A stretch of 63,115 nt of DNA, filler included. It is 17 parts of 17 records of this genome, joined end to end, with 100 filler letters (N's around TTAATTAATTAA, not from the genome) between each part and the next. Parts side by side here need not be neighbours in the genome. Positions count along the whole stretch, not along the records: positions 20,801 to 24,022 come from SRR15195285_15934; 16 more parts are not named here. One strand, 5' to 3'. The notes beneath the pieces were generated by a model that was not told the origin of the DNA, ran no database searches, and saw nothing but the letters and a program-made list of their open reading frames with translations. Below are positions 1 through 63,115 of this stretch, piece by piece. Both the position numbers and the translations under genes were made by a program. Position 1 is the first letter of the stretch, and every line of letters begins with the position of its first letter.

Positions 1-457
1 CCCCCCCCCCCCCCCCCCCTCCCCCCGCCCGCACCGTCTCCCTATCTGCACGAGCCCCAGCCCGCCCCGATCAGCCGGGGTTGACACAGACCCAGATATA
101 TCTGCAATTTTGACAACTAGTACCAAACTGGAAGCTCTTGGCGCCGGCTTTCAAATCTTGTGAGGCTCGGGATCAGCAGACGAAAAGCGCAGAACCAGTC
201 CACGTCGTTATCCGAAAGGCCTGCCTCACGCAACAGCATACGCAATTCTAGCGGTGGTGATGGTGTACAGTGGCGGTGGCCGTGGCGAGTGGCGAACGAT
301 GTCAACGATAGCGTTCGTCGCACTTCATGAGCGTCGTAGATCTGCACATGGAGAAGCTCGGGCATGTATGCAGCTTGCAATAGCAATGGCAAGTGCCCAA
401 TTTTCAAACTACATGGATGTTGCGCACGCCCACTGGTTCAAACAAAACGATTTGGTT

Positions 458-1906
458 TCATTGCACAGCCCCATTACTTCCCTTGGCTTCTGCGTCGGCG
501 CGTTTGTACTCCGGACGGACAAGCATGAGCAGCAGAGTTGAGCAAGCTAGCCCTAGCCAGCATGCGCAGGTGATCGCCGCGAGTGTGACGTGCTGCGCCG
601 CAAAAAGCGTGACGATCAGCGACGCGTGTTCAGCTATCACGATCAGTCCTGCGGAAGTCCCCTCTGGCACTGGGTATGTCAGCTCTGCGGCGACCTCGTA
701 GAGGAGTGGTATCAAACCAGTTCGACAAGCACCAGCGACAGAAATTGCCACCCACACTCGCCAGCGCTGGTCGGACCTTAGGGCAGTGGGATCCCAGGGC
801 ACGTATGGGTTGTCAAACATCGTCGAAGCCCACCCAAGCGACACGGTCGCCACCGTACCAAGTAGGACCATCAACACCTTGGAACGCCGTGCAAAGCAGC
901 GATCAGCTAACTGCCCAAAGACAATCTGTCCAGCAATACACGAGAGCGTCTGCACCATGCCACACATCCCGGCTTCCTGCGCGGTCCAGTCAGCCCCAGT
1001 CCCAGCTGAGCCATCGCCGCTCCCTCCATCTAAGCTCGGCAACTCCGACGTCAATATCTGCGGCAGAAGCCCCGTCCAACCATCATAGATGCCAATGCTC
1101 AGCGCTGTGACCACCATGAGGACCACCAGCTGCACGTTGCCACATCCGACGCGAAACGTCTCCGCGACAAACGCGCGCGGCCCCAACGCGCCATCCTTAT
1201 TGCTTGGAACAACCTCCACCGCCGAGGAGACCTGCACCGCTGGGTGGTCTGGGCAGTACGCGAAGACGGCGAGCAGAGGCCCGCTAGCGAGTGCCAGCGT
1301 TATCAGCAGCAGGTGAGGCACATTGTCCGGATTGTTGTTTAGCACGGCAGGGCAGAGAAAGAACCCGATCGCTGCCCCTACAAAAGAGGCGTTGGCCACA
1401 GCGGTGACCGTAGTGCGCTGGTGTGGCGGGAACCACAAGGCTGAAAGGCGCGAGGGCGCCGCGATCAGCACCGGGCCAGCTGTGCCATTCAATATCTGCC
1501 CCGCGTGGAGCAACAGCAATAGCCATTGGTGCTGCTTGCGGCTCTCCGCACTGACGAGGCACGGGATGCAGCGCACTGCGCAGGCAATGAAGCAAAGGCA
1601 GGCATTGAGCCGCATGCACTTCTGCAAGCCGTTCTTCTGCATCAACAGCCAGGACACGAAGGGCACGGTGGGCACAAACGTGATTGGCCCCCAGTTCAAC
1701 AGCTGATCGATGGCCTGCGTCGTGAGCCCAGGGTAATAGGCCTTGAATGTGTCGGGGTCCGCCGAGAACGTGAACCAGAACAGGCACTGGTTCGCCATGA
1801 GCACGAAGAACAGCGCAAGCACGTAGAAACGAGCCGGGTCCAGTGCAGGCTCGTCGCGCGCCGTTCTCCTGCCATCCAGCAGCGGCTTGTCGTATTGGCC
1901 GGCCAT
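458..1906 (-). CDS. MFS transporter, FLVCR/SLC49-like
   Basis: About 12 hydrophobic helices. Motifs GQILNG..GP...AAPSRLSALWFPPHQRTTVT, GQLADR and LLYEVAAELTYPVPEGTSAG match SLC49/FLVCR. First ATG is at 1906; the ORF track starts at a GTG at 1942. Confidence 0.85.
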   Translation of the reverse strand: MAGQYDKPLLDGRRTARDEPALDPARFYVLALFFVLMANQCLFWFTFSADPDTFKAYYPGLTTQAIDQLLNWGPITFVPTVPFVSWLLMQKNGLQKCMRLNACLCFIACAVRCIPCLVSAESRKQHQWLLLLLHAGQILNGTAGPVLIAAPSRLSALWFPPHQRTTVTAVANASFVGAAIGFFLCPAVLNNNPDNVPHLLLITLALASGPLLAVFAYCPDHPAVQVSSAVEVVPSNKDGALGPRAFVAETFRVGCGNVQLVVLMVVTALSIGIYDGWTGLLPQILTSELPSLDGGSGDGSAGTGADWTAQEAGMCGMVQTLSCIAGQIVFGQLADRCFARRSKVLMVLLGTVATVSLGWASTMFDNPYVPWDPTALRSDQRWRVWVAISVAGACRTGLIPLLYEVAAELTYPVPEGTSAGLIVIAEHASLIVTLFAAQHVTLAAITCACWLGLACSTLLLMLVRPEYKRADAEAKGSNGAVQ

Positions 1907-2298
1907 CGTGTTTTTGGTGATTGGACGGCTGTGAGTCGTCACTTATTCGCCAGGACTGTGTCGCTGCGGCAAATTCTTAGGAGCTGCGACTCTCCAAGCG
2001 GAAGATTCGAGGACGGATTCGAGTAGAGGAGAGGGAGGGGAGAGCGGGGAGGGCGTGTTGCAAGCGGCCAGCCCCGCGTTGACGGCGGGAGTGCTGCCGA
2101 GCTATCGAGCAGGGCGCGGCGCTACCTTACAGCACTATCGATAGACGCCCTCGCCGCTGGGCACCCGCCCGCCACCAGCCCTCCCTCGCCTGCACTGCAG
2201 TGCCGGCGGTCGCAGAACCTGGGTACAGCGTCGAGCGTGTGCTCACTCGACTCATGCGAACAGGCTGGGTTGGATTCTTGTGGACCCGGTATCGGGAA

Positions 2299-2412
2299 CT
2301 CACTGATAAATGCAGCAAACTCCGCGGACCGCCCGGAGACACTTATGTTTTTCGCATAACAGGATTGATATTACTGTTCTGGCCCCGCCTGTGGCTTGCA
2401 TCCTGACCCAGC
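2299..2412 (+). repeat. Dispersed repeat, copy 1 (homologous to 52480-52628; degenerate tandem partial at about 2481-2544)
   Basis: Collinear blocks CTCAC(T/C)GATAAATGCA, TCCGCGGACCGCC, ATTGATATTA and CTGTGG.TTG.ATCCTGA.CCAGC are shared with 52480-52628. Confidence 0.8.
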
Positions 2413-2772
2413 CTGTGAAGTGACACATTGCTTGGCTCGGGGCGTTGCATGTTCGGATTCTGTTCGGCGTGATCATCGAAGAACTCACTGATTAATCCGG
2501 AGCGCCCTCTCGGACCGCCTCAGATCGCTGGCATTTGTTCGCACGTGACAACCAAAGTCGGTACAGTGTACTGAAATGAGTGCTGAAATTAGTACGGAAA
2601 TGAGTCAGCTGAAATTCGCGTCCGCTGCGACCGGACTGAACTGATCGGATGGATGGCGGCGTAGCGCACGATGGCGGCGCACGATGGCGGCGCTTTGGAT
2701 GAGCTGCCCCTACCGCTGCTCGCCCGCCACGCCGCTGGGCTTGGTAGTGCAGCTGAATAGGCGGGTTTGGGG

Positions 2773-3188
2773 ATGAGCGCTGAGGTGATGCGGTTGGCGT
2801 CGCCGGCTGCGACGCCTCTGTCGTCGCCGGCGAAGCCATTGAGCGGATGGGCGGCCAAGGATGCTCGCCCTGAGGGTGGGGTGATGGCGGCCGCTCTCGT
2901 GCACTGGCAGAGCTATACGAGGGGGCGCAGCGCGTTTAGAAAGGGCCTGAGAGAGCACATACGGCAGCGGCTGAGAACAGCACAGAGGCTCGCGCTGTAC
3001 GTGTGGCATGGTGTCGTGGTGGCGCAAGTTGCATCGAGCTCAGTCGCCGATACGGTCCGCCGCCAGGGCGACCCTGTGGAACGACTGCGCGCTTCGGAGC
3101 CGCCCCTGGTCTCGATACAGCTTCCGCAAACTGAGCTAGAGCCGGAGCCGGGGCTAAGGCCGGAGCCGGGGCCGGAGCCGGAGCCGGA
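2773..3188 (+). CDS. Hypothetical protein, 3'-truncated at a Glu-Pro repeat
   Basis: Open frame runs into ELEPEPGLRPEPGPEPEP (GAGCCG repeats) at the contig end. Start codon uncertain. Confidence 0.4.
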
Positions 3189-3288
3189 NNNNNNNNNNNN
3201 NNNNNNNNNNNNNNNNNNNNNNNNNNNNNNNNTTAATTAATTAANNNNNNNNNNNNNNNNNNNNNNNNNNNNNNNNNNNNNNNNNNNN
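3189..3288. other. Artificial contig-joining spacer (first of 16)
   Basis: 44 N + TTAATTAATTAA (stops in all six frames) + 44 N. Identical spacers at 6537-6636, 10076-10175, 13420-13519, 16907-17006, 20701-20800, 24023-24122, 27397-27496, 31508-31607, 36020-36119, 39215-39314, 42872-42971, 46343-46442, 52629-52728, 56250-56349, 59514-59613. Confidence 0.99.
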
Positions 3289-3289
3289 C

Positions 3290-4503
3290 TCGCCGTACCT
3301 CGACGGCCTGCTCACCTCTGGGCTCGCGGAGTCGAGAGAGGGCGGCGACACGCTTGAGATCGGTGGCGACACGATGGACGGTCATGCGGTCGAGACCATC
3401 GTGGACTGCTTCTACTCGGGCCAGCTCTTGCTCTCGCGCGGCACGGTGAGCAGCGTGATCAGCACGGCCAACCTGTTCAGGGTGGACGCTGTGGAGAAGG
3501 CAGCGTGCGACTTCTTCGTTGAAGCCCTGGAGCCGTCCACCGGATGCGAGGCGCTGGCGTTCGCAGCGGCCCACTCCGTGGGCGGCGACCACGCGCGTGG
3601 GCTGCACGCGCAATGTGTGGACTATGTGGTGGGTCATTTTGCAGCGTGGAGCCATCGTTCCTAGAACTGTCTTGCGAGGCGGTCGCGGAGGTGATTGGGA
3701 ACGACGAGTTGGCTGTGGAGGCGGCCGCGGTTGTGTCCGCGATGCGTGCGTGGTTCGACCACGACGTGGTGAATCGGACGGGCTCGCTGGTGGTACTGCT
3801 GCCGCTAGTTCGATGGCCGCAGCTGCCTGTGGAGGCGCGGCTGAACCTACCAGACGAGCCGCTGCTGCAGCGTATGATCGTGCTCGCTCCGAAGCTGGGC
3901 ATGAAATTGTTGCTGGAGTGCAGCGCGGAGTTTGCTGCCAGCGGCGCGGCGGCAGCTTGCCCGCGGCTCAAGCGGCGCAAGGGCACACTGCCTCCCGTGC
4001 TACCGCTGGCCTTCACTTCGCTATCGGATGAGCACTACACGACGAGCGAAGATGGCGCGCTGCTGACGAACACTGCCAGTACTCACTATCGTGCCGCGCT
4101 GTGTCGCGAGAGGGTGATGAACAGCGGGCGGAGCTGCGCCGAGGTCACCGTGCGACAAGAACATACCATGATGATTGGTGTTGGGCGTCCGACGCTGGAC
4201 CCGAACGCTGAATCCGCCTACCTCAACGCCGACTTCTGGGGCCTTCGCAGCACTGACGGCACCCTTTTCCACAACGGCAACGCTTATGAGTGTTATGGGA
4301 GGCAGGGCTATGGCACAGGTGACGTGCTCCGCGTGCTGCTGGACTCGGATGCCGGCACCCTGACCACCAAGAAGAACGGCACCCTGCTCAACGTGGCAGT
4401 GCCGAGCGGGCTGACGGGAGATCTGTGCTGGGCGGTGGCCTTTGGCTCTAATGGCGCTGGCAGCTCGGTGCGCATCAAGGCGTTGGACCCGGCGGAGTTC
4501 TGA
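3290..4503 (+). pseudogene. BTB-BACK-SPRY(B30.2) protein, 5'-truncated, frameshifted near 3643
   Basis: BTB (SPYLDGLLTSGLAES...IVDCFYSGQL...ANLFRVDAVEKAACDFF) is in one frame. BACK (SFLELSCEAVAEVIGNDEL...LLPLVRWPQL) and SPRY (MMIGVGRP...GYGTGDVLRVLLDSDAGTL) are in another, with no room for an intron at the switch. Confidence 0.7.
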
Positions 4504-4854
4504 TCACGTAGCAGCGAGCAGTGAGCCTCAGCAAGGCTAGGCAGCTTTGCTATCGCATGCATTCATGGTCACCAAGATCATAAACGAACCACCTTTAGTT
4601 TTTAGTCGGTTTCATGCACACACCCCATTACCACCTGTCTGTGGTCGCACGGAGGGGTCGCGTAAGGGTTGGGCGGCTCTTTTTTGAAAGCGGAGTTGCG
4701 CGGCGCTCGGTGTGGCGATACTCGGCGTCGTTGCGAGGCGACGGAACCTTGAGTGAGTCATTCGTGTTTCTGGAACACAAACAAACTTGGTGCCTACAGC
4801 TAGGTTTGGTGAACTCTAGCGATGCGTGTCTAGGGAGCCGAGGGCTGTGTGGCG

Positions 4855-6345
4855 TCACTGCTCTTTGCTTTCCTCAACGAGCAGCTCAGCTAGCCGCCGC
4901 AGTGCCTCGTCGATCTCCATCAAAGACGCTGTCGAGTAGGCAGCGCGCGCCCATGGGCTGGGTCGATCGTGTGGATCGAAGCTCTGCCCAGGAACGAGCA
5001 GCACCTTTGCCTTGCGGGCTTTGCTCTTGATGAACGAGTCAGCGTCCTCAACCGGAAGCTTCATCCACACAAACATCCCGGCGGATGGTGCTGACCACTC
5101 GCAAAGTCCGGAGAGATGCCGGTCCGCGCTAGCAAGGAAGAAATCCCGCCGCTCACGATAGTAGTCTACAATGCCTTGGCAGTGCACGCTAAACCCTGCA
5201 TGTATATTGCCTCCGTTCGCCGCTGCCCACTGATCGAAGAGGCCGGAAACGAGCGCCTGTGACACCCCAGAGCTATGCAGTACTGAGGCTTGTTGATGCA
5301 GCTCGATTCGTTCGATCAGCGCCGGCGGGCCGGTGACGAATCCCACTCTCAGTCCAGACGATAGGAGTTTCGAGAAGGAATCGAAGCGCAAGACGCGTCC
5401 GTCCACGTCCATTGACAAAAACGATGGGGTCCGCTGTGACGAAAACTGCATCCAGTAGTATGGATCATCTTCAAGAATCAGGAGCTCAAACTCCCGGGCG
5501 ATCGAATAGATGTCTTTCTTTCGCTCTAGTGTGAGGCTGGCGCCAGTTGGGTTGGAGCCGACAGGAATGGTATAAAGCACGCGTGGCCGCGGGCTGCCGC
5601 TGGAGCTAGCGTTCCAACTCCTCAGAATGTCGGCAAGCGCCTTAGGGTTAAGTCCACCGCTGTCACACGGCACGCCGACCAGCTGTGTCCCTGTTGGCTG
5701 CAAGTACGCCAAAGATCCAGAATATGTCGGTTCTTCAACCAGAATCGGTGCGTCACGTGCGCCGCCAGCGGTGAAGAGATCGAAAGCTTTGCTGAGTGCG
5801 TCCTGGCTGCCGGTCGAGACGCAGATCTCGTACGGATCCGGGGTGGTTGTGCCGTGCTCGGCCTGCTGGATGCCCTGCAAGTGGGCCAGCAGCGAGCGGA
5901 GGCCTCTTGTCCCACTGTACTGCAGCACTTCCTCCAGGTCTGCGCCTGTCAGCTCGAATGTGCCGCCATCGGTGCTGCAAGTCAGCATTTTGAAAGGAAA
6001 GGTGGCCTTGTTGGGCATGCCGCCGCCCAAGCTGATCATTCCAGGCTCGGCCAGCAGTGGCTGCAGAGCGCGGATTGCGCTGGGCCGCCGTGCCTTTGAA
6101 CGCTCCGAGAGGTACCCGTCGTAGTTGATAGTGGGCCCCGCAGCCGTCGACTGCCGCCGCCGGCTGGCCGCAGCCGGCATGTTCACGCCGGCCCTCACGC
6201 GCCACGAGCCCCTCTGCTGGTCCTCGTGCAGGAGCTGCGAGAGGCGTCGACACGGGCAAGAGCACGCGCTAGCGGTACCACGCCGGCGTGATGGGTGGTA
6301 TCGGAGCTGCAGCTGCCTCTTTCCTCGGAACAGTCGGCACAGCAT
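4855..6345 (-). CDS. AADAT: Kynurenine/alpha-aminoadipate aminotransferase (class I PLP enzyme)
   Basis: MISLGGGMPN..TFPF, LQYSGTRG, YTIPVGSNPTG, ILEDDPY, and the PLP-lysine motif RFDSFSKLLSSGLRVG. Arg-rich N-terminal extension may be a mitochondrial presequence. Start uncertain (6345 or 6180). Confidence 0.9.
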   Translation of the reverse strand: MLCRLFRGKRQLQLRYHPSRRRGTASACSCPCRRLSQLLHEDQQRGSWRVRAGVNMPAAASRRRQSTAAGPTINYDGYLSERSKARRPSAIRALQPLLAEPGMISLGGGMPNKATFPFKMLTCSTDGGTFELTGADLEEVLQYSGTRGLRSLLAHLQGIQQAEHGTTTPDPYEICVSTGSQDALSKAFDLFTAGGARDAPILVEEPTYSGSLAYLQPTGTQLVGVPCDSGGLNPKALADILRSWNASSSGSPRPRVLYTIPVGSNPTGASLTLERKKDIYSIAREFELLILEDDPYYWMQFSSQRTPSFLSMDVDGRVLRFDSFSKLLSSGLRVGFVTGPPALIERIELHQQASVLHSSGVSQALVSGLFDQWAAANGGNIHAGFSVHCQGIVDYYRERRDFFLASADRHLSGLCEWSAPSAGMFVWMKLPVEDADSFIKSKARKAKVLLVPGQSFDPHDRPSPWARAAYSTASLMEIDEALRRLAELLVEESKEQ

Positions 6346-6373
6346 GCCGGGTAGTGCACAGCACTGACAGCGC

Positions 6374-6411
6374 CAGTAACGCTGCTGAGCGTCAGTAACG
6401 CTGCTGAGCCT
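6374..6411. repeat. 19-bp tandem duplication upstream of AADAT
   Basis: CAGTAACGCTGCTGAGCGT followed by CAGTAACGCTGCTGAGCCT. Confidence 0.75.
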
Positions 6412-7075
6412 CACGCTGAGCTCGTGCCGGTGCACGCCGGCCCCCGCCTGCGTGCGAGCCTAGCTACAAGGGTCAAGGGGGCGCCGGGAGCATGCACATA
6501 CAGTTGCACACGCCCCCACGATCCGATGGGGCGAGTNNNNNNNNNNNNNNNNNNNNNNNNNNNNNNNNNNNNNNNNNNNNTTAATTAATTAANNNNNNNN
6601 NNNNNNNNNNNNNNNNNNNNNNNNNNNNNNNNNNNNCAAATCACGTCGGCCAGTATCGCTGTGGCCGGCGCGCGCGCGCGGTGCGAGCGCCGCGCCGCGG
6701 TGGGTGCTACATCGGTACACGTCGACGGGGGTATAGTACAGCTCGCGTACTCTCCTACTTGAACGTATAATCATAGAACGCATGCGTGGCCCGCGGGCGG
6801 CCTGGCCGCGCCGCGGGGCTCGACGCGCGGCGAGTTGCCGCGCGCGCACGTGACCTGCCTGAAACATCGGAGAGCCGCGTCTTATGCATGCTACAGGCCC
6901 TCAAGCTACACCGTCAGCAACTTAACTACCCTCGGCAGGGCACTTTCAAGCCTATATACGAGCTATCTGCACATGTATTGCTCATAGCTAAGTTGGTCTC
7001 TGCTCGCTGCGCTGCTCGCGCAGCCGTACGCCCGCAGCACGTGTCAGGGCGCTTCTGCCGTGTTACTGCAGCGGC

Positions 7076-8827
7076 ATGGGCCCCCCACTCGCCATCGTCG
7101 GTGGTGACAAGCACGTGAGGGCTTTAGAGTTCGAAACGGAACTATCCGAGTTTTTTGACGAGGATGAGCGGGCTGCTCTGCTAGGAAAGGGGTACTCGCA
7201 GCCGCCGTCGAGTGTGCTTTCGTGGAGGGAACACGGCAGCGCTGTAATGACAACGCACGCAGAAGTGCTATCGCTTTTCCTCTCGGCACGATACCGTGTG
7301 CCCATGCTGGTTGTCTGGTTTACAGCACTTGGCGGTGCAATGCACGAGCCTGCCGTCCCTTACTTTTACCTTAGTCTAGGACTCAGCGCAGCTCAAATCG
7401 GTCAGGCCGGCGGCATCCTCACCACTGGGTCTCTGCTGCTGGCCCCGATCTATGGCTGGATATTCGACAAGCACTCCGCTCTGCTAGCGCTGGTTCTTGG
7501 CATCTCGTTGTGTGGTGGTGGGTGCTTGCTTCGAGCCCTGGCGACGGGTCCACCCACCGTCCTGCTAAGCGCGGTTGTGATGTCGGTGGATGGCTCTTTT
7601 GAGTCATTAGTACTTGCGTACGTGGCCCGCGACCAACACAGCACAGAGAGCGTCAACGGGCCCGAGAGCTCCCGTGTGACGAAGGCTGCGGTAATTTCTG
7701 CCTTTCTTGTCCAAGTGCAGCTCATGCGAATTATGGGTCGAGGTCTCTACCCGGCATGGAATTGGTCAGTTCGCCGACTAATACGGATGGAAGACTCTGG
7801 GATGATTGAAGAGCCAGGTGCAGGAGTCGGAAGCAGTCAGCTGCTGCGATACCGGGTCGTCCTGGCATCATGTGTTGTGCCTTGCGTGATTGGTTTCTTT
7901 GCGCTACTCTGGCTGTGCTGCACAAGCACCACTGTCGCTGGCAACGCTGGAAAACCTCCGAGCGTCGTGCATGTACCAATGCAGGTCGTGCCGGACGCGA
8001 GCCGCCGCCGCCCTGACAATAGCAGGGGCAACGGTGCGGCAAAGCACAATCGAGACACGCCAGGGAAGCCAGTACCAACCGCTCAACCTGCAAACTCGAC
8101 CTGTGTTGCTGTGGCACTAGTTGTTGCACTAGTTGCGCAAGGCGCTGTCATGGCTCTAACTTGTACGCTCTGGCCGTTGTTTCTGCGGGTACACTACGAT
8201 GTCGATGATGATGGCTTTGCCCCTCTGCTATTCGCGTCATCTGTGGCAGTGGTGATGGCCGTTTTCCTCGCTCCAACTCTTCAGAAGCACGTGCGAGGCG
8301 GTGCATTGCAGGTGGCAACTTTTGCTGCCTGCACTGCCGGAGTAGCGACACCTGCTGCGTTTGCTGTCCAGTGCCCACGCAGCTCCTTGTTGACGCATAC
8401 ACTGTTGGTGCTCGTGAGCTTCGCAAGCGTGGCACTACTCGACACTTCGCTCAAGTCTGCCGCCTCAGAGCTTGCCACGCGGTCGTGTCAAGGCTCGGCT
8501 TTTGGCTTGGTGGCATCGTTGAGCGGCATTGGGTCAGTCAGTGCGAATGTCTTTGGCACTGTACTCTACGAGCATTCGTTTACTGAGCACTCGGGCCTTG
8601 GTGAGTCTGTATCGCACAGTGTTCTCGAGCACGGAGCCACCCTGAGCAGTCTCAACGACACGGCTGAGACCAACGACCCGAAGTGGTGGTGCGACCACGA
8701 CAAGAAGTCTTGGGCTGCGTTTGTGACTGTTGAACGCATTTTCGCTGGTTTGGGCGGTCTCTTGCCATTCCATGTGGTTGGCGTGTTGCTGCTCCTGGCC
8801 GGAAGCGGACTTGCGCTAGCGCGGTAG
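7076..8827 (+). CDS. MFS transporter
   Basis: 583-aa ORF with two bundles of TM helices; MFS motif A-like GWIFDKHS; C-half SCQGSAFGLVASLSGIGSV. Confidence 0.75.
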   Translation: MGPPLAIVGGDKHVRALEFETELSEFFDEDERAALLGKGYSQPPSSVLSWREHGSAVMTTHAEVLSLFLSARYRVPMLVVWFTALGGAMHEPAVPYFYLSLGLSAAQIGQAGGILTTGSLLLAPIYGWIFDKHSALLALVLGISLCGGGCLLRALATGPPTVLLSAVVMSVDGSFESLVLAYVARDQHSTESVNGPESSRVTKAAVISAFLVQVQLMRIMGRGLYPAWNWSVRRLIRMEDSGMIEEPGAGVGSSQLLRYRVVLASCVVPCVIGFFALLWLCCTSTTVAGNAGKPPSVVHVPMQVVPDASRRRPDNSRGNGAAKHNRDTPGKPVPTAQPANSTCVAVALVVALVAQGAVMALTCTLWPLFLRVHYDVDDDGFAPLLFASSVAVVMAVFLAPTLQKHVRGGALQVATFAACTAGVATPAAFAVQCPRSSLLTHTLLVLVSFASVALLDTSLKSAASELATRSCQGSAFGLVASLSGIGSVSANVFGTVLYEHSFTEHSGLGESVSHSVLEHGATLSSLNDTAETNDPKWWCDHDKKSWAAFVTVERIFAGLGGLLPFHVVGVLLLLAGSGLALAR

Positions 8828-9000
8828 AAATTGCAGATTATTTTTAAAATAAATGGCTTGTTTTTCATCACAGCTTTCTGTCACGATGACACCGTGTGGC
8901 AGCTGCAGTCTATAGGCTTCACTGCTGTGCCATGGTACGAGACTATGTGTGCGCAAAGAAAATCAATACACGCCACCACACGAAAGACCTAGCCCACACT

Positions 9001-9936
9001 TCACGGCGGGGGCGGCGGCGGTGGGGGTAGCATCTGGCGATCCGCTCCGGAAACTGAGGCTGCCATCGCAGTCACGATCCCAAGCGCCCCCATGAAAATG
9101 ATCGTCTTGAAGTAACCCATGTTCCCGCCAAAGCCGTCGCCAGCAATACAGCGGCCGAAGACGCCACAGTGATGATCAAAATCGCAGACACACCGTTGGC
9201 AGATCGAGCAATGGTGGACATGTTTGTAGGCACCGCGCCACACGAGGCAGCGCGTGCAATACTCCCCACGGACAGGATCGTGAACCTTGGCGAGTCGCTC
9301 GGGCAGAGGACGCCCTTGAAGCAGCAAATCGCGAATCTGACCTGGTGGCACAGGCTGTGCACATGGCAGCCAACCGGCGATGAGCTTTTGTCTTGTGGCT
9401 CATGTCGCGGACACACAAATGCAACGTGAAGTGCGTGGAAGCAGAGGCGTGGCTAAACGCACTGTGCAGGTCGCTTCAGACCGCTTGATCTCGCCAGGAT
9501 TCCCGTACATGAGACCAAGTAGACACAACACTGCCACCACTGCCTCTGCCCAGACGGCCACGTTGAGGGCAACGGGGAACGTACCCTCGACCCGTGACGT
9601 GAAAAAGTGCGTGCCCGCGACGCACATCGCGATGATGAAGAGTACCAGCGTAATGCCACCACAAGCTTGCGACCGCATCACGCCTGTGTGCGGGGTCGGC
9701 ATAGGGGGCAGTGCTGTCCAGTGCAGTCGCTCCTCAGGATCCTCAGCTGTATTGAGTGGCACCACCTGATCCGATTGCGAGTCTTCCAGCGCCATGGTCC
9801 CTTCCACCCCCGCCCCCGCCGCCGCTGCTGTGACCTCTGCCCGCGACCACGGAGCCGCGAAAACCGGCTCGTCACTGCTTCTGCTTTCGTCCCCAGTCAA
9901 CGGCCGCTGCTGAGAAGAAGAATCAGCCCGGGGCAT
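9001..9936 (-). CDS. DHHC palmitoyltransferase (2 exons, intron 9355-9462)
   Basis: YCTRC...HHCSICQRCVCDFDHHCGVFGRCI...N..YF. A phase-0 GTGCGT...CAG intron joins the TM-containing exon to the DHHC exon. Start ATG uncertain. Confidence 0.88.
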
Positions 9937-10852
9937 GTAACCGGACTGCACGAGTGGGGACCCCGTGTCGATGTACACGCGGCAGCCCGGTTCACCCCCA
10001 CGCACCCCCCGCGCCGCGTCGGCCCGGCGCCCCTCGCTCTGGGTGTCATCCTGGGCGAACGGGGCATTTCTGTCCNNNNNNNNNNNNNNNNNNNNNNNNN
10101 NNNNNNNNNNNNNNNNNNNTTAATTAATTAANNNNNNNNNNNNNNNNNNNNNNNNNNNNNNNNNNNNNNNNNNNNCTCCACGCGCGATGTGCGGGCTGCC
10201 TGAGAAGTACTGAAAACTCGTAGAAAAACATTTTGTTAGCTACCCGTCCCCAAAGCAGTCAACTAAGAAATGCACTTTTGGGCGCGTTGTCGGTCGCCTC
10301 TTTTCTGGTCAACCAGAACGTTCGTTTTCACGCGATTCAACAAGTTGAAAGCTCTCACTGGCCCATTCCCCACAGCTCACGCAGAACCACTCTCAGACCC
10401 GACCAGTACCCAGGTTGTGGCGGGCTGAGTGAATTTAACGTAGTAATTCCAATCGAACTGTTTACATACATGTAGCCTACAATTGTAGCTATGCACGGAA
10501 ATCCGCGGGTACGGGAATGGGTTCTACCCGTATCCTGGAAAGCGAACGAGTGTACCACTGGGTTAATCGTCACGCAGTGTAGCCCCGATATTCAGCATTG
10601 TGCACTGAGGGCATTACCGCAGAGCTCATTGTTTTACCGGTATTCGACCTACTACAGCTGTACCCAGATGAATAGTACCGTACGTACATGCCCTCCGCAC
10701 CCTGTATTCTGCACTCTAAAACTGCATTATTAAAAACTGCATTAATTAGGACCAGGCGGTACAATGCCTTCCCCATGCCCGTGTGCACGCGTCGTGGAGC
10801 CATTGGGGAGGGGACGGATGGGTGCATGGTAAAGCTAGTGACGACAGGGGAG

Positions 10853-10887
10853 TGACAAGGGGTATAAGGCCCTTATGCCCTTTGTCA
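10853..10887. repeat. TGACA...TGTCA palindrome family, copy A
   Basis: TGACAAGGGGTATAAGG-C-CCTTATGCCCTTTGTCA: 17-bp arms, 15/17 Watson-Crick plus 2 G-T pairs, about 50 nt downstream of the kinase-PARP stop. Confidence 0.85.
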
Positions 10888-10936
10888 GCGGAAGGGGCAC
10901 AAAATGCAAACGCATATTCATTCCCGACAATTGTTC

Positions 10937-13419
10937 TCACTGCGGCCGAATGGTGACGAGGTATCGCGGGTACGCTTTTGCTTTGTCGTAGACGATGTAC
11001 TGCCGGCCGTATTCTTCCTCGCCCATCGGGTTGGTGCCGAATCGCCTCGCGTCGTTTCGCGAACTGCGGGACCCGTGGATGCCGAAGCTGCGTTCAGTCC
11101 CTTGCACAGAGTCGTACATGTACACATCACCCGCTGCACCATCTTCGATCGGCGGCTCGCGCACCAACGTATTGTCGCACTGCCAGCCAAGGTCCTTGGA
11201 CTGACCGAGGATGACCTCAGCGACCAGCAGCACGATGCTACCGTCTGCTGCTTTGTTCGGCCGTGGGAAGAGGTAGGCTGAGTAGATCGCGTGCTCTGCG
11301 AAGTAAGAGCCACGGCCGTAAGACCCTGCCCGCGCAAGCCTGAAGTCGAAGCCACCTTCCACTCGGCCGCCCGCATATATCTTCTTCAGCTCATCGGGGT
11401 CGCCGGACATCGCGTGGAAGCAGAGCCGTACGTTCGCCTTGTTCTCGGTCGTGCCACCACGTGCTGCGTTCGCGGGCTTACGCGCGGCGATATGCTTCGC
11501 GCGATCGAAGTCAGAAAGCAGCTCGTTGTTGTCGATCTCCTCCAGCCTCGTCACGACATGTCGAGGGAGGCTTTGCTGCACTCGTTCCTGGACCGTAGCC
11601 CACTGTTCGCAACCTCGAGCGAGCGGCGTTAATTTCCACCGCAGAGGGGCGAACAGGGCTGCTCTTTCGGCCTCGGAATGAAGCTCTGCCGCCCTCCGTT
11701 GCATAAGCGCGTCTGTCTCAAAAAAGCTCTCGACCTGAAGCAGTACAGCCGTCGGTCGACGGTCTGGCTGCTCGTGCATCAGCAGTGCCACCCACTGCGC
11801 CTCTGAATCGTTGCCGTCGATGATCACACTCACATCTGTGAGCGGGTAGTCAGCTGCAGCAGGAGGGTGCAGCAGGTTCAGCGCCAGCACGCCGAAAGAG
11901 TACATGTCACTGGCGGCCGACGGCTCGGCTCCAGCCAAGACCTCGGGCGCTATGAAACCACGGGTGCCAGTGACGCCAGCCATTGTCGTCGTAGCCGCAC
12001 TGAGATCCTTGCTCGTCTCAAAGTCGCAGATTCGCGCCGTGCCATCTTCTGCAATCAGGATGTTGTCACCCTTGATGTCCCGGTGCAAAATGTTCTTCTC
12101 GTGTATGCAAGCCAGTGCTAGCAGCACCTGCCGCAGCACCGACTGCTTTTGTGCTGCGTCTGGTTTTGTCGTCTGCACCCACTCGATTAGCGAGCCATAT
12201 TTGCACCATTCCATCTCGATGTACATTCTTCCCGAGTCCTCAAACACAGCACTGTACTTAATGATGTGTCGGTGGTTCAGACACTGCACACTCTGGACCT
12301 CCTTCATGTAGCCACGCATATCGTCTTTCAGAGGAAAAACTTTAAGGACGACATCAACTCCATTGAGCTTGGCCTTGGTTAGCCTGGTCGTGATCATCTT
12401 CTGGTCGTCGTAGTCAGCAAGCTGGCGGTCAGCCACATGTAGTCCATCGCTCCCCATGAAAGTCTTGACGTCATCGTTCGAATGCAGAAGCTCTGGGAAA
12501 TGTTCTACTGCGAGAGACACCAGCTGCACAACTACTCCCCTTCTCTCCGCACTGTTCTTACGGAGAGCTTCGCGGGCTGCATCCAGAGACTCTTTGACAA
12601 CATCGAGTGCCTGCCTGGCCTTCTGTGCTGCCTCACCATCACTACCGGCGCGGCGAACTTTGATCTCCGCGATTTCACTCTCTGCGTTACAAAATTTTAC
12701 CTCCTCACGCAACTCCTTAACCTCGTCCTGGAGCGCCTGCAACGCGTCCACCGATGATTTCGGCTCGGCGTCCTCGATCACCCGCTGGCACTCTGCGGCG
12801 ACTGAGCAAAAATCCGCTGCCTGCCTCTGTGCGTCACGCCACGCCATAAGCTCGATATGCACCGGAATCTGCGGCTCTGACCAGTAGAGCTCCGGCTCCG
12901 GCTCAGCATCGTCGACTTCAGCCTCTAGGCGCTCCAAGGCGTGGATGCGGTCTGCGAGAGCCGATTCAGGCGCTAGAGTAGCCAAGAGTTTCTCCGGACT
13001 GGCTATGAACTTTTCCCTCGCGGCATCTCGCTTCTTGCAAATTGCTGAGGTAGCTGCAGCATCTATCGATGGTGCCTTCAGCTGCTCTTGTAGGTCGTCC
13101 AGGTCGGCCTTCGCTTGAACGACATTCGTACGCATCGCCCAACTGACTTCAGCACGGTTTGTCAAACCAATCTTCACAAACTGAGCCGATGGGGCTAGGG
13201 ACTGCATCTCGCTGAGGGCCATCTGTACCGGCAGCTGCGATGTAAAGAACACTGCCCGCAGGTCTGCGAGCAAGAGGATGGCGAACAGCTCCCTCAAACC
13301 TCGGTCGGTGAGTCTCTCAAAGTCTCGGCTGGTGAAGTCCAGATAATGCTTGGATGCTTGTGCCTGCAGGGCCTGATACGCTGTAAGCATGAGCTCGTGC
13401 CCAAGCAGCACGCACTTGC
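10937..13419 (-). CDS. Coiled-coil / Ser-Thr kinase / PARP-like ADP-ribosyltransferase fusion, 5'-truncated
   Basis: Kinase motifs VVLKVF, HRDIKGDN, ICDFE, GTRGFIAPE, DMYSFG. PARP motifs LCFHA, GSYGRGSYFA, LLVAEVILG, YDSV, QYIVYDKAKAYPRYLV. Confidence 0.88.
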
Positions 13420-13633
13420 NNNNNNNNNNNNNNNNNNNNNNNNNNNNNNNNNNNNNNNNNNNNTTAATTAATTAANNNNNNNNNNNNNNNNNNNNNNNNN
13501 NNNNNNNNNNNNNNNNNNNCGTGCGCGACCCGCGCGCGCGCGCGGCGCAGGAAGCGCTACGGACGGAGCTCACGCACGCGCGCGCGGCGAACACGCAGCG
13601 GGGCAGCGCCAGGGGCAGATCGACGGAGCCGCG

Positions 13634-15004
13634 ATGATGGCGCATGTGTGGGTGGCGCTGCTGCTTTTGCTGCTGCTGCTGCTCTGCTCCAGCACTGCCG
13701 CCGCGGGACCTTCCTGGGCGACCCCGATCGACCGCGGCGCGACGCCGATGCCCTCACCGATCGTCCGCGTGACAAAGGAGTGCTCCTTTGCATGCTCGCT
13801 GGAGAAGCTCAAGAAGGAAGAAGGGCGTGGCGGGACGCTCTTCGTGCCACCCGGGGTCTGGCTCAGCCCGCCGGTCAATTTGACCTCGCACCTGACGATC
13901 TACCTCGCGGCAGGGGCGGTCGTCAAGGCGGACGCGCACGTCTTCCGCGAGGGCAGATGGCCACTGGTAGCGCCACTGCCGAACTACGGCAGAGGGCACC
14001 CGGACTACAACTCGTCGGTGAACGCGCCGTTCTGGGGTGCTCGCTGGGCGCCATTCATCGACGGCTACAATCTAACGAACGTCACCATCGGTGGGGAGAA
14101 CGGCACGATCGATGGCTCCGGCGCATACTGGTGGGAGCGGCATGTCGCGGGAGTCGAGAAGTACACGAGGCCACCACTCTTCTCATGCCTGCGATGCAAC
14201 GACGTGCTGCTTGAGGACACGACCTTCAAGGACTCGGCTTTCTGGACGATTCACCCTGTGCTTGGGCGACGGCTGACGGCGCGACGCCTGCACATTCTCG
14301 CGCCGAACGTCGCGCCGAACACCGATGGCTTTGATCCCGACTCGATCCAAGACGTCGTTTTTACGGACTCCTACGTCTCGAATGGCGACGACGCGATCGC
14401 CATCAAGGCAGGGTGGGACTGTGCTGGGTACGCATCCGCGGAGGCTGCGCCCTGCGACAACATCTACATCCGCAACATCACGCAACACTTGGGAGGGGGT
14501 GGGCTGTCGCTCGGTTCTGAGATGTCTGGTGGAATTTCGAACGTGGTGATCGAGAACTGCAAGCTGCTGCATGGGAGCTACGGGATTCAGATCAAGACAG
14601 GCATCACGCGCGGTGGCTTCGTGAAGAACGTGAGCATCGACAATGTAGAGATTGTCGGGACGACAAAGGAAGCCATCCGCATAGATGCATTCTACGGTAT
14701 GGTGAACACCTGGTGCCCGGATCCGAACAAGCGCGTGCCGAGTGTGGTCGACAACATCCAGATCACGAACACAGCTGTGCGCAACGCCAACTTGTCCCTA
14801 CACTTTCATGGGACGCTGGATGTACCAGCGACGCGTGTGCACATGCAAAATGTGTCCTTCGCCTGCGATGGCACCAAGCCGGAGTGGTGCGGTGGGCCGG
14901 GAGTAGCGACCGGGTGCTGTATCACTGCGGAGTGCCTGGGTGGTGTGCAGTACACCTCAGAGGGTATCACCCCACCGAGCGCCATGCAAAACTGTGCGCA
15001 CTAG
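13634..15004 (+). CDS. Secreted GH28 polygalacturonase-like glycoside hydrolase
   Basis: Poly-Leu signal peptide; GTIDGSG..WW, PNTDGFDPDS, GDDAIAIKAG, LSLGSEMSGG, IQIKT...RGG. Confidence 0.92.
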   Translation: MMAHVWVALLLLLLLLLCSSTAAAGPSWATPIDRGATPMPSPIVRVTKECSFACSLEKLKKEEGRGGTLFVPPGVWLSPPVNLTSHLTIYLAAGAVVKADAHVFREGRWPLVAPLPNYGRGHPDYNSSVNAPFWGARWAPFIDGYNLTNVTIGGENGTIDGSGAYWWERHVAGVEKYTRPPLFSCLRCNDVLLEDTTFKDSAFWTIHPVLGRRLTARRLHILAPNVAPNTDGFDPDSIQDVVFTDSYVSNGDDAIAIKAGWDCAGYASAEAAPCDNIYIRNITQHLGGGGLSLGSEMSGGISNVVIENCKLLHGSYGIQIKTGITRGGFVKNVSIDNVEIVGTTKEAIRIDAFYGMVNTWCPDPNKRVPSVVDNIQITNTAVRNANLSLHFHGTLDVPATRVHMQNVSFACDGTKPEWCGGPGVATGCCITAECLGGVQYTSEGITPPSAMQNCAH

Positions 15005-15153
15005 GCACGAGAACAGCCATCTACCGCTGCCCAATCGGTGTGAGGATCCTGAGGATTCTGAGGATCTGTGGACAGTCCTAGCACCACCAGGTACAAGGCA
15101 GTAGATTCAGGAGAACATGATTCACTTTGCGAATTCCTTCCTCACCACCACCT

Positions 15154-16697
15154 CTAGCCACTGAAATCTGCGCCTGGCTGTTGCCAATCGGGCAAGGAGC
15201 TAATTCCCACCGTAGGCACCGCAAGAGGTTTTTCAGGTTCAGGTTGCATCCACGCTTCGCCCCATTCTCCAGTTGCTCCTTTGGAGTCACGGTTCATATG
15301 CAGGGCATTTCCAGCCAAGAACGCTTGACGAACTGCATAATAGGACGACTTCTTCTGGTAGGAATTATCGAATATTAGCGGAGCATCGGCATGGTAAAAA
15401 TCCGTGACCCACGTGTGCTTATCAGTAAACCCCCACAGTGTAATCCCCGTGAATCCTCCAGCTGAAACCGACGTCTCAGTGGACGAACCGGCAGTGGCTG
15501 GTCCTGCCGCTACTGCTTCCGCCAGTATGTCATGATAGATTTGGCATTGCGCCGCGGCTCGCAACCAATCTGTGCAGTTGGCAGGCAGCTTCGAGATGCG
15601 GACATCCATCTCCGAAATGTTGACTAGAAACGGCGCATTTCGGTGGCTACCAAGACCCTTCAGTCGCGCAATGTTGGCCACCACCGCCTCCGGGGTCGGG
15701 CAGCGCCCAACCCCAACGCCCGCGGCATTAAAGTGCGCTTGAAGCCCAACACCGTCTATCGGGACGCCATCTGCAAGAAGTGACCTCAACAGCTCAAACA
15801 TGGCGTCGGACTTTCGGTAGAAGCCAGCCGATGGACTGATAGCACTGCGTCGCACGCTCACTTCTGGCTCGTGCTTCGCACGCTTCGGCTCTCGTCTCGA
15901 TTCGCCGCTGTTGTCAGCACTCGGGTCAGCTCCCTCCACTTTGTTGTCGTTGTAGTACAGCAGTGCTTCTGGGTCGGCCTGTTTTGCCCAGCGGAATGCC
16001 TGCGCTATGTAGCCTGAGCCCATCTTGCGTAAGAATACGTTGTCTGCAAGACTGCCATCGGGAGCGAGAGCCTCGTTGACCACATCCCAGCTTTCAACTC
16101 GCCCTCTGAAGTGGCCACAGGTTGTGAAGATGTGGCGGCGCAGAGCCTCCGCGCACTGCTCGGCGTCCAGCTCATCCAGCCACGCTGGGCTCGTGACATG
16201 CCAACACAGCGTGTGCCCCTTGACTTTTAGACCGCGTGCCAGCGCCCAGTCGACAATCTTGTCAGCAGGCCCAAAGTCGTAGCAGCCCGAGAGCGCGGTG
16301 AACTGCTTGCCCTCGCACCTGTAGGGCCCTCCCCACATTGACCCTGAGGCAGCGGGGCTGGTCAATGGCTCCCATTTCATGTGATGCTCTACGACAACGT
16401 GCGTGAACTCTCGCTCGACGGTTGCTGCGTAGATCGGATCGTCCAGTAGATCCGGCATGACGCAGGTCCCGACGTGCACGCCTGCCACCGTCGCAGCATC
16501 GCGCAATGTCGTCGCGCCGGGGCCATGCGAATCCCCAGGAGCAGCACCTGCCCCGACCAAGAACGTGCCGTGATCAGCTGATGATCACAGAGCGGAATAT
16601 TGTACGCACCTGTGCCTGTGCCTGCGTCGGACCCTGACCCTGCGGCTTCCATCACGGCGCGAATGCGCAACGGGCCGCCAGCGTCGTCGTCGCTCAT
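15154..16697 (-). CDS. GH10 endo-1,4-beta-xylanase-like (intron 16548-16609)
   Basis: HHMKW, KGHTLCWH, WDVVNE (acid/base), YNDN, IDGVGLQAH, ISEMD (nucleophile), WGFTDKHTW. A phase-1 GTGCGT...CAG intron links the ATG at 16697. Confidence 0.9.
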
Positions 16698-17006
16698 CGA
16701 GCAGCGACTACAGACTACAGCGCAGCACGAGATCACAATTAAGTGAACCACAGCTGGTGCTCAGGGCCTTGTAGGCACCAGTGTGCAGGTCGGGGCATGC
16801 GCACGCAGCTCGCGAGGACCACCCTTCCAGTGGCCCACACTTTGACCACCGCGGTGGCGCCGCCGGGCATGCAGCGCGCGACACGGGCGTAGGTGCAATA
16901 TCTGTCNNNNNNNNNNNNNNNNNNNNNNNNNNNNNNNNNNNNNNNNNNNNTTAATTAATTAANNNNNNNNNNNNNNNNNNNNNNNNNNNNNNNNNNNNNN
17001 NNNNNN

Positions 17007-20000
17007 TGGTTCTACCACAGACACGCTGAGCAACGGAGGTGGCACCAGGTGCACGGCGTGTGTGGCGGGCCGGTACTCGGCCTCTTCGCAGTTGGAGTGC
17101 GTTGCTTGTCAACGTGGTCGTTACAGCGCAAACGCCGGGGCAACGGCCTGCGATGCGTGCAGTGCGGGGCAGTTCGGTCAGCTTCGTGGAGCTCCAAGTG
17201 CCGAGGACGGTTGCCAGGCGTGTGTCCTTGGCCAACATTCAGAGCCGGCTGCCGTCGTGTGTGTTGCGTGCACCGCGGGACAAGTGGACGGTGACTCCGA
17301 CCCGAGCACCCCATGCACCTCGTGTCAACCAGGTTCCTACTCTGGCTGTGGAACGACAGCTTGCTCCGAATGTGCCGCTGGATTCGCGGACTTGGATGCT
17401 GATCCTAGTACTCCGTGTATGTCGTGTCAAGATGGTTCTTCGTGGGCTGCAACTGAAGCGAGTTCGATTGCGACATGTGAACCGTGCGCTGCGGGCTGGG
17501 TGGATCAGGACCGTGATAGTTTGACTCCTTGCACGATCTGTCCAGCGGGCACTCAGAGCGGGCTCACCGGTGTTGAGTGCACCCTGTGCAGTGAGATGGG
17601 ACTAGTAGACGAAGACATGGATCCCAGCACGCCATGCACAGCCCCCGACGGATCGCTTGTATGTACTCAAGAATGCCCGGTGGGATATGAAGATATGGAC
17701 TGCGGGGCAGTCACTGCATGTACTGCATGCACTGCCGGTATGTTCTCGGCTGGAGGTGTCAACGACATTGACGCTAGTGGTTCCCAGTGCAAGGCTTGCG
17801 CACCTGGGATGTTTGCTCCGCAAGGGTCATTGCCGAGTGATTGCGCGGTATGCCCTTCTGGACACGCGGACGAAGACTCGAACGCCTGGACTGAGTGCTC
17901 AGCGTGTGGCGCTGGGAAATTCACAGCTCTCAGCAATAACCTCACATTTGTCGACACGGGTGCTTCGCATTGTACGTTGTGCCCACCCGGCCGGTTTGAC
18001 TCAGACAGCGATTCGTCGACGGACTGTGTTGACTGTCCAGCAGGAAGAGCGAATCAGCACATCGGCTCCACAACGGAAGCTGACTGCACACAGTGTGTCG
18101 CTGGGAAGTGGGCCGCCGGGGGACTCCCCGAGTGCACAGAATGCGTAGTCGGAACGCATAGGCCTGCATCACTATTGGCGCCATGTGCCGCATGCATTGG
18201 TCTAGGTGCGACCTGTGATCTCCCCGGACTGGCCACTCCAAGAGCACTGCCGGGGTTCTTTGCACACGCATCGAATGCACCTGGGTTGACGACTAATGCT
18301 ACAATTTCCAGATGCATCCCATTCTATTCCTGTCTCGGCACATGTGACGAGAACTTTCGAGCGCAACTGTTAGAGGTGGACGAGCCAGACATCGAAGAAG
18401 ATTCACTAGCCGGAGCGGTCGTGTCCCGGACGGCAAACAACGAGATCAACAAGTTTGTCAGCGAAGCTCGGTGTCCAGGTGGAATTGGCACAGAAAGCTG
18501 CTCTCCAGGCTACACAGGGTCTAGGTGCAGTGTCTGCGTTGCCTTTGACGCGGATATCATCGAATGTACCGCCGACAGGCCAAATGGGTACTATCGGTCA
18601 AACCAGCGCGTAAGTTAGTAGAACCAGGAGCTCCTCGTGTTTCGTTGTCCTGGCTGCATCCCTTTCTCTAACACAGCCTTTGTCGGACAGTGCGAGCCAT
18701 GCGCCTGCAGCTTCGTCACCTTCAACATGATGGTCATCGCTGCTATCTTAGCTGTGTTTGTGTTCTTGTGGATACTCGACTGGAAGGTCGAGCATGCCTC
18801 GGACAACGATCCACTTTCCGAACACGCCAGCATTCTTCTAGCGCCATTCTTCATTCTGGTCACATTCGGGCAGACGATTGCACTGTTCGTCGACCTGGTC
18901 AGCATTCCGTGGCCACCACTGCTCAGAAAGGTGATGCAATGGCTGAGTTCTTTGAACATAAACCTAGAACTGACTAAGCCAGAATGCACGACAACCTTCG
19001 GCCCACTGGAAAAGACTCGCTTTACGCTTCTCATGCCAGTGTGCTTGATGTGCATCGTCATCGTCTACGCCCTCTGCAAGCTAGGTCTGATCTACTACGC
19101 ATCCTTCAGGCCCGATGCAGGCGCAAATGCAGACCAAGTGAAAGCAAGTGGTACCAAAAGATTGTTTCGCCGCACCGTCACCATCGCTACCACAATCTTC
19201 ACCACGAGCTCCATTTTGTTTGTGCGCAACTCGACCCGAGTCTTCAACTGCGACTCGGCTGCAACGACGGGGGGAGGGGTGGCTACAGAAACTCGCTACA
19301 TGGTCGTGAGTCTTAAGCACCAACCACATCAATGACTGATCAGTTCTGTATGGCCTGATAGTGCAGTCTATAGTCTGCAATGTACCATACTTGCTTCACT
19401 AGCCGCACTTATGCTGTCTAGAGCTCGCATCTGCGTTGGAATAAGATTGATCCGTTAGTGTCTTCGGACAGACCAATCCCGAAATTGCCTGCGACGTGAG
19501 TGACGAGACGTGGGTTGCCATGCGGATGTGGTCGATTCTCGGTTTGATCGTCTACTGCGCGCTTTACATCCTCCTCTGCATGGGCTTGTACTTCGAGAAC
19601 AACAAGGAAGAACCCGGCCTCGGTGTGCTGTTCTTCTTAGGCGACAAATACGAGGTGGGGAGGCTATGGGCATTGCGTACTGCATCTACTTCTGATAGCG
19701 ATAGCTGAACCGGTACCCGTGCGCAGGATAAATGGTTCTTCTGGGAAATGGTCGTCATCGCTCGCAAAGTTCTGACGATGCTGGCGTTTGAGATGTTTGT
19801 GGACATCCATGCATGGCTGCTCGGCACGGCAGTGCTCCTCGTCTCAGTGGTGCTTCATGTCTACGCGCGACCATGTGTGGAACCCATTGTATTGGCACTG
19901 CTGTGGATCGTCAGCAGCATTTGGTTTCATGGTTGCTGAATGTAGTCTTGCTGACGAGAGTGTGCATGCAATTTGTGCTGAGACAGATGAGGACGAGTGG

Positions 20001-20590
20001 ACAGACTGGACAGACTTCCTGTCACTCATCGCCAACCTGCTGATCCTCATCAGTGGGCCTGTGTACTTGATCCTAGACAATCCTGAAAGTTCGACTGGGA
20101 TGGATGCACATGGCAGAGCGCGAGGCGAGACCGCGGAGGACGACGCAGAGACTGCCCGTTTGGCGCTGCAGGTGATCAGCCTCACAGCCGTGATTGGCAC
20201 TTGCATTATTGGAATGCTAGTGTGGGTCAAAGTGTGGCGAGAGCTGACTGGTGATGTTGATGAAAGCGAACACGCCGGTGCGTTCTGCGTGGCGTTGTAT
20301 TCATCTGAAGCTGCCAAGTGATCGCCCCTCTCATAACCTAGTGTTTGGGTGTCTGCCTGCTTACTTGGCGGTTAGACTACAAGGTACGGATGCACATGCG
20401 ATTGCTTGACGAGAAGCGGGCTGAGATCGATCAGCTTGAGCAGAAAACCGATGAGCTGCGACACCACCGAGGGATGGTTGAGGCGGAAAAGTACAAGATG
20501 CGTTCCTCTTCGGCAAGCAAGGCTGTGCCTAGTAGTAGTACCAGTACCGACAATCCGCTGAGAGCGCAGTCGGCAGCGGACAATGAATAG
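17007..20590 (+). CDS. Large Cys-rich (CxxC-xxG, ephrin-receptor/TNFR-like repeats) multipass membrane protein, 5'-truncated
   Basis: Many C..C.AG repeats with DxDxDPSTPC inserts, then about 7-9 TM helices (...YEDKWFFWEMVVIARK...YARPYEDEWTD). Frame-consistent GT-AG introns at 18610-18690, 19306-19471, 19655-19726, 19875-19986 and 20278-20375. Confidence 0.85.
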
Positions 20591-20895
20591 GAAGTAGGTG
20601 GAACGGGTCGCCCGTAAGCTCGAGTAGCGCCTCGCGTACCGCAGGCCCATGTGGCGCCTTGCGTTTTGTTCCACGGCCTCGTGGTAGCGCCATTGTTGCG
20701 NNNNNNNNNNNNNNNNNNNNNNNNNNNNNNNNNNNNNNNNNNNNTTAATTAATTAANNNNNNNNNNNNNNNNNNNNNNNNNNNNNNNNNNNNNNNNNNNN
20801 GGAACAGTGCCTTTCTCAGTACTGAAGAGGCGCCCTAGTGCATACCGTGCATTTGCACCATGGCGCCAATGCCCCGTCTCACCATCATAGATCTG

Positions 20896-21074
20896 GAAAT
20901 CGGGTTTTGGGGAGTGCTTTGAAATCGGGTTTTGGGGAGATTTTGAAATCGGGTTTACGGGAAAAAGCCGAAAAACGGGTTTTCATAATTATATCCCCAT
21001 AGAAATTTTAAAAAATTTCAGATGGGGTCTACAGTGTATTATGACTGACCACCGAAATAATTACCGATTATTTC
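20896..21074. repeat. AT-rich element: tandem 24-25-bp repeats plus two hairpins
   Basis: GAAATCGGGTTT x3 plus a degenerate fourth copy (20896-20983). Hairpins CCCCATAGAAATTTT/AAAATTTCAGATGGGG (20995-21027) and GAAATAAT/ATTATTTC (about 21055-21075). Confidence 0.7.
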
Positions 21075-21270
21075 CAGCACCGTACACCCCAGCTTCAGAG
21101 GGCGCGCAAACGCGTTAACCTCGCCCCCCCTCGCGGCAATTAGGCTTGTCGTATAGTTGACTCTGCCTTACTTGTTCCCCAAACCTATCAGCAACGCGTT
21201 GCTGATAGCTTCGGTGCAGCCTCCTCGTCAGTCGTCTTGGCCGGCAGTACGTGCAGTTCCAGGGACGCAC

Positions 21271-23907
21271 CTAACTTGGGCAGCCAGGGCAGCCAGGGCA
21301 CCAGGTGCAGCTTTTGTAGCAGAGGCCGTGGCGATCGCAGGTGCTCGTGCTGTTCATCACGCACTCGCTAAACCACTCGAGGTCGTGGCTGCCATCCTCG
21401 TTAAGGTGGGATAGCCCGACGGCCTTGCCGGTTGTCACGAAGAACGACAGCGCGTCGGCCTTCGTCGGCTCCGCCGGCCACGGGAACTGAGCCCTGCGAG
21501 CAACGAGCAAAGTCTAAGTGCTAAGTAGAGCTCAGGAGAGAACACACTGGCACTGTCTGCAACCTTCAGTGTGTGCTCAGGCGGGCTACTCACGCTGTGG
21601 CGAAGGCCTCATACATGTCCCAGCACAACAGCAGTGGGTAGTACCTGCTCCACACAATACGTACAGCCACAATGGACATTAGCTCCCAGCTCCCAAAAAC
21701 ACTTCTGAGGCGGATTGCGCGGAATAGGTACACAGCCAGCTTCGCCACCTCGATCCGCTGGTGCGCTGCGCCATTCGTCACGGCCGAGGCACGCTTGAAG
21801 GCCTCCGCGCCGCTGAGGAGCGTCACGGGCGTCAGGAACTCTCTGCCCGAGCCGACGAAGCTCTCGCTCATGCTGCGAACCCGAACGAACATCATTGACA
21901 GGCTCAGTGGACGAAATAGCAGCACAATAGACACGCGCGATTGATTTGGCACAATGAGTTCAGTGCTCAGTCGAAGACCTGCGTTGACCCTTAGAGGCAA
22001 CGAGTTGACTCTACCTCAACACGATGCGATGAGGCATACTGTATAGTAGGGATGGATGCTTGTGAGCAGCTTACTAGTATCCTTTGTCGGCAATCGCCCC
22101 GTGCATGATGTCCATATACAGCCGCACGAACGGCGCCCCCTCCTCATAGTACGCCGCGAGGAACTCCGTGATCATCTCGCGGTCGTCCGCGCTCGGGTCC
22201 CACATCTGCTGCTGCGTGACGTATGCCTTCAGCGCGTCGAGGTCAGAGCCAGGGCCGTGGCCGTTGCCCTCTTCGAACATACCGGTCACGCCGTGGTCGA
22301 CGAAGGAACGGATGTTCGGCCTGCGAAAGACGCATCTATTTGTGAGTTTTCCCTATATTTGTCCCGAGCCTGTCTTGGAAAATGATCATTTTTAGTGTAA
22401 CATGGCGCAAAAGATGCGTTTTTCGCACCCGAGGACATAGTAGTTTGGAAAAGGCTGAACGAAGGCGCTGAAGTCTGTGATGTAGTTCCAAATGAAGGTG
22501 CGGTTAGAGATCGCCCTCCAGGCGTTCATGTCGGTGAGAAACTTCGCATTTGAGGGGTCGGTGAGCGGCGCCGCGAAATTGCATTCGATCGAGCAAAGGC
22601 GTACGACAACGTTGCTCCGCGGGGTCGTGATTTTGGGGGCTGGGCGCGTGTACCGATAGGCCAAGGTGTCGACAGCAACGTGCGGAAACTCCAGCTTGAT
22701 CGCGTCTGCAATCGTGTTAACAGCACGCAGCAGAGGCCCCATCGGGCTGCCCTCTGCATCCATTACCGCACGCTCGGCGGTGTCGTTACAGTACAGCCCG
22801 TTGTCGTTCTGGCTGACCGAGATGATCGTCGCGTTTGGCTGCGTCCGCAGAAAGCCCTTTACCTTCTTGGCGATGAAGCTCACTAGGCTGGCGTTGCTCC
22901 AGCACAACTGACCATACACCGTGCCGTCATTGCGGGGCCAAAACCACCTGCAGACGAGAAGATGAGTCAGCATGAGTCAGAATGACTCCAGCAGGGTGAG
23001 TTAGCAAGCAAGCGCACTCCGGATTCGCCTTGAAGAGTGCGGCGGGCGGCTGCTTGCCGCCGTTGGTCGCGGCCGTATCACCGAGCAGGCTGTAGCTCGT
23101 GTGCACGCCCCCCGGCGGGCTGGCATACTTCACACAACCGCCCGGCTTGTCCGTGTGATCGCAGTCGTTGTTGCCGTTCCGCACCTCCCAGAGCGTGTCG
23201 GCTGGCGCCGGGCCACCGTCGGTTTCGTAGCTCTCCAGCGTTCGAAACTCCATCTGAGGCCGGAACGTCACATCCACCGTCTTGCTCAGCGCTGCAGCAA
23301 GGCTGGTGGCGTTGGGCATCGTGGTTAAGTCGGGAGCGAAGAACCGAAAGCCCCACAGCCGGAGCAGCTGGTAAGCTGCGTAGATCGTCCCACGCTGCGA
23401 GCCTTCGCCGCCAGCGACAGCGATGAACCCCGGCTTGACGCCGCTTCGGCTGCTCGAGATCACAAAGCTCTCATTCCCAAGACCCATCAGCTGGTCGGCC
23501 GGCAGCCCACAGAAGCTCTCCGTCGCCGACCTGTAGCCGACCGCCAGGGTGGTGAGCCCGGGTCCGGTGGGGTTATAGCTCGTGATCGGGACGCTGCTCC
23601 CGGTGGCGTTTCCGATAAACCCGCTCAGCTCCTGCGCCGCCCACTGCTCGGCAGCGCTGCTCTGGCTATGGAGGTAGATGTTCACCTTTGGCGCCCTGTG
23701 GGCGGTGGACAGGAAGGTCAGTCAGCGCTGGTCCGTCCGCGCGCGGGGCTAGGCCCAGGCGCAGCAGGCAGGCCATGCAGCCAGGCAGCCAGGCAGCCAG
23801 CCAGCAGAAAGATGAGGGGGAGCGCACGTGAGTTCTGCGCCGTTGTTGAGGGGTACGGTGGCGGGTATCCCGGCGAGGAGGCAGGCCACGGCCGAGCGGA
23901 AGCGCAT
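21271..23907 (-). CDS. Secreted DUF4838-family protein (GH67-like N-terminal domain), 7 exons
   Basis: Signal peptide MRFRSAVACLLAG; AAQEL..FI..ATG, GTIYAAYQLLRLWGFRFFAPD, QLCWSN, ISVSQND, DTLAYRYT, RLCSIECNF, IWNYITDF...PFPN. Introns at 23696-23827, 22948-23017, 22321-22428, 21873-22074, 21645-21731 and 21494-21593 are all frame-consistent. Confidence 0.85.
22321..22428 (-). mobile_element. Introner-like element (MITE forming a spliceosomal intron)
   Basis: The intron G-TGCGAAAAACGCATCT...AGATGCGTCTTTCGCA-G has 15/16 terminal inverted repeats with a GG on both sides. Removal restores CTC GGG CCG (LGPNIR). Confidence 0.85.
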
Positions 23908-24154
23908 CGTGGTACCTTCAGTTGCGGCACCGGCGCGCGCGCGAGCGCACGCACGCCGCCGCGCGGCCGCGGCGGCGCCGCGCTCGCTGCACCAGCCTGC
24001 GCCAAACGCGTCGATCAGACTGNNNNNNNNNNNNNNNNNNNNNNNNNNNNNNNNNNNNNNNNNNNNTTAATTAATTAANNNNNNNNNNNNNNNNNNNNNN
24101 NNNNNNNNNNNNNNNNNNNNNNTCAACCTGCACACTTCACTGCTTTGCTTACAG

Positions 24155-25071
24155 GTAATTGGTGCATCCAAGGCCCAGTAGTAGATTTTCGCCACTCTAC
24201 CGACAAAGGTGAGACATGGACGGAGGAGCGTGTGAACGCGACTGGACCTTCCGACAACCTCTTCGGCGAGACAGCCGCTCACAACTCCAAGGTCAAGTTC
24301 GGTGCCCGTGAGACTGCAGCACCCCCCACGACGAGACCCCTTCTAGCCTTGTATGATTCATGTGCAGGCCTTGTGACTGGGTAACACAATGACCTGTCTG
24401 CTCGTTCAGCGCACTGGGTCGACTTCGGACAAGAACTCGAGCATAGCCCAGATGGAAAAGCTTACTTGGTTGGACACGGCGCGGACTCACCTGAGGCCAT
24501 CCAGGCGTGGATGCTCGGCGACCAGGTATACATGGCACGTGTAACGCCAACTATCGACAACATCAAAGACAAGAGCAAGTGGGAGTTCTATGCAGGTGGC
24601 CACGGCGCAAGTGCGAAATGGGTGGCCGGCGATATCAGCCAGGCCAAGCCTCTAGTTGAATGGCAGAACCATACGGGAGTCGTGACCATGACCTACTTCG
24701 CACCCATTAAGAAGTACGTCCTGTCGATATCTACGGCCACGATATACCCAATGATGACGCACCAGTTCGACACCTACTTTCTGGAGAGTGACAGCATCAC
24801 TGGTCCCTGGAACTACGTCACCTATATGTCAGAGTTCGGCCCGGAAGCATACTTCGTCAACCATCCTTCCAAGTTCAGCGCCGCCAAGGCTGACACAGCG
24901 AATAAGACATATGACGCTTTCTTGATGTACTCGGCCAACTTCGCCTTCCACGACAAGAACATCAAGCCGCCGAACAGTGCGTATCACATGAACTTGCAAC
25001 AAGCCCGGTTTCCGCTTTCGGATGCTTTCGCGGCCAAGCTTGAGGCCATGTATGCTGCTGAGGACGCGTGA
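24155..25071 (+). CDS. DUF4185-like / beta-propeller hydrolase-like protein, 5'-truncated (intron 24308-24409)
   Basis: Spliced product ...FRHSTDKGETW...KVKFGAPHWVDFGQELEHSPDGKAYLVGHG...DQVYMARV...WEFYAG...ESDSITGPW...FGPEAYF, with a BNR-like SxDxGxTW motif. Family call is from recognition only. Confidence 0.65.
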
Positions 25072-25389
25072 AGCAGTGGTGCTCTGGGTCTGTCATCTGT
25101 GCAAATTGATGCGGCCTACCCCGGTGCCTGCTGCTGGCGACGGGACTACCGTAGTAGATCTAGTATACTAGTACGTACGTCGAGTACGCGTACAAGCGCG
25201 CGCCCGGCTATGTGGTACTCGTACAGTGCCCAGATTGAGGGTATGGGAGGTATAGTTTGAGGTGGGGCGTTTTTGGCCGGTTTAACGACGGGATGTTTCA
25301 TGGGTGCGGGTTTGGGTTTCCGGTCTTACCCCTCTAAAGGCTCTAACGGTTTTACATGATGGTACACACCCCTTCGTCCTCCCCTGCAG

Positions 25390-27396
25390 TTAAGACGACA
25401 CAGCAGCCATAGCAGCAGCGTCGGCAGCTTCCTCGTGTACTACCCCAAGCCTACCACCTTCGAGATATTGCTTGCCATTGACCTCGATGGTAGGCGACAG
25501 GCATCGCAAGTGCACCCGGCGGTCCGCGCCCTCAGGTGGTGCCCAATTGTCCATTATCCCACGAAGCCGCAACTCTTCCTCCAGATCCGCGATGCGTGCA
25601 ATCGATCCGACCGTCACCATCCCTGTATACTTTGGTGGAAGTTTTTGCAGCGCTTCGTGACACCCTAGTTGCGGGCAAAAATTGGGCTTACTTACCAAAT
25701 TTTGCCCGCAACTAGGGTGTCACAAAGCGTTGGCACGAAAGTGGCTCCGTCAAACTTCTACCATCAGTCAAACTGCCGTTGTTCTGACACGTCAGTACAA
25801 TTCGAGAGGCATATTGACTTTCTCTCGAAAAATTGATTTCGTGTGATGCCTGTGGCAGTTTGAAAAGAGGGGCATTTCTCGGGTGCCAACCCGTTTAGCA
25901 TCTAAGACGGGAACCGACCTGCCGATTGTGGACTATCTGTGAGAAATCCGGTCAGCAGTGGCGTGCCAGCTAACAACACGAGCGCATGCCGCATTGCATT
26001 GTGATAATTACGTTTGGCGCCCTGCAATCTTGCTCGAGTGTTTTTCCAAGATTTTTCCCTTTTCCACGTGGGCTGCTAGTTTAGCTATGTCTGTGCTTTC
26101 TTTCGTATCGCCTGACATCGTTGCGTCAAGCTCTATTCGCTTCGCCATCTGCGTCCGAAAGCCTCCCGCCTAGAATTACACAGGAAACCTAAGAGCTTGC
26201 CATCAAGACGAGACAGCGGTTGCAAAGTGTTGCTCCTCTCCTTGTGCTCAGGGTCACTTACCTTGCGGGAATTCGCTGTAGTGTATGAGCCGGACTCCCT
26301 GAGCTGCACTTGCGCTACAGCCATTTTCGTCGGGTCACCTGAAGTCAAAGCTGGCGCTAATGCACCGATGGCTTTGGATACTTTGCTTGGAATATTCTCA
26401 AGATCTAGACGGGAACGCCATTGCAAGACGTCAGGCGTGGCCATGAGACACACTGTCACGACTTGCCATTGGTGTGGTAACGTGGAACGCACATATGTAG
26501 CGGTGGATGTAAAGCAGCTGGCAGTCTGTATGTGTCACCATCGTGTATCGATACGGCGACCCCGTCAGCACCTCAGCTTCACCCACCATGGAGCCCGCCC
26601 ACGCCATTTGAAATGTCGACTGTCGCACACTGTTTTTGTCCGCCACGAGCCCCTACACGTACAGTGCACGAGAGTGATGAAATTCACCGCATGCAGTACG
26701 TTAGCAGACACCGCACCTTGAGCTGGCCCTGCAACACCAGTACAACGTATTCTGGATGAGCCCCATCCATGAAAATCACTTCCCCACGTTTCGTCCATCG
26801 CTCACGCCCGAAAAGAGCCAGCTTGGCCAAACAGTCCTCCTCCACACTTGCGTACTGCCCAACGGCACATAGCTGATCGAGCAGCTTGAGTGTTGATCTT
26901 TCAATACATCTGTGGAACAGCTGGACGTCGGCTCTCGAGCTGATCTGGAGCAGCTCACATCGGCCCACAGCCCGGATGGTCGCTTGCGCGATGCCATCTT
27001 TCGACATGAAGGAATGTAGCGGATCGGAATCGACGTTGGCTGACATTGGTGAGATCATCCCAATTGCCTCAAATTCACCAAAGTATTCGCCTGGTGTGTA
27101 CGTCAGTACGGAAAGCACTTGTTCCTCGCCACTTGGGCTGAGTGCGTCGGCTTGCTTCTGTACAGATATCGGGTCAGAAGGGTGCGATTTATGTCGAGGC
27201 GAATGTGGCTTCCGCGCTGATGGTCCACCGTGTCCGCATGCACCCTGGCCACCACCACGAGTTCGTCTCGGTGTTTGCCCTGTTCGTTGTGATCTTCCTG
27301 TCTCCTTTCCTCTAGTTGAGATCCTCTGTGGCCCATTTCGAGTGGAGCCGTATGGGCTGCTTGCCATGAGCGTTGATGCAATTGATCTGGTATGTG
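25390..27396 (-). CDS. Cyclic-nucleotide-binding domain protein, multi-exon, 5'-truncated
   Basis: Two cNMP-binding domains: PGEYFGE...ATIRAVGRCELLQIS and RGEVIFMDG...VLQGQLK/AGSMVGEAEVL...YTMVTHTDCQLLYI. The 3' exon structure is tentative and is interrupted by the palindrome at 25657-25723. Confidence 0.7.
25657..25723. mobile_element. TGACA...TGTCA palindrome family, long copy D, within the putative last exon
   Basis: 29-bp arms GTGACACCCTAGTTGCGGGCAAAAATTGG / CCAAATTTTGCCCGCAACTAGGGTGTCAC (28/29) with a 9-nt loop. Termini are shared with copies A-C. Confidence 0.75.
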
Positions 27397-28609
27397 NNNN
27401 NNNNNNNNNNNNNNNNNNNNNNNNNNNNNNNNNNNNNNNNTTAATTAATTAANNNNNNNNNNNNNNNNNNNNNNNNNNNNNNNNNNNNNNNNNNNNTTTC
27501 ACTCCGCGGAGTGTTGAATTCTGACTCAGCCTGTGATTCTCTGTCCAGTCCGGCACCGGCGGCGGGATCGGGGAAGCATGCGGTCAGAACCAGCAGTGTA
27601 TTGGAATTCCCTGTAATTATGAGATAAAATGAGCGCCGGTTCATGAACTAAAAATGATTTTCAGATCCAGCACTCGATCTACCGGTACTGTGTACACCGG
27701 TCGGTGTGAGTGGCTGTGGTTGCTCGTCAGTGCTGTTCGTGAGGAACCTGCAGCTGCGCTGAGAAATTCAACTCGAATTCCTCGCCGCTCGTGGACCCCG
27801 TTTTCGTCGAGGAATTCGCTGAGCTCAAGTTGGAACTTGCTCGGCCGCATGGGTACTATAGTATATATTATATACATTGGAAGAATGCGGATTACCGGTA
27901 CATCTACCTGTACCTCTCCACGTCTGAATCTGCTCCCAGACCAGCTCCCTGCCTGTACTGTACTCAAGTACCGGGATTATACTGCAGATCGCAAATGGTG
28001 AGGATCATCCCGGAACCACTCCTGACGTCCTGAGCAAGAGAATTCCGCACAACACTGTTTCCTCAATTGAGACTCTCGAGATCAATCAATTGCTCAAATG
28101 TTGCAAGTATTCGCCGATCTGCGTGGGCGGGGAATTCCTTACTCCTACCGTACCGCTTCTGGACGCCGCGTTCTCCTTGCAGCAAATGTGAGTGAAGCGC
28201 TCATGAAAAGGAGCTCACGTAAGGATGGCATTACTAGTATGCTACTAAGTACTATAAATAGTAGTAAGAACTGCTGAAAAATTGGCTCGGGTTCCGCTCC
28301 GCGCGCGCGGCGAGCGCGTCCACAACACATGATCCACAAAATGAATCATGCGAAATCACGAACGATCTGGGCGAGCTCAGCGCACGCCCGACCACGCAAC
28401 CCGACGAACGAACGAACCTGGGGAGCGACGCAGCGCTGTACAGTAGCAGCCTAGCAGGCAGGCAGGCAGCTTTCGCAGCAGTGGGAGTGGCGAGATGTCG
28501 CTGCTCGGTGCGGACTGCTGAGTGAGTGCGTGCTGTGGACAAGCGGAGAAGAGAGAGCGTGTGGTGTACGGCGCTTACGACTTGAGTTGTCGGCGTGAGA
28601 GCGACGAAC

Positions 28610-29578
28610 ATGCCGAGTTCATCGCGACGGAGCGACGAGCCGCCGCTGAGCCACGAGCAGTCACAGCTTGCCGGAACCATTTTGAAGAAAAAGTTCGACC
28701 CCGCCTTAGGCAGCGACCAGCTCAAACGTGAGACGAAGTTCATGCTCGTCGAGCTCGTCAACTCGGCGTTCGAGGAGCAAGGTTATCCCAAGAGGTACTC
28801 GTTAACCAAGCTCGACTGCTGGACAAGCAACGCACTGTACCGATGGCGCTGCAACCAGAAACAGCGGCGACCCTTAAGCTGGCAACCGAAGAGTGTCGTT
28901 GCGGCAGCGAAGAAGACCGTGGCCAAGCCGGCCCGTCGTGATGAACCTGTCCCTCCTACAGCCGGAGACGCAACCGCCGACCTACAGAAGAAGGACAGCA
29001 CTCGTGCTGCCTGCAACCACACGCCGCCCAAATCTTCAGGGGAACCACACGCCAGGCTATCACCAGTGTTTGACACTGCGCCTGGCGCCCGCTACAATGC
29101 GGTGGCATCGCTGGATGCACCGGTTGAGCACACCAGTACGCGGGATGGTGTCATGGCAGCGAGCTCAGGTCTGCAACTTCATGGCGGCACTACCTACAGC
29201 CCGTTCTCTGCTCAGGCCGAGGGAGGGACCGCCTGGCTGCCGCTGCCCGAGTATGTGCCACCCCAGCCGCGGCAACCAGTCGGTGACGTAGGCCTAACTT
29301 CGGTGGTCGGCACCGACTTTATCCACACCGAGACTTTCGGCGGCAGCACGTCACCTGTAACGACCGATGCCGAAGGCAGCCAGTATTGGTACGAGAACGA
29401 GCCGAGCGAGACGATGAGTGTGGATCAACAGACTGCGACGGCCTCGGGCACGAATCGGTCGCACGTCTTCCGTGGTTCCCTGTCGGACCACTCTGGCTGC
29501 GTAATCATTGACGAGCCCGTGCTGCATCCACCGGCTTCGATTAATGAGTCCAGCGACTGGGAATGGTCGCAAATCTAA
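28610..29578 (+). CDS. Hypothetical protein with a possible divergent homeodomain-like N-terminus and low-complexity tail
   Basis: 322-aa ORF; LSHEQSQL...YSLTKLDCWTSNALYRWR resembles homeodomain helices 1 and 3, followed by a Ser/Pro/Thr-rich acidic tail. Confidence 0.55.
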   Translation: MPSSSRRSDEPPLSHEQSQLAGTILKKKFDPALGSDQLKRETKFMLVELVNSAFEEQGYPKRYSLTKLDCWTSNALYRWRCNQKQRRPLSWQPKSVVAAAKKTVAKPARRDEPVPPTAGDATADLQKKDSTRAACNHTPPKSSGEPHARLSPVFDTAPGARYNAVASLDAPVEHTSTRDGVMAASSGLQLHGGTTYSPFSAQAEGGTAWLPLPEYVPPQPRQPVGDVGLTSVVGTDFIHTETFGGSTSPVTTDAEGSQYWYENEPSETMSVDQQTATASGTNRSHVFRGSLSDHSGCVIIDEPVLHPPASINESSDWEWSQI

Positions 29579-29934
29579 ACCATGGATTCGCGCTTGATCT
29601 CCCGGCACCACGGAGGGCTGCCGCGGATGGGCAAGCAAAGCAAGTACTGCGAGCGATAAAGTCTCTTGCCGATAATGACGTTAATATGGCTTTCAAGCCT
29701 CTATATTTGTGCAATAATGCAGTTTGATTGATACAGCGTGATGACCACAAAGACAGCGCATGTCGGGACAGACGACAGGCGACTCCGCCCGCGGTTGATC
29801 AGTCAGGAGTTTCCTGTGTCGTAGAGTCGGATAGACGCTTCCCGCGCTTTGACGTTGCGCTTTGCAGACGGCCATCGAATGCCCGAGAAGTGGGTTGCCT
29901 GCCAGGAGCGACAACCTGGTCGGGCACTCGCCGG

Positions 29935-30924
29935 TCACCGGCGAGTGCCCCACCTGGAAGCTGAGGTCAAGTCTTGGGAGTCCGTGAACACAAAGTGCAG
30001 CATCAGCGCCGTGCATGCAACAAACAACGCCAGTGCCCCTAAAATCAACGGCGGGAGCAACAGCCGGCGCCACAACGTCCCCGCCGACAGCTTAACATCC
30101 GCCAGTAAGCAGTGGCTCCACCAGCTGTACGCCATTACTGGGGCAGTGAGCCAGAAGTTCAGCTCGCCCTTCCCAAGCGGGTAAGCCCAGAGCCCACTGC
30201 GCCGATAGCTGAGAACGGTGTACGCCAGCAGTGCGCAGATAGTCCCAACGACCAGCCGACGCGATGCCTGCTGTCGCGTGACGTCAGGAACTGCGCCGTC
30301 CGGCACTTCGCGGAGAACTGCCTCAACGAAAACAAGCACCGCCGGCCCGAAGTTCGTCACGAGCAGATGGACCCACGGCGCCACACGCCACCAGGCGACC
30401 GGCGCACCAGTGGGTGGCAGCGGGCACACCCAGCTAGCGGTGATGTCAAAGTCTGAGACAACGACGGTCAGCAGCACGAAAATCAGCAACAGCGCAGCGA
30501 AGGTCGAGGTGCCGAAACACACTGGCCACCCGATCTCGAGCAGCGGCTGGAGCTGTCCCGCGAGTGGGGAGTCTGGCGCCCAGCTCTGAAACGTTTTGCC
30601 GCCCCAGTACGCTGCAGAGAAGACCAGCGCCCAGCTCGAGAGCAGCGCCCACCTCCCGCCGACTGCAGCCAAGGGATCCGCGGTCGGTCCGCATGTTTTG
30701 AAAGCCAGAGCACAGGCCCAGCTCACCGCGCCTGCCGATGCGGCGTGCCTCACGCGCTGAGTACGCTCGGCGCTGTCCAGCTCATCCCAGCCTATATCGT
30801 CGCCATCCGCTCCCTCGCTCGGCAGCACCAGCTTGCCCTCGGCGGTGCGCCGCCACGCCGGCGAGCGCGAGCGGGGCGGGCGCCGAGCGACCTTCTGCTG
30901 CTGCCTTTGCGGCGCTGCGTCCAT
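29935..30924 (-). CDS. Multipass membrane protein (possibly FAR-17a/AIG1-like)
   Basis: 329 aa with about 7 TM segments; WVHLL...P..L..VE and GLWAYPL resemble AIG1/ADTRP features. Confidence 0.55.
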   Translation of the reverse strand: MDAAPQRQQQKVARRPPRSRSPAWRRTAEGKLVLPSEGADGDDIGWDELDSAERTQRVRHAASAGAVSWACALAFKTCGPTADPLAAVGGRWALLSSWALVFSAAYWGGKTFQSWAPDSPLAGQLQPLLEIGWPVCFGTSTFAALLLIFVLLTVVVSDFDITASWVCPLPPTGAPVAWWRVAPWVHLLVTNFGPAVLVFVEAVLREVPDGAVPDVTRQQASRRLVVGTICALLAYTVLSYRRSGLWAYPLGKGELNFWLTAPVMAYSWWSHCLLADVKLSAGTLWRRLLLPPLILGALALFVACTALMLHFVFTDSQDLTSASRWGTRR

Positions 30925-30975
30925 CTGTTCAGCCAGCCACTACAAGCCTGCCCCCCCCGATACGGCCTTCCCCCG

Positions 30976-31015
30976 CAGCAGCAGCCAGCAGCAGCAGCAG
31001 CAGGCAGCCAGCAGC
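30976..31015. repeat. Imperfect (CAG)n microsatellite
   Basis: gcagcagcagccagcagcagcagcagcaggcagccagcagc just upstream of the ATG at 30924. Confidence 0.7.
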
Positions 31016-31692
31016 CTAAGCGTCGAGAGGCTGCTCGCCAGCGCGCTGTTGCCCTGGATGCGTCCGTCACTGCTTGCTTCTGCAGCGCGCCGCCGGCCGG
31101 TGATACGATTCCCGATTCGCGCATTCGCGCATTCAATCGATTCCCGGAATCAAGGGGATTCTGTTGCATCATGCTCATGGGTCCCGGGTCACTGCTCACT
31201 CCCGGCCGATCGCCACCCAATTGACTGGCGAACTATACCCGCCGCTAAGCTGCCACTACGTATACCGACCATCTGGTCGATCGAGTACCACGTCCGAGGG
31301 CTTTGAGCGTGCGGGCACACTGCAACATCATCAAGTGTCGATGCTGTGCAGCAGTCAATTTGAGGTTTGCCTCGCAGCGCAGCGCCAAGCCACCCCGCCG
31401 CCCAGGATGCATGAAAAACACACTAAAAATCCTCGTGGGCGTGCGCTAGCGAAGATGCGATCGAGCTACGCACGAATGCCAGGTGTGAATGAACCAACAC
31501 AAAACGCNNNNNNNNNNNNNNNNNNNNNNNNNNNNNNNNNNNNNNNNNNNNTTAATTAATTAANNNNNNNNNNNNNNNNNNNNNNNNNNNNNNNNNNNNN
31601 NNNNNNNTTTTACGTTCACGTACAGGGGCGCAACCTAGGTACTGGTATAGAATCCTAGCTACCGGTAGGGGCTACTGTATTCGGCGGGGACC

Positions 31693-34600
31693 ATGCATGG
31701 CCTGATGGACCACGGCGCGCAGGGCCGAGACCGACGTCCAGATGGCCACAGGGCACGCCAACCACCGCAGGCCAAGGACGTGGAGATTGACGCGCTCGCT
31801 CTGAAAGCCAGCATGGAGCTGACTGCGCACCTCTCCTTTCAGCAGGAACTGACTGAGGCGCCTCCTCGTGAGCCTCCGCAAGTCGCGGCTGTGCGACACT
31901 ACGAAGGTTTGCAACATGGGGTTGGTACGGAGCCGCCTTGGCTGACTGGTGGCCTGACTGCCATCCTGTCGGTGCGGCGACACGAAGAACACCAGCGATA
32001 TAAACTGGCCATGACCGGCCTCGAGGCTGCTGCACAGGCCGACGATAATGAGCGTGCTGCCACAGAGATCGCGCGAGCGCTCCAGGATGCTCGCTCGGTG
32101 GCTCAAGTCCAGGCGATGCTTGCCGCGGCACCCGAAGGTGTGGCATCGCAAACCTTGGCTATGGGTTGGTCGAACCCAGGCATCTGGCGGAACAGTGGCG
32201 ACCGCGTTGTCGTCCGGGATGGGTTGCAGCGAGCTGGGAGAAAGCGAGCCCTTTTCCCAGGCGAAGTCGCTACAGTACTCGGAGAGGGACGTGGTCAGCA
32301 CGATTTGATACTGCATCCGCTAGGCGATCGTTCGCTAGGCGGACATTTTGACTCCGCTGACCTGGCGACTTGGGTTGGTGGGCAGCTGCTGCACCACGCT
32401 GCGGTGAGCGGCTGCTCAGCGGAGGTGCTGGAGATCATACTCGCTGCTGATCCTACAGTTGCAAACATTGTTGACGGCGAAGGCAAGGTGCCGCTACAGC
32501 GGGCAGTTGACTGTGGCTGTAATGCCCAGATTCTATCGCTGCTTCACGCGGCGGTTCCACAAAAGCTGCTCGATGTTACGCAAGTTGCTGTTTGGCTTGG
32601 AAGCGTAGCGCAGACAGAGGCGGATGTCAAGGCGATCTTCGCTGCCGCACCCGACGGCATTGTATCACATTGGATCCAGGAGGGTGCGATGCAGGAAGAT
32701 ATTGATCAGGAGAAACTACTCACCCCCCCGATGAATTCACTTGGGTACCGGGTGGTGCTTCGGCATGGTATCGACAAGATACAGCTGTACGATGATTGGA
32801 ACCTGCGGAAAGGAGGATACACTTTGTGTGCACAGGAGGTCGCCATCGGCCGCATCAACCCCAGCATCAGGTTAAAAACGATGACGCTAGTTGAGCTGTA
32901 TAGCGCAAATGGACAGATAGTACCTCTTGGGTTGGTCCCCTGCGATTGTTTGGCATTGAGTGGATTCTCCCGACGACTTCTTCACCACGTCGCGGCGACC
33001 GGTCGCTCTGCGGCAGTATTGAATGCGGTCCTCGCCGCCGATCCCGGTGCAGTGAGTGTGGTGGATGGTGGCGGGAAGCTTCCACTCACACGCGCAGTGG
33101 AGGCCGGTTGCTCCGACGAACAGATCCTGTTGCTTCTATCGCCCGAGGCCGCCTCTATCTTGGGTGGTGATGGACGACTCCTGCTTCACCAAGCTGTTGC
33201 GGATGGGTGCTCTGAAAATGTAATGCGACATATTCTTGCTGCGAACCCTAACGCTGCCATGACGAAAGACAATCACGGTCTGTTGCCGGAACAGCTCGCC
33301 ATTGATGCTGATCTTTCTGCGGAAGCCATTCATATGCTGCGCGACTACTCAAAGAGGTTCTGTGGCAGCTTTCTCTGCCGCTACGAAGTCGTCCTTGCGC
33401 TGGACGACTACTTCGTTGTGCATCGCAGCGCCACGTCTTTAGTTCTCTTTGCCAACGATCTGCGCACAGGCAGGATGGTTGCCCTCAAGCTGATGCGCAA
33501 CAGAAATCAATTTAGGGCAGAAATCGCGGGGCGTGTGGTTAACGGCATTTCCATCGACACATCCGTCGTTGTTGGTTTGCTAGGCTGGCACACACCCGCA
33601 GGCGAAGAGATGACAGAAGACAGTAGCAGAAGATCACAAGAAAATGAGTCGACTCCGTGCCTCGAACACCCTCAGTATGCAGATTACCCGTTCGTACTCG
33701 TGCTAGAACGTGCCGAGCGGAGCTTGCACGATGCATGCACCAAGGAGCGCATCGCCGGCATCCGTGTACTCGACATCATAGCAATCACTCGCACCATAGC
33801 TCACAGGCTGCAGCAGCTGCACGTTGTTGATCTGTGCCACGGCGACCTTAAGCCACGGAACATTATCCGCAAACCCGAGTCCGGGTGGGTGCTGTGCGAC
33901 ATGGATGCGTCGGCCAAGTTTGGAACACCTATCGGTGCCAGGACCAGCACTGCGTACTGCCCACCCGAGCTGGCCCGTATCCGATTTCGAGGTGGTCAAG
34001 AACTTGATGCTGCTGAGCCAAGTTTCGACATATTCAGCCTCGGTGTGATTGTGTATGAACTGTGCTCGGGGAACACGCTGTTCAGACAGGACATTGCCAA
34101 CGACGAGTTGGTGGATACAGGCGACAAGACGCGTCTCTGCACGTGGCTGGTGATAGACGAAACTGAGCTCGAACCAGTCCTGGGCTCACCGCACATTGAG
34201 TATGAGGAGACGGACAGTGGAGCACAGAGGCAGGTTGTGGCCGATGCTAAGAATCTAATCCGCTGGTGCTTGCACGGTCAGCCGAGCGATCGGCCATCGG
34301 TGAAGCAGGTGCTGAGCCACCGCTTTCTTAACCCAGCAGGTGCTGAGCCGACACCACAGCAGATGCGCTATCACGCCTTCATGAGCCACGCTCAGGTGGA
34401 CGCATCTGGCACTGTGGGCACGCTCTTCTACGCGTACAAGCGGCTCGGCTTGCACTGCTGGCTAGATATGCGTCAAGCACTGCTCACCCTCGACGGTATG
34501 CGGCAGGGAGTACGTGACAGCGACGTCTTTCTGCTCGTGCTGTCGGCCAATGTACTGCAGTCGTGGTTCTGTCAACAGGAGCTGTTGTGTGCAGTGGCTG

Positions 34601-35706
34601 AGAAGAAGCCGATCCAGCTGATAAAGGAAGTTGACAAGCGCTTCAGCCCGTTCGATGATGCCGCGTGGACGGCGTTCAACGAGGCGATGGATCATCGTGA
34701 ATGCCTTCGAGTTCCTTTGGCACCATCGTTCATAGAGGTCCAGCGCGATAGTTTGGACGGGAAAGATAGAAAGCTTGCACTGTGTCGAGTGCCTGGCTCA
34801 CCATTCGATAAACTGCCGTCCGCGATCCGCGATACGATCAACAGCAGCTTGCCAAATGCCGTAACCTACCGCCGCCGAGACTTTGAGCAAAAAGCCATGA
34901 TGGCGGAGCTGTGCGCACGCAATGGCGTGGTGCTTCCGTGCGATTCCGATTCGGCCCTGACTGCCACCAGCTCATTAGCATGCATGAACATGGTTTTTGT
35001 CATATGCAACAGCGGCACTGCCGGACCTATGCTGACAGACCTCACCGATGCGCTTGATGCGTCTGGTTGTGTGACGCTGGTGAGTGATCCAACACAACTC
35101 GCTTCGGCAAACAAAGTCCTGCTGCTACTGTCCAAAGATGTGCTGACAGGACCGTCACTAGTGCTACTAGAGGAGGCACTGCGGATCGATCGAGAGCAGA
35201 GACAAGATCGCATCTGCACTGTGTTTTACGAGGGTATTGGCTGGCACTTTGGCTGCCCTGAGCAAAAGTCTGCATCCGAGGTAGTGCAGAACTGCCTGTT
35301 CGAGCACGAGGCCCTGGCATACCGGCCGATGGATCGTACCGGCACGCTTCCAGACCGGCATGAGTTCCCAGCGATGGTGAATGAGCTGCTGAAGAACCTA
35401 GGCGTCACTGGTGGTTCAGTGCAACGCCTCACAAGAGCAACCAAGCAAGAGCGAGCCACAAAGCAGCACGCCGGGTACAAGTTTAGGTTGACAGCGCAGG
35501 AGGCTACGGAGCAGAAGCAAGAGATCGAGCGATTGCAGCGATCGCTGGCGGAGAAAGATGCGACGCTAGCACAAAAAGATGCCGCTCTAACAGCGAGCAA
35601 GTTAGTTGTTGAAAAGCAAGCCGTGACCCTTGCTGAACAGGCGGCAGAATTAGCGAGGTTGCGGGAGCGGCTGAGCGAAGGCATTCCACCTTGCGCAGAT
35701 GCCTGA
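31693..35706 (+). CDS. Ankyrin-repeat / Ser-Thr kinase / TIR / TIR-like / coiled-coil protein
   Basis: Ankyrin repeats (LLHHAA...DGEGKVPL); kinase VALKLM, HGDLKPRN, CDMD, YCPPE, DIFSLG; TIR YHAFMSHAQ...CWLDM...GVRDSDVFLLVLS..VLQSWFCQQEL; C-terminal heptads. Intronless, 1337 aa. Confidence 0.9.
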   Translation: MHGLMDHGAQGRDRRPDGHRARQPPQAKDVEIDALALKASMELTAHLSFQQELTEAPPREPPQVAAVRHYEGLQHGVGTEPPWLTGGLTAILSVRRHEEHQRYKLAMTGLEAAAQADDNERAATEIARALQDARSVAQVQAMLAAAPEGVASQTLAMGWSNPGIWRNSGDRVVVRDGLQRAGRKRALFPGEVATVLGEGRGQHDLILHPLGDRSLGGHFDSADLATWVGGQLLHHAAVSGCSAEVLEIILAADPTVANIVDGEGKVPLQRAVDCGCNAQILSLLHAAVPQKLLDVTQVAVWLGSVAQTEADVKAIFAAAPDGIVSHWIQEGAMQEDIDQEKLLTPPMNSLGYRVVLRHGIDKIQLYDDWNLRKGGYTLCAQEVAIGRINPSIRLKTMTLVELYSANGQIVPLGLVPCDCLALSGFSRRLLHHVAATGRSAAVLNAVLAADPGAVSVVDGGGKLPLTRAVEAGCSDEQILLLLSPEAASILGGDGRLLLHQAVADGCSENVMRHILAANPNAAMTKDNHGLLPEQLAIDADLSAEAIHMLRDYSKRFCGSFLCRYEVVLALDDYFVVHRSATSLVLFANDLRTGRMVALKLMRNRNQFRAEIAGRVVNGISIDTSVVVGLLGWHTPAGEEMTEDSSRRSQENESTPCLEHPQYADYPFVLVLERAERSLHDACTKERIAGIRVLDIIAITRTIAHRLQQLHVVDLCHGDLKPRNIIRKPESGWVLCDMDASAKFGTPIGARTSTAYCPPELARIRFRGGQELDAAEPSFDIFSLGVIVYELCSGNTLFRQDIANDELVDTGDKTRLCTWLVIDETELEPVLGSPHIEYEETDSGAQRQVVADAKNLIRWCLHGQPSDRPSVKQVLSHRFLNPAGAEPTPQQMRYHAFMSHAQVDASGTVGTLFYAYKRLGLHCWLDMRQALLTLDGMRQGVRDSDVFLLVLSANVLQSWFCQQELLCAVAEKKPIQLIKEVDKRFSPFDDAAWTAFNEAMDHRECLRVPLAPSFIEVQRDSLDGKDRKLALCRVPGSPFDKLPSAIRDTINSSLPNAVTYRRRDFEQKAMMAELCARNGVVLPCDSDSALTATSSLACMNMVFVICNSGTAGPMLTDLTDALDASGCVTLVSDPTQLASANKVLLLLSKDVLTGPSLVLLEEALRIDREQRQDRICTVFYEGIGWHFGCPEQKSASEVVQNCLFEHEALAYRPMDRTGTLPDRHEFPAMVNELLKNLGVTGGSVQRLTRATKQERATKQHAGYKFRLTAQEATEQKQEIERLQRSLAEKDATLAQKDAALTASKLVVEKQAVTLAEQAAELARLRERLSEGIPPCADA

Positions 35707-35990
35707 TGTCGCGCTAAAAGGACGGTGTGGTATGATTGTGGAGCCGCCTGGTGCGTAAGTACCATTCAGAACATGGTACCTTGAACCCTTCGCCTTCGAG
35801 CACTCCTTACAAAAACAGTTCTAGTCCCGTACCGCTATCAACGCGAAGATGGAACGTACATGATGCTGCCGCGGCATGACCAAGCGCCACCTAGGCAAGC
35901 TAGGGCATCATGCAGCAGCCGTGGTTTCGATCGTTTGCGACGGGAATGGTCCAAGGCGACGGACTCTCGCTGAGGGACCGACGCCGACAC

Positions 35991-36019
35991 TGACACCGGT
36001 CATAAGGCCTTATGACCGG
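35991..36019. repeat. TGACA...TGTCA palindrome family, copy B (cut by contig end)
   Basis: TGACACCGGTCATAAGG|CCTTATGACCGG is a perfect palindrome up to the contig break. Confidence 0.85.
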
Positions 36020-36119
36020 NNNNNNNNNNNNNNNNNNNNNNNNNNNNNNNNNNNNNNNNNNNNTTAATTAATTAANNNNNNNNNNNNNNNNNNNNNNNNN
36101 NNNNNNNNNNNNNNNNNNN

Positions 36120-38843
36120 CCACACACACCTGCTGTGCTGCACACTATGCTCGACTCTGTGGTGCTCGTGCCACAACCGCCTGCACAAAGCGATCGACAG
36201 ATCAGGTCGCGGGGCTCGGCGCGTGGGCTACATGTGGCTTTCAGCGAGGGCACGGCGCGAGGAGAGCCTGTGCCCGGGCAGAGAGTGCGGGCGTTGCCTC
36301 GAGCCAAACCGCTGCTGGGGCAACAGTCGCCACCAGGGGTGAGCACGTCGCGCCAAAACGTGCTGCGGGCCACGTCAGTACCGGGACAGCAGCTGCACCA
36401 CGACGTTCAGAACGCAGTGCGTGGAGTCGTCGGTGCATCTTCCGGGTCTCGGAGCGGCGCCACTGCAGCAGGGGTGCAAGCGAGACTGCCCACCGTAGCC
36501 TCGAGAGTCCACGTACCAGATGAGGCGCTTGAGATTGAAGGCCGTGCCGATTGGTGGACGAAACGGAAACGCAAGACACCGACAACGACAACTGCGGAGC
36601 CGGCCGCAGATATGCCGCCACTGGGCACACGAGTACGCGAGTTCCTCGACAACGTGGAGATGCGGATCGCGGAAGCCAAGAGTGGACTCTTGGGCAAAGG
36701 CATTGAGCGCCGGCAAGTGTTGGCGACGATCGTAGACGGGGCCGCTGACGCTGGATTCCTGGTCGCGCTTGGTCAGACCAGTGAGCAGCTGCGAGCCTTC
36801 GCAGAGCAGCCAGAGGACCCCGAAATTGATCAAGACTGGAACATGGATACCCTCTTGAACCTGAGTGCTGACGCCCGGCTCGATGCAGACATGCTGACGG
36901 CGTTCCTAGACGAGCTGTTGTCGAGCGACGAGGAGCTGACGGATTACCGCCGTATGATTAGCGAGATGCTCGCAGTGCGGCAGCAGGAACTCCGGCGCGA
37001 GATCTCTCTGCTACCCGTAGAATCGGCCGCGGTTGATACAGTCGCTGACCATTGCAATCTCATCGAGCTGGCCGGAGTATATGTCGACCAAGGTCGCCTG
37101 GGCGCGATAGTTGAACTGCTCAGCCACTTGTCGCAGATCGCACAGGTTGAGGACGAGAATGACCTCATGGGCGAGGAGGTGCCAGAGACATGCACGGCGA
37201 CGTCAGACATTGATGAAATAGCAGCTTACATCAACGAAACAGTGAACCGGTGGCAAGAGTTGCAAATGGAGATGTTGGAAGTAGACCCAACGATTTTCGA
37301 TCGCAACGAGGTGGTCCTGGAGCAGGAGCAGGAGCAGGAGGAGCAGGTTGTAGATGACACCAGCTTGGAAGCAAAACCCGAGGCGTCAAACCTCTACGCA
37401 ATTGAACTGGCAGCAAACGACGAGGCACGTATAGGGCCCATGGATTCAGATGAGCTATTACGGGAACACAGGACCGGGCTAACGAAAAGAAGACTGGCCC
37501 CCAAACCACCGTCTGGCCAAGGAGCGGTTGCAAGGTCGAAGAAAGAGATCGCTGTCAAAGAGCAGGGTTCAGTCGAAGACCTACAGCATTTGGTAGATGC
37601 GTCCATAGACGCTATCCCATTAGCACAGAGAGAGCAATCAGCTCAATCCATGGGTGAAAATGCTGAGATGGTGGCAGAGGAGACCGATGGTCCGCCGCCC
37701 GCTGTTGCAGTGGCAGTGGAAGCGCCAACATCACATTCAGCAGCACGGTTAGAGCACCCTCGGACAATTGTCGACGCAGATTCAGCCAAAGAGGCCACCG
37801 AGGGCGAACTAGTCACACGGGTGCCGCTGGTTTCATCTGTGGCGGTGTTGCCTACGGCGCTGCCTTCGGCTCCGATAGCAAGCACAGCGACAGTGGCAGC
37901 CAAGCCACGAGAGAACGGCGGCTCGGGCTTTACCCATGTCTTTGAGGTTGAGGGTTCATCTCAGGCGCCCCGAATAGGTGCACAAGAGGGAGGCACTGCG
38001 GCTGCCAGGATTGGTGCGATTGTCCCTGCAAGCGGCAGGAGCATAGGTGGTGTTAAGGGATGGACTAAAGCAACACCTAGGGCAGCGGCACAGCAGTCGA
38101 ACCAGAAGAAGCGTCAGCGCAAGCTTGTCCCGCTTTCTCCGGCAGCTGATGCAGCCGTGGGACCGAGCGCACAGGTGGACGTACCTCAGTGGTGGCTCGA
38201 GCTGAAGGCGACGATTTGTGGGGCAGCAACGGCAGCAGCAGAGACAGAGACACCATCAGTTGGGCTTGGCAGTGGCATCGTGCTCGGGCATCGGCGACTC
38301 CGCAGCTGGGCGACGCAGCTGTGCGGGGCGAGGAAGATCGACGAAGATGCACTGAGTGCAGCCGTGGCATGGATGGAAGAGCAAGGTGGCGTGTTGGTGC
38401 AACTCAGCAAGGGTGCAGCTCTTTCAATTGTGCATGGTAGCTCAAGTACAGTTGAGGGAGGGACAGACCCCGATCCTGGCCCGTACTACCGGCTGCCGCC
38501 TCCGGACCAAGTGCGCTATGCCGCAACTAAGGTGGTGGAGACAAGTGCGAGGGCACCACTTCCAAACCCCGCGCCGTATATGTTGGGTCGCTACCCTTCC
38601 GCCGGGGTTGGTCCCGCTGAGACGCCTATGGCGCAACCGTTGCTGAGTCCACGGCTAGCCGCATCAGGTGCATCGGCTGCCGAGCGTGCGGGCCGTCGAG
38701 CAGAGCAGCAATTGCTCAGAGAACGATCGGCACAGCTAAGTGAGTCGCGTTCGCTGGACCGTGCCATTAACGACGTCTACGGTGCAATTTCGGAGCGTTC
38801 GCCACGATGGCAGCAAAGGCAGACTGCTGGGGGCTTTAGGTGA
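36120..38843 (+). CDS. Large hypothetical protein (acidic helical core, low-complexity flanks), probably 5'-truncated
   Basis: About 900 codons open with no recognisable catalytic motif. Confidence 0.65.
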   Translation, partial: PHTPAVLHTMLDSVVLVPQPPAQSDRQIRSRGSARGLHVAFSEGTARGEPVPGQRVRALPRAKPLLGQQSPPGVSTSRQNVLRATSVPGQQLHHDVQNAVRGVVGASSGSRSGATAAGVQARLPTVASRVHVPDEALEIEGRADWWTKRKRKTPTTTTAEPAADMPPLGTRVREFLDNVEMRIAEAKSGLLGKGIERRQVLATIVDGAADAGFLVALGQTSEQLRAFAEQPEDPEIDQDWNMDTLLNLSADARLDADMLTAFLDELLSSDEELTDYRRMISEMLAVRQQELRREISLLPVESAAVDTVADHCNLIELAGVYVDQGRLGAIVELLSHLSQIAQVEDENDLMGEEVPETCTATSDIDEIAAYINETVNRWQELQMEMLEVDPTIFDRNEVVLEQEQEQEEQVVDDTSLEAKPEASNLYAIELAANDEARIGPMDSDELLREHRTGLTKRRLAPKPPSGQGAVARSKKEIAVKEQGSVEDLQHLVDASIDAIPLAQREQSAQSMGENAEMVAEETDGPPPAVAVAVEAPTSHSAARLEHPRTIVDADSAKEATEGELVTRVPLVSSVAVLPTALPSAPIASTATVAAKPRENGGSGFTHVFEVEGSSQAPRIGAQEGGTAAARIGAIVPASGRSIGGVKGWTKATPRAAAQQSNQKKRQRKLVPLSPAADAAVGPSAQVDVPQWWLELKATICGAATAAAETETPSVGLGSGIVLGHRRLRSWATQLCGARKIDEDALSAAVAWMEEQGGVLVQLSKGAALSIVHGSSSTVEGGTDPDPGPYYRLPPPDQVRYAATKVVETSARAPLPNPAPYMLGRYPSAGVGPAETPMAQPLLSPRLAASGASAAERAGRRAEQQLLRERSAQLSESRSLDRAINDVYGAISERSPRWQQRQTAGGFR

Positions 38844-39326
38844 GCGCGCTAGCGATCGTGTAGGTGCAAATGCAGCGACTTCTTGACATACGGTCTATGA
38901 ATATTGGTGTCCATATTTTGCCGATCAAGAGGTATGGTTGGGTAGTGAGCACCGCGAAATGATACATTTGGCCCGAAACTAGAGGATGGCGGGAGTGGAC
39001 ACACTCACACTCACTCATGCACCCACACACTCGAGCCACTTGTACTCACTCTGTTTTTCACTGGTCAACACTCCTTCGCCTGCTCCGTCCGAGCCAGACG
39101 CTCGCATAGTTCTCATGATCTTCTGTTAGAGATGTACACGAGATTGTAGCTGTCAACTGGCGGTTGACGCTTTGACTGTTCGGAGAAGGGGGCTGATATG
39201 CTGCTCATGCGCTGNNNNNNNNNNNNNNNNNNNNNNNNNNNNNNNNNNNNNNNNNNNNTTAATTAATTAANNNNNNNNNNNNNNNNNNNNNNNNNNNNNN
39301 NNNNNNNNNNNNNNGTCGGACGCGGC

Positions 39327-39374
39327 GTGACACCGGGCATAAGGCCTTCTAGCATGCCTTATGCCAGGTGTCAC
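39327..39374. repeat. TGACA...TGTCA palindrome family, copy C
   Basis: GTGACACCGGGCATAAGGC-CTTCTAGCAT-GCCTTATGCCAGGTGTCAC, arms 18/19. Confidence 0.85.
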
Positions 39375-39704
39375 CGTGATTCCCTATTTAAATGGCACTG
39401 GTTGCCACGCGCGGTGCATGAGAACCACGTTGGCGGCCGAAACTGGTTCGCGCTACGGGATCTGTAGCTAGGTGAGCTGAAACTCGCGTACTATGGGAAA
39501 CACATATTTCCTGAGCATGAAATATCCCCACAAATGTTTGACACCGCCCGCCGATAGAAGATGACGCTGCGTGGTGAGTGCAATGACTACCCGATGGTCA
39601 ACCTGCAGTGAATTCATGTACAATTATCACGAGTGCAGTAAACTTGGTTGGGCTTCGCATTTGAAGTAATTTGAAGTTTGGCCTAAATTGTGCAAACAAC
39701 CTCG

Positions 39705-42700
39705 TCACCATTCCACAACCACTGTCAGCTTTTGCTGGTAAGCCATCGTTGGGCAGCGCACAACCAACACATGCCATGGTCCATCACTTCTAAGCCACCA
39801 TCCAGGCCTTCCACTACTAGCTCCAGGATCGACACCAGTCGACGGTACATGCTGCGCGTTGCAATGGACGCTAGTGGCTGCGCGCGACTTCGGTGACAAC
39901 AACTCAACCTGCTGTGTACGAGTCAGGGGGGCAAAGCCATGATTTCCGCCGTGGATAGCCTCGATCCCCACGCTCACGTTCCTAGTGTTCGCTATTTGCG
40001 ATGCCAAAAACTCTTGGTATTGTGCCTCTTGGTATCCTAGTCCTTCTCCACGGTCCTCGTACAACCTGCCGGTCCCACGTTGGGCATTATCGCCTGTATT
40101 AGGAACAGGGAATACCTTCCACACTAGTAAGGTTGCCACTGTGCTCCGGTTCTGCGCTGGCTCTGTATTGGTCTTCATCGGAATAATCGAACCGGCCCGA
40201 ACCCAAACAGGTATCTCGTCAATCGCAAAGCTTCCATGGACTGTCACAGGCCCAGTATGCAACACCGCGGTTCGCTGGCACCAGCTGTACCACTCGCCCC
40301 TACCCTCGTCACGGCACCACGGCACATTAGGAGTGCACTGCTCTATACGCAATGCCTTACAGGGTTCCAACACAAGAGGGGAGGTGGACCAGCTTACGGC
40401 GGAATCCAGACCGTACGACTGGTGCGAAGTCCCGCGATGCTGCTACTGCTGCCAATGTCACCGAGATTTGTGCCAGCATGAGCCTACGAACACACCCGGC
40501 GTTAGCAGCGATCGACATACTGAAGTCATTAAAGCGTGTGACTTACAATTGCGGCGACCAGAACCGATGGACCGAACAGGTAGCTTTGTTTGTCGTTGTA
40601 AGCCTCATCCTCCTCGGGAAAATCGTAGTATACTGGATGGTTGATCGTGATGCCACTAGTGTAAGCCTCGTACGCTGCTGTATAGATGTACGGCATCAGC
40701 ATATCCCGCAGTTGGAAGGCGGTCGTGATCGCATGCGAATAGGTTTCATCGACCATGTAGTCCCATGGTTGGCATGAGCACTCCGCATCACAGTGCGTGC
40801 GGAACACAGGTGACATCACGCCGAATTGCACCCTACAACATTTCCAAAAACACACGTTTGTATGCTCATTTGCACATTCATTTTTCAATTTGATCTTGCA
40901 AGTGTAAAAAAGACTGAGCTTGTACCATACCAGCGCAACCATAGCTCTGGCCAACTGCACATCTTGAGGGTGTAATTGTATCCAGCATACTTGCCCGAGA
41001 TCATTGGCTGCTGTGGCCAGTCTGGCCGTGTATTGTCCTGGTCTGGATCGAATCCCCCAAGATCGTGGGTGAAGTGCACACCGGTGTTCGCAGCTGTCGC
41101 CGACTGATATATTTGGTAGCCAAGCGTGGCCCATGCTGCAGGAGTATCACCAGAGCCAGCGAGTGGGTAGCGATGCTGCCCAAGTCCACCCATCGGAGTC
41201 ATCACTAGTCCACGCTTCCCGAGCGCCTCCATCCGCCGAACATGCACGTGCGTAGACCAGAGCAGCGGTGAGCCTCCCTTATTGTCAAACGGGCACTGAA
41301 ACCAATATGCTTCATCAGCACGACCCATATAGCCTTTTGACTGGCTGTCGTAGTCAGTCCAGAGATAATCTATCGCTGAGACAGAACCATTGGTGCGTGC
41401 GTCCAAAGCGTGTTGATAGACGGCATTGGTGAAGCTGCGGTTCGTCCACGCGCATTGTATCGTGTCATTCTTCGCAGCGTTGACACCGAGGGCCTGAGCG
41501 ATATCTGTGTAGAACACTTGGCACGGATCGAGCCCAATGTAGTCGTGCGTGTTCACCATTAGCTTGAGATTCTGGTCATAGTGCAGCCAGTCCGTGAATG
41601 CATTTGGGTGTGTGAACAAGCTGTGGTTCCAAGAGTAGCCACCGTAACCTTTGCAATCTTGTGCCATCGCTCCGTTCTCCTCGATGTGCCATCCCACGTC
41701 AAGAACTAGCGCATGCAATGGCAAATCGTGCTGCTTGTACTCTGCTAGAATCGCCTTGACTGTGGCTTGATCGATGCCCGGCTTCCAGTACTTCGAGTAC
41801 CATATACCGTAGGCGCTGTAGTCCATCATCGCAATCGGCCCAGCGACGCTCACGTAGTCCCTCATCGCTTTACGGTATTCGTGACCGTGTGCAAAGATCA
41901 TCCAGTCACGATAATTTGTTGAGTACGGGCGTTCCACTCGCCAACCACCACGTCCGACCCAGGTCTGCTTCTCGTCTAGCAGGGCGGCACCACCGTCGTC
42001 GTGGATAGCCCAGCCGTCCCTAGAGACGAGGCCCTGCGCCATTCGTTTAGGAAACCACCGCGAACATTCCTTCGATCCAGCGTAGCAATCAAACACATCA
42101 TTGCTACTGTTGAGATTTCCTTTGCCAACTGGCTGCGAATGAAAACAGGCAGGAAGCGCTGTTGGACCTGACTTCCCGTGCTCCGCTCTATTCCGCTCAT
42201 CAGAATCGTCACGATAGCAGCAGCCGAGCGCGCTGCATGCAGACTCGTTAGTGGTTCCGATAGGCCCACAGGGGCGACGGTCATGGCCAAACACACGGCA
42301 GCTATCCATAGTGTCCGGATCGTTCGAGATCCAGGTCTTGTTTTGACCGCCGTTCTGGAAGCTCACGTGGAGGATGCCTGGCCCGAACCGTGGCACTGGA
42401 TCCGCTGGAGAGAGCGACGTCGGGGTGAGCGTCGAGTTTGGACGAGGCAAGGAATCTTTCGCATTTGGATCGTACCGCACTTCCACCTTGGCCGTGCGTA
42501 CAACAAGCGCACCGCCGTCGATCGAATACGTAAAGGGGGCAGCGATGGAGCGATTGATCCAGGTCACGCTCGGGCGGTCCTCGAAGATGCCAGTCGCCGA
42601 CCACTCAGCCCGGAGCATGGAATCGGAGTGGACGGTGATCCGCACTTGGCCAAGGATGACAGTGTTGCTGACAGCCCGCGCTTCCTCTGAGTCGCTACTA

Positions 42701-42747
42701 CAAGCTGCCAGTCCCGCCGCCACCACCACAGTGAGGCACGGCACCAT
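39705..42747 (-). CDS. Secreted GH31 alpha-glycosidase with a trefoil-like insert, multi-exon
   Basis: Signal peptide; trefoil-like CGPIG...ACSALGCCY; GIWYSKYW, LVLDVGWH, LWTDY (nucleophile), GSGDT (acid/base), HDLGGF, RW/VQFG..SP..RTH (intron 40833-40930), LRDMLMPYIYT, IPVWVRAGSIIP, LYEDRG. Confidence 0.9.
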
Positions 42748-42971
42748 TAGTCAGTCCGATCCCGGAGTCGGTCTATATCGCGATGCCTCTCCGAGTCGGC
42801 GCGCGCGCTCCGTCGCGTCCTGCGTGCGGCGCGCGCGCGCCGGCCGCGAGACGACCCGCGCGCGCAGGCCGNNNNNNNNNNNNNNNNNNNNNNNNNNNNN
42901 NNNNNNNNNNNNNNNTTAATTAATTAANNNNNNNNNNNNNNNNNNNNNNNNNNNNNNNNNNNNNNNNNNNN

Positions 42972-43241
42972 TCCCTCGGCCCGTCGTGCTCCAACGACAA
43001 CATCGACCTGTGCGACGACGAGCAGAAGGCCATCCTGGAGAAGTACAACGCCATGAGCGCCGGTGAGCGCAAGAAGATCGTCGACGACACCGACAAGGAG
43101 ATCGCCGACCTGGAGGAGAACTTCAAGGCTGAGGTCAAGAAGCTCCAGTCTACCTACGAGAAGCTGATGGCTGACAAGGACGAGACCATCAAGTCCGTCC
43201 AGACCAAGGAGCTCGGGCTCCTCAAGTCCATCAAGGCCTAA
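42972..43241 (+). CDS. C-terminal fragment of a short PDI-like/thioredoxin protein (candidate selenoprotein)
   Basis: LGPSCSNDNIDLCDDEQKAILEKY followed by a coiled coil (EIADLEENFKAEVKKLQSTYEKL), as in protist single-thioredoxin PDI-like proteins. Strong C/G-ending codon bias. Confidence 0.7.
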   Translation, partial: SLGPSCSNDNIDLCDDEQKAILEKYNAMSAGERKKIVDDTDKEIADLEENFKAEVKKLQSTYEKLMADKDETIKSVQTKELGLLKSIKA

Positions 43242-43362
43242 GCACCTTCTGCGCCTCCCTCTTTTTGCGCGAGCGTGTGGTTAGGGCACGCAGGACGAAC
43301 GGAGGGCCTCTCAGCTAGGGTGGGGTGGCGGCGCACGGGCCGACAGCACAGCATATCGTAGC

Positions 43363-43438
43363 GCAGCACTGTACAGAATGACGCGCCGTCCATTTGCGTT
43401 CACTAACCTGAGCGCTGGGCGGCGCTGACAACCGCTGC
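43363..43438 (+). promoter_or_regulatory. Putative eukaryotic SECIS element in the 3' UTR
   Basis: Helix I GCAGC/GCTGC; core ATGAC...TGAC; 10-bp helix II GCGCCGTCCA/TGGGCGGCGC; TTT bulge; 7-bp apical stem GCGTTCA/TGAGCGC; loop CTAACC. Confidence 0.7.
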
Positions 43439-43806
43439 AACTAATGCACGATCCGACAGTCTTTTCATCGAGCTGGTCGGGGAAGGCTCGCAGCACCTAA
43501 GTGCAAATCGCTAGCGGTACGACGTGGTCTGTGTGGGCACGATGCGCCGTGGCACCGCCAGAGTAAAAGGAGGCCCCTCAATGAATCCTGTGTGGTCTCG
43601 ATGTGCCGCCGGCCCCGCCATCTATCCGCCCCCCCTCAATATATGCGAGCTATCTAGCTAGAGTGCCCAACGGGTCTCACGGATATTCTGGGCGTGAAAA
43701 GAAACAGACAGAGGGAGGTTCTATTGTGTCTCACTCCCAGCACCACACAGGGCCACCCAGACCCACAGGCAACCTACGCAACCTCAGCCACCGTGATCGG
43801 GCCGTG

Positions 43807-46342
43807 TCATCGGCCACCGTCCGGAGTTATCGGGCGTGAGCGGCCCTCGTCAGTCCCCCAGGCATCGTAATGCGGAACAGATGGCGGGGGCCACGTGCCA
43901 TCCGCTCCGACTGAGCTGCGGGAGTAGCCACCGTCATGCGACAGCCGCTCCCGCCTCCCCGCGCTGCCTTTCCGCCCTCCGCTAGCAGGTCGGGAGGAGG
44001 TATCCGGGGTTTGCGGCGGCTGCAGCGGCGGCAAATTTTTGGGTCGCCCACTTGTCGCTGCCCCTGCTCCACCGTCGCCACGAAGCGCGGCCGTGCTGCC
44101 GTGCGCACCGCCTTTGCCGAATGCTGGACCGTGCGTTCGTTCTTTGTCATATTTTGGGTTCGACATCGGAAATCCACCCTTCATGATCACTTCCGCGTGG
44201 TTTTCTTTGAGACCCTTGCGCTTGCGGTCAGGGCCGCCGATTTGACCCCCTCCAGATCCTCCCGGCTGCTGCTGATGCTGCGGGCCCTGCCATCCATCGA
44301 CGGATGGCAACGGTCTATCGCAGGCAATGCATCTGAAAACTGCAGAACCAGCCTCATGCAATCCGCCTGCTTCGTTCAACTTCGCTCGCAGCTCGGCAAG
44401 CTTCGCTTCCAAAGCCTGCGGAGTGATCCCCTTGCCGCCTGCTTTCTTCCGCAGTGCCTCCATTTCCAGCCGGATTTGATCCTCCAACGTCTTCAACCAC
44501 GCTTCATCAGCCTTCTCATCGATGGTCCGACCGATCGAGTCTAGCTTTGCCTGCAGCTCATTCCGTGTGGCGCCCATCTCCCCCATGATGCTCGAGGCAC
44601 GCGATTCAACCTCCGCTGCTAACTTCTGGTCAAGCTCCTTCATCATCGAAGTTGCCTGATTGATGTCGTCAATGGAAGCCTTCTTGTTGAAGAGGTCGGC
44701 TAGCTTCTTTGCGTGTTGCTTCATCGTGCCTTTCATGTTCTTGAGATCAGTAAGATCCTTCAAAGCATCCAAGGCATCCTGCGGTAAGCCAGACTGCGAG
44801 GCCTTCTCCGCAGCCTGACCAGCAGCTGTACGGACGTCCGCAAGCTCTTTGCCGAGATCCTCCAATGCCATTTGTATCCTACCCAGCTCTGCGCCGTCGA
44901 CCTTCCGCCCCACCTCGTTCATGAGCTCATGCAGTGTTTTCGGTACGTTGCTGAGCGGCTCAAGCTTATTCTGCATGTCTGCAGATGCTGCGTCCCATTC
45001 CGCTGCGGCTGATCCAAACGCCCCTTCCAGCTTCGTGAGCTGCGGGCCGAGCTCCCCCAACTTCTTCACTTCCGCGTTGAGCTTTGATAGGTCGGTCTCT
45101 GCCATCTCCTTTTGTAGTCCTTGGAGGCCTTCGTTTGCCTTTGCTGCTGAAGCCGCGGCCTCTGTAGCAGCTCGCCCAACCGCATCTACTGCAGACTTCA
45201 TGGAAGCCACCTCACCCTGGCATTTTGCCAGCTCTTCCCTAAGCAGGTCCAGTTCTTCAGAATTCGCCTGTGCCTTCAGCTCATTGGCATGCCTCTCCAT
45301 CGCAGCCTTCAAAGCTTTGATGTCTGTCTGCATCTGAAGCTCGATTACCTTGGCTTCCATCTTTCTACCGAGTCGCTCTTCAACTTGCTTTGACAGGTGA
45401 TCGTCTTGCGGCTGGCGGTCAGCGGCCGTCGCAGGTGTTGTGGCACGCTCGTAGTTCGGCGACGCCCGTGACGATGGCCGCGCCCCACCGCCAGGTGTTG
45501 GCGAACTGCGGTTGCCGACGGGCTTGCCGTCTGGCGACCGTCCTCTTCTTACGGGTGAGTTGCTTCGGGCACCGCTGCCAGTATTTGCACCAGAGGAAGC
45601 ACCGCCACCACCGCCATCGCTGCGCTGAGGAGCAGGAGCAGATGCCCTTGGTGCCTCCCTTTCCGGTGATGTCGACTCACGGGGACTGAGCGAGGGCTGA
45701 GGGCTAAAGGCCGGATTACCCACCAGGCTAGCTGGCCCCTCGATTTCCTCGATCATCGCTATCATTGCCGCCATCTGCTCTGGGTCTGCCGAGCTTGCGG
45801 GTCCGCTGGCATCATCCCCCCCGCTGGTGCTGCCATCGCCCCCAGCACTGCCGCCGGGTGCACTCCCACCGGATAGCCCGCCGCTGGCCTCCATCTGTTT
45901 GACCATTGCTTCGATCTTCTCAGGCGGAACACCAGCCGCTGCCGCGCGTGCAGTCAGTGCTGCGACTGGCATCGACTCCAACTCCGTGCGCCTTGCCTCG
46001 GCCGCTGGGGCGTCTGCTTCCTTGATTAGCTGAACAAGTTTCTCAGGCTCCAATCCCTCTGCTTCCGCTTGTGCCAAGACTTCCGGCGTCACACCAGCCG
46101 CGATGGCGCGTTCTTTCAGTGCCGGGGCATCTAGTGTCTCCAGAGGCGCCGGTGGCGCGGGGAGGCGCACCGGGTCCGGTCGCTCGAACTCGCCGTCCGC
46201 CCCAACGATGCCTGCGCCCATCGGCGCGGGTGCGCTCTGGACAGGCTCCTGGGGCTGCCTCATCGGCGAGTTGGTGCGTCGCGGGACGCGGCTGACGAGC
46301 GTGGCCCAGTGGTGAAACACTTTGTCGACCCCAATTTCTTCT
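43807..46342 (-). CDS. Coiled-coil protein with a DUF4795/QRICH2-like C-terminal motif, 5'-truncated
   Basis: Long heptad region with KAD/KVD repeats, ending in FRCIACDRPL. Confidence 0.7.
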
Positions 46343-46670
46343 NNNNNNNNNNNNNNNNNNNNNNNNNNNNNNNNNNNNNNNNNNNNTTAATTAATTAANN
46401 NNNNNNNNNNNNNNNNNNNNNNNNNNNNNNNNNNNNNNNNNNACTTATATCGCTTTTGCACCAGTGGGCTTGTTGTGTAGCATGCGGTCGTGCTTCATGC
46501 GATCCGAGCGACGGGAGTTGGGCACGTGCAGAATGCACGCTTGGACACACGGTATACTGAGTAATGGTGTCTCTTTTGTACTTAGATGTCAACGCCACAT
46601 CGTATCGCTGTTTCCGCGGTAGGTCTACGACGTGTGTCACTAGAGAGAGCTTGAGCGCTGCTCCGGTGCA

Positions 46671-49371
46671 TCAAAGTGGACCCTGGCAGATCGTCGAAGC
46701 ACCACATTCCATCGTATCAGTAGCGGTCAAAGAGTCTAGGTCCCGTTTTGGGGCACAGCTGATAGAGCCATCGTTGCGAGCGATCGGGTTGTTGTTGCCC
46801 TTGATGTGACACGTCTTTCCACCAGTGAAGTCAGCGGCCTTGCAGCGCGGATTTGCCCAGCACAGAGCGCAGCACTCTTCTTTCGTTGTAGTCGCAACGC
46901 TGTCGATGTCACTGCCATACTGCCCAGTATTTTCTGACCAAGTGCAGTCTGTGCGAGGAGGTGGAAGTGGGCCATGGTGCTGATGCGCCGGGTCTGGACC
47001 CGAGTGGTCGCGAATGGCGCATTTGGTCTCTTCATATTGGCTCATGTTCACGCTATCGAGGAAGACATTGAGCAGGCCAAGCATGCGCTTGAACTCGGCT
47101 GGCTGCTCCTCACGTAAATTGTGCAGTTCGTTGTAGTCTTTGTCGAGATCGAACAGGAACATGTAGGACTCATTACTGTTGCGGCCATACTCGCTCCAGT
47201 TTTTCCATTCTGAGTACGGTGGTTGGAAATCACACTGACCCTTGCCAGGGTTGTGCACAAGCTTCATGTTGTTGTCGATGACGGTGTGCTGCCCGCCAGT
47301 GCAGTCGAAACCCAGCACCTTCGACCGTGGGACGTAGCCAGCGACCGCTCCTTGGGACTGCAGCATCCCCGTCGAGATTGTTGGAGAGGCTTGCAGGAGC
47401 GGGACTGCGGTGTATACCAACTAGTCAGAAACAAACCAGCAAAATTGAACGACACAACAACCGAGAATCCGGAGCAACCAAACGTTGCAAGCCGAATCCT
47501 TTGCGTGCAGCATGTCTGATTGTTCTGCTACAGTTGGTCTAACATGCGAGGCAGGCACTTACTCAAATCAATCCCATCCATGACCCAGGTCGGATTATCA
47601 CTCTCCACCTGGAATATCGACATGATAGTCGGAAGGAAATCGGCAGTCGTCGTTGGTGTGGAAATGTTTTTGTTCTCCAAGATGACCCAGGGAATGTGCA
47701 CCATGCCGGGCACTCGAATGCCGCCCTCCCAAGAGGATGCTTTACACTAATTCATTTGCAAATCAATCAATCCGTATTTCCAACGTCTCAGTGAGGGCCA
47801 GTATCGGAGCAGAGCCAGTTATGCAAGGAAAGGGGATTTCAGACCTGGCGTAGGTGTCCTGTCGAATAGCGAATGTCTGCGCGCTCGATTCCTTGGTGTG
47901 CACCATTGTCCTACAGTGCGGTCAGCCCACTTGAGTTCAGGATATACGGTAGCGTATCAGTTGAACAGGTGAGCGGGCGGGGTCTGTATGAGCAAGAGGA
48001 GGCAACACTTACGGCTGTGTAGAAAATTGCCGTCTTGTCTGCCACGTTTTTTTCTTTCAGCATGCTCATCAGGCGACCGATTTGGACATCCCACATCGTC
48101 AGCGCGCCCAGGTAGTCAGGGTCGCGGTAGTTCGGGTCACCGCGGTTCGTCCCTGGGGTGGCGTACATGTTCCAGAACTCGGGCATCGCTGGGTGTGGCT
48201 CATGAATTGCATGAAAGCAGATATGTGCCAGCCACGGGTTGGCCGCAGCGATCTGCTTGGTGAGGAACAGCTCGAAGCGGTCGATCAGGAAGGTCGAATC
48301 ATCGCCAGGGACTTTGGTGGACTCCGAAAGCGCAGAGACACCACGTGGGTCGGAAGCGTTCGGATAGAAATAGTCGGTGCATGGGTAACACCAATCGCTC
48401 TTGAAGCCGCTGCCGACGACGCACTGGTCGCCAAGCGGACGCAAATCATCGTACCCACCATTGGGCTTGCGGCCGGGGTGGGTGTGATTCTTCGGGAAGC
48501 AGCCGCAGTTTGTCATGGAATTGGAAGCTTCTGCTTGGGTCGTCATCCAATCATCAAACCCGTGCTTGCCTGGGTCACTGACGGACCACTTCTCGGGCGA
48601 CATACCCGGGAGCTTCTTGTCCCAGAGGTCGCCCAGGTGCTGCGGCGCATGGCAACCCGGCAGTCAGAGCGAGGCCGAGACACACGTGACATGCAGGACA
48701 TCCTACAATCACCACGGGAGATTAATGGAGGGCTCGGGAAGGAGGTACCCATTTTCCGAGTTGGACCGTGCTGTACTTGCCGAGCTTGGACTTCTTTGCC
48801 GCCTTAGCGATGGTGAACTCTTCCCATGGGAGCGCGCCGTTCTTTCCCTGAGAGCACGTGTCAGCGACGTTCTCCTGACAGCATGGCAGCGCCGAGTCGA
48901 TGCAGTCACGATTGTTCGTACCTGCGAGCAGGTATCGGCCACGTTCTCGGAGCAGCAAGGCAGAGCAGAGTCGATGCAGTCGCGGTTGTTCGTACGGCCG
49001 GTGAGGTATGCCGCGCGGGTCGGGCTGCACACGGAAGCGGCGGCGTAGAACCGGTGCAGGAGTGCGGTGTGCGGGTCTTGTGCGAAGGCCTTAATGTTGG
49101 GCGTGTGGGCGCAGCACTGCCCAGCGTTGGTAGCACATGTACTGTTGTCACAGTTGAACTCATTGTCACCCCAACCTTGGTCGTCGGTCCTGTAGGCCAA
49201 CAGCCGCAGTGAGTGGGCGCACACGGTGCGGATAGCTTTCCGGGTTCCGACGGCGGTGCCAGCGGCAGAGCAGGTTGAGGCTTACAGCAGCGTGATGACG
49301 TTGGGCTGCGCCGGCGGCGTAGCAGCACGGCAGACGGTCGCCAAGCCAGCGTACACAGCGGCGAGCTTCAT
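46671..49371 (-). CDS. Secreted formylglycine-dependent sulfatase with a C-terminal PAN/Apple domain, multi-exon
   Basis: PNVITLL/TDDQGWGD, CSPTRAAYLTGR, GKW/HLG, HEPHP, YTA/DNG, KASSWEGGIRVP, DFLPT, LFDLDKD.NE..NL; PAN module ECCALCWANPRCKA...CHIK. Introns include 49190-49285 and 48640-48748. Confidence 0.92.
48848..48995 (-). repeat. 74-nt tandem duplication of sulfatase coding sequence; each copy is bounded by GT...AG
   Basis: 48922-48995 encodes TNNRDCIDSALPCCSENVADTCSQ and 48848-48921 encodes TNNRDCIDSALPCCQENVADTCSQ. Confidence 0.92.
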
Positions 49372-49766
49372 CTGACCCCCCAGGGGTGAGAAGGAACAAC
49401 AAGCAGGGGGCGACGGACGGCGAGAGGAGCCGCGCGACGCGTGGATCACCCGGCGCCGAAGAACGAACGAACGCCGCGGCGTCAAGGTCAACGGTCTTCC
49501 CGATTCATTCTCGAATCTGGGCACTGATTCACTCGGATGACGCGTTGACAACACGTTTTCGTTTACTGACATGTGACAATTGAGAACGTGCGCGCGCGAC
49601 CGCGCGAGCGCGCGTGCTCGCTTGTATTATATATGCATGTATGTATCTACACGATACATCGCGCGATAGCAGCGAGCGCTCGCGTACGTGGCGACGACGG
49701 ATCGCGACGCGACGAGTCGTTGACGGCCTTCGTGCGGCTGCCTCGCTGCCGTTTTGCTCCTCCAGC

Positions 49767-50908
49767 ATGGCGGGTGCGCAGCAGCAGCCGAGAGCCGGCT
49801 TTCAGCTGCTGCCAGAACCGGTGCTGCACGCGGTGTTGCTCTCAGCCACCACACACCACAACCTGATTCGCCACGCCTCGTGCTGTGCGCGAGTCTGCGC
49901 CAGCTGGCGCCAGGTTGTGGTCGAGCACGCTGGTGCTGCATACGGGCAACGGGCTTTGGCTGACCCTGCGAACTATCAGCAGCATACTCTGAGGTTAGTC
50001 AGCGAAGCGCTGAATGCGTGTAAACGGGGTGGCGGCACCCGGTTTTCACTCTACAATGTCCCGGTCGGCGACGACGCCGGGGACGCTCTGGCACTGGCGC
50101 TGGCGCGGCTGCCTGCGCCACTGGAGGCTGTTTTTCTCACAAATACCAAGTTGACGGCGCCGGGTCTGGCCCCTATCACAATAGCCTTACGCAACCGCCT
50201 GCAGCGACTTCATACCCTGCGTGTGAACGGCAATGTGCTAGGCAGCGCAGGTGTGGTGGCGCTGTCGAGGTGCGTGCTGCCAGGGTCTCAACTGAGGAAG
50301 CTTTACGTGGGCAGCACGCATTGCTCCGACGAAGGGATGGTCGCCCTTGCAGCGGTGCTACCGCGTACACAAATCGAGCTTCTTGACTGCTATGACAATC
50401 CGGCCATCGGAACGCCGGGCTGGAAGGCACTCGGCGCAGCCATGCCAAAACTTCCGCACCTGAAGTCCATCAGCCTGACCGGGTGCTCGGGCATGGGCTG
50501 CAAAGGGGTTGCGGCGCTGGCCCACGGACTGCAGGACGCACCGATACTCGACACTCTTGTGCTGATGAGCTGTTCGATCGGAGACGATGGACTTCGCTCG
50601 CTGGTCGCGATAGTATCTGCCTGCACGGCATTGCAACACCTGAACGTGGTACGATACGTGTCACTGTGCTCGATCGTGCTCGTCTGCCACTTTACCCGTC
50701 CACAATCATGCGTCTGTCTAGCCTGAATGTGTGGTCTATATTGGCACGAATGTAGGGCAATCGCAACCGAGGTCTTGGCCAGCAGAGCCTTCAACTTGAC
50801 GGCGACAATTGTTTTAGCGAATCCGCGCTGGTTGCGTTGAAGACGGCCGTTAAGTTCCAACGTGCGGAGCCATGCTTCTTGCTCTCCAACCGGGCAGGCT
50901 TGCGTTAG
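49767..50908 (+). CDS. F-box-like / RNI-type LRR protein (intron 50649-50755)
   Basis: LLPEPVLHAVL...CARVCASWR is F-box-like, followed by LxxLxLxxNxIGxxG repeats. Divergent from the sulfatase. Confidence 0.8.
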
Positions 50909-51057
50909 TTTAAGCGCATGGAGTAAACCGTATATGGATCCTACAAGATGCCCAAGCGACCGCAAGCCTGCAGCACTTGAACCGCTGAGCATCGCATGCC
51001 AACAACAGAAACCGATATCTTCGCGCCGTATGCGTGTTCGAAGAAGAACGACAAAAA

Positions 51058-52374
51058 TCAAGACAGTGATGCATTCGATACCCACTCCAAAAGTGTCGGA
51101 ATAAACCATGGGCACGTTCTCAGCTGTTCAGGAAACACTGTGCTCCACGGTTCCAAGTGGCCGTGTGGCCAATTTTTGGTCGTTTTGTGTGTCACATTGT
51201 TCGTAATATTGTCGGTAATGTAGTGCGGAGTTGCAGTGAGTCCACTCCACAAGGTCACAGTTGTTGCGCCAGCACGGCCGCAATACTCCAAGAAACCTCG
51301 TAGGGTCGGCTCCGTCCAGCCTTGAATCGTTTTAACACCGTCAACGCAGTCGTCCATCCAGATACCGGGTGACAGTTGAGCCGGTGTAGCCCCGTGAGTG
51401 AGCAGATCCTTCACCGTGCCACCCAGTCCGCACCATCGCCCTTCGGGCCTGCCAGAGGGCTCGATGATACCAGCTGACCTGTTCGTGCACAGCACGGGCT
51501 CAATGCTGCGAGGCTTCCCAGGACCAAAGGCAGCACCAACCGCACTGTAACTGCCCATATTGAGTAAGCCGTCTGCAAATGGAAGCAGCGGCTGGTAGTC
51601 CCAGCAATAGGCAAAGTCCTCGCCGCAACGATGAATTGGGCCGCAATCTGACCAGTCGATACCTCCGCCATTAGTAATCCACGGTAAAATGGTGGTGGTT
51701 GGGCTCTTGCTTTTCACATAGCCCCACAAGGCAGCAGCATTGGTCTGATTATTCCCGTAGAAGTACTCCCAATCGAGAGAAATGCCGCTGGCGTGCAATG
51801 GAAGCAGCGCCTCGATCAGCTCTGAGGCAAAATCCTCTTTACGAGCGAGGGCAGCACGAACCAGGTAATCAGGAGTGATGCAGGTGCGGGAGCGCGGGTC
51901 GCTTGTATTCTTCGCAAGCGACGTGGTGCAGTTCAGGCCTGCGTTTGACGGACCCATGTAGCCTCCCGCAGGACCAAAGTCACCCTTGGCTAGCGAGCCT
52001 ATCCACGGAAACATGCTGACGATCGTCTCTATGCCTTTGTCAGCATACGGTTTTAGTGCAGCAGCGCGCTCAAGATCAGGGAAGGCGTTGGTAAGCATGC
52101 CGCTGGTGTTAATTCCCAATACGATCGGCTGCACGAGAACGCCCACCGTTGCGTCCGCAACTGAACGCGTCGTGTTGAACCAGCCCGCGGTGTTGTGGCC
52201 GAGCAGCAACGGCGCAGCGGGGGATGGGTGGGACACGGCCCAACGCAGGCCTCGCCGCCGGCCGTGCGGCGGGGCGTCCGACTCGCCACTTAATATCTCT
52301 GGCTCCCGAAAACCCACCACAGCTCCACTGCAAGCAACCGAACTGAACACGCAGAGAACCATCGACACGCGCAT
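51058..52374 (-). CDS. Secreted GH18-like TIM-barrel protein
   Basis: Signal peptide MRVSMVLCVFSSVACSG; ASGISLDWE (degenerate DxxDxDxE); ADGLLNMGSY; PAQLSPGI. Confidence 0.55.
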   Translation of the reverse strand: MRVSMVLCVFSSVACSGAVVGFREPEILSGESDAPPHGRRRGLRWAVSHPSPAAPLLLGHNTAGWFNTTRSVADATVGVLVQPIVLGINTSGMLTNAFPDLERAAALKPYADKGIETIVSMFPWIGSLAKGDFGPAGGYMGPSNAGLNCTTSLAKNTSDPRSRTCITPDYLVRAALARKEDFASELIEALLPLHASGISLDWEYFYGNNQTNAAALWGYVKSKSPTTTILPWITNGGGIDWSDCGPIHRCGEDFAYCWDYQPLLPFADGLLNMGSYSAVGAAFGPGKPRSIEPVLCTNRSAGIIEPSGRPEGRWCGLGGTVKDLLTHGATPAQLSPGIWMDDCVDGVKTIQGWTEPTLRGFLEYCGRAGATTVTLWSGLTATPHYITDNITNNVTHKTTKNWPHGHLEPWSTVFPEQLRTCPWFIPTLLEWVSNASLS

Positions 52375-52479
52375 CGCGTTCCACCGCAGCTCCCGCCGCG
52401 CGACGACAGAGACCCACGTCGCACGTCTAGTACCGAAGTACCCGAATCCAACCACCGACCACCTGTGGGGTGTCTAGAT

Positions 52480-52628
52480 CTCACCGATAAATGCACTGAT
52501 CAAAAAGAGCAGCAGACTCCGATCCGCGGACCGCCCCGAGACATGCACTGGTTTGTTTCGCACAGTACCAGTATTGATATTAGTATGATTCTGGGGGCCC
52601 CCGGCTGTGGATTGAATCCTGAGCCAGC
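52480..52628 (+). repeat. Dispersed repeat, copy 2 (homologous to 2299-2412), cut by contig end
   Basis: Collinear shared blocks with copy 1. Confidence 0.8.
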
Positions 52629-53044
52629 NNNNNNNNNNNNNNNNNNNNNNNNNNNNNNNNNNNNNNNNNNNNTTAATTAATTAANNNNNNNNNNNNNNNN
52701 NNNNNNNNNNNNNNNNNNNNNNNNNNNNAAGTCAAACATACACAGGAAACAAATGCGAGTCGCGCGCGCGCGGAAGAACTCTGAACTTCACAGAACTTCG
52801 AACTCAGAACCCGAGAACCGCGCCGCGCGGCGCGCGCACGCACGCACGCGAGGCACCGGCGCGCATGCGCACGCGCCGTGTGCCGCCGCGCCGTACGTGC
52901 CCACGCGCAGCAGGTTGCTGCCGTTGCATCAGGTAGGTTTTGTTCGTTCTGTGGCACCGTACACGCCGCCGCCGTCCTGTCCGCACGCTGTTTCGCTGGG
53001 TACCGACACACGTCGTGCATTGGGGTGCGTTGGGGCGCGGGGGG

Positions 53045-55150
53045 ATGAAGCTCTCGAGCGCCTTGAATGGTCGACACGGTCGAGAGCAGACAGTCTCGCC
53101 CATACAGCGCGCGATTATCTGCTCCATAGCTGCCATCGTCCGCGAAGGGTACGCCCTCGACAATGGTCTGGGGATACGCCCACCGCTCGGCTGGCGCTCC
53201 TACAACGCATTTGGCGGCCGACCAACCCAGGTACGCGCGGCCCCAGCATCGACAAAACGAATGCGCTGTGTGGGAGGGCTGTATCCGTTCATTGCTGGCC
53301 ATGCTGGCAGGCCATCATGGAGGCCACGATGGACGCGATGGTGGATCGCTCGCGTAACGTCAACGGCAAGCCCACAAGCCTGCTCGATATAGGCTACAAG
53401 CACGTTGGGCTGGACGGTGGGTGGAACGACTGCTTTCCGAACCACACGTTCCACTGGGCATCCGACGGGCGCCCGGTCTGGAATGCGCAGTTCCCTGATC
53501 CAACAGCCATGGTTTCCAAGGCCCACGCGCTGGGGCTGTCGCCCGGCTGGTGTGAGTTGCGCGAGCATGTCGTCGCACCCAAAGCTCGACCTGGCTAATC
53601 CTTCCCTCGTGCGTGAGCGCGTCAGATCTCAACAACTGTGGTTGCGCGGAGAATCATTTCGACGAAGACATGGTCGAACGCGTGATGCAGGGCTCTGTTC
53701 GCATGGCGGCCGACCAGGGTTGGGACGGCGTTAAATTCGACTCTTGCTCGATGATGCACAACCTCAGCCGGTGGTCGGAGCTGATCAACGCGAGTGGGCG
53801 ACCCATGCTCATTGAGAACTGCCACCAGGGCGCGTATACTCCAGGCATGAGGCAATGGCAGGGGTACGTGAAGAACGCCAGCGCTCCGAGTGGCTTCAGC
53901 CATTTTCTCGGCATGTTCTTCGGCATGGGTGACGCAACAGTGATGCCGAACGTCAGCGTCCCCACGTGCCGCACGCACTGCAAGTCTCTAAACACGAGCT
54001 GCGGCGGGTATACGTTCGTGGCCGATGTGCCTGAACCTTCCGAAAACATTGACTGCTACATCAAGGCAAAGGCTGCGTGCAACCACATGGACATGAGCAA
54101 TTCCAACTATTGCAAAGGGGACGCTGACCCGTCAGACTGCCCGTTCAACCTATACCGTGTCTCTGGCGACATTTCTGGCTCTTTCAAAGCAATGCTCACA
54201 AATCTCGAATACGCACTCCCGTTTCTGGGTCAAGGTGGGCTTCACCCGCCGTATCCGCAGGATCATGTGATGCGCTCGCGACCAGGAGGGTGGGCTTACC
54301 CTGAGTGAGCACACCTGCAGTCATTCACTTGCTCAGAATGATAGGAAACATAGCCGCCTCTCAAGGTTGCTCAGACCGAATTTGCTTGGCTTGGCGTGCA
54401 GTATGTTAGAAGTAGGGAATCTGGCCAACGCGACTGAAGATCGCAGTCACTTTGGGGCTTGGTGCATCATTTCTTCCCCTCTCATTTTATCTTTCAATCT
54501 TTCGGACCCCGGTCGAATGGATCGTGTTTGGCCAATTATCACCAACCGTCGTCTGCTGGCCATCAATCAGGTGTGGGCGGGCGAAGGTACGTGACGTCAC
54601 CCAGAACTACTTTGTCGAGCTACGATCTTTGTATTCTTGTCAACTAAGCTGCTCCACGATGAAAATAATTGCCCGGTCCTGATGTTTTGTCAGCTGGTCG
54701 GCGTGTGGCGACATCCGCGCTCGGCTGGCAGGCTTGGGCAAAAGCAATGGACGAAGATCGGTATCAAAATGCCGTATTCATCATAAACACAGCCGAGCAG
54801 CCAGTGACAGTCTCACTACCGGCGATGAACGTATCCACTCACTTCGACTGTACTGGCCCCAAGAATTGCCCCGAAATATGTGGGCGTGATATGTATACTG
54901 GAAAAAGTGTAGAGCTGAAGTGGAACGCGTCGGCAATTACTACGACGATTCCGGTACGCACGCAGTCCATTGGACTCTCAGTAGCGTGTATTTCAATCGT
55001 GACTGATTGTCGTTCACCTGCATAATTATAATTATGTTGCCCACGCGGCAGGTGCACGACTCAGCATTCTACTGCCTCTGGCCAAGTCATCCAGTATCAG
55101 GCTGCACCACGAAACCGATTGGATCGGGGCGGGACAACTGTCCGTTGTAA
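53045..55150 (+). CDS. GH27 alpha-galactosidase/NAGA-like glycoside hydrolase, multi-exon
   Basis: LDNGLGIRPPLGWRSYN, GYKHVGLDGGW, AHALGL, GWDGVKFDSC (nucleophile), RVSGDI (acid/base), PGGWAYPD/MLEVGN, RSHFGAWCIISSPLIL, LLAINQ. Last exon 55052-55150. Confidence 0.9.
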
Positions 55151-55198
55151 AAGCAAAACTAGTTCCAATAAATCACCATATCTTTACTGGGTTGGTGT

Positions 55199-55969
55199 TC
55201 ACAGTCGCCCTGCAGCCCTAGCGCCTGTTGATGGGCCGACTCGCCACACCTCCATCTCGTGCTTTGTTCCCACTTTGTCGCCCGTTTGTTTCGACTGTGC
55301 AAAACCGAGCAGCGATGTTGTCGCTTGCCGAAACGCATCCCAGGCTTCATCCTCCTTGAAGCACAGATCGATCCAGCGTGGATGGACGGCCGCGCTGTTG
55401 CCGTGCTTCGCAATTGCCCGCAGGCCGATTTCTGCAGCATCATCCAGATTCCAGCCGTGCACTCCACAACCCAGTGCTGGCATCGCCACGTGGTCGACAG
55501 CAAGCCAACCACATTGGGCCAACACAGACGAATACGTCTGGGCTAAAAGATAGCACGACTCTGGACCCTGGTCGAACATGCCGTCGGGTGTCACCGCGTG
55601 GATCACGTGCTCGCAGCGTAGTGCTCCAAACGCCGGTGTGGACACTGCCTCACCCACAGCGCAGCGAATATTCCTGCGACGGCGGTTGAGTGCCTGTCCT
55701 CTTCCAATTCGCTGTAAATCCACATCGCCAAACACTCTGCATGCTTCGAGTAGCTCGGGCCCGGCTGCTGCATGGATCGCGCCGTTCGTGCCTTCGCGCC
55801 CAGCGAAGCGCCAGTAGTGCGCATTGTTGTTCGGCGCAAGAGCGGCATTGCTCGAGCTCACGATCGCGTCAGCAGGCCAGCTCGCGATGTCTGCGTGCCG
55901 CACCAGCCGGAGCTGCAGAGGACGCAGTGGCGCCGGGCGCCGGCCCTGGTAGGCAGCGTGTTCTGGCAT
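55199..55969 (-). CDS. Macro-domain protein (MacroD-type ADP-ribose binding/hydrolase)
   Basis: ADI...ADAIVSSSN, GTNGAIHAAAGPEL, GEAVSTPAF..L..EHVIHAV, VAMPALGCGVHGW. Confidence 0.88.
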   Translation of the reverse strand: MPEHAAYQGRRPAPLRPLQLRLVRHADIASWPADAIVSSSNAALAPNNNAHYWRFAGREGTNGAIHAAAGPELLEACRVFGDVDLQRIGRGQALNRRRRNIRCAVGEAVSTPAFGALRCEHVIHAVTPDGMFDQGPESCYLLAQTYSSVLAQCGWLAVDHVAMPALGCGVHGWNLDDAAEIGLRAIAKHGNSAAVHPRWIDLCFKEDEAWDAFRQATTSLLGFAQSKQTGDKVGTKHEMEVWRVGPSTGARAAGRL

Positions 55970-56571
55970 ACTAGCTTGTAGCTAGACCGTCTACAAATGC
56001 AAGCTGTGCGTGCGTGTGTGCCACGCACGTCATGGCATCGATTGATCCAGTGAGCACTTGTTCTTCCCCGCACACACACCACCACACCGGGCCCACCCAC
56101 GCACTCGCTCGGAGGCCACACAGCACACGATGCGAGCACACCGAGCACGCCAACACGCAACACGGCACAGATGACAGAGACCGATCACAGAGGGTGGCCG
56201 CAAATGCATGATACTATCTAGTATCACCGCTCCAGCATGCACTCCAACTNNNNNNNNNNNNNNNNNNNNNNNNNNNNNNNNNNNNNNNNNNNNTTAATTA
56301 ATTAANNNNNNNNNNNNNNNNNNNNNNNNNNNNNNNNNNNNNNNNNNNNATAAGACATACACGTGTATGTCTTATGTGGCGGGCAGACTCATCACATCGG
56401 CTGCGCTCGCGACGTGCTCTTTGAACAGACACACAATTGATTTGGCTGGGGATCCAATGATTAGTGCAGAGAACGTTGACCACGTTTCGTCACGGTAGAC
56501 AACGATTGCCACCGACCGACTCGTTGCGGCGGGTGCACGGCATTCATCAAAAACAACAATGCATTCATTCC

Positions 56572-59268
56572 TCACCAGTGCCCCAGGTCGGGCCATGGGA
56601 CTATACCATCGGTGAGCATGACATGCAGCGCGAACAGACCAATCGCCAGCAACCCACCACAGACTGCCCACACAACACGCCACACGTCTGCACGCCAAAG
56701 ATTCCTCGCCGCGATCGCATCGATCGCATGCAACTCATCTGCCACTTGCGACACAATTGTCGAATTGCCAATTTCCTCGTCCCTGCTATCGTGTGTGTTC
56801 GGGTCCGTGGATAGTGCAGACAGGCCCTTATCAGGGGATTGGTAGTTGGGGCTGATTGACACCCGCATGACCTGCTCGTGGAGATAGTCGAACACGGGAT
56901 CGGACAGTGAAGAGAAGCAGCAGCCTGCCGACACGGCTGAACGTAGACACGCAAGAGCCTGCTCCTCGTCACCCACGCTCGACCCTCGTGTATTGTCGAG
57001 CTGGCAGGTGGCAGCCGCTATTATCTGCGCTCGAAGCCATATCCAGCGACTAGTGGGCGGGCTGCGACCACTGTCGGCGAGCACTGACTCAATTCGAATC
57101 GGTGGCATCAATGCATCCATGTAGACCGTTGCAGTGCGCCACAACCAATTCGCTCGGCCATCTTCATGACAAAGATTGAAACAACACCGTCGATGGCAAC
57201 GTAGTGCCCTCTCCACCGCCCTCGACGTGTCCTCTTCAACCTTCAAAGCTTCGGTGCTCCGACCCAGCTCGCGGAGAGTCCGAATGAGCCCCGGGGCGGC
57301 GAGGAACGACCCTACGTTTGATGGTCCTAGTAACCGCTGTAGCATCTCGTGTGCTCCTGCAAAAAGCTCCACTGCCGCAATTTTGTTGCGGTTGGTGGAC
57401 GCCGTCTGTGGTGATCCACTGCCGCCGACGCCGCCGACACCGCCGACGCCTGCGCCGTTCATCTTGGAAAGTAGCCAAGCAACACGCACAGCTAGCATTG
57501 CCAGCTTGCATTGCTGTGAAAGATCCATAGCCAGCAGCGTAAGCATGCCGAAAATAGCGGTCAGCACACTGAGCGTCAAGTACATGGCGGATGTTCGTCG
57601 CAAATGGTAGCTAGTAGCAAACAGGCAGAGCCATGCACCCCACGCGCCGATGATCCCAGACGCCCAATTCACTATTCTCGACGAGGAGACGCAAACGTTG
57701 ATGAGTGGTGGCGTCCGTATCTGGTGGCGACTGCGCATGCCGTACAGCTGCATACCGCAGAGCCCGACCACAGCCCAACCAAACACTCCAAGGCCCAAAA
57801 ACAAGAATGCACGCATGCGCCTGCGGTGGAGCTCTGCCTCCCCGAGCGAGGTCGGCGAGAAGACCTGAAGGTAGATAAAGAGAGCGAAAGACACTGCGGA
57901 GACGCCGAAGTAGCCAAGCCCAGGAATCAGCACGATGGCAGACGGGTGCCTATTCACGCACCGCAGAAGACTCGCGCGACAGCATCCGTAACCATGCCGC
58001 TCCACTTCCTCCCTTAGCTCGGCAGGCCTGAGCGCGCGCGAAGTGGGGTTGACTCTTGTCAGCAAAGCTCGGCCAGCATCGACGAGCCAGCTGAAGAGAG
58101 CCATCCGAATCGCATCGTTAAGCGCGTGAAAACTACCTTCACTCGAGCGAATGAGGCCAAAAATATTGTCCTTATCTGGAGGGTGTGTAACCTCCGCGTC
58201 CCTTGCGTCGAGGCCCAAAATCAAGCTTTCAAATTTGGCGAAATTCTCGGATAGTGCTACTTGCATTGCCTGTTGTTGCAGCCGCGAGAGGACGACTTCA
58301 GCTCGGCCGCCTTCCACTTCAAGGCCTTTGTACATCTCATAAAGGCACCATACTCGCGTCGGTGGCCGCGGGTTGTGCCATGGCTCCATGCAAACGAGCA
58401 CGTGAGAGCAAGAAGAGAGGACCCTCCCGAAACCACCGCTGCTTGTAGACTGCATCTTCTCCCAGTTCGGCATGTCCTCTGCGGCTGCCATGCAGCCGGG
58501 GCAGTCTGCGTTGCACGGGCTGGCCATGTGCCCTTGCATTCCGACCTTGTCTGGAGGTGTGTGCCAGTGCTGTATCACTGCGAAAATATCGACCCAGTAG
58601 TAGTGGTCTGGGTGCTGCTCAGCATGTTCGCAGAGTGCTGCGACCAGCTCTTCCCATGGCGAATCCCATGAATGTGAGACAAACGAGCAGGCCTGTCCAA
58701 CGAAAGGAACGGCGCGGCAAGCTCGGTCGCCCCAGCCAGGCAGCTCCACGTAGCGACAGTAGCGTTCGTCAGTCTCCGGCTTGATGATTAGCTTGTGCAC
58801 ATCCCGTGTCGACAGAAAAGGGCGCTTCCGGCGCTGTCGCAGGTCTGACTTGAGCAGGTTTAGCTTTTCGCTCACCTTCTTTTTCTGACGCATGCGTACG
58901 GAATTCTGCCGCGTTAGACCGCCTTCAGCTGTTGGCTGCGCATCGAACTTTCGCAACTCTCGTTGGACCTTCTGGATTTCGTGCTCTAGATACGCGATGG
59001 CTGCGGCCGTGGCCTCGCGCGCCAGCTCATCGCGACCTACTACCTTCTCTCTTGTGAACATGCGCAAAAATTCCGCAGACACTGCGCGACCCTCGATGTT
59101 CGGGTTTCGGTGAACTATCAACCCAGTGACGGGGTCCACGACCACGTCAGGCGCCACCGTGATCTCCAGCGCGACGGGCCGGTGCGGCCGCGAGTACGGC
59201 ACGCTCAGCATCTCAGAGCCGCCGGCGCCGCCACTGCCGCCGGCGAGCAGCCCCTCGGACAGCGCCAT
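56572..59268 (-). CDS. TIR/HET-like domain plus transmembrane protein with a degenerate TPR-like tail
   Basis: FVSHSW...YYWVDIFAVIQH...PWHNPRPPTRVWCLYE, then 4 TM helices, AVELFAGAHEMLQRLLGPSN (KLC-TPR-like) and a C-terminal TM. Intronless, 898 aa. Confidence 0.7.
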   Translation of the reverse strand: MALSEGLLAGGSGGAGGSEMLSVPYSRPHRPVALEITVAPDVVVDPVTGLIVHRNPNIEGRAVSAEFLRMFTREKVVGRDELAREATAAAIAYLEHEIQKVQRELRKFDAQPTAEGGLTRQNSVRMRQKKKVSEKLNLLKSDLRQRRKRPFLSTRDVHKLIIKPETDERYCRYVELPGWGDRACRAVPFVGQACSFVSHSWDSPWEELVAALCEHAEQHPDHYYWVDIFAVIQHWHTPPDKVGMQGHMASPCNADCPGCMAAAEDMPNWEKMQSTSSGGFGRVLSSCSHVLVCMEPWHNPRPPTRVWCLYEMYKGLEVEGGRAEVVLSRLQQQAMQVALSENFAKFESLILGLDARDAEVTHPPDKDNIFGLIRSSEGSFHALNDAIRMALFSWLVDAGRALLTRVNPTSRALRPAELREEVERHGYGCCRASLLRCVNRHPSAIVLIPGLGYFGVSAVSFALFIYLQVFSPTSLGEAELHRRRMRAFLFLGLGVFGWAVVGLCGMQLYGMRSRHQIRTPPLINVCVSSSRIVNWASGIIGAWGAWLCLFATSYHLRRTSAMYLTLSVLTAIFGMLTLLAMDLSQQCKLAMLAVRVAWLLSKMNGAGVGGVGGVGGSGSPQTASTNRNKIAAVELFAGAHEMLQRLLGPSNVGSFLAAPGLIRTLRELGRSTEALKVEEDTSRAVERALRCHRRCCFNLCHEDGRANWLWRTATVYMDALMPPIRIESVLADSGRSPPTSRWIWLRAQIIAAATCQLDNTRGSSVGDEEQALACLRSAVSAGCCFSSLSDPVFDYLHEQVMRVSISPNYQSPDKGLSALSTDPNTHDSRDEEIGNSTIVSQVADELHAIDAIAARNLWRADVWRVVWAVCGGLLAIGLFALHVMLTDGIVPWPDLGHW

Positions 59269-59759
59269 CTCCCCAAAGGAGCCAAAGCCCGATCTCTATG
59301 GGTGGAGAGAGAGGCGATCAGCAGCGAGCCACGCCGCGGCGTTGCCAGCTTATCTGATGTAGAAATCGCGAGTGGAGACGCGCCAACGCCCAACCGCCAA
59401 CGGCCGGCGGCGAAATCCGAAAATCGATTTCTCACGAATGACGATTGACGATACTCGAGGAATATTAGAATCGAAGATTCTAATATAAGAACGGAAACTG
59501 AGCCGCTGACGGANNNNNNNNNNNNNNNNNNNNNNNNNNNNNNNNNNNNNNNNNNNNTTAATTAATTAANNNNNNNNNNNNNNNNNNNNNNNNNNNNNNN
59601 NNNNNNNNNNNNNGCCGTCCGTCAATCACCCCAAGTTCTTCGAGCTGAGCATTTCGTCCCATAAACTTCAGTGCCCAGGTTGGCTCCTGGATCGTAACAC
59701 ATGCAGCCTGTGACTTCAGCCCGCCGGTGGTAGGAAGATCGAAGAAGGGCGCCCAAGCG

Positions 59760-61952
59760 ATGATGGTCCGGTGGCGGCAATCGACTGGATTAGCACTGGT
59801 AGCACTGGTGGTGGTCATGCTGGTGGTGGTGGCGGCGGGCGCGGCCGAGCTACGTCAGCCTGTGCAGCTCTGCGGCTGCGCTGCGCCAGGGACGCGCGGC
59901 GCGGCACAGCAGACATGGGACTGGGGCCCGCGATCCGCAGCGAGTTCGCAGACGAAACCTTCGCCCATTCGGCTGCGCGCCGATCGCACGCTCTGCCTGC
60001 ACGCGGGAGCCGTGACGGGTCGAGCCGAACCACAGGCGCTCTTTGTCGCCGAGTGCTCCTCGGCCCCAAATCTGACATTCGTTCCGAAGATGAAGAGGCT
60101 AAACGCCCGCGACACCTCGGTGCTGCAGCAGCAGCGACCACTGGGTGGAACACAGAAGACGATGTGCGTCGACGCTGCAGGGATGAGTGAGCGGCTGCAG
60201 CTGTATGCGTGTATCGACGACGACAACGACCAGCAGTACGCGGGGATTGATGGCGTGGGCGCCATCGTCGATCTTTGGACAGGCTTCTCAAACTGTGTCG
60301 GGGTCGCGGGACCAGACTGCGCTGCCCCGCGTCTTCTGCCAGCACCGGCACCAGCGCCACCGCCACCGCGGTCGCCCAGTGGCTTTGCGGAACGCTGGTG
60401 CCCGCGCTATCACGCCTCCAGAGGTACCGACCCTTCGGGTGCTCTAATCTTTCACGGCGAGACATTCATATTCCCTGACGGTTCTGATGACAACACGACC
60501 ATTCCGCCGCACCACTACGGGTCCAAAGACCTGCTGACGTGGACGCGATATCCGATGGGGTGGGAGGGCGATACAGGCTCAATTACAGTGACTAGCCAAG
60601 GTATCTTCCGCATGTGGCCACAAGGTGGTGCTGCCGGGGCGATAGCTCGAGCGCGCCTGCTGAACAACGACAGCTTTCTCTCCAACTGGAGCAAGCCCGT
60701 TACTACTATTCCAGTACCAAACGGCGTCAAGGGAAAACCAGTAGCGAACTTTCGCGATCCGTCGCGCGCAGTCCAGCTCAGTGATGGGCACTACTATCTT
60801 GCGGTGGGTTCAGATGACGGCAATAACACAGGCCTTGGCTCAGGGATCACAGCAGATGGCGTCGCTGCCATGCGGTTGTTCCGTTCGGCAGACGACAGCT
60901 TGCAGGAGTGGACTGACGTTGGCATTCCATTTGTTGCTCACGCTACGCAAGGATATGTCAACTACACCAGTGGGGCCTGGAGTCCGAATCCTGTCACCCC
61001 CGCACCGTTCTTAGAGTGCCCAGATTTGTATCGCTCTGGTAATGTGGTTGTGATGGTGGCGTCATACAACGACTTTGCTGGGGTGCCGATGATGCATGGA
61101 CAGGACGGCATGTCCGCAGAGTGGCGAACTGGTATGTTTAACAACAATACTGATGGGTCCATGCGTTGGGAAACCAAGCACTCTGGTGTGCTTGACTACG
61201 GCGCGTACTATGCGCAAAAAACTGCGGGGGAGGCGTTGACTCCTAACGAGGGTCGCAGAGTCCTTTTTGCCTTCACGGGATGGCATGAGAGGACTGGTGG
61301 ATCGATCAACGCAGCGTGTGGCATCTCGCATCTGATGCCACGAGATCTGTCTGTTACGGCAGATGGCAGGTTGCAGATTACACCAGTTCCTGAGATAGGA
61401 AACCTTAAACTTGGAGACAGCAGTGCGCTGAAGATGGACGGGGAAGCCACTGTTTTGGGCAGCCAAGTTATGGTGTCGATGATCTGTACTAACGTACCCG
61501 AGGCACCACGGGTCGCGTCGGGAGTAGTCCCTCCACGCGCTCAGCGAGTAGTGGGTATCGATATCTTGCTCGACACAGCTGTTGGTGAGTGGACGCGTGT
61601 CGGATACGATCTGGACTCAGGCGTGCTGTTTGTGGATCAGAGCCACACGAATGCCCATAATCCGGCTCTCTCAGACGCCTATCAAACTACGGCGCCACTG
61701 CAGACCGTCACAGGCAGTACAACCTCGACCCTGAACATAACTGTATTGGTGGATGGCGGACTAGTTGAGTCGTATGCAAACGACCATGTCGTTATCAGCT
61801 CGTTGCTCTCACCATCTACAAACGGTTCGATAGCCGCGGAGATGCGCAGCGTAAGAGCGGTCTCAACTGGTCGTAGCACCAGTGGAGATATGGTCACCTC
61901 CACTGCTAGCTGCACTGCAACTGCATGGAAGATGCGGTCAATAGGCAACTGA
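59760..61952 (+). CDS. Secreted ricin-B lectin / GH32 beta-fructosidase-like protein
   Basis: Signal peptide; ricin-type QQTW and LC/CVD...QQY repeats; Pro linker; PRYH..TDPSG, SKDLLTW, TGS, FRDP, ECPD, LDYG.YYA, MPRDL...PVPEI, LVDGGLVE. Confidence 0.88.
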   Translation: MMVRWRQSTGLALVALVVVMLVVVAAGAAELRQPVQLCGCAAPGTRGAAQQTWDWGPRSAASSQTKPSPIRLRADRTLCLHAGAVTGRAEPQALFVAECSSAPNLTFVPKMKRLNARDTSVLQQQRPLGGTQKTMCVDAAGMSERLQLYACIDDDNDQQYAGIDGVGAIVDLWTGFSNCVGVAGPDCAAPRLLPAPAPAPPPPRSPSGFAERWCPRYHASRGTDPSGALIFHGETFIFPDGSDDNTTIPPHHYGSKDLLTWTRYPMGWEGDTGSITVTSQGIFRMWPQGGAAGAIARARLLNNDSFLSNWSKPVTTIPVPNGVKGKPVANFRDPSRAVQLSDGHYYLAVGSDDGNNTGLGSGITADGVAAMRLFRSADDSLQEWTDVGIPFVAHATQGYVNYTSGAWSPNPVTPAPFLECPDLYRSGNVVVMVASYNDFAGVPMMHGQDGMSAEWRTGMFNNNTDGSMRWETKHSGVLDYGAYYAQKTAGEALTPNEGRRVLFAFTGWHERTGGSINAACGISHLMPRDLSVTADGRLQITPVPEIGNLKLGDSSALKMDGEATVLGSQVMVSMICTNVPEAPRVASGVVPPRAQRVVGIDILLDTAVGEWTRVGYDLDSGVLFVDQSHTNAHNPALSDAYQTTAPLQTVTGSTTSTLNITVLVDGGLVESYANDHVVISSLLSPSTNGSIAAEMRSVRAVSTGRSTSGDMVTSTASCTATAWKMRSIGN

Positions 61953-62224
61953 TCACTCAGTCGGGCTCGCTGCAGTGCCTGAGCGACCCAAGTTTTGTCA
62001 TAGTGAGCTATTTCTACCGCTGAACTGCCTTCTAGCATCAGGTAGTAGCTAGTGTACAGTCACGTTCAAGCCCAATGAAACAACACAATGGACCCTGTAA
62101 CGTGGCATCGTCTATGCTGTGTTTTAAATCATGATTAGTGCGTCTAGCGTCACTGCCCACTACTTGCATTTTGCAACATTCGAACACTACATGTAGTACA
62201 TTGGAGAAGTGTACCCAGATTCGC

Positions 62225-63115
62225 TCAGTCATGCTGCCCAGGCTTCCACGATGGCTTCCGGGCTCCGGCGCCGGCGGCAGCGGCTGCCGCCTCGCCATCT
62301 GAGTCCGAATCTTCTGCCCCCATGGAGAATATCCCCCCAGCTTTTCCACGCAATCCACTGCCTCGTCTATCACGCTTCACCCTGTCAGTCCTTCTGCCCT
62401 TTGCACTAAGCCCTGAACTTAGGCCGCCAAGTTTTAGCGGAACCGATCCCAGCTTGAGAGCTCCTGCCGCCACCGGCACGCTGGCCGCATCTGAGATAGC
62501 TTCTTCTGTACTCGTGCTCACAGCCTCTGCTGTCTCGGCGACGGTGACGGCAGCGGCGACAGCAGCAGCAGCAACACGAGCCTGCTCTGCCTTGGCTGTT
62601 GCCGCTGCATATCGTGCCATGTCCTTTTCTGCTTGTCTTGCCGCAGCCTTCTTTTCACGAGCAAGCCGCTCGTCCTTACCTCTCTGTCTCTCCATCACCT
62701 TCAGCTCCATAAGCCGTTTCTTGTGATGATGGCCGTAGCTGTTCATGTGCTCATCAAAATTGTCCACATTCCAAAACTGCTTTGCACAAGTTTCGCAGTA
62801 GAAGTGCTTGTGATTGTTCACAACTACTCGCTGGGTCTCTTCCTTCGCTTCGTGTTTTTCGAGCCGTGCAGCCTTTTCCTCTTCCGTTAGGTTCAGCTCA
62901 ACCTCCAAGTACTTTTTTCTTTCTACTGCTGCTGTCTCAGCCATCTCGTCGTACTCAGTGTCCTTGCCAATTCCAATTGTGTCGCCCGCTGTTCGGAACT
63001 TCATGGTGACAGGCTCCAGTATACCATCTCCTTTGCGACCTAGAGCTGTTTTCTCTCGCCATCCCATTTTCTGCAGCAACTGGAAGCCGCGATTGCTGCT
63101 ACTGATGGCTGTGTC
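62225..63115 (-). CDS. G-patch / C2H2 zinc-finger protein (GPATCH8-like), 5'-truncated
   Basis: SNRGFQLLQKMGW..K.ALGRKGDGILEPV......GIG; FYCETCAKQF....FDEHMNSYGHHHKKRL. Confidence 0.85.
   Translation of the reverse strand, partial: DTAISSSNRGFQLLQKMGWREKTALGRKGDGILEPVTMKFRTAGDTIGIGKDTEYDEMAETAAVERKKYLEVELNLTEEEKAARLEKHEAKEETQRVVVNNHKHFYCETCAKQFWNVDNFDEHMNSYGHHHKKRLMELKVMERQRGKDERLAREKKAAARQAEKDMARYAAATAKAEQARVAAAAVAAAVTVAETAEAVSTSTEEAISDAASVPVAAGALKLGSVPLKLGGLSSGLSAKGRRTDRVKRDRRGSGLRGKAGGIFSMGAEDSDSDGEAAAAAAGAGARKPSWKPGQHD

Follow-up and report, generated by a model that had tools for sequence, protein, structure and literature searches.

The 108-nt intron at 22321-22428 on the minus strand of the window (the whole 63,115-base stretch of DNA analysed here) very probably derives from a MITE-like, non-autonomous DNA transposon, approximately 106 nt long, that inserted into a DUF4838 gene within a coding exon and duplicated GG. 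The host gene encodes a sugar-degrading enzyme of an uncultured marine protist. The making of an intron by a mobile element with its own splicing signals is a known way of intron gain, and such elements, termed introners, are known in approximately 200 species. To our knowledge, they are the only process that can add introns by the thousand.

The element and the intron share their boundaries

The host gene was modelled with seven exons and a CDS of 1,938 nt, in which the single stop codon lies at the terminus. The features of the gene, the intron and the element are as follows.

21271..23907, minus strand: host gene, 7 exons, 645 aa, DUF4838, with a predicted signal-peptide-like N-terminus
22429..22947, minus strand: exon 3, matching DUF4838 profile positions 81-254 (Pfam E 2.3e-57)
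22075..22320, minus strand: exon 4, matching DUF4838 profile positions 256-325 (Pfam E 7.1e-16)
23827-23696 and 23017-22948, minus strand: other introns, predicted by the gene model
22074-21873, 21731-21645 and 21593-21494, minus strand: other introns, supported by an RNA contig
22321..22428, minus strand: spliced intron, 108 nt, GT..AG, equal to the element plus one G per side; from the RNA contig joint
22322..22427, minus strand: mobile element, 106 nt, TGCG...CGCA; from BLAST bounds and the family profile
22409..22427, minus strand: 5' terminal inverted repeat (TIR) arm in gene orientation, its first T being the T of the GT donor (GTGCGA)
22322..22340, minus strand: 3' TIR arm, a pyrimidine-rich stretch and CGCA, the last A of which is the A of the AG acceptor
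22428..22429, minus strand: upstream GG copy, putative target-site duplication; from the sequence and family flanks
22320..22321, minus strand: downstream GG copy; from the sequence and family flanks
22358..22378, minus strand: core CCAAGACAGGCTCGGGACAAA, the most conserved part; from the depth peak and exact copies in metagenome loci
22342..22346, minus strand: CTCAC, putative branch point, with its A 22 nt from the 3' splice site

Among the five other introns of the gene, two begin with GTGCGC and two finish with TCGCAG.

The minus strand reads ...CTCGG/GTGCGAAAAACGCATCTTTTGCG...CACAAATAGATGCGTCTTTCGCAG/GCCGAAC..., with GG on each side of the element. Base 22429 is the final base of exon 3 and 22428 the initial base of the intron, whilst 22321 closes the intron and 22320 opens exon 4. 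GT..AG splicing yields CTC GGG CCG, the L-G-P that an earlier note on this DNA, made from its letters, had said would be restored. Translated in frame, the 108-nt intron runs into a stop after 11 codons. With the element plus 2 nt taken out, the reading frame stays colinear with the Pfam profile. Because exons 3 and 4 match the profile up to position 254 and then from 256, removal of the intron leaves DUF4838 without insertion or deletion.

The earlier note had described the intron as a TIR element between GG flanks, with inverted repeats matching at 15/16 positions and extending to about 22 bp, and this description was confirmed. Repeat search found arms of 19 nt that are 89% complementary, and by eye the match extends to approximately 23 nt (20/23). 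When the 63,115 bases were searched for the 16-mer TGCGAAAAACGCATCT with up to three mismatches allowed, only the two arms were found, one perfect and the other with 1 mismatch (2 matches against 0.66 expected). The five other introns had been said to lack such repeats; their ends match each other at 8-12 of 25 positions, compared with 17/25 for the element. The GC content of the element is 0.42 against 0.58 for exon 3. On folding of the intron RNA the two ends pair, at -27.7 kcal/mol (z = -3.5). An Rfam search of 22200-22550 gave no match at E up to 1, and repeat searches of the window found no other relevant repeat family.

It is very improbable that this is an ordinary older intron with a chance hairpin, or a MITE lodged inside a pre-existing intron. 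The gene does contain five other, ordinary introns, with the recurrent starts and ends given above. However, the ends of the element are the intron boundaries to the nucleotide, the site is intron-free in most homologues, and the chance of a 15/16 match between both ends of one 108-nt intron is about 1e-8 by our own arithmetic. The exact boundaries together with the intron-free homologues contradict both the chance hairpin in an old intron and the MITE in a pre-existing one.

Under the favoured transposon reading, the element would have inserted at a GG within the coding exon and duplicated it. The donor G/GTGCGA would combine the upstream G with the first T of the element, and the acceptor CGCAG/G the last A of the element with the downstream G. 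As the ends TGCG...CGCA lie between GG copies, the spliceosome would take out the element plus one GG copy and give back the original codons. Read forwards, the inverted repeat would act as the 5' splice site; as its reverse complement, it would supply CTCA(A/C) resembling a branch point, a stretch rich in pyrimidines, and CAG. Since the repeat could serve both roles, introns may form from either orientation of the element, provided that the sense strand reads GG. No empty site was seen in the DNA or the loci, so it is the direct flanks and the intact reading frame that point to a GG duplication; as the GG flank is invariant, duplication is not fully separable from preference for a fixed target. 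Beyond this, we infer a transposase of the cut-and-paste type, the branch point and when the element inserted.

The intron is absent from an RNA contig

One oligo-dT RNA contig (X16 record 17, 709 nt) joins 22319 to 22428 and skips exactly 108 nt, in line with the splicing proposed in the earlier note. The joint corresponds to CT..AC on the plus strand with the cut at +1 (22320-22427/22321-22428). The same contig skips three further introns of the gene, and its joint 21872/22075 sets the 3' boundary of exon 4. In DNA, the contig X1 record 4 (631 nt, 1 mismatch) spans the element. The RNA evidence comes from this single contig, which differs from the window at 13 of 610 letters (2.1%); given this divergence, its joint could instead come from a strain without the element. 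No DNA contig with the joint, and hence no element-free allele, was found in the two DNA runs (X1 and X2).

The element belongs to a dispersed family

A metagenome scan with the 21-nt core yielded at least 133 contig stretches with at least 176 exact-core copies. The family profile gave at least 294 matches in the 117,041 nt of these loci. The element is thus multi-copy, as the earlier note had expected. When the window was compared with these loci by BLAST, all 180 of the matches listed lay inside 22314-22438, with their ends clustered at 22319-22322 and 22427-22430. The flanks of the metagenome copies are unrelated to the window, as none of these 180 listed matches fell outside the element. 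In an alignment of 146 copies among the matches listed, conservation begins at GGT. Summed depth over 22313-22420 was 497, 2299, 581 and 360 in four runs, compared with 1-14 in adjoining bins, and in the four runs a depth peak with loose ends was found around 22339-22391. A viral contig collection searched with the core gave no stretches.

Among the matches listed, 35 copies aligned end to end. Termini of TGCG..CGCA were present in 21/35, and the flanks were GG/GG in 23 and CC/CC in 5. Considering one base per side in core orientation, 31/35 had G/G (24) or C/C (7) flanks. An all-against-all comparison of the loci among the matches listed returned four trivial self-overlaps of one contig and no empty-site pair.

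Sampling of identity within the family was very sparse; nearest-neighbour identity for 137 copies among the matches listed was 86.7% at the median and 97.1% at most. Some pairs among the matches listed are 95-97% identical, whilst the copy in the window is 87.8% identical to the closest of the listed copies. The window holds one copy in 63 kb, covering profile positions 1-108 (E 1.1e-26). The earlier note had proposed an active or recent introner family. The introner family is upheld by these results but its activity or recency is not, given the one copy in 63 kb, the 87.8% identity and the lack of an element-free DNA allele in two DNA runs.

Family copies carry splice signals in both orientations

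Intron properties were assessed in 136 de-duplicated copies with defined ends among the matches listed. GT..AG was found at the termini of 98 copies in core-sense orientation and 16 in antisense (5 in both), and 27 had neither, these 27 being judged at extrapolated ends. Of the sense copies among the matches listed, 58/92 restored phase after removal, with 18 and 16 in the two wrong phases. Antisense copies among the matches listed failed the same test, with only 2/13 in phase. All nine antisense copies of subfamily A (symmetric-end) among the matches listed have GT..AG on the other strand (9/9), seven with GTGCG.. donors and two with GTAGGG... At one locus, L068, the junction after removal joins a Zn-finger-like motif. 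In about 73/137 family copies among the matches listed, a position tally found CTCA[ACT] at a distance of 24-30 nt from the 3' end.

Two other measures were non-discriminating. Any frame remained open after removal in 91/98 of the matches listed, against 81 and 74 when the acceptor was shifted by 1 or 2 nt. Removal of all predicted elements from the multi-copy loci listed gave modest and irregular gains in the longest ORF.

An RNA route of spread (reverse splicing or intron transposition), with the inverted ends kept since end pairing helps splicing, is improbable. It would fit the strong pairing of the intron ends in RNA and the strong core-sense skew (98 vs 16 among the matches listed). The arms also fit better within a copy (7.8) than between copies (5.6), with 0/1000 permutations reaching the observed value among the matches listed, but this co-variation may also stem from subfamily structure. 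Antisense copies still make GT..AG introns, and the G/G or C/C flanks of the listed end-to-end copies fit DNA insertion either way, not reverse splicing. Long terminal inverted repeats with a short direct flank are, moreover, hallmarks of class II elements and count against an RNA route.

Homologues differ in intron presence at the insertion site

The earlier note had suggested that orthologues be checked for the intron, and it is absent from the site in 11 of the 14 DUF4838 homologues readable across it. The element is carried by P0123 (98% identical) and P0173 (61%), and one homologue was cut. P0173 falls in the other clade of the tree, which was a quick, single-gene tree whose forks are open. 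It has a complete element of the family at precisely the same codon. The nearest homologues in both clades are without the intron. The elements of the window and P0173 are both ordinary family members.

The shared codon position raises the alternative of an old insertion, made before two DUF4838 paralogue groups diverged and then lost precisely in most descendants, which would leave the copy in the window as a relic. We consider this rather unlikely, though well short of negligible. It would account for a full element at the same codon in P0173, only 61% identical in the exon and from the other clade, for the 87.8% identity of the window copy to its closest relative among the matches listed and for its being the only copy in 63 kb. 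On the other hand, it needs several precise losses, where independent insertion needs two gains, as the nearest homologues in both clades lack the intron (11/14). At 61% protein identity an unconstrained intron should be unrecognisable, yet both copies are ordinary; some family pairs are 95-97% identical among the matches listed; and the tree that would support an old insertion is the quick single-gene one with open forks.

Independent insertion is part of a wider proposal that we put forward only tentatively: an undescribed introner family in heterotrophic picoeukaryotes resembling Picozoa, with a palindromic two-way splice terminus, a GG-duplicating transposase and independent hits on the same codon in diverged paralogues. 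If this is true, the same codon was struck independently in two paralogues, and the insertion site would then be a strongly preferred one. The homologues form a natural presence/absence series within one gene family that includes a second hit at the same codon, making insertion-site preference versus loss testable.

Comparison with known introners

In combining a 2-bp flank of fixed dinucleotide with TIRs, the family resembles Tc1/mariner-type MITEs, which duplicate TA with TIRs; here the dinucleotide is GG. Its likeness to the introners of Micromonas and Aureococcus, drawn in the earlier note, holds for the kind of element but not for the arrangement of the splice sites, which here use a 2-nt GG with one G per site.

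According to the available part of PMC11282704, the duplication of Micromonas pusilla IE1 is 3 nt long and provides the 3' AG, and the complete 5' GT/GC lies within the element. Like the present family, IE1 is short, MITE-like and bounded by TIRs and a short duplication, and the element is spliced with one duplicate so that the mRNA is unchanged. Compared by description only, the present family differs in its 2-nt GG and in splice dinucleotides that are each half target and half element.

Several classes of introner-like element (ILE) in Polarella glacialis are also similar, as described in the available part of bioRxiv 10.1101/2020.10.14.339549. Classes 6, 8 and 10, which are likened there to Aureococcus anophagefferens, have an 8-nt cut site, GHN6, and carry one splice site whole whilst the other comes from the duplication. 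The 98 core-sense versus 16 antisense copies among our matches listed are in keeping with this group, but, compared by description only, our duplication is 2 nt and both splice sites are split between target and element. For class 12, the duplication's terminal G and the element's initial base can together form the 5' site, and in class 14 both splice sites come from an AGGH duplication. Splice sites are thus partly built from target sequence in these two classes as in ours; their duplications are 4-5 nt, unlike the symmetric 2-nt GG with one G per site found here.

The available parts of Gozashti et al. 2022 (PMC9860276) describe family 4 of Acanthoeca sp., a Tara MAG, with clear TIRs and an example intron of 109 nt (positions 451-559). 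Both features resemble ours, and its host, a marine heterotroph, is represented solely by a metagenome-assembled genome. Compared by description only, family 4 differs in being reported without a target-site duplication. Because invariant flanks are indistinguishable from duplication in that work, family 4 could be the present family, a comparison that is again by description only. Emiliania huxleyi fam24 is likewise scored with a 2-nt target-site duplication in the available part of Dataset S2 of Gozashti et al. 2025 (PMC12130899), but it has 10-bp terminal direct repeats, is classed as 'co-opt 5' carry 3'' and is without TIRs.

The core and terminus motifs were absent, save for unrelated primers, from the available texts of the introner papers. 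The available supplement spreadsheets of PMC9860276 and PMC12130899 contained no element sequences, TGCG/CGCA termini or 'Picozoa'. As the 2022 survey took in 520 Tara Oceans genomes (PMC9860276, available part), the family may already be catalogued.

The introner family is probably undescribed, and so probably is the occurrence of introners in its host group. Each well-documented family shows how a transposon turns invisible to host proteins. This one offers a compact example, with 106 nt, splice dinucleotides half from target and half from element, and function in both orientations.

The host may be a picozoan

A quick aminotransferase tree grouped the window with environmental proteins and Emiliania huxleyi (57% identity), in a clade of 13 rows (SH-aLRT 98). 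This tree is insufficient for placing the host and conflicts mildly with the hint of a picozoan from DUF4838. A GH31 search gave two matches, which carried no taxonomic information. We tentatively assign the host to Picozoa, whose genomes are known only from fragments and for which we know of no introners on record. If a picozoan host is confirmed, transposon-driven intron gain reaches an uncultured, plastid-lacking relative of red algae.

An intron of probable transposon origin

The 108-nt intron at 22321-22428 is very probably an introner, an intron made by a transposon with terminal inverted repeats (TIRs). The earlier note's interpretation is supported, in that exactly 108 nt are absent from an RNA contig, the element belongs to a multi-copy family bounded at its termini, and most homologues lack the intron. 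The chief points of interest are a probable second insertion at the same site and a possible new host phylum. The gene concerned is:

Host gene: 23907-21271, minus strand; DUF4838 gene of seven exons, joined frame 1,938 nt with one terminal stop

Both the intron edges that had been quoted (minus strand, ...CTCGG, then GTGCGAAAAACGCATCTTTTGCG...AGATGCGTCTTTCGCAG, then GCCGAAC...) and the inverted repeat were borne out, the 16-mer arm occurring in the window only at the two arms (0 and 1 mismatch). A repeat search placed the arms at 22322-22340 and 22409-22427 (19 nt, 89% complementary), and in RNA folding the two intron ends paired (-27.7 kcal/mol, z = -3.5). The gene's other five introns had been described as free of TIRs, and their ends matched at only 8-12 of 25 positions compared with 17 of 25 in the element intron. 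GC content was 0.42 in the element intron versus 0.50-0.71 in the other introns and 0.58 in exon 3. Exons 3 and 4 matched Pfam DUF4838 positions 81-254 (E 2.3e-57) and 256-325 (E 7.1e-16), respectively. The split Gly codon is position 255, so removal of 108 nt leaves neither gap nor insertion. Unspliced read-through of the intron meets a stop after 11 codons.

A 709-nt contig from an oligo-dT RNA run (X16 record 17) skipped exactly these 108 nt (GT..AG, minus strand) together with three further introns of the gene. It shows 13 differences from the window in 610 letters and is either a spliced transcript or an allele without the element; both give exactly the predicted empty site. The element was spanned by a DNA contig (X1 record 4, 631 nt, 1 mismatch), and no contig of the joined, element-free form was found in DNA runs X1 or X2. 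A contig from another RNA library (X14 record 14) passed from exon 4 into the element, and represents unspliced RNA or else carried-over DNA.

Four other introns of the gene (23827-23696, 23017-22948, 22074-21873 and 21593-21494) resemble the element termini, two beginning GTGCGC and two ending TCGCAG. The homologue from SAG31, a picozoan single-cell genome, seemingly enters a GTGCGC-type donor (tail ...FQEG, then PVRKD). Either the element mimics the host splice consensus or these introns are decayed old copies.

Presence and absence in homologues

Searching with the exon 3 protein gave 65 relatives. One of them, P0123 (98% identical, with 21 member sequences), closes with ...NYYVLGCEKRIFCAMLH, an unspliced open reading frame (ORF) entering the same element, which indicates that these ORF calls keep introns in. 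As regards conservation of the site, 11 of the 14 homologues reaching it read straight on (..YY.LG PN(I/V)...) with no intron, including SAG22 (72% identity), SAG31 (60%) and COSAG05 (59%); another ORF is cut at the site. Absence from most homologues indicates that the position is not an ancient conserved one.

The homologue P0173 (61% identical) reads ...NYYVLG, then CGNHLFGVPFGTKCRSFYQDRLGANIGKLRQKVFLQ, with exon 4 following in a different frame. Directly behind NYYVLG, at the very codon where the window gene carries its element, residues 106-141 of P0173 are a full family copy. Of the 137 translated family copies among the matches listed, 85 were matched by the P0173 tail, the best match (E 3e-8) covering element positions 8-100. 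The element was found in P0123 and P0173 only, out of 187 proteins examined. In a quick tree P0173 fell in a 5-row clade (SH-aLRT 98) with intron-free SAG31 and COSAG05-type proteins; the window gene and P0123 fell in another group with SAG22 and P0145, both intron-free. We favour the reading that the same codon was probably struck twice, once in the window gene and once in P0173. A single strike long ago would also place both copies at one codon, but followed by several losses, and is rather unlikely.

Copy number of the family

The window itself contains one copy of the element, and a relaxed profile search added none. Beyond the window, the expectation of many copies was confirmed: the 21-nt core, the element's most conserved stretch, matched at least 133 JGI metagenome contig stretches holding at least 176 exact-core copies. 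When the whole window was compared by BLAST with the 133 matches listed, all 180 hits lay inside 22314-22438 (median identity 83%), with hit ends concentrated at 22319-22322 and 22427-22430. Searching the 117,041 nt of listed loci with a profile made from 21 full-length copies gave at least 294 copies, and 86 of the 133 listed loci carried two or more (maximum eight). No match to the core was found in the viral collection or Rfam, nor any mention of it in the literature texts searched.

When contigs of four runs were mapped at an 80% likeness threshold, depth over 22313-22420 summed to 497, 2299, 581 and 360 versus 1-14 in adjoining bins, a figure that sums organisms and is not copy number. 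Contigs fitting only in part made up 45/61, 33/55, 60/82 and 33/47, respectively.

Among the matches listed, copies cluster, with up to 8 in 1.6-2 kb (e.g. loci L029, L044 and L074), mostly spaced 25-175 nt apart, and neighbouring pairs shared core orientation in 109 cases and opposed it in 52.

The claim that the family is recent or active in this lineage stands as a possibility only. The window holds 1 copy in 63 kb, which among the matches listed is 87.8% identical to its nearest sampled copy; across the 137 copies sampled there, the median nearest-neighbour identity was 86.7% and the highest 97.1%. The listed loci hold at least 294 copies in 117 kb, having been chosen for holding the core, and may come from another genome of the same group.

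Family anatomy, flanks and orientation

The family consensus starts GGTGCGAAAACG..., continues ...TTTTACCAAGACAGGCTCGGGACAAACATAGGGAAA..CTCAAAAAAG... and ends CGTTTT..CGCAGG. Among the matches listed, 21 of 35 end-to-end copies had TGCG...CGCA termini, and flanks were GG/GG in 23 and CC/CC in 5 (G/G or C/C in 31). Both flank types occurred with copies in core orientation, so it is the target, not the element, that supplies the flanks; as these are direct and not inverted repeats, they behave like a 2-nt GG duplication. The kept frame of the window gene, whose intron equals the element plus 2 nt, argues for the same duplication.

Of 136 de-duplicated listed copies with defined ends, 98 had terminal GT..AG when read in core sense and 16 when read antisense, with 5 counted in both readings and 27 in neither. 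With flanking frames picked by openness and GC3, removal of 92 listed sense copies left 58 in phase and 18 and 16 in the two wrong phases. The test failed for antisense copies (2 of 13 listed in phase). In all 9 listed antisense copies of subfamily A the opposite strand gave GT..AG (GTGCG... in seven, GTAGGG... in two), and removal of the antisense copy in locus L068 joined a Zn-finger-like motif across the junction.

Subfamilies of the element (orientations among the matches listed)
A: symmetric TGCG(A/G)AAAACG...CGTTTTTCGCA; both orientations; includes the window copy
B: GTAAGAAAACG...CGTTTTCTTGCAG; sense orientation only; e.g. loci L034, L046, L080, L132
C: GTGAGTAAAAACGGTC...GACCGTTTTTCCTCAG; sense orientation only; loci L035, L044, L077, L101

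Splice signals are asymmetric and stronger in subfamilies B and C (donors GTAAG or GTGAGT, acceptors TTTTCCTCAG), and the left end of B resembles the right-arm complement less two bases, giving a stronger donor. Such signals, in sense orientation only, suggest that B and C termini are tuned for splicing.

Among the matches listed, about 73 of 137 copies read in sense had CTCA[ACT] 24-30 nt before the 3' end; read antisense, about 31 had it at about 21-24 nt. The looser CT[CG]A[ACT] within 10-42 nt of that end occurred in 84 sense and 34 antisense listed copies versus 21 in shuffled controls. In the window copy the A of CTCAC is 22 nt from the acceptor, and the motif is a putative branch point. 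Arms fitted better within listed copies (7.8) than between them (5.6; 0 of 1000 permutations reached the observed value), which may reflect subfamilies or selection on pairing.

Comparison with known introners

In its available text, the survey of Gozashti et al. 2025 (PMC12130899) gives 1,093 introner families in 201 species, most classifiable ones being TIR DNA transposons, and lists a 2-nt duplication for an Emiliania family. The accessible parts of Gozashti et al. 2022 (PMC9860276), which took in 520 Tara Oceans genomes, describe splice sites recruited wholly or partly from the duplication or neighbouring exon sequence, and, in Acanthoeca, a family that has inverted repeats, is scored 'no TSD' and is illustrated by an intron of 109 nt. 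In the portion available, a preprint (bioRxiv 10.1101/2020.10.14.339549) reports introns created in both orientations in Aureococcus and Polarella, and also a donor made of the last duplication G plus the first element base. In M. pusilla IE1, according to the available part of a review (PMC11282704), a 3-nt duplication supplies AG. Given these precedents, the mechanism belongs to a known kind. As far as checked, with published families compared by description, what is new is the layout (symmetric terminus, one G per GG copy), the sequence of the family and possibly the host group, though the family may already stand in the surveys' catalogues.

Source and host organism

Seventeen pieces make up the window, each about 3-6 kb long, with 16 linkers between them:

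Linkers: 3189-3288 and 15 further sites, e.g. 24023-24122; N44-TTAATTAATTAA-N44

It is thus a fragmented, metagenome-type assembly, and gene neighbourhood across linkers is meaningless. Public runs with the piece at 20801-24022 were marine or seawater metagenomes and metatranscriptomes, except one labelled rhizosphere metagenome. Glycoside hydrolases are abundant (GH10, GH28, GH31, GH32, DUF4838), alongside a sulfatase, MFS transporters and long uninterrupted ORFs. The carbohydrate-enzyme, sulfatase and MFS content suggests a heterotroph and fits a heterotrophic protist feeding on polysaccharides. The carbohydrate enzymes are of secreted type, and kinase-TIR-ankyrin and kinase-PARP fusions are also encoded.

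The only named DUF4838 relatives of the host gene were SAG22, SAG31 and COSAG05; according to the available text of a 2025 preprint, these are single-cell genomes of picozoans from Schön et al. 2021. For a window aminotransferase the grouping was instead with unnamed marine proteins and Emiliania huxleyi (57% identity). 'Picozoa-like' is a lead only, drawn from protein similarity. The literature searched gave no report pairing 'Picozoa' with 'introner', and the available parts of the supplementary tables of the 2022 and 2025 surveys do not mention Picozoa.

Other repeats

A near-perfect hairpin at 25648-25732 (38-nt arms, 92% complementary, 9-nt loop), single-copy in the window, has a loop region reading GGTAAGT (minus strand) and resembles a foldback or a MITE of another kind. 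The contig ends at 20801-20987 and 23933-24022 attracted extra contigs, raised summed depth (16-50) and loose ends in the mapped runs, suggesting that further repeats or GC-rich sequence of low complexity lie there. At 48847-48994, a coding-looking region contains two 74-nt units in tandem that are 81% alike.

Follow-up and report, generated by a model that had tools for sequence, protein, structure and literature searches.

Genes and palindrome on the contig

The window, which is the whole stretch of 63,115 nt (63 kb) analysed here, consists of 17 contigs of 3-6 kb separated by spacers of the form N...TTAATTAATTAA...N, and is G+C-rich. The palindrome under study is carried by the contig at 24123-27396, and the features of this contig and of the related loci are listed in Table 1. 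The contig is eukaryotic, since a 102-nt GT..AG intron in the neighbouring gene is skipped in the RNA runs X15 and X16. In the gene upstream of the palindrome, the cyclic-nucleotide-binding Pfam domain is split between two ORFs, which cover profile positions 2-30 and 38-78.

Table 1. Features of the palindrome-bearing contig and of related palindromes, in window coordinates.
Feature	Position	Strand	Remarks
Intron of the neighbouring gene, ordinary GT..AG, 102 nt	24308..24409	+	spliced out in two RNA runs (X15, X16)
Small lineage-specific ORF, MVTVGS...	25355..25620	-	window copy truncated by 2 additional nt near 25390
12 codons EALQKLPPKYTG between palindrome and first ATG	25621..25656	-	similar in P0002 and P0003, not in P0006 and P0025
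Palindrome, extended	25648..25732		38-nt arms at 92% (repeat finder); -63.4 kcal/mol, z = -14.5
Candidate ordinary GT..AG intron, 71 nt (GTGACA...GAAG)	25653..25723	-	palindrome plus 4 nt; best fit to P0002
Palindrome, core	25657..25723		29-nt arms, 28 of 29 paired; 9-nt loop at 25686-25694
Upstream open frame, 57 codons, no ATG	25724..25894	-	proposed in the first-pass annotation; coding unsupported
Upstream gene with cyclic-nucleotide-binding domains	26431..27396	-	domain split over two ORFs; putative 64-nt GT..AG intron
Palindrome C	10852..10888		about 48 nt past the kinase-PARP stop codon
Kinase-PARP ORF	10940-13417	-	Pfam domains
Palindrome B	35990..36019		cut by contig end
Palindrome A	39327..39374		termini GTGACACC / GGTGTCAC as in the palindrome under study; 12 nt from contig start
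GH31 ORF	40888-42750	-	followed by the DUF5110-bearing ORF

The end of the palindrome lies 36 nt upstream of the first ATG of the small ORF. A word-indexed search for this ORF gave 19 matches and a profile search among 1.84 billion entries gave 13 representatives; these are short apart from an ORF of 180 aa and a protein of 1997 aa, the latter being matched only on a short stretch that was found in 8 places. Neither a Pfam family nor longer relatives were found for the small ORF. Most members of its family end in C(T/N)IM, which we take to be a CaaX-type prenylation motif. The family is strongly conserved from DWTPPEG onward, up to the C-terminal end, and only raggedly ahead of that motif, with conservation beginning at most about 12 codons before the ATG. 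The motif LPPxYxG, upstream of the first ATG, is common to the window, P0002 and P0003 and is absent in P0006 and P0025; coding sequence may thus abut the palindrome, since this protein-like conservation reaches the palindrome's edge in P0002 and P0003. P0002 is the only paralogue that reads upstream across the site, and it lacks the element, apparently with about 71 nt fewer than the window. For residues 1-52 of P0002 no other homologue was found among 5.8 billion sequences, and when related loci were sought in metagenome_contigs with the family alignment, not one of 229 pattern matches was confirmed.

The EukProt relatives of the small ORF are from Picozoa sp. COSAG02 and COSAG05, and the EukProt ORF P0021 shows no difference from the copy in the window; on this basis the host organism is taken to be a picozoan. 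Picozoa are an uncultured sister lineage of the red algae, with genomes that are fragmentary and derived from single cells. According to PMC8599508, these assemblies came from multiple displacement amplification followed by SPAdes in single-cell mode, and the Picozoa 'proteins' in published sets are unspliced Prodigal ORFs, so that arguments from reading frames on such ORF sets are fragile.

The palindrome, of 67-85 nt, is genuinely present in the genome. The first-pass annotation had described it as a 67-nt palindrome with 29-bp arms and a 9-nt loop, and its coordinates and loop length were confirmed. The arms are indeed 29 nt long, with one U.U mismatch in place of full pairing: the outer 24 bp are perfect and are followed by the mismatch, 4 bp and the loop. 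Each strand has the outer 24-mer a single time, against an expectation of none (100 shuffles). Folded as RNA, the core hairpin reaches -50.8 kcal/mol (z = -12.2; 0 of 200 shuffles). The core is where it was placed, but the length of exactly 67 nt did not hold, as the palindrome goes on to the extended form, which as RNA makes 30 contiguous pairs, a 1x1 mismatch and then 4 pairs. The helix runs 6 pairs past the 67-nt borders into both flanks, one of these pairs being G.U, so that the 67-nt boundary is not marked by structure. The left flank of the core ends in CGCTTT and the right flank starts with GAAGCG, and the borders can slide by 1 nt (G) only. A GTAAGT is present in the hairpin loop; as a donor it was rejected, since no acceptor preserves the conserved frame (worked by hand).

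Contigs from four sequencing runs (X1, X14, X15 and X16) were compared, at the level of contigs rather than raw reads. In run X14, a 394-nt contig covers 25613-26006 with the palindrome intact and no difference inside it. The differences from the window are confined to the flanks, namely A>G at 25739 and 25813, a T inserted after 25726 and 1 nt omitted at 25868; a further 2 nt are omitted in X14 at 25390. This haplotype thus carries two 1-nt indels within 283 nt upstream of the palindrome (25726 and 25868), both within the upstream open frame, one of them inside the 20-codon 'exon' proposed in the first-pass annotation; the inserted T lies 3 nt from the proposed 67-nt junction. Because another haplotype has this hairpin at the identical site and with an identical loop, an amplification fold-back chimera, which had been named as a danger to the original reading, is excluded. 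An origin by amplification or assembly fold-back in a single-cell genome would accord with the provenance of the small ORF's relatives, which by PMC8599508 are from assemblies amplified by multiple displacement and built with SPAdes in single-cell mode, and with several palindromic contig ends in the window (e.g., 56350-56375), but against the independent contig from another run and haplotype it is practically negligible.

Run X14 is filed as RNA, and it also spans 24308-24356 inside the neighbour's intron in unspliced form. Its contigs may therefore be DNA or pre-mRNA, and retention of the hairpin there says nothing on splicing. In X15 and X16 the neighbouring gene is expressed with its intron spliced; the contigs do not reach 25223-27396 and are thus silent on the small ORF. 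No joint across the element was found in the contigs of the four runs, the sole covering contig from an RNA library retaining the hairpin together with the neighbour's unspliced intron. No DNA contig that skips the palindrome was found in X1 or X14, which is a weak absence as it concerns contigs only. X1 (DNA) gives no cover of 25333-25552. Loose ends were observed in X1 at 25651, 25694 and 25749, where the contigs run on into unlike sequence; such ends may reflect further copies of the arm or breaks of the assembly graph at the hairpin.

Reading frames and the paralogue comparison

In the first-pass annotation, the palindrome was proposed to be a structure-defined intron or a precisely excising element because the deletion of exactly 67 nt restores a reading frame. 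The individual observations behind this proposal were reproduced, namely the TAG in frame, the upstream stretch of 20 open codons, the motif TACTGAC..GTGTCAG with its end at 25784 and the GTTGGC at 25890; the downstream open stretch is an 88-codon ORF at 25393-25656 plus stop, and the removal of 67 nt does join the two frames. The statement that internal GT/AG pairs fail to restore the frame is correct for internal pairs. Among GT..AG pairs that span the element, 69 leave the downstream frame open, 43 of them with at least 8 open codons upstream of the donor, and one frame-compatible pair of 94 nt starts at the palindrome's first base and lies in the very frame that had been proposed.

Restoration of the frame is within chance and uninformative, since a random frame is open for at least 20 codons with P = 0.60 in the window and P = 0.52 in the contig 24123-27396; for at least 57 codons the corresponding values are 0.28 and 0.18. 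The upstream 57-codon peptide has no Pfam family and shows no similarity to the N-terminus of P0002, 985 of 2000 shuffles scoring as well. GC content by codon position did not separate the frames.

An ungapped comparison to P0002, anchored at KLPP, was performed for 169 deletions around the palindrome. The best fit was obtained when 71 nt were removed, which aligns ATFVPT.. with ATFEPK... With comparison stretches of 10, 11, 12 and 14 residues, which were chosen after the fact, the score of this fit was reached by 13, 38, 39 and 11 of 1000 shuffles, respectively; at 16 residues it was reached by 289 of 1000 and is not significant, and at 8 residues a deletion other than 71 nt wins. The 71 extra nt are bounded exactly by GT (25723) and AG (25654-25653). 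The comparison is a weak indication of 71 additional bases in the window relative to P0002, in a frame other than that of the first-pass annotation. The product of the exact 67-nt deletion scored -4 to -11 against P0002 at every stretch length, and the proposed QRF|EAL junction, for which an alignment with homologues had been called for, thus finds no support in this paralogue.

Related palindromes in the window

Three further palindromes (A, B and C) were observed in the window. Palindrome A lies about 330 nt downstream of the stop of a DUF5110-bearing ORF (39708-40442, minus strand) and palindrome B about 283 nt downstream of the stop of an ankyrin-kinase-TIR ORF. As all three are downstream of the stops of long Pfam-bearing ORFs, the relatives of the element are in non-coding DNA and not in exons. 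In an alignment of half-elements of the four palindromes, TGACA is invariant, and the ends TGACA(C/A) are followed by a GGGCA(A/T)AA block; GTGACACC is identical in the palindrome under study and in A, and relative to A, B and C the former has 8 extra nt, mirrored in both arms. The inner motif GGGCATAAGGCC, with at most one mismatch, gave 5 matches against 0.17 expected, and hairpins are enriched, the window having 5 where 30 Markov resamples gave 0.13 on average. Only 4 elements in about 60 kb define the family, 2 of the 4 being at contig ends.

No flanking direct repeat or target-site duplication was found at the palindrome under study, A or C, nor at B, which is seen on one flank. A 21-mer from the interior, with up to 3 mismatches, matched only the two arms of the palindrome itself in the window. 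Searches with the arm 20-mer and 24-mer gave 0 matches in viral_contigs, 1 in metagenome_contigs and 1 in genome_contigs; the last two are the same Limisphaerales (bacterial) sequence, which has no palindrome, and were rejected as chance. The pattern of the family gave 1 chance match in viral_contigs, also with no palindrome. As no second copy of the interior was found in the window or the three public collections, mobility is putative. No transposase domain was detected in the 31 of 71 ORFs of at least 170 aa that were scanned (the longest at each place). No paper on such palindromic repeats in Picozoa was found in the literature, and a search on the terminal octamer gave unrelated primer-type matches only. 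The palindromes form a small and previously undescribed repeat family. The other suggestion of the first-pass annotation, a disrupting insertion, finds some support in the termini and inner block that the element has in common with the three other palindromes and in P0002, which is without the element at the site.

Interpretation and comparison with known systems

The best explanation, with a probability of about 0.55, is that the palindrome is a passive MITE-like or foldback repeat in the non-coding leader of the lineage-specific small ORF. It would be a member of a family of short palindromic repeats with GTGACA ends in a picozoan-type genome, placed in non-coding DNA between the cyclic-nucleotide-binding-domain gene and the small ORF on the minus strand. 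Insertion or inverted duplication would have brought it, as about 71 nt are missing from the paralogue P0002 at this place, and no special splicing route would remove the element. If transcribed, a leader stem of -50 to -63 kcal/mol would impede scanning ribosomes or be processed into small RNAs, and would not belong to a message. Like MITEs and foldback elements, the palindrome is short, non-coding, gene-flanking and made up almost wholly of two inverted arms; terminal inverted repeats, small size and lack of coding capacity occur together, and several copies (the palindrome under study, A, B and C) have common termini. Unlike them, it has no copy with the same interior and no transposase was found in the scanned ORFs. 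As to presence and absence at homologous sites, the P0002 protein is without the element, and the only other haplotype seen (X14) has it. MITEs and foldback elements are the best fit by kind, and the likeness is one of resemblance rather than membership, since no target-site duplication is seen at the four elements (B on one flank) and mobility is putative.

Two readings in which the element is spliced out were weighed against this passive repeat. A spliceosomal intron made by the element itself in the manner of an introner (71 nt, 25723-25653), or a larger GT..AG intron with the element inside it, is unlikely, though it is the main rival. Its 5' splice site would be the palindrome's GTGACA and its 3' AG would lie 4 nt past the end, joining ...ATFVPTL to LQKLPPKYTG. 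The best ungapped fit to P0002 and the GT..AG borders argue for it, as do the resemblance of GTGACA to the RNA-confirmed donor GTGAGA, a size between those of the contig's two ordinary introns (64 and 102 nt) and the GTAAGT in the loop. However, the fit is lost at 16 residues, shifts to another deletion at 8 and depends on stretch lengths picked afterwards, and the N-terminus of P0002 has no other homologue. The frame is without an ATG and meets stops 12 and 14 codons upstream, so that a 34-nt micro-exon would be needed, and the extra nucleotide of X14, 3 nt from the donor, breaks it. The 30-pair stem would enclose both splice sites and any branch site, the related palindromes are outside coding sequence, and with 69 frame-compatible GT..AG pairs one at the element is expected anyway. 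That the GTGACA-ended picozoan palindromes as such are introner-like (with 25723-25653 as a 71-nt intron), or are removed by a stem-guided route, is improbable; a GT at each end on either strand would then offer a 5' splice site in both orientations, with the next AG being used. Far less probable is the 67-nt structure-defined, non-canonical hairpin intron or excising element of the first-pass annotation, with GT..AC borders and ...CQRF joined to EALQK.... The arithmetic is right, the upstream frame is the only one of three that is open for 57 codons, the element's ends pair, the haplotype difference at 25739 is synonymous in that frame, and hairpin-ended non-canonical introns are known in Amoebophrya and euglenids (PMC7789003 and PMC12501133). 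Against this stand the chance level of the open frame, the negative P0002 scores, the upstream peptide with no homologue found, the stem passing through the proposed junctions, the inserted base of X14 that breaks the frame after 67-nt removal, the border slide of 1 nt with no 3-5 nt direct repeat, the departure from the Euglena code given below, the missing joint in the contigs of four runs, the position of the related palindromes outside coding sequence, and the GT..AG borders of both introns evidenced on the contig.

A functional hairpin, either a small-RNA precursor (hairpin RNA or miRNA-like) or a 3'-end or termination signal of the upstream gene, is rather doubtful. All three related palindromes lie 48-330 nt after stop codons and the palindrome under study follows, on the same strand, the cyclic-nucleotide-binding-domain gene, but its nearest supported stop (26431-26433) is about 700 nt away and four elements are too few for a positional rule. 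The stem is perfectly kept in two haplotypes; identity over 67 nt is expected anyway, as the haplotypes differ by about 1%. There is a weak resemblance to miRNA hairpin models, the best Rfam match being mir-548 at 29.5 bits, far below the gathering score of 90 bits. What the palindrome has in common with the MITE-derived miRNA hairpins of mir-548 is a near-perfect palindromic hairpin of pre-miRNA size.

Introners were reportedly described in Micromonas, Aureococcus and others by Huff et al. in 2016. Like the introners of Micromonas, Aureococcus and others (PMC9860276 and PMC12130899), the palindrome is transposon-like with inverted ends and, under the 71-nt reading, would supply a GT itself and take an AG close by. 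The canonical borders at 25723 and 25654-25653 do delimit 71 nt, with a weak fit to P0002 and among 69 compatible pairs. Unlike this palindrome, such introners have many near-identical copies in unrelated genes together with target-site duplications; no target-site duplication is seen here, and no such copies were found in the window and the three public collections.

The introner elements of Amoebophrya (PMC7789003) have inverted repeats of 8-20 nt at their ends, direct repeats of 3-5 nt at their borders, junctions validated by RNA-seq and thousands of genic copies. Inverted end repeats are also present here (arms of 29-38 nt), and in both cases they form a hairpin that brings the flanks together, with non-GT-AG borders here under the 67-nt reading. 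Unlike the Amoebophrya elements, the palindrome allows a slide of 1 nt only, shows no junction and has sister copies outside coding sequence, in about 60 kb examined.

In the nonconventional introns of euglenids, which belong to a different lineage, a stable stem draws the intron ends close to each other, and the borders vary and are non-canonical (PMC12501133, PMC3935182 and PMC4770533). A stem of this kind is found here (-50.8 kcal/mol), though it goes 6 pairs past the junctions. The euglenid code, 5'-N3-CDG ... CH'G-N5-6 / purine (PMC12501133), is not matched: the intron bases at +4 to +6 read ACA, or CAC with the cut moved by 1, those at -8 to -6 read GGT and those at -9 to -7 read GGG, and only the purine after the cut fits. 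Unlike the TA-bounded internal eliminated sequences of the ciliate type, the palindrome is bordered by T|G and C|G; a DNA contig skipping it, as such elimination would give, is absent from X1 and X14 (contigs only, a weak absence).

If the reading as a passive repeat is true, its value is modest and lies in describing for the first time a family of short palindromic repeats from Picozoa. The introner-like reading, if true, would place a further, independent lineage among the few where introns arise from mobile hairpins and would offer a very small, symmetric model element; with this or stem-guided removal, Picozoa would have their first reported transposon-made or hairpin introns. Hairpins at contig ends, as observed for 2 of the 4 elements, probably fragment the assemblies.

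Protein family of the small ORF

The small ORF belongs to a lineage-restricted family, comprising the window copy (25355-25656) and its protein relatives P0001-P0035, whose members are about 85-135 aa long, share the invariant core W.PPEG..RRVHLR...PT.EV..K.YL..GRLG and end in C(T/N)IM. No Pfam family was found for these proteins, and only 13 representatives were present among 1.84 billion proteins. The breakpoint of homology varies from copy to copy, as if many of the copies were truncated or interrupted.

At 25355-25395 in the window copy, the ORF ends in ...AAVSS and the conserved GEDEGVCTIM tail is shifted out of frame, since there are two surplus bases near 25390. The same two nucleotides are absent from X14, the run filed as RNA that carries a second haplotype, and the tail is intact in the relative P0020. 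Either this allele is a null one, or the assembly of the amplified genome is in error at this point.

Neighbouring genes on the contig

On the minus strand, more open stretches were observed at 26007-26534, 3' of the second cyclic-nucleotide-binding exon, together with good splice-like sites (e.g., AAG|GTAAGT at about 26262), and therefore the cyclic-nucleotide-binding gene may have additional exons and end closer to the palindrome than 26431. For the plus-strand gene, the match of the RNA contigs in runs X15 and X16 to the window stops at 25146, and from 25147 onward these contigs run into unlike letters, not poly-A, which could be a 3' UTR strain difference or another splice.

Other palindromes and coding content of the window

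Several contig ends in the window are palindromic. The assembly seems to have been broken by hairpins, or some of the hairpins are amplification artefacts. A further palindrome lies at the end of an ORF without a Pfam family.

Palindromic features in the window
Position	Feature	Location
35990-36019	palindrome	contig end
39327-39374	palindrome	contig end
56350-56375	perfect 26-nt palindrome	first bases of contig 56350-59513
59480-59513	11-bp stem	close to end of contig 56350-59513
29915-29957	43-nt palindrome, -35.4 kcal/mol	midpoint precisely at the stop codon of ORF 29938-30939 (-), 334 aa

Across the whole window, many long ORFs without interruption code for polysaccharide-degrading enzymes (GH10, GH28, GH31, GH32, DUF4838, and sulfatase) or for signalling proteins with several domains (kinase-PARP, ankyrin-kinase-TIR, and macro domain).
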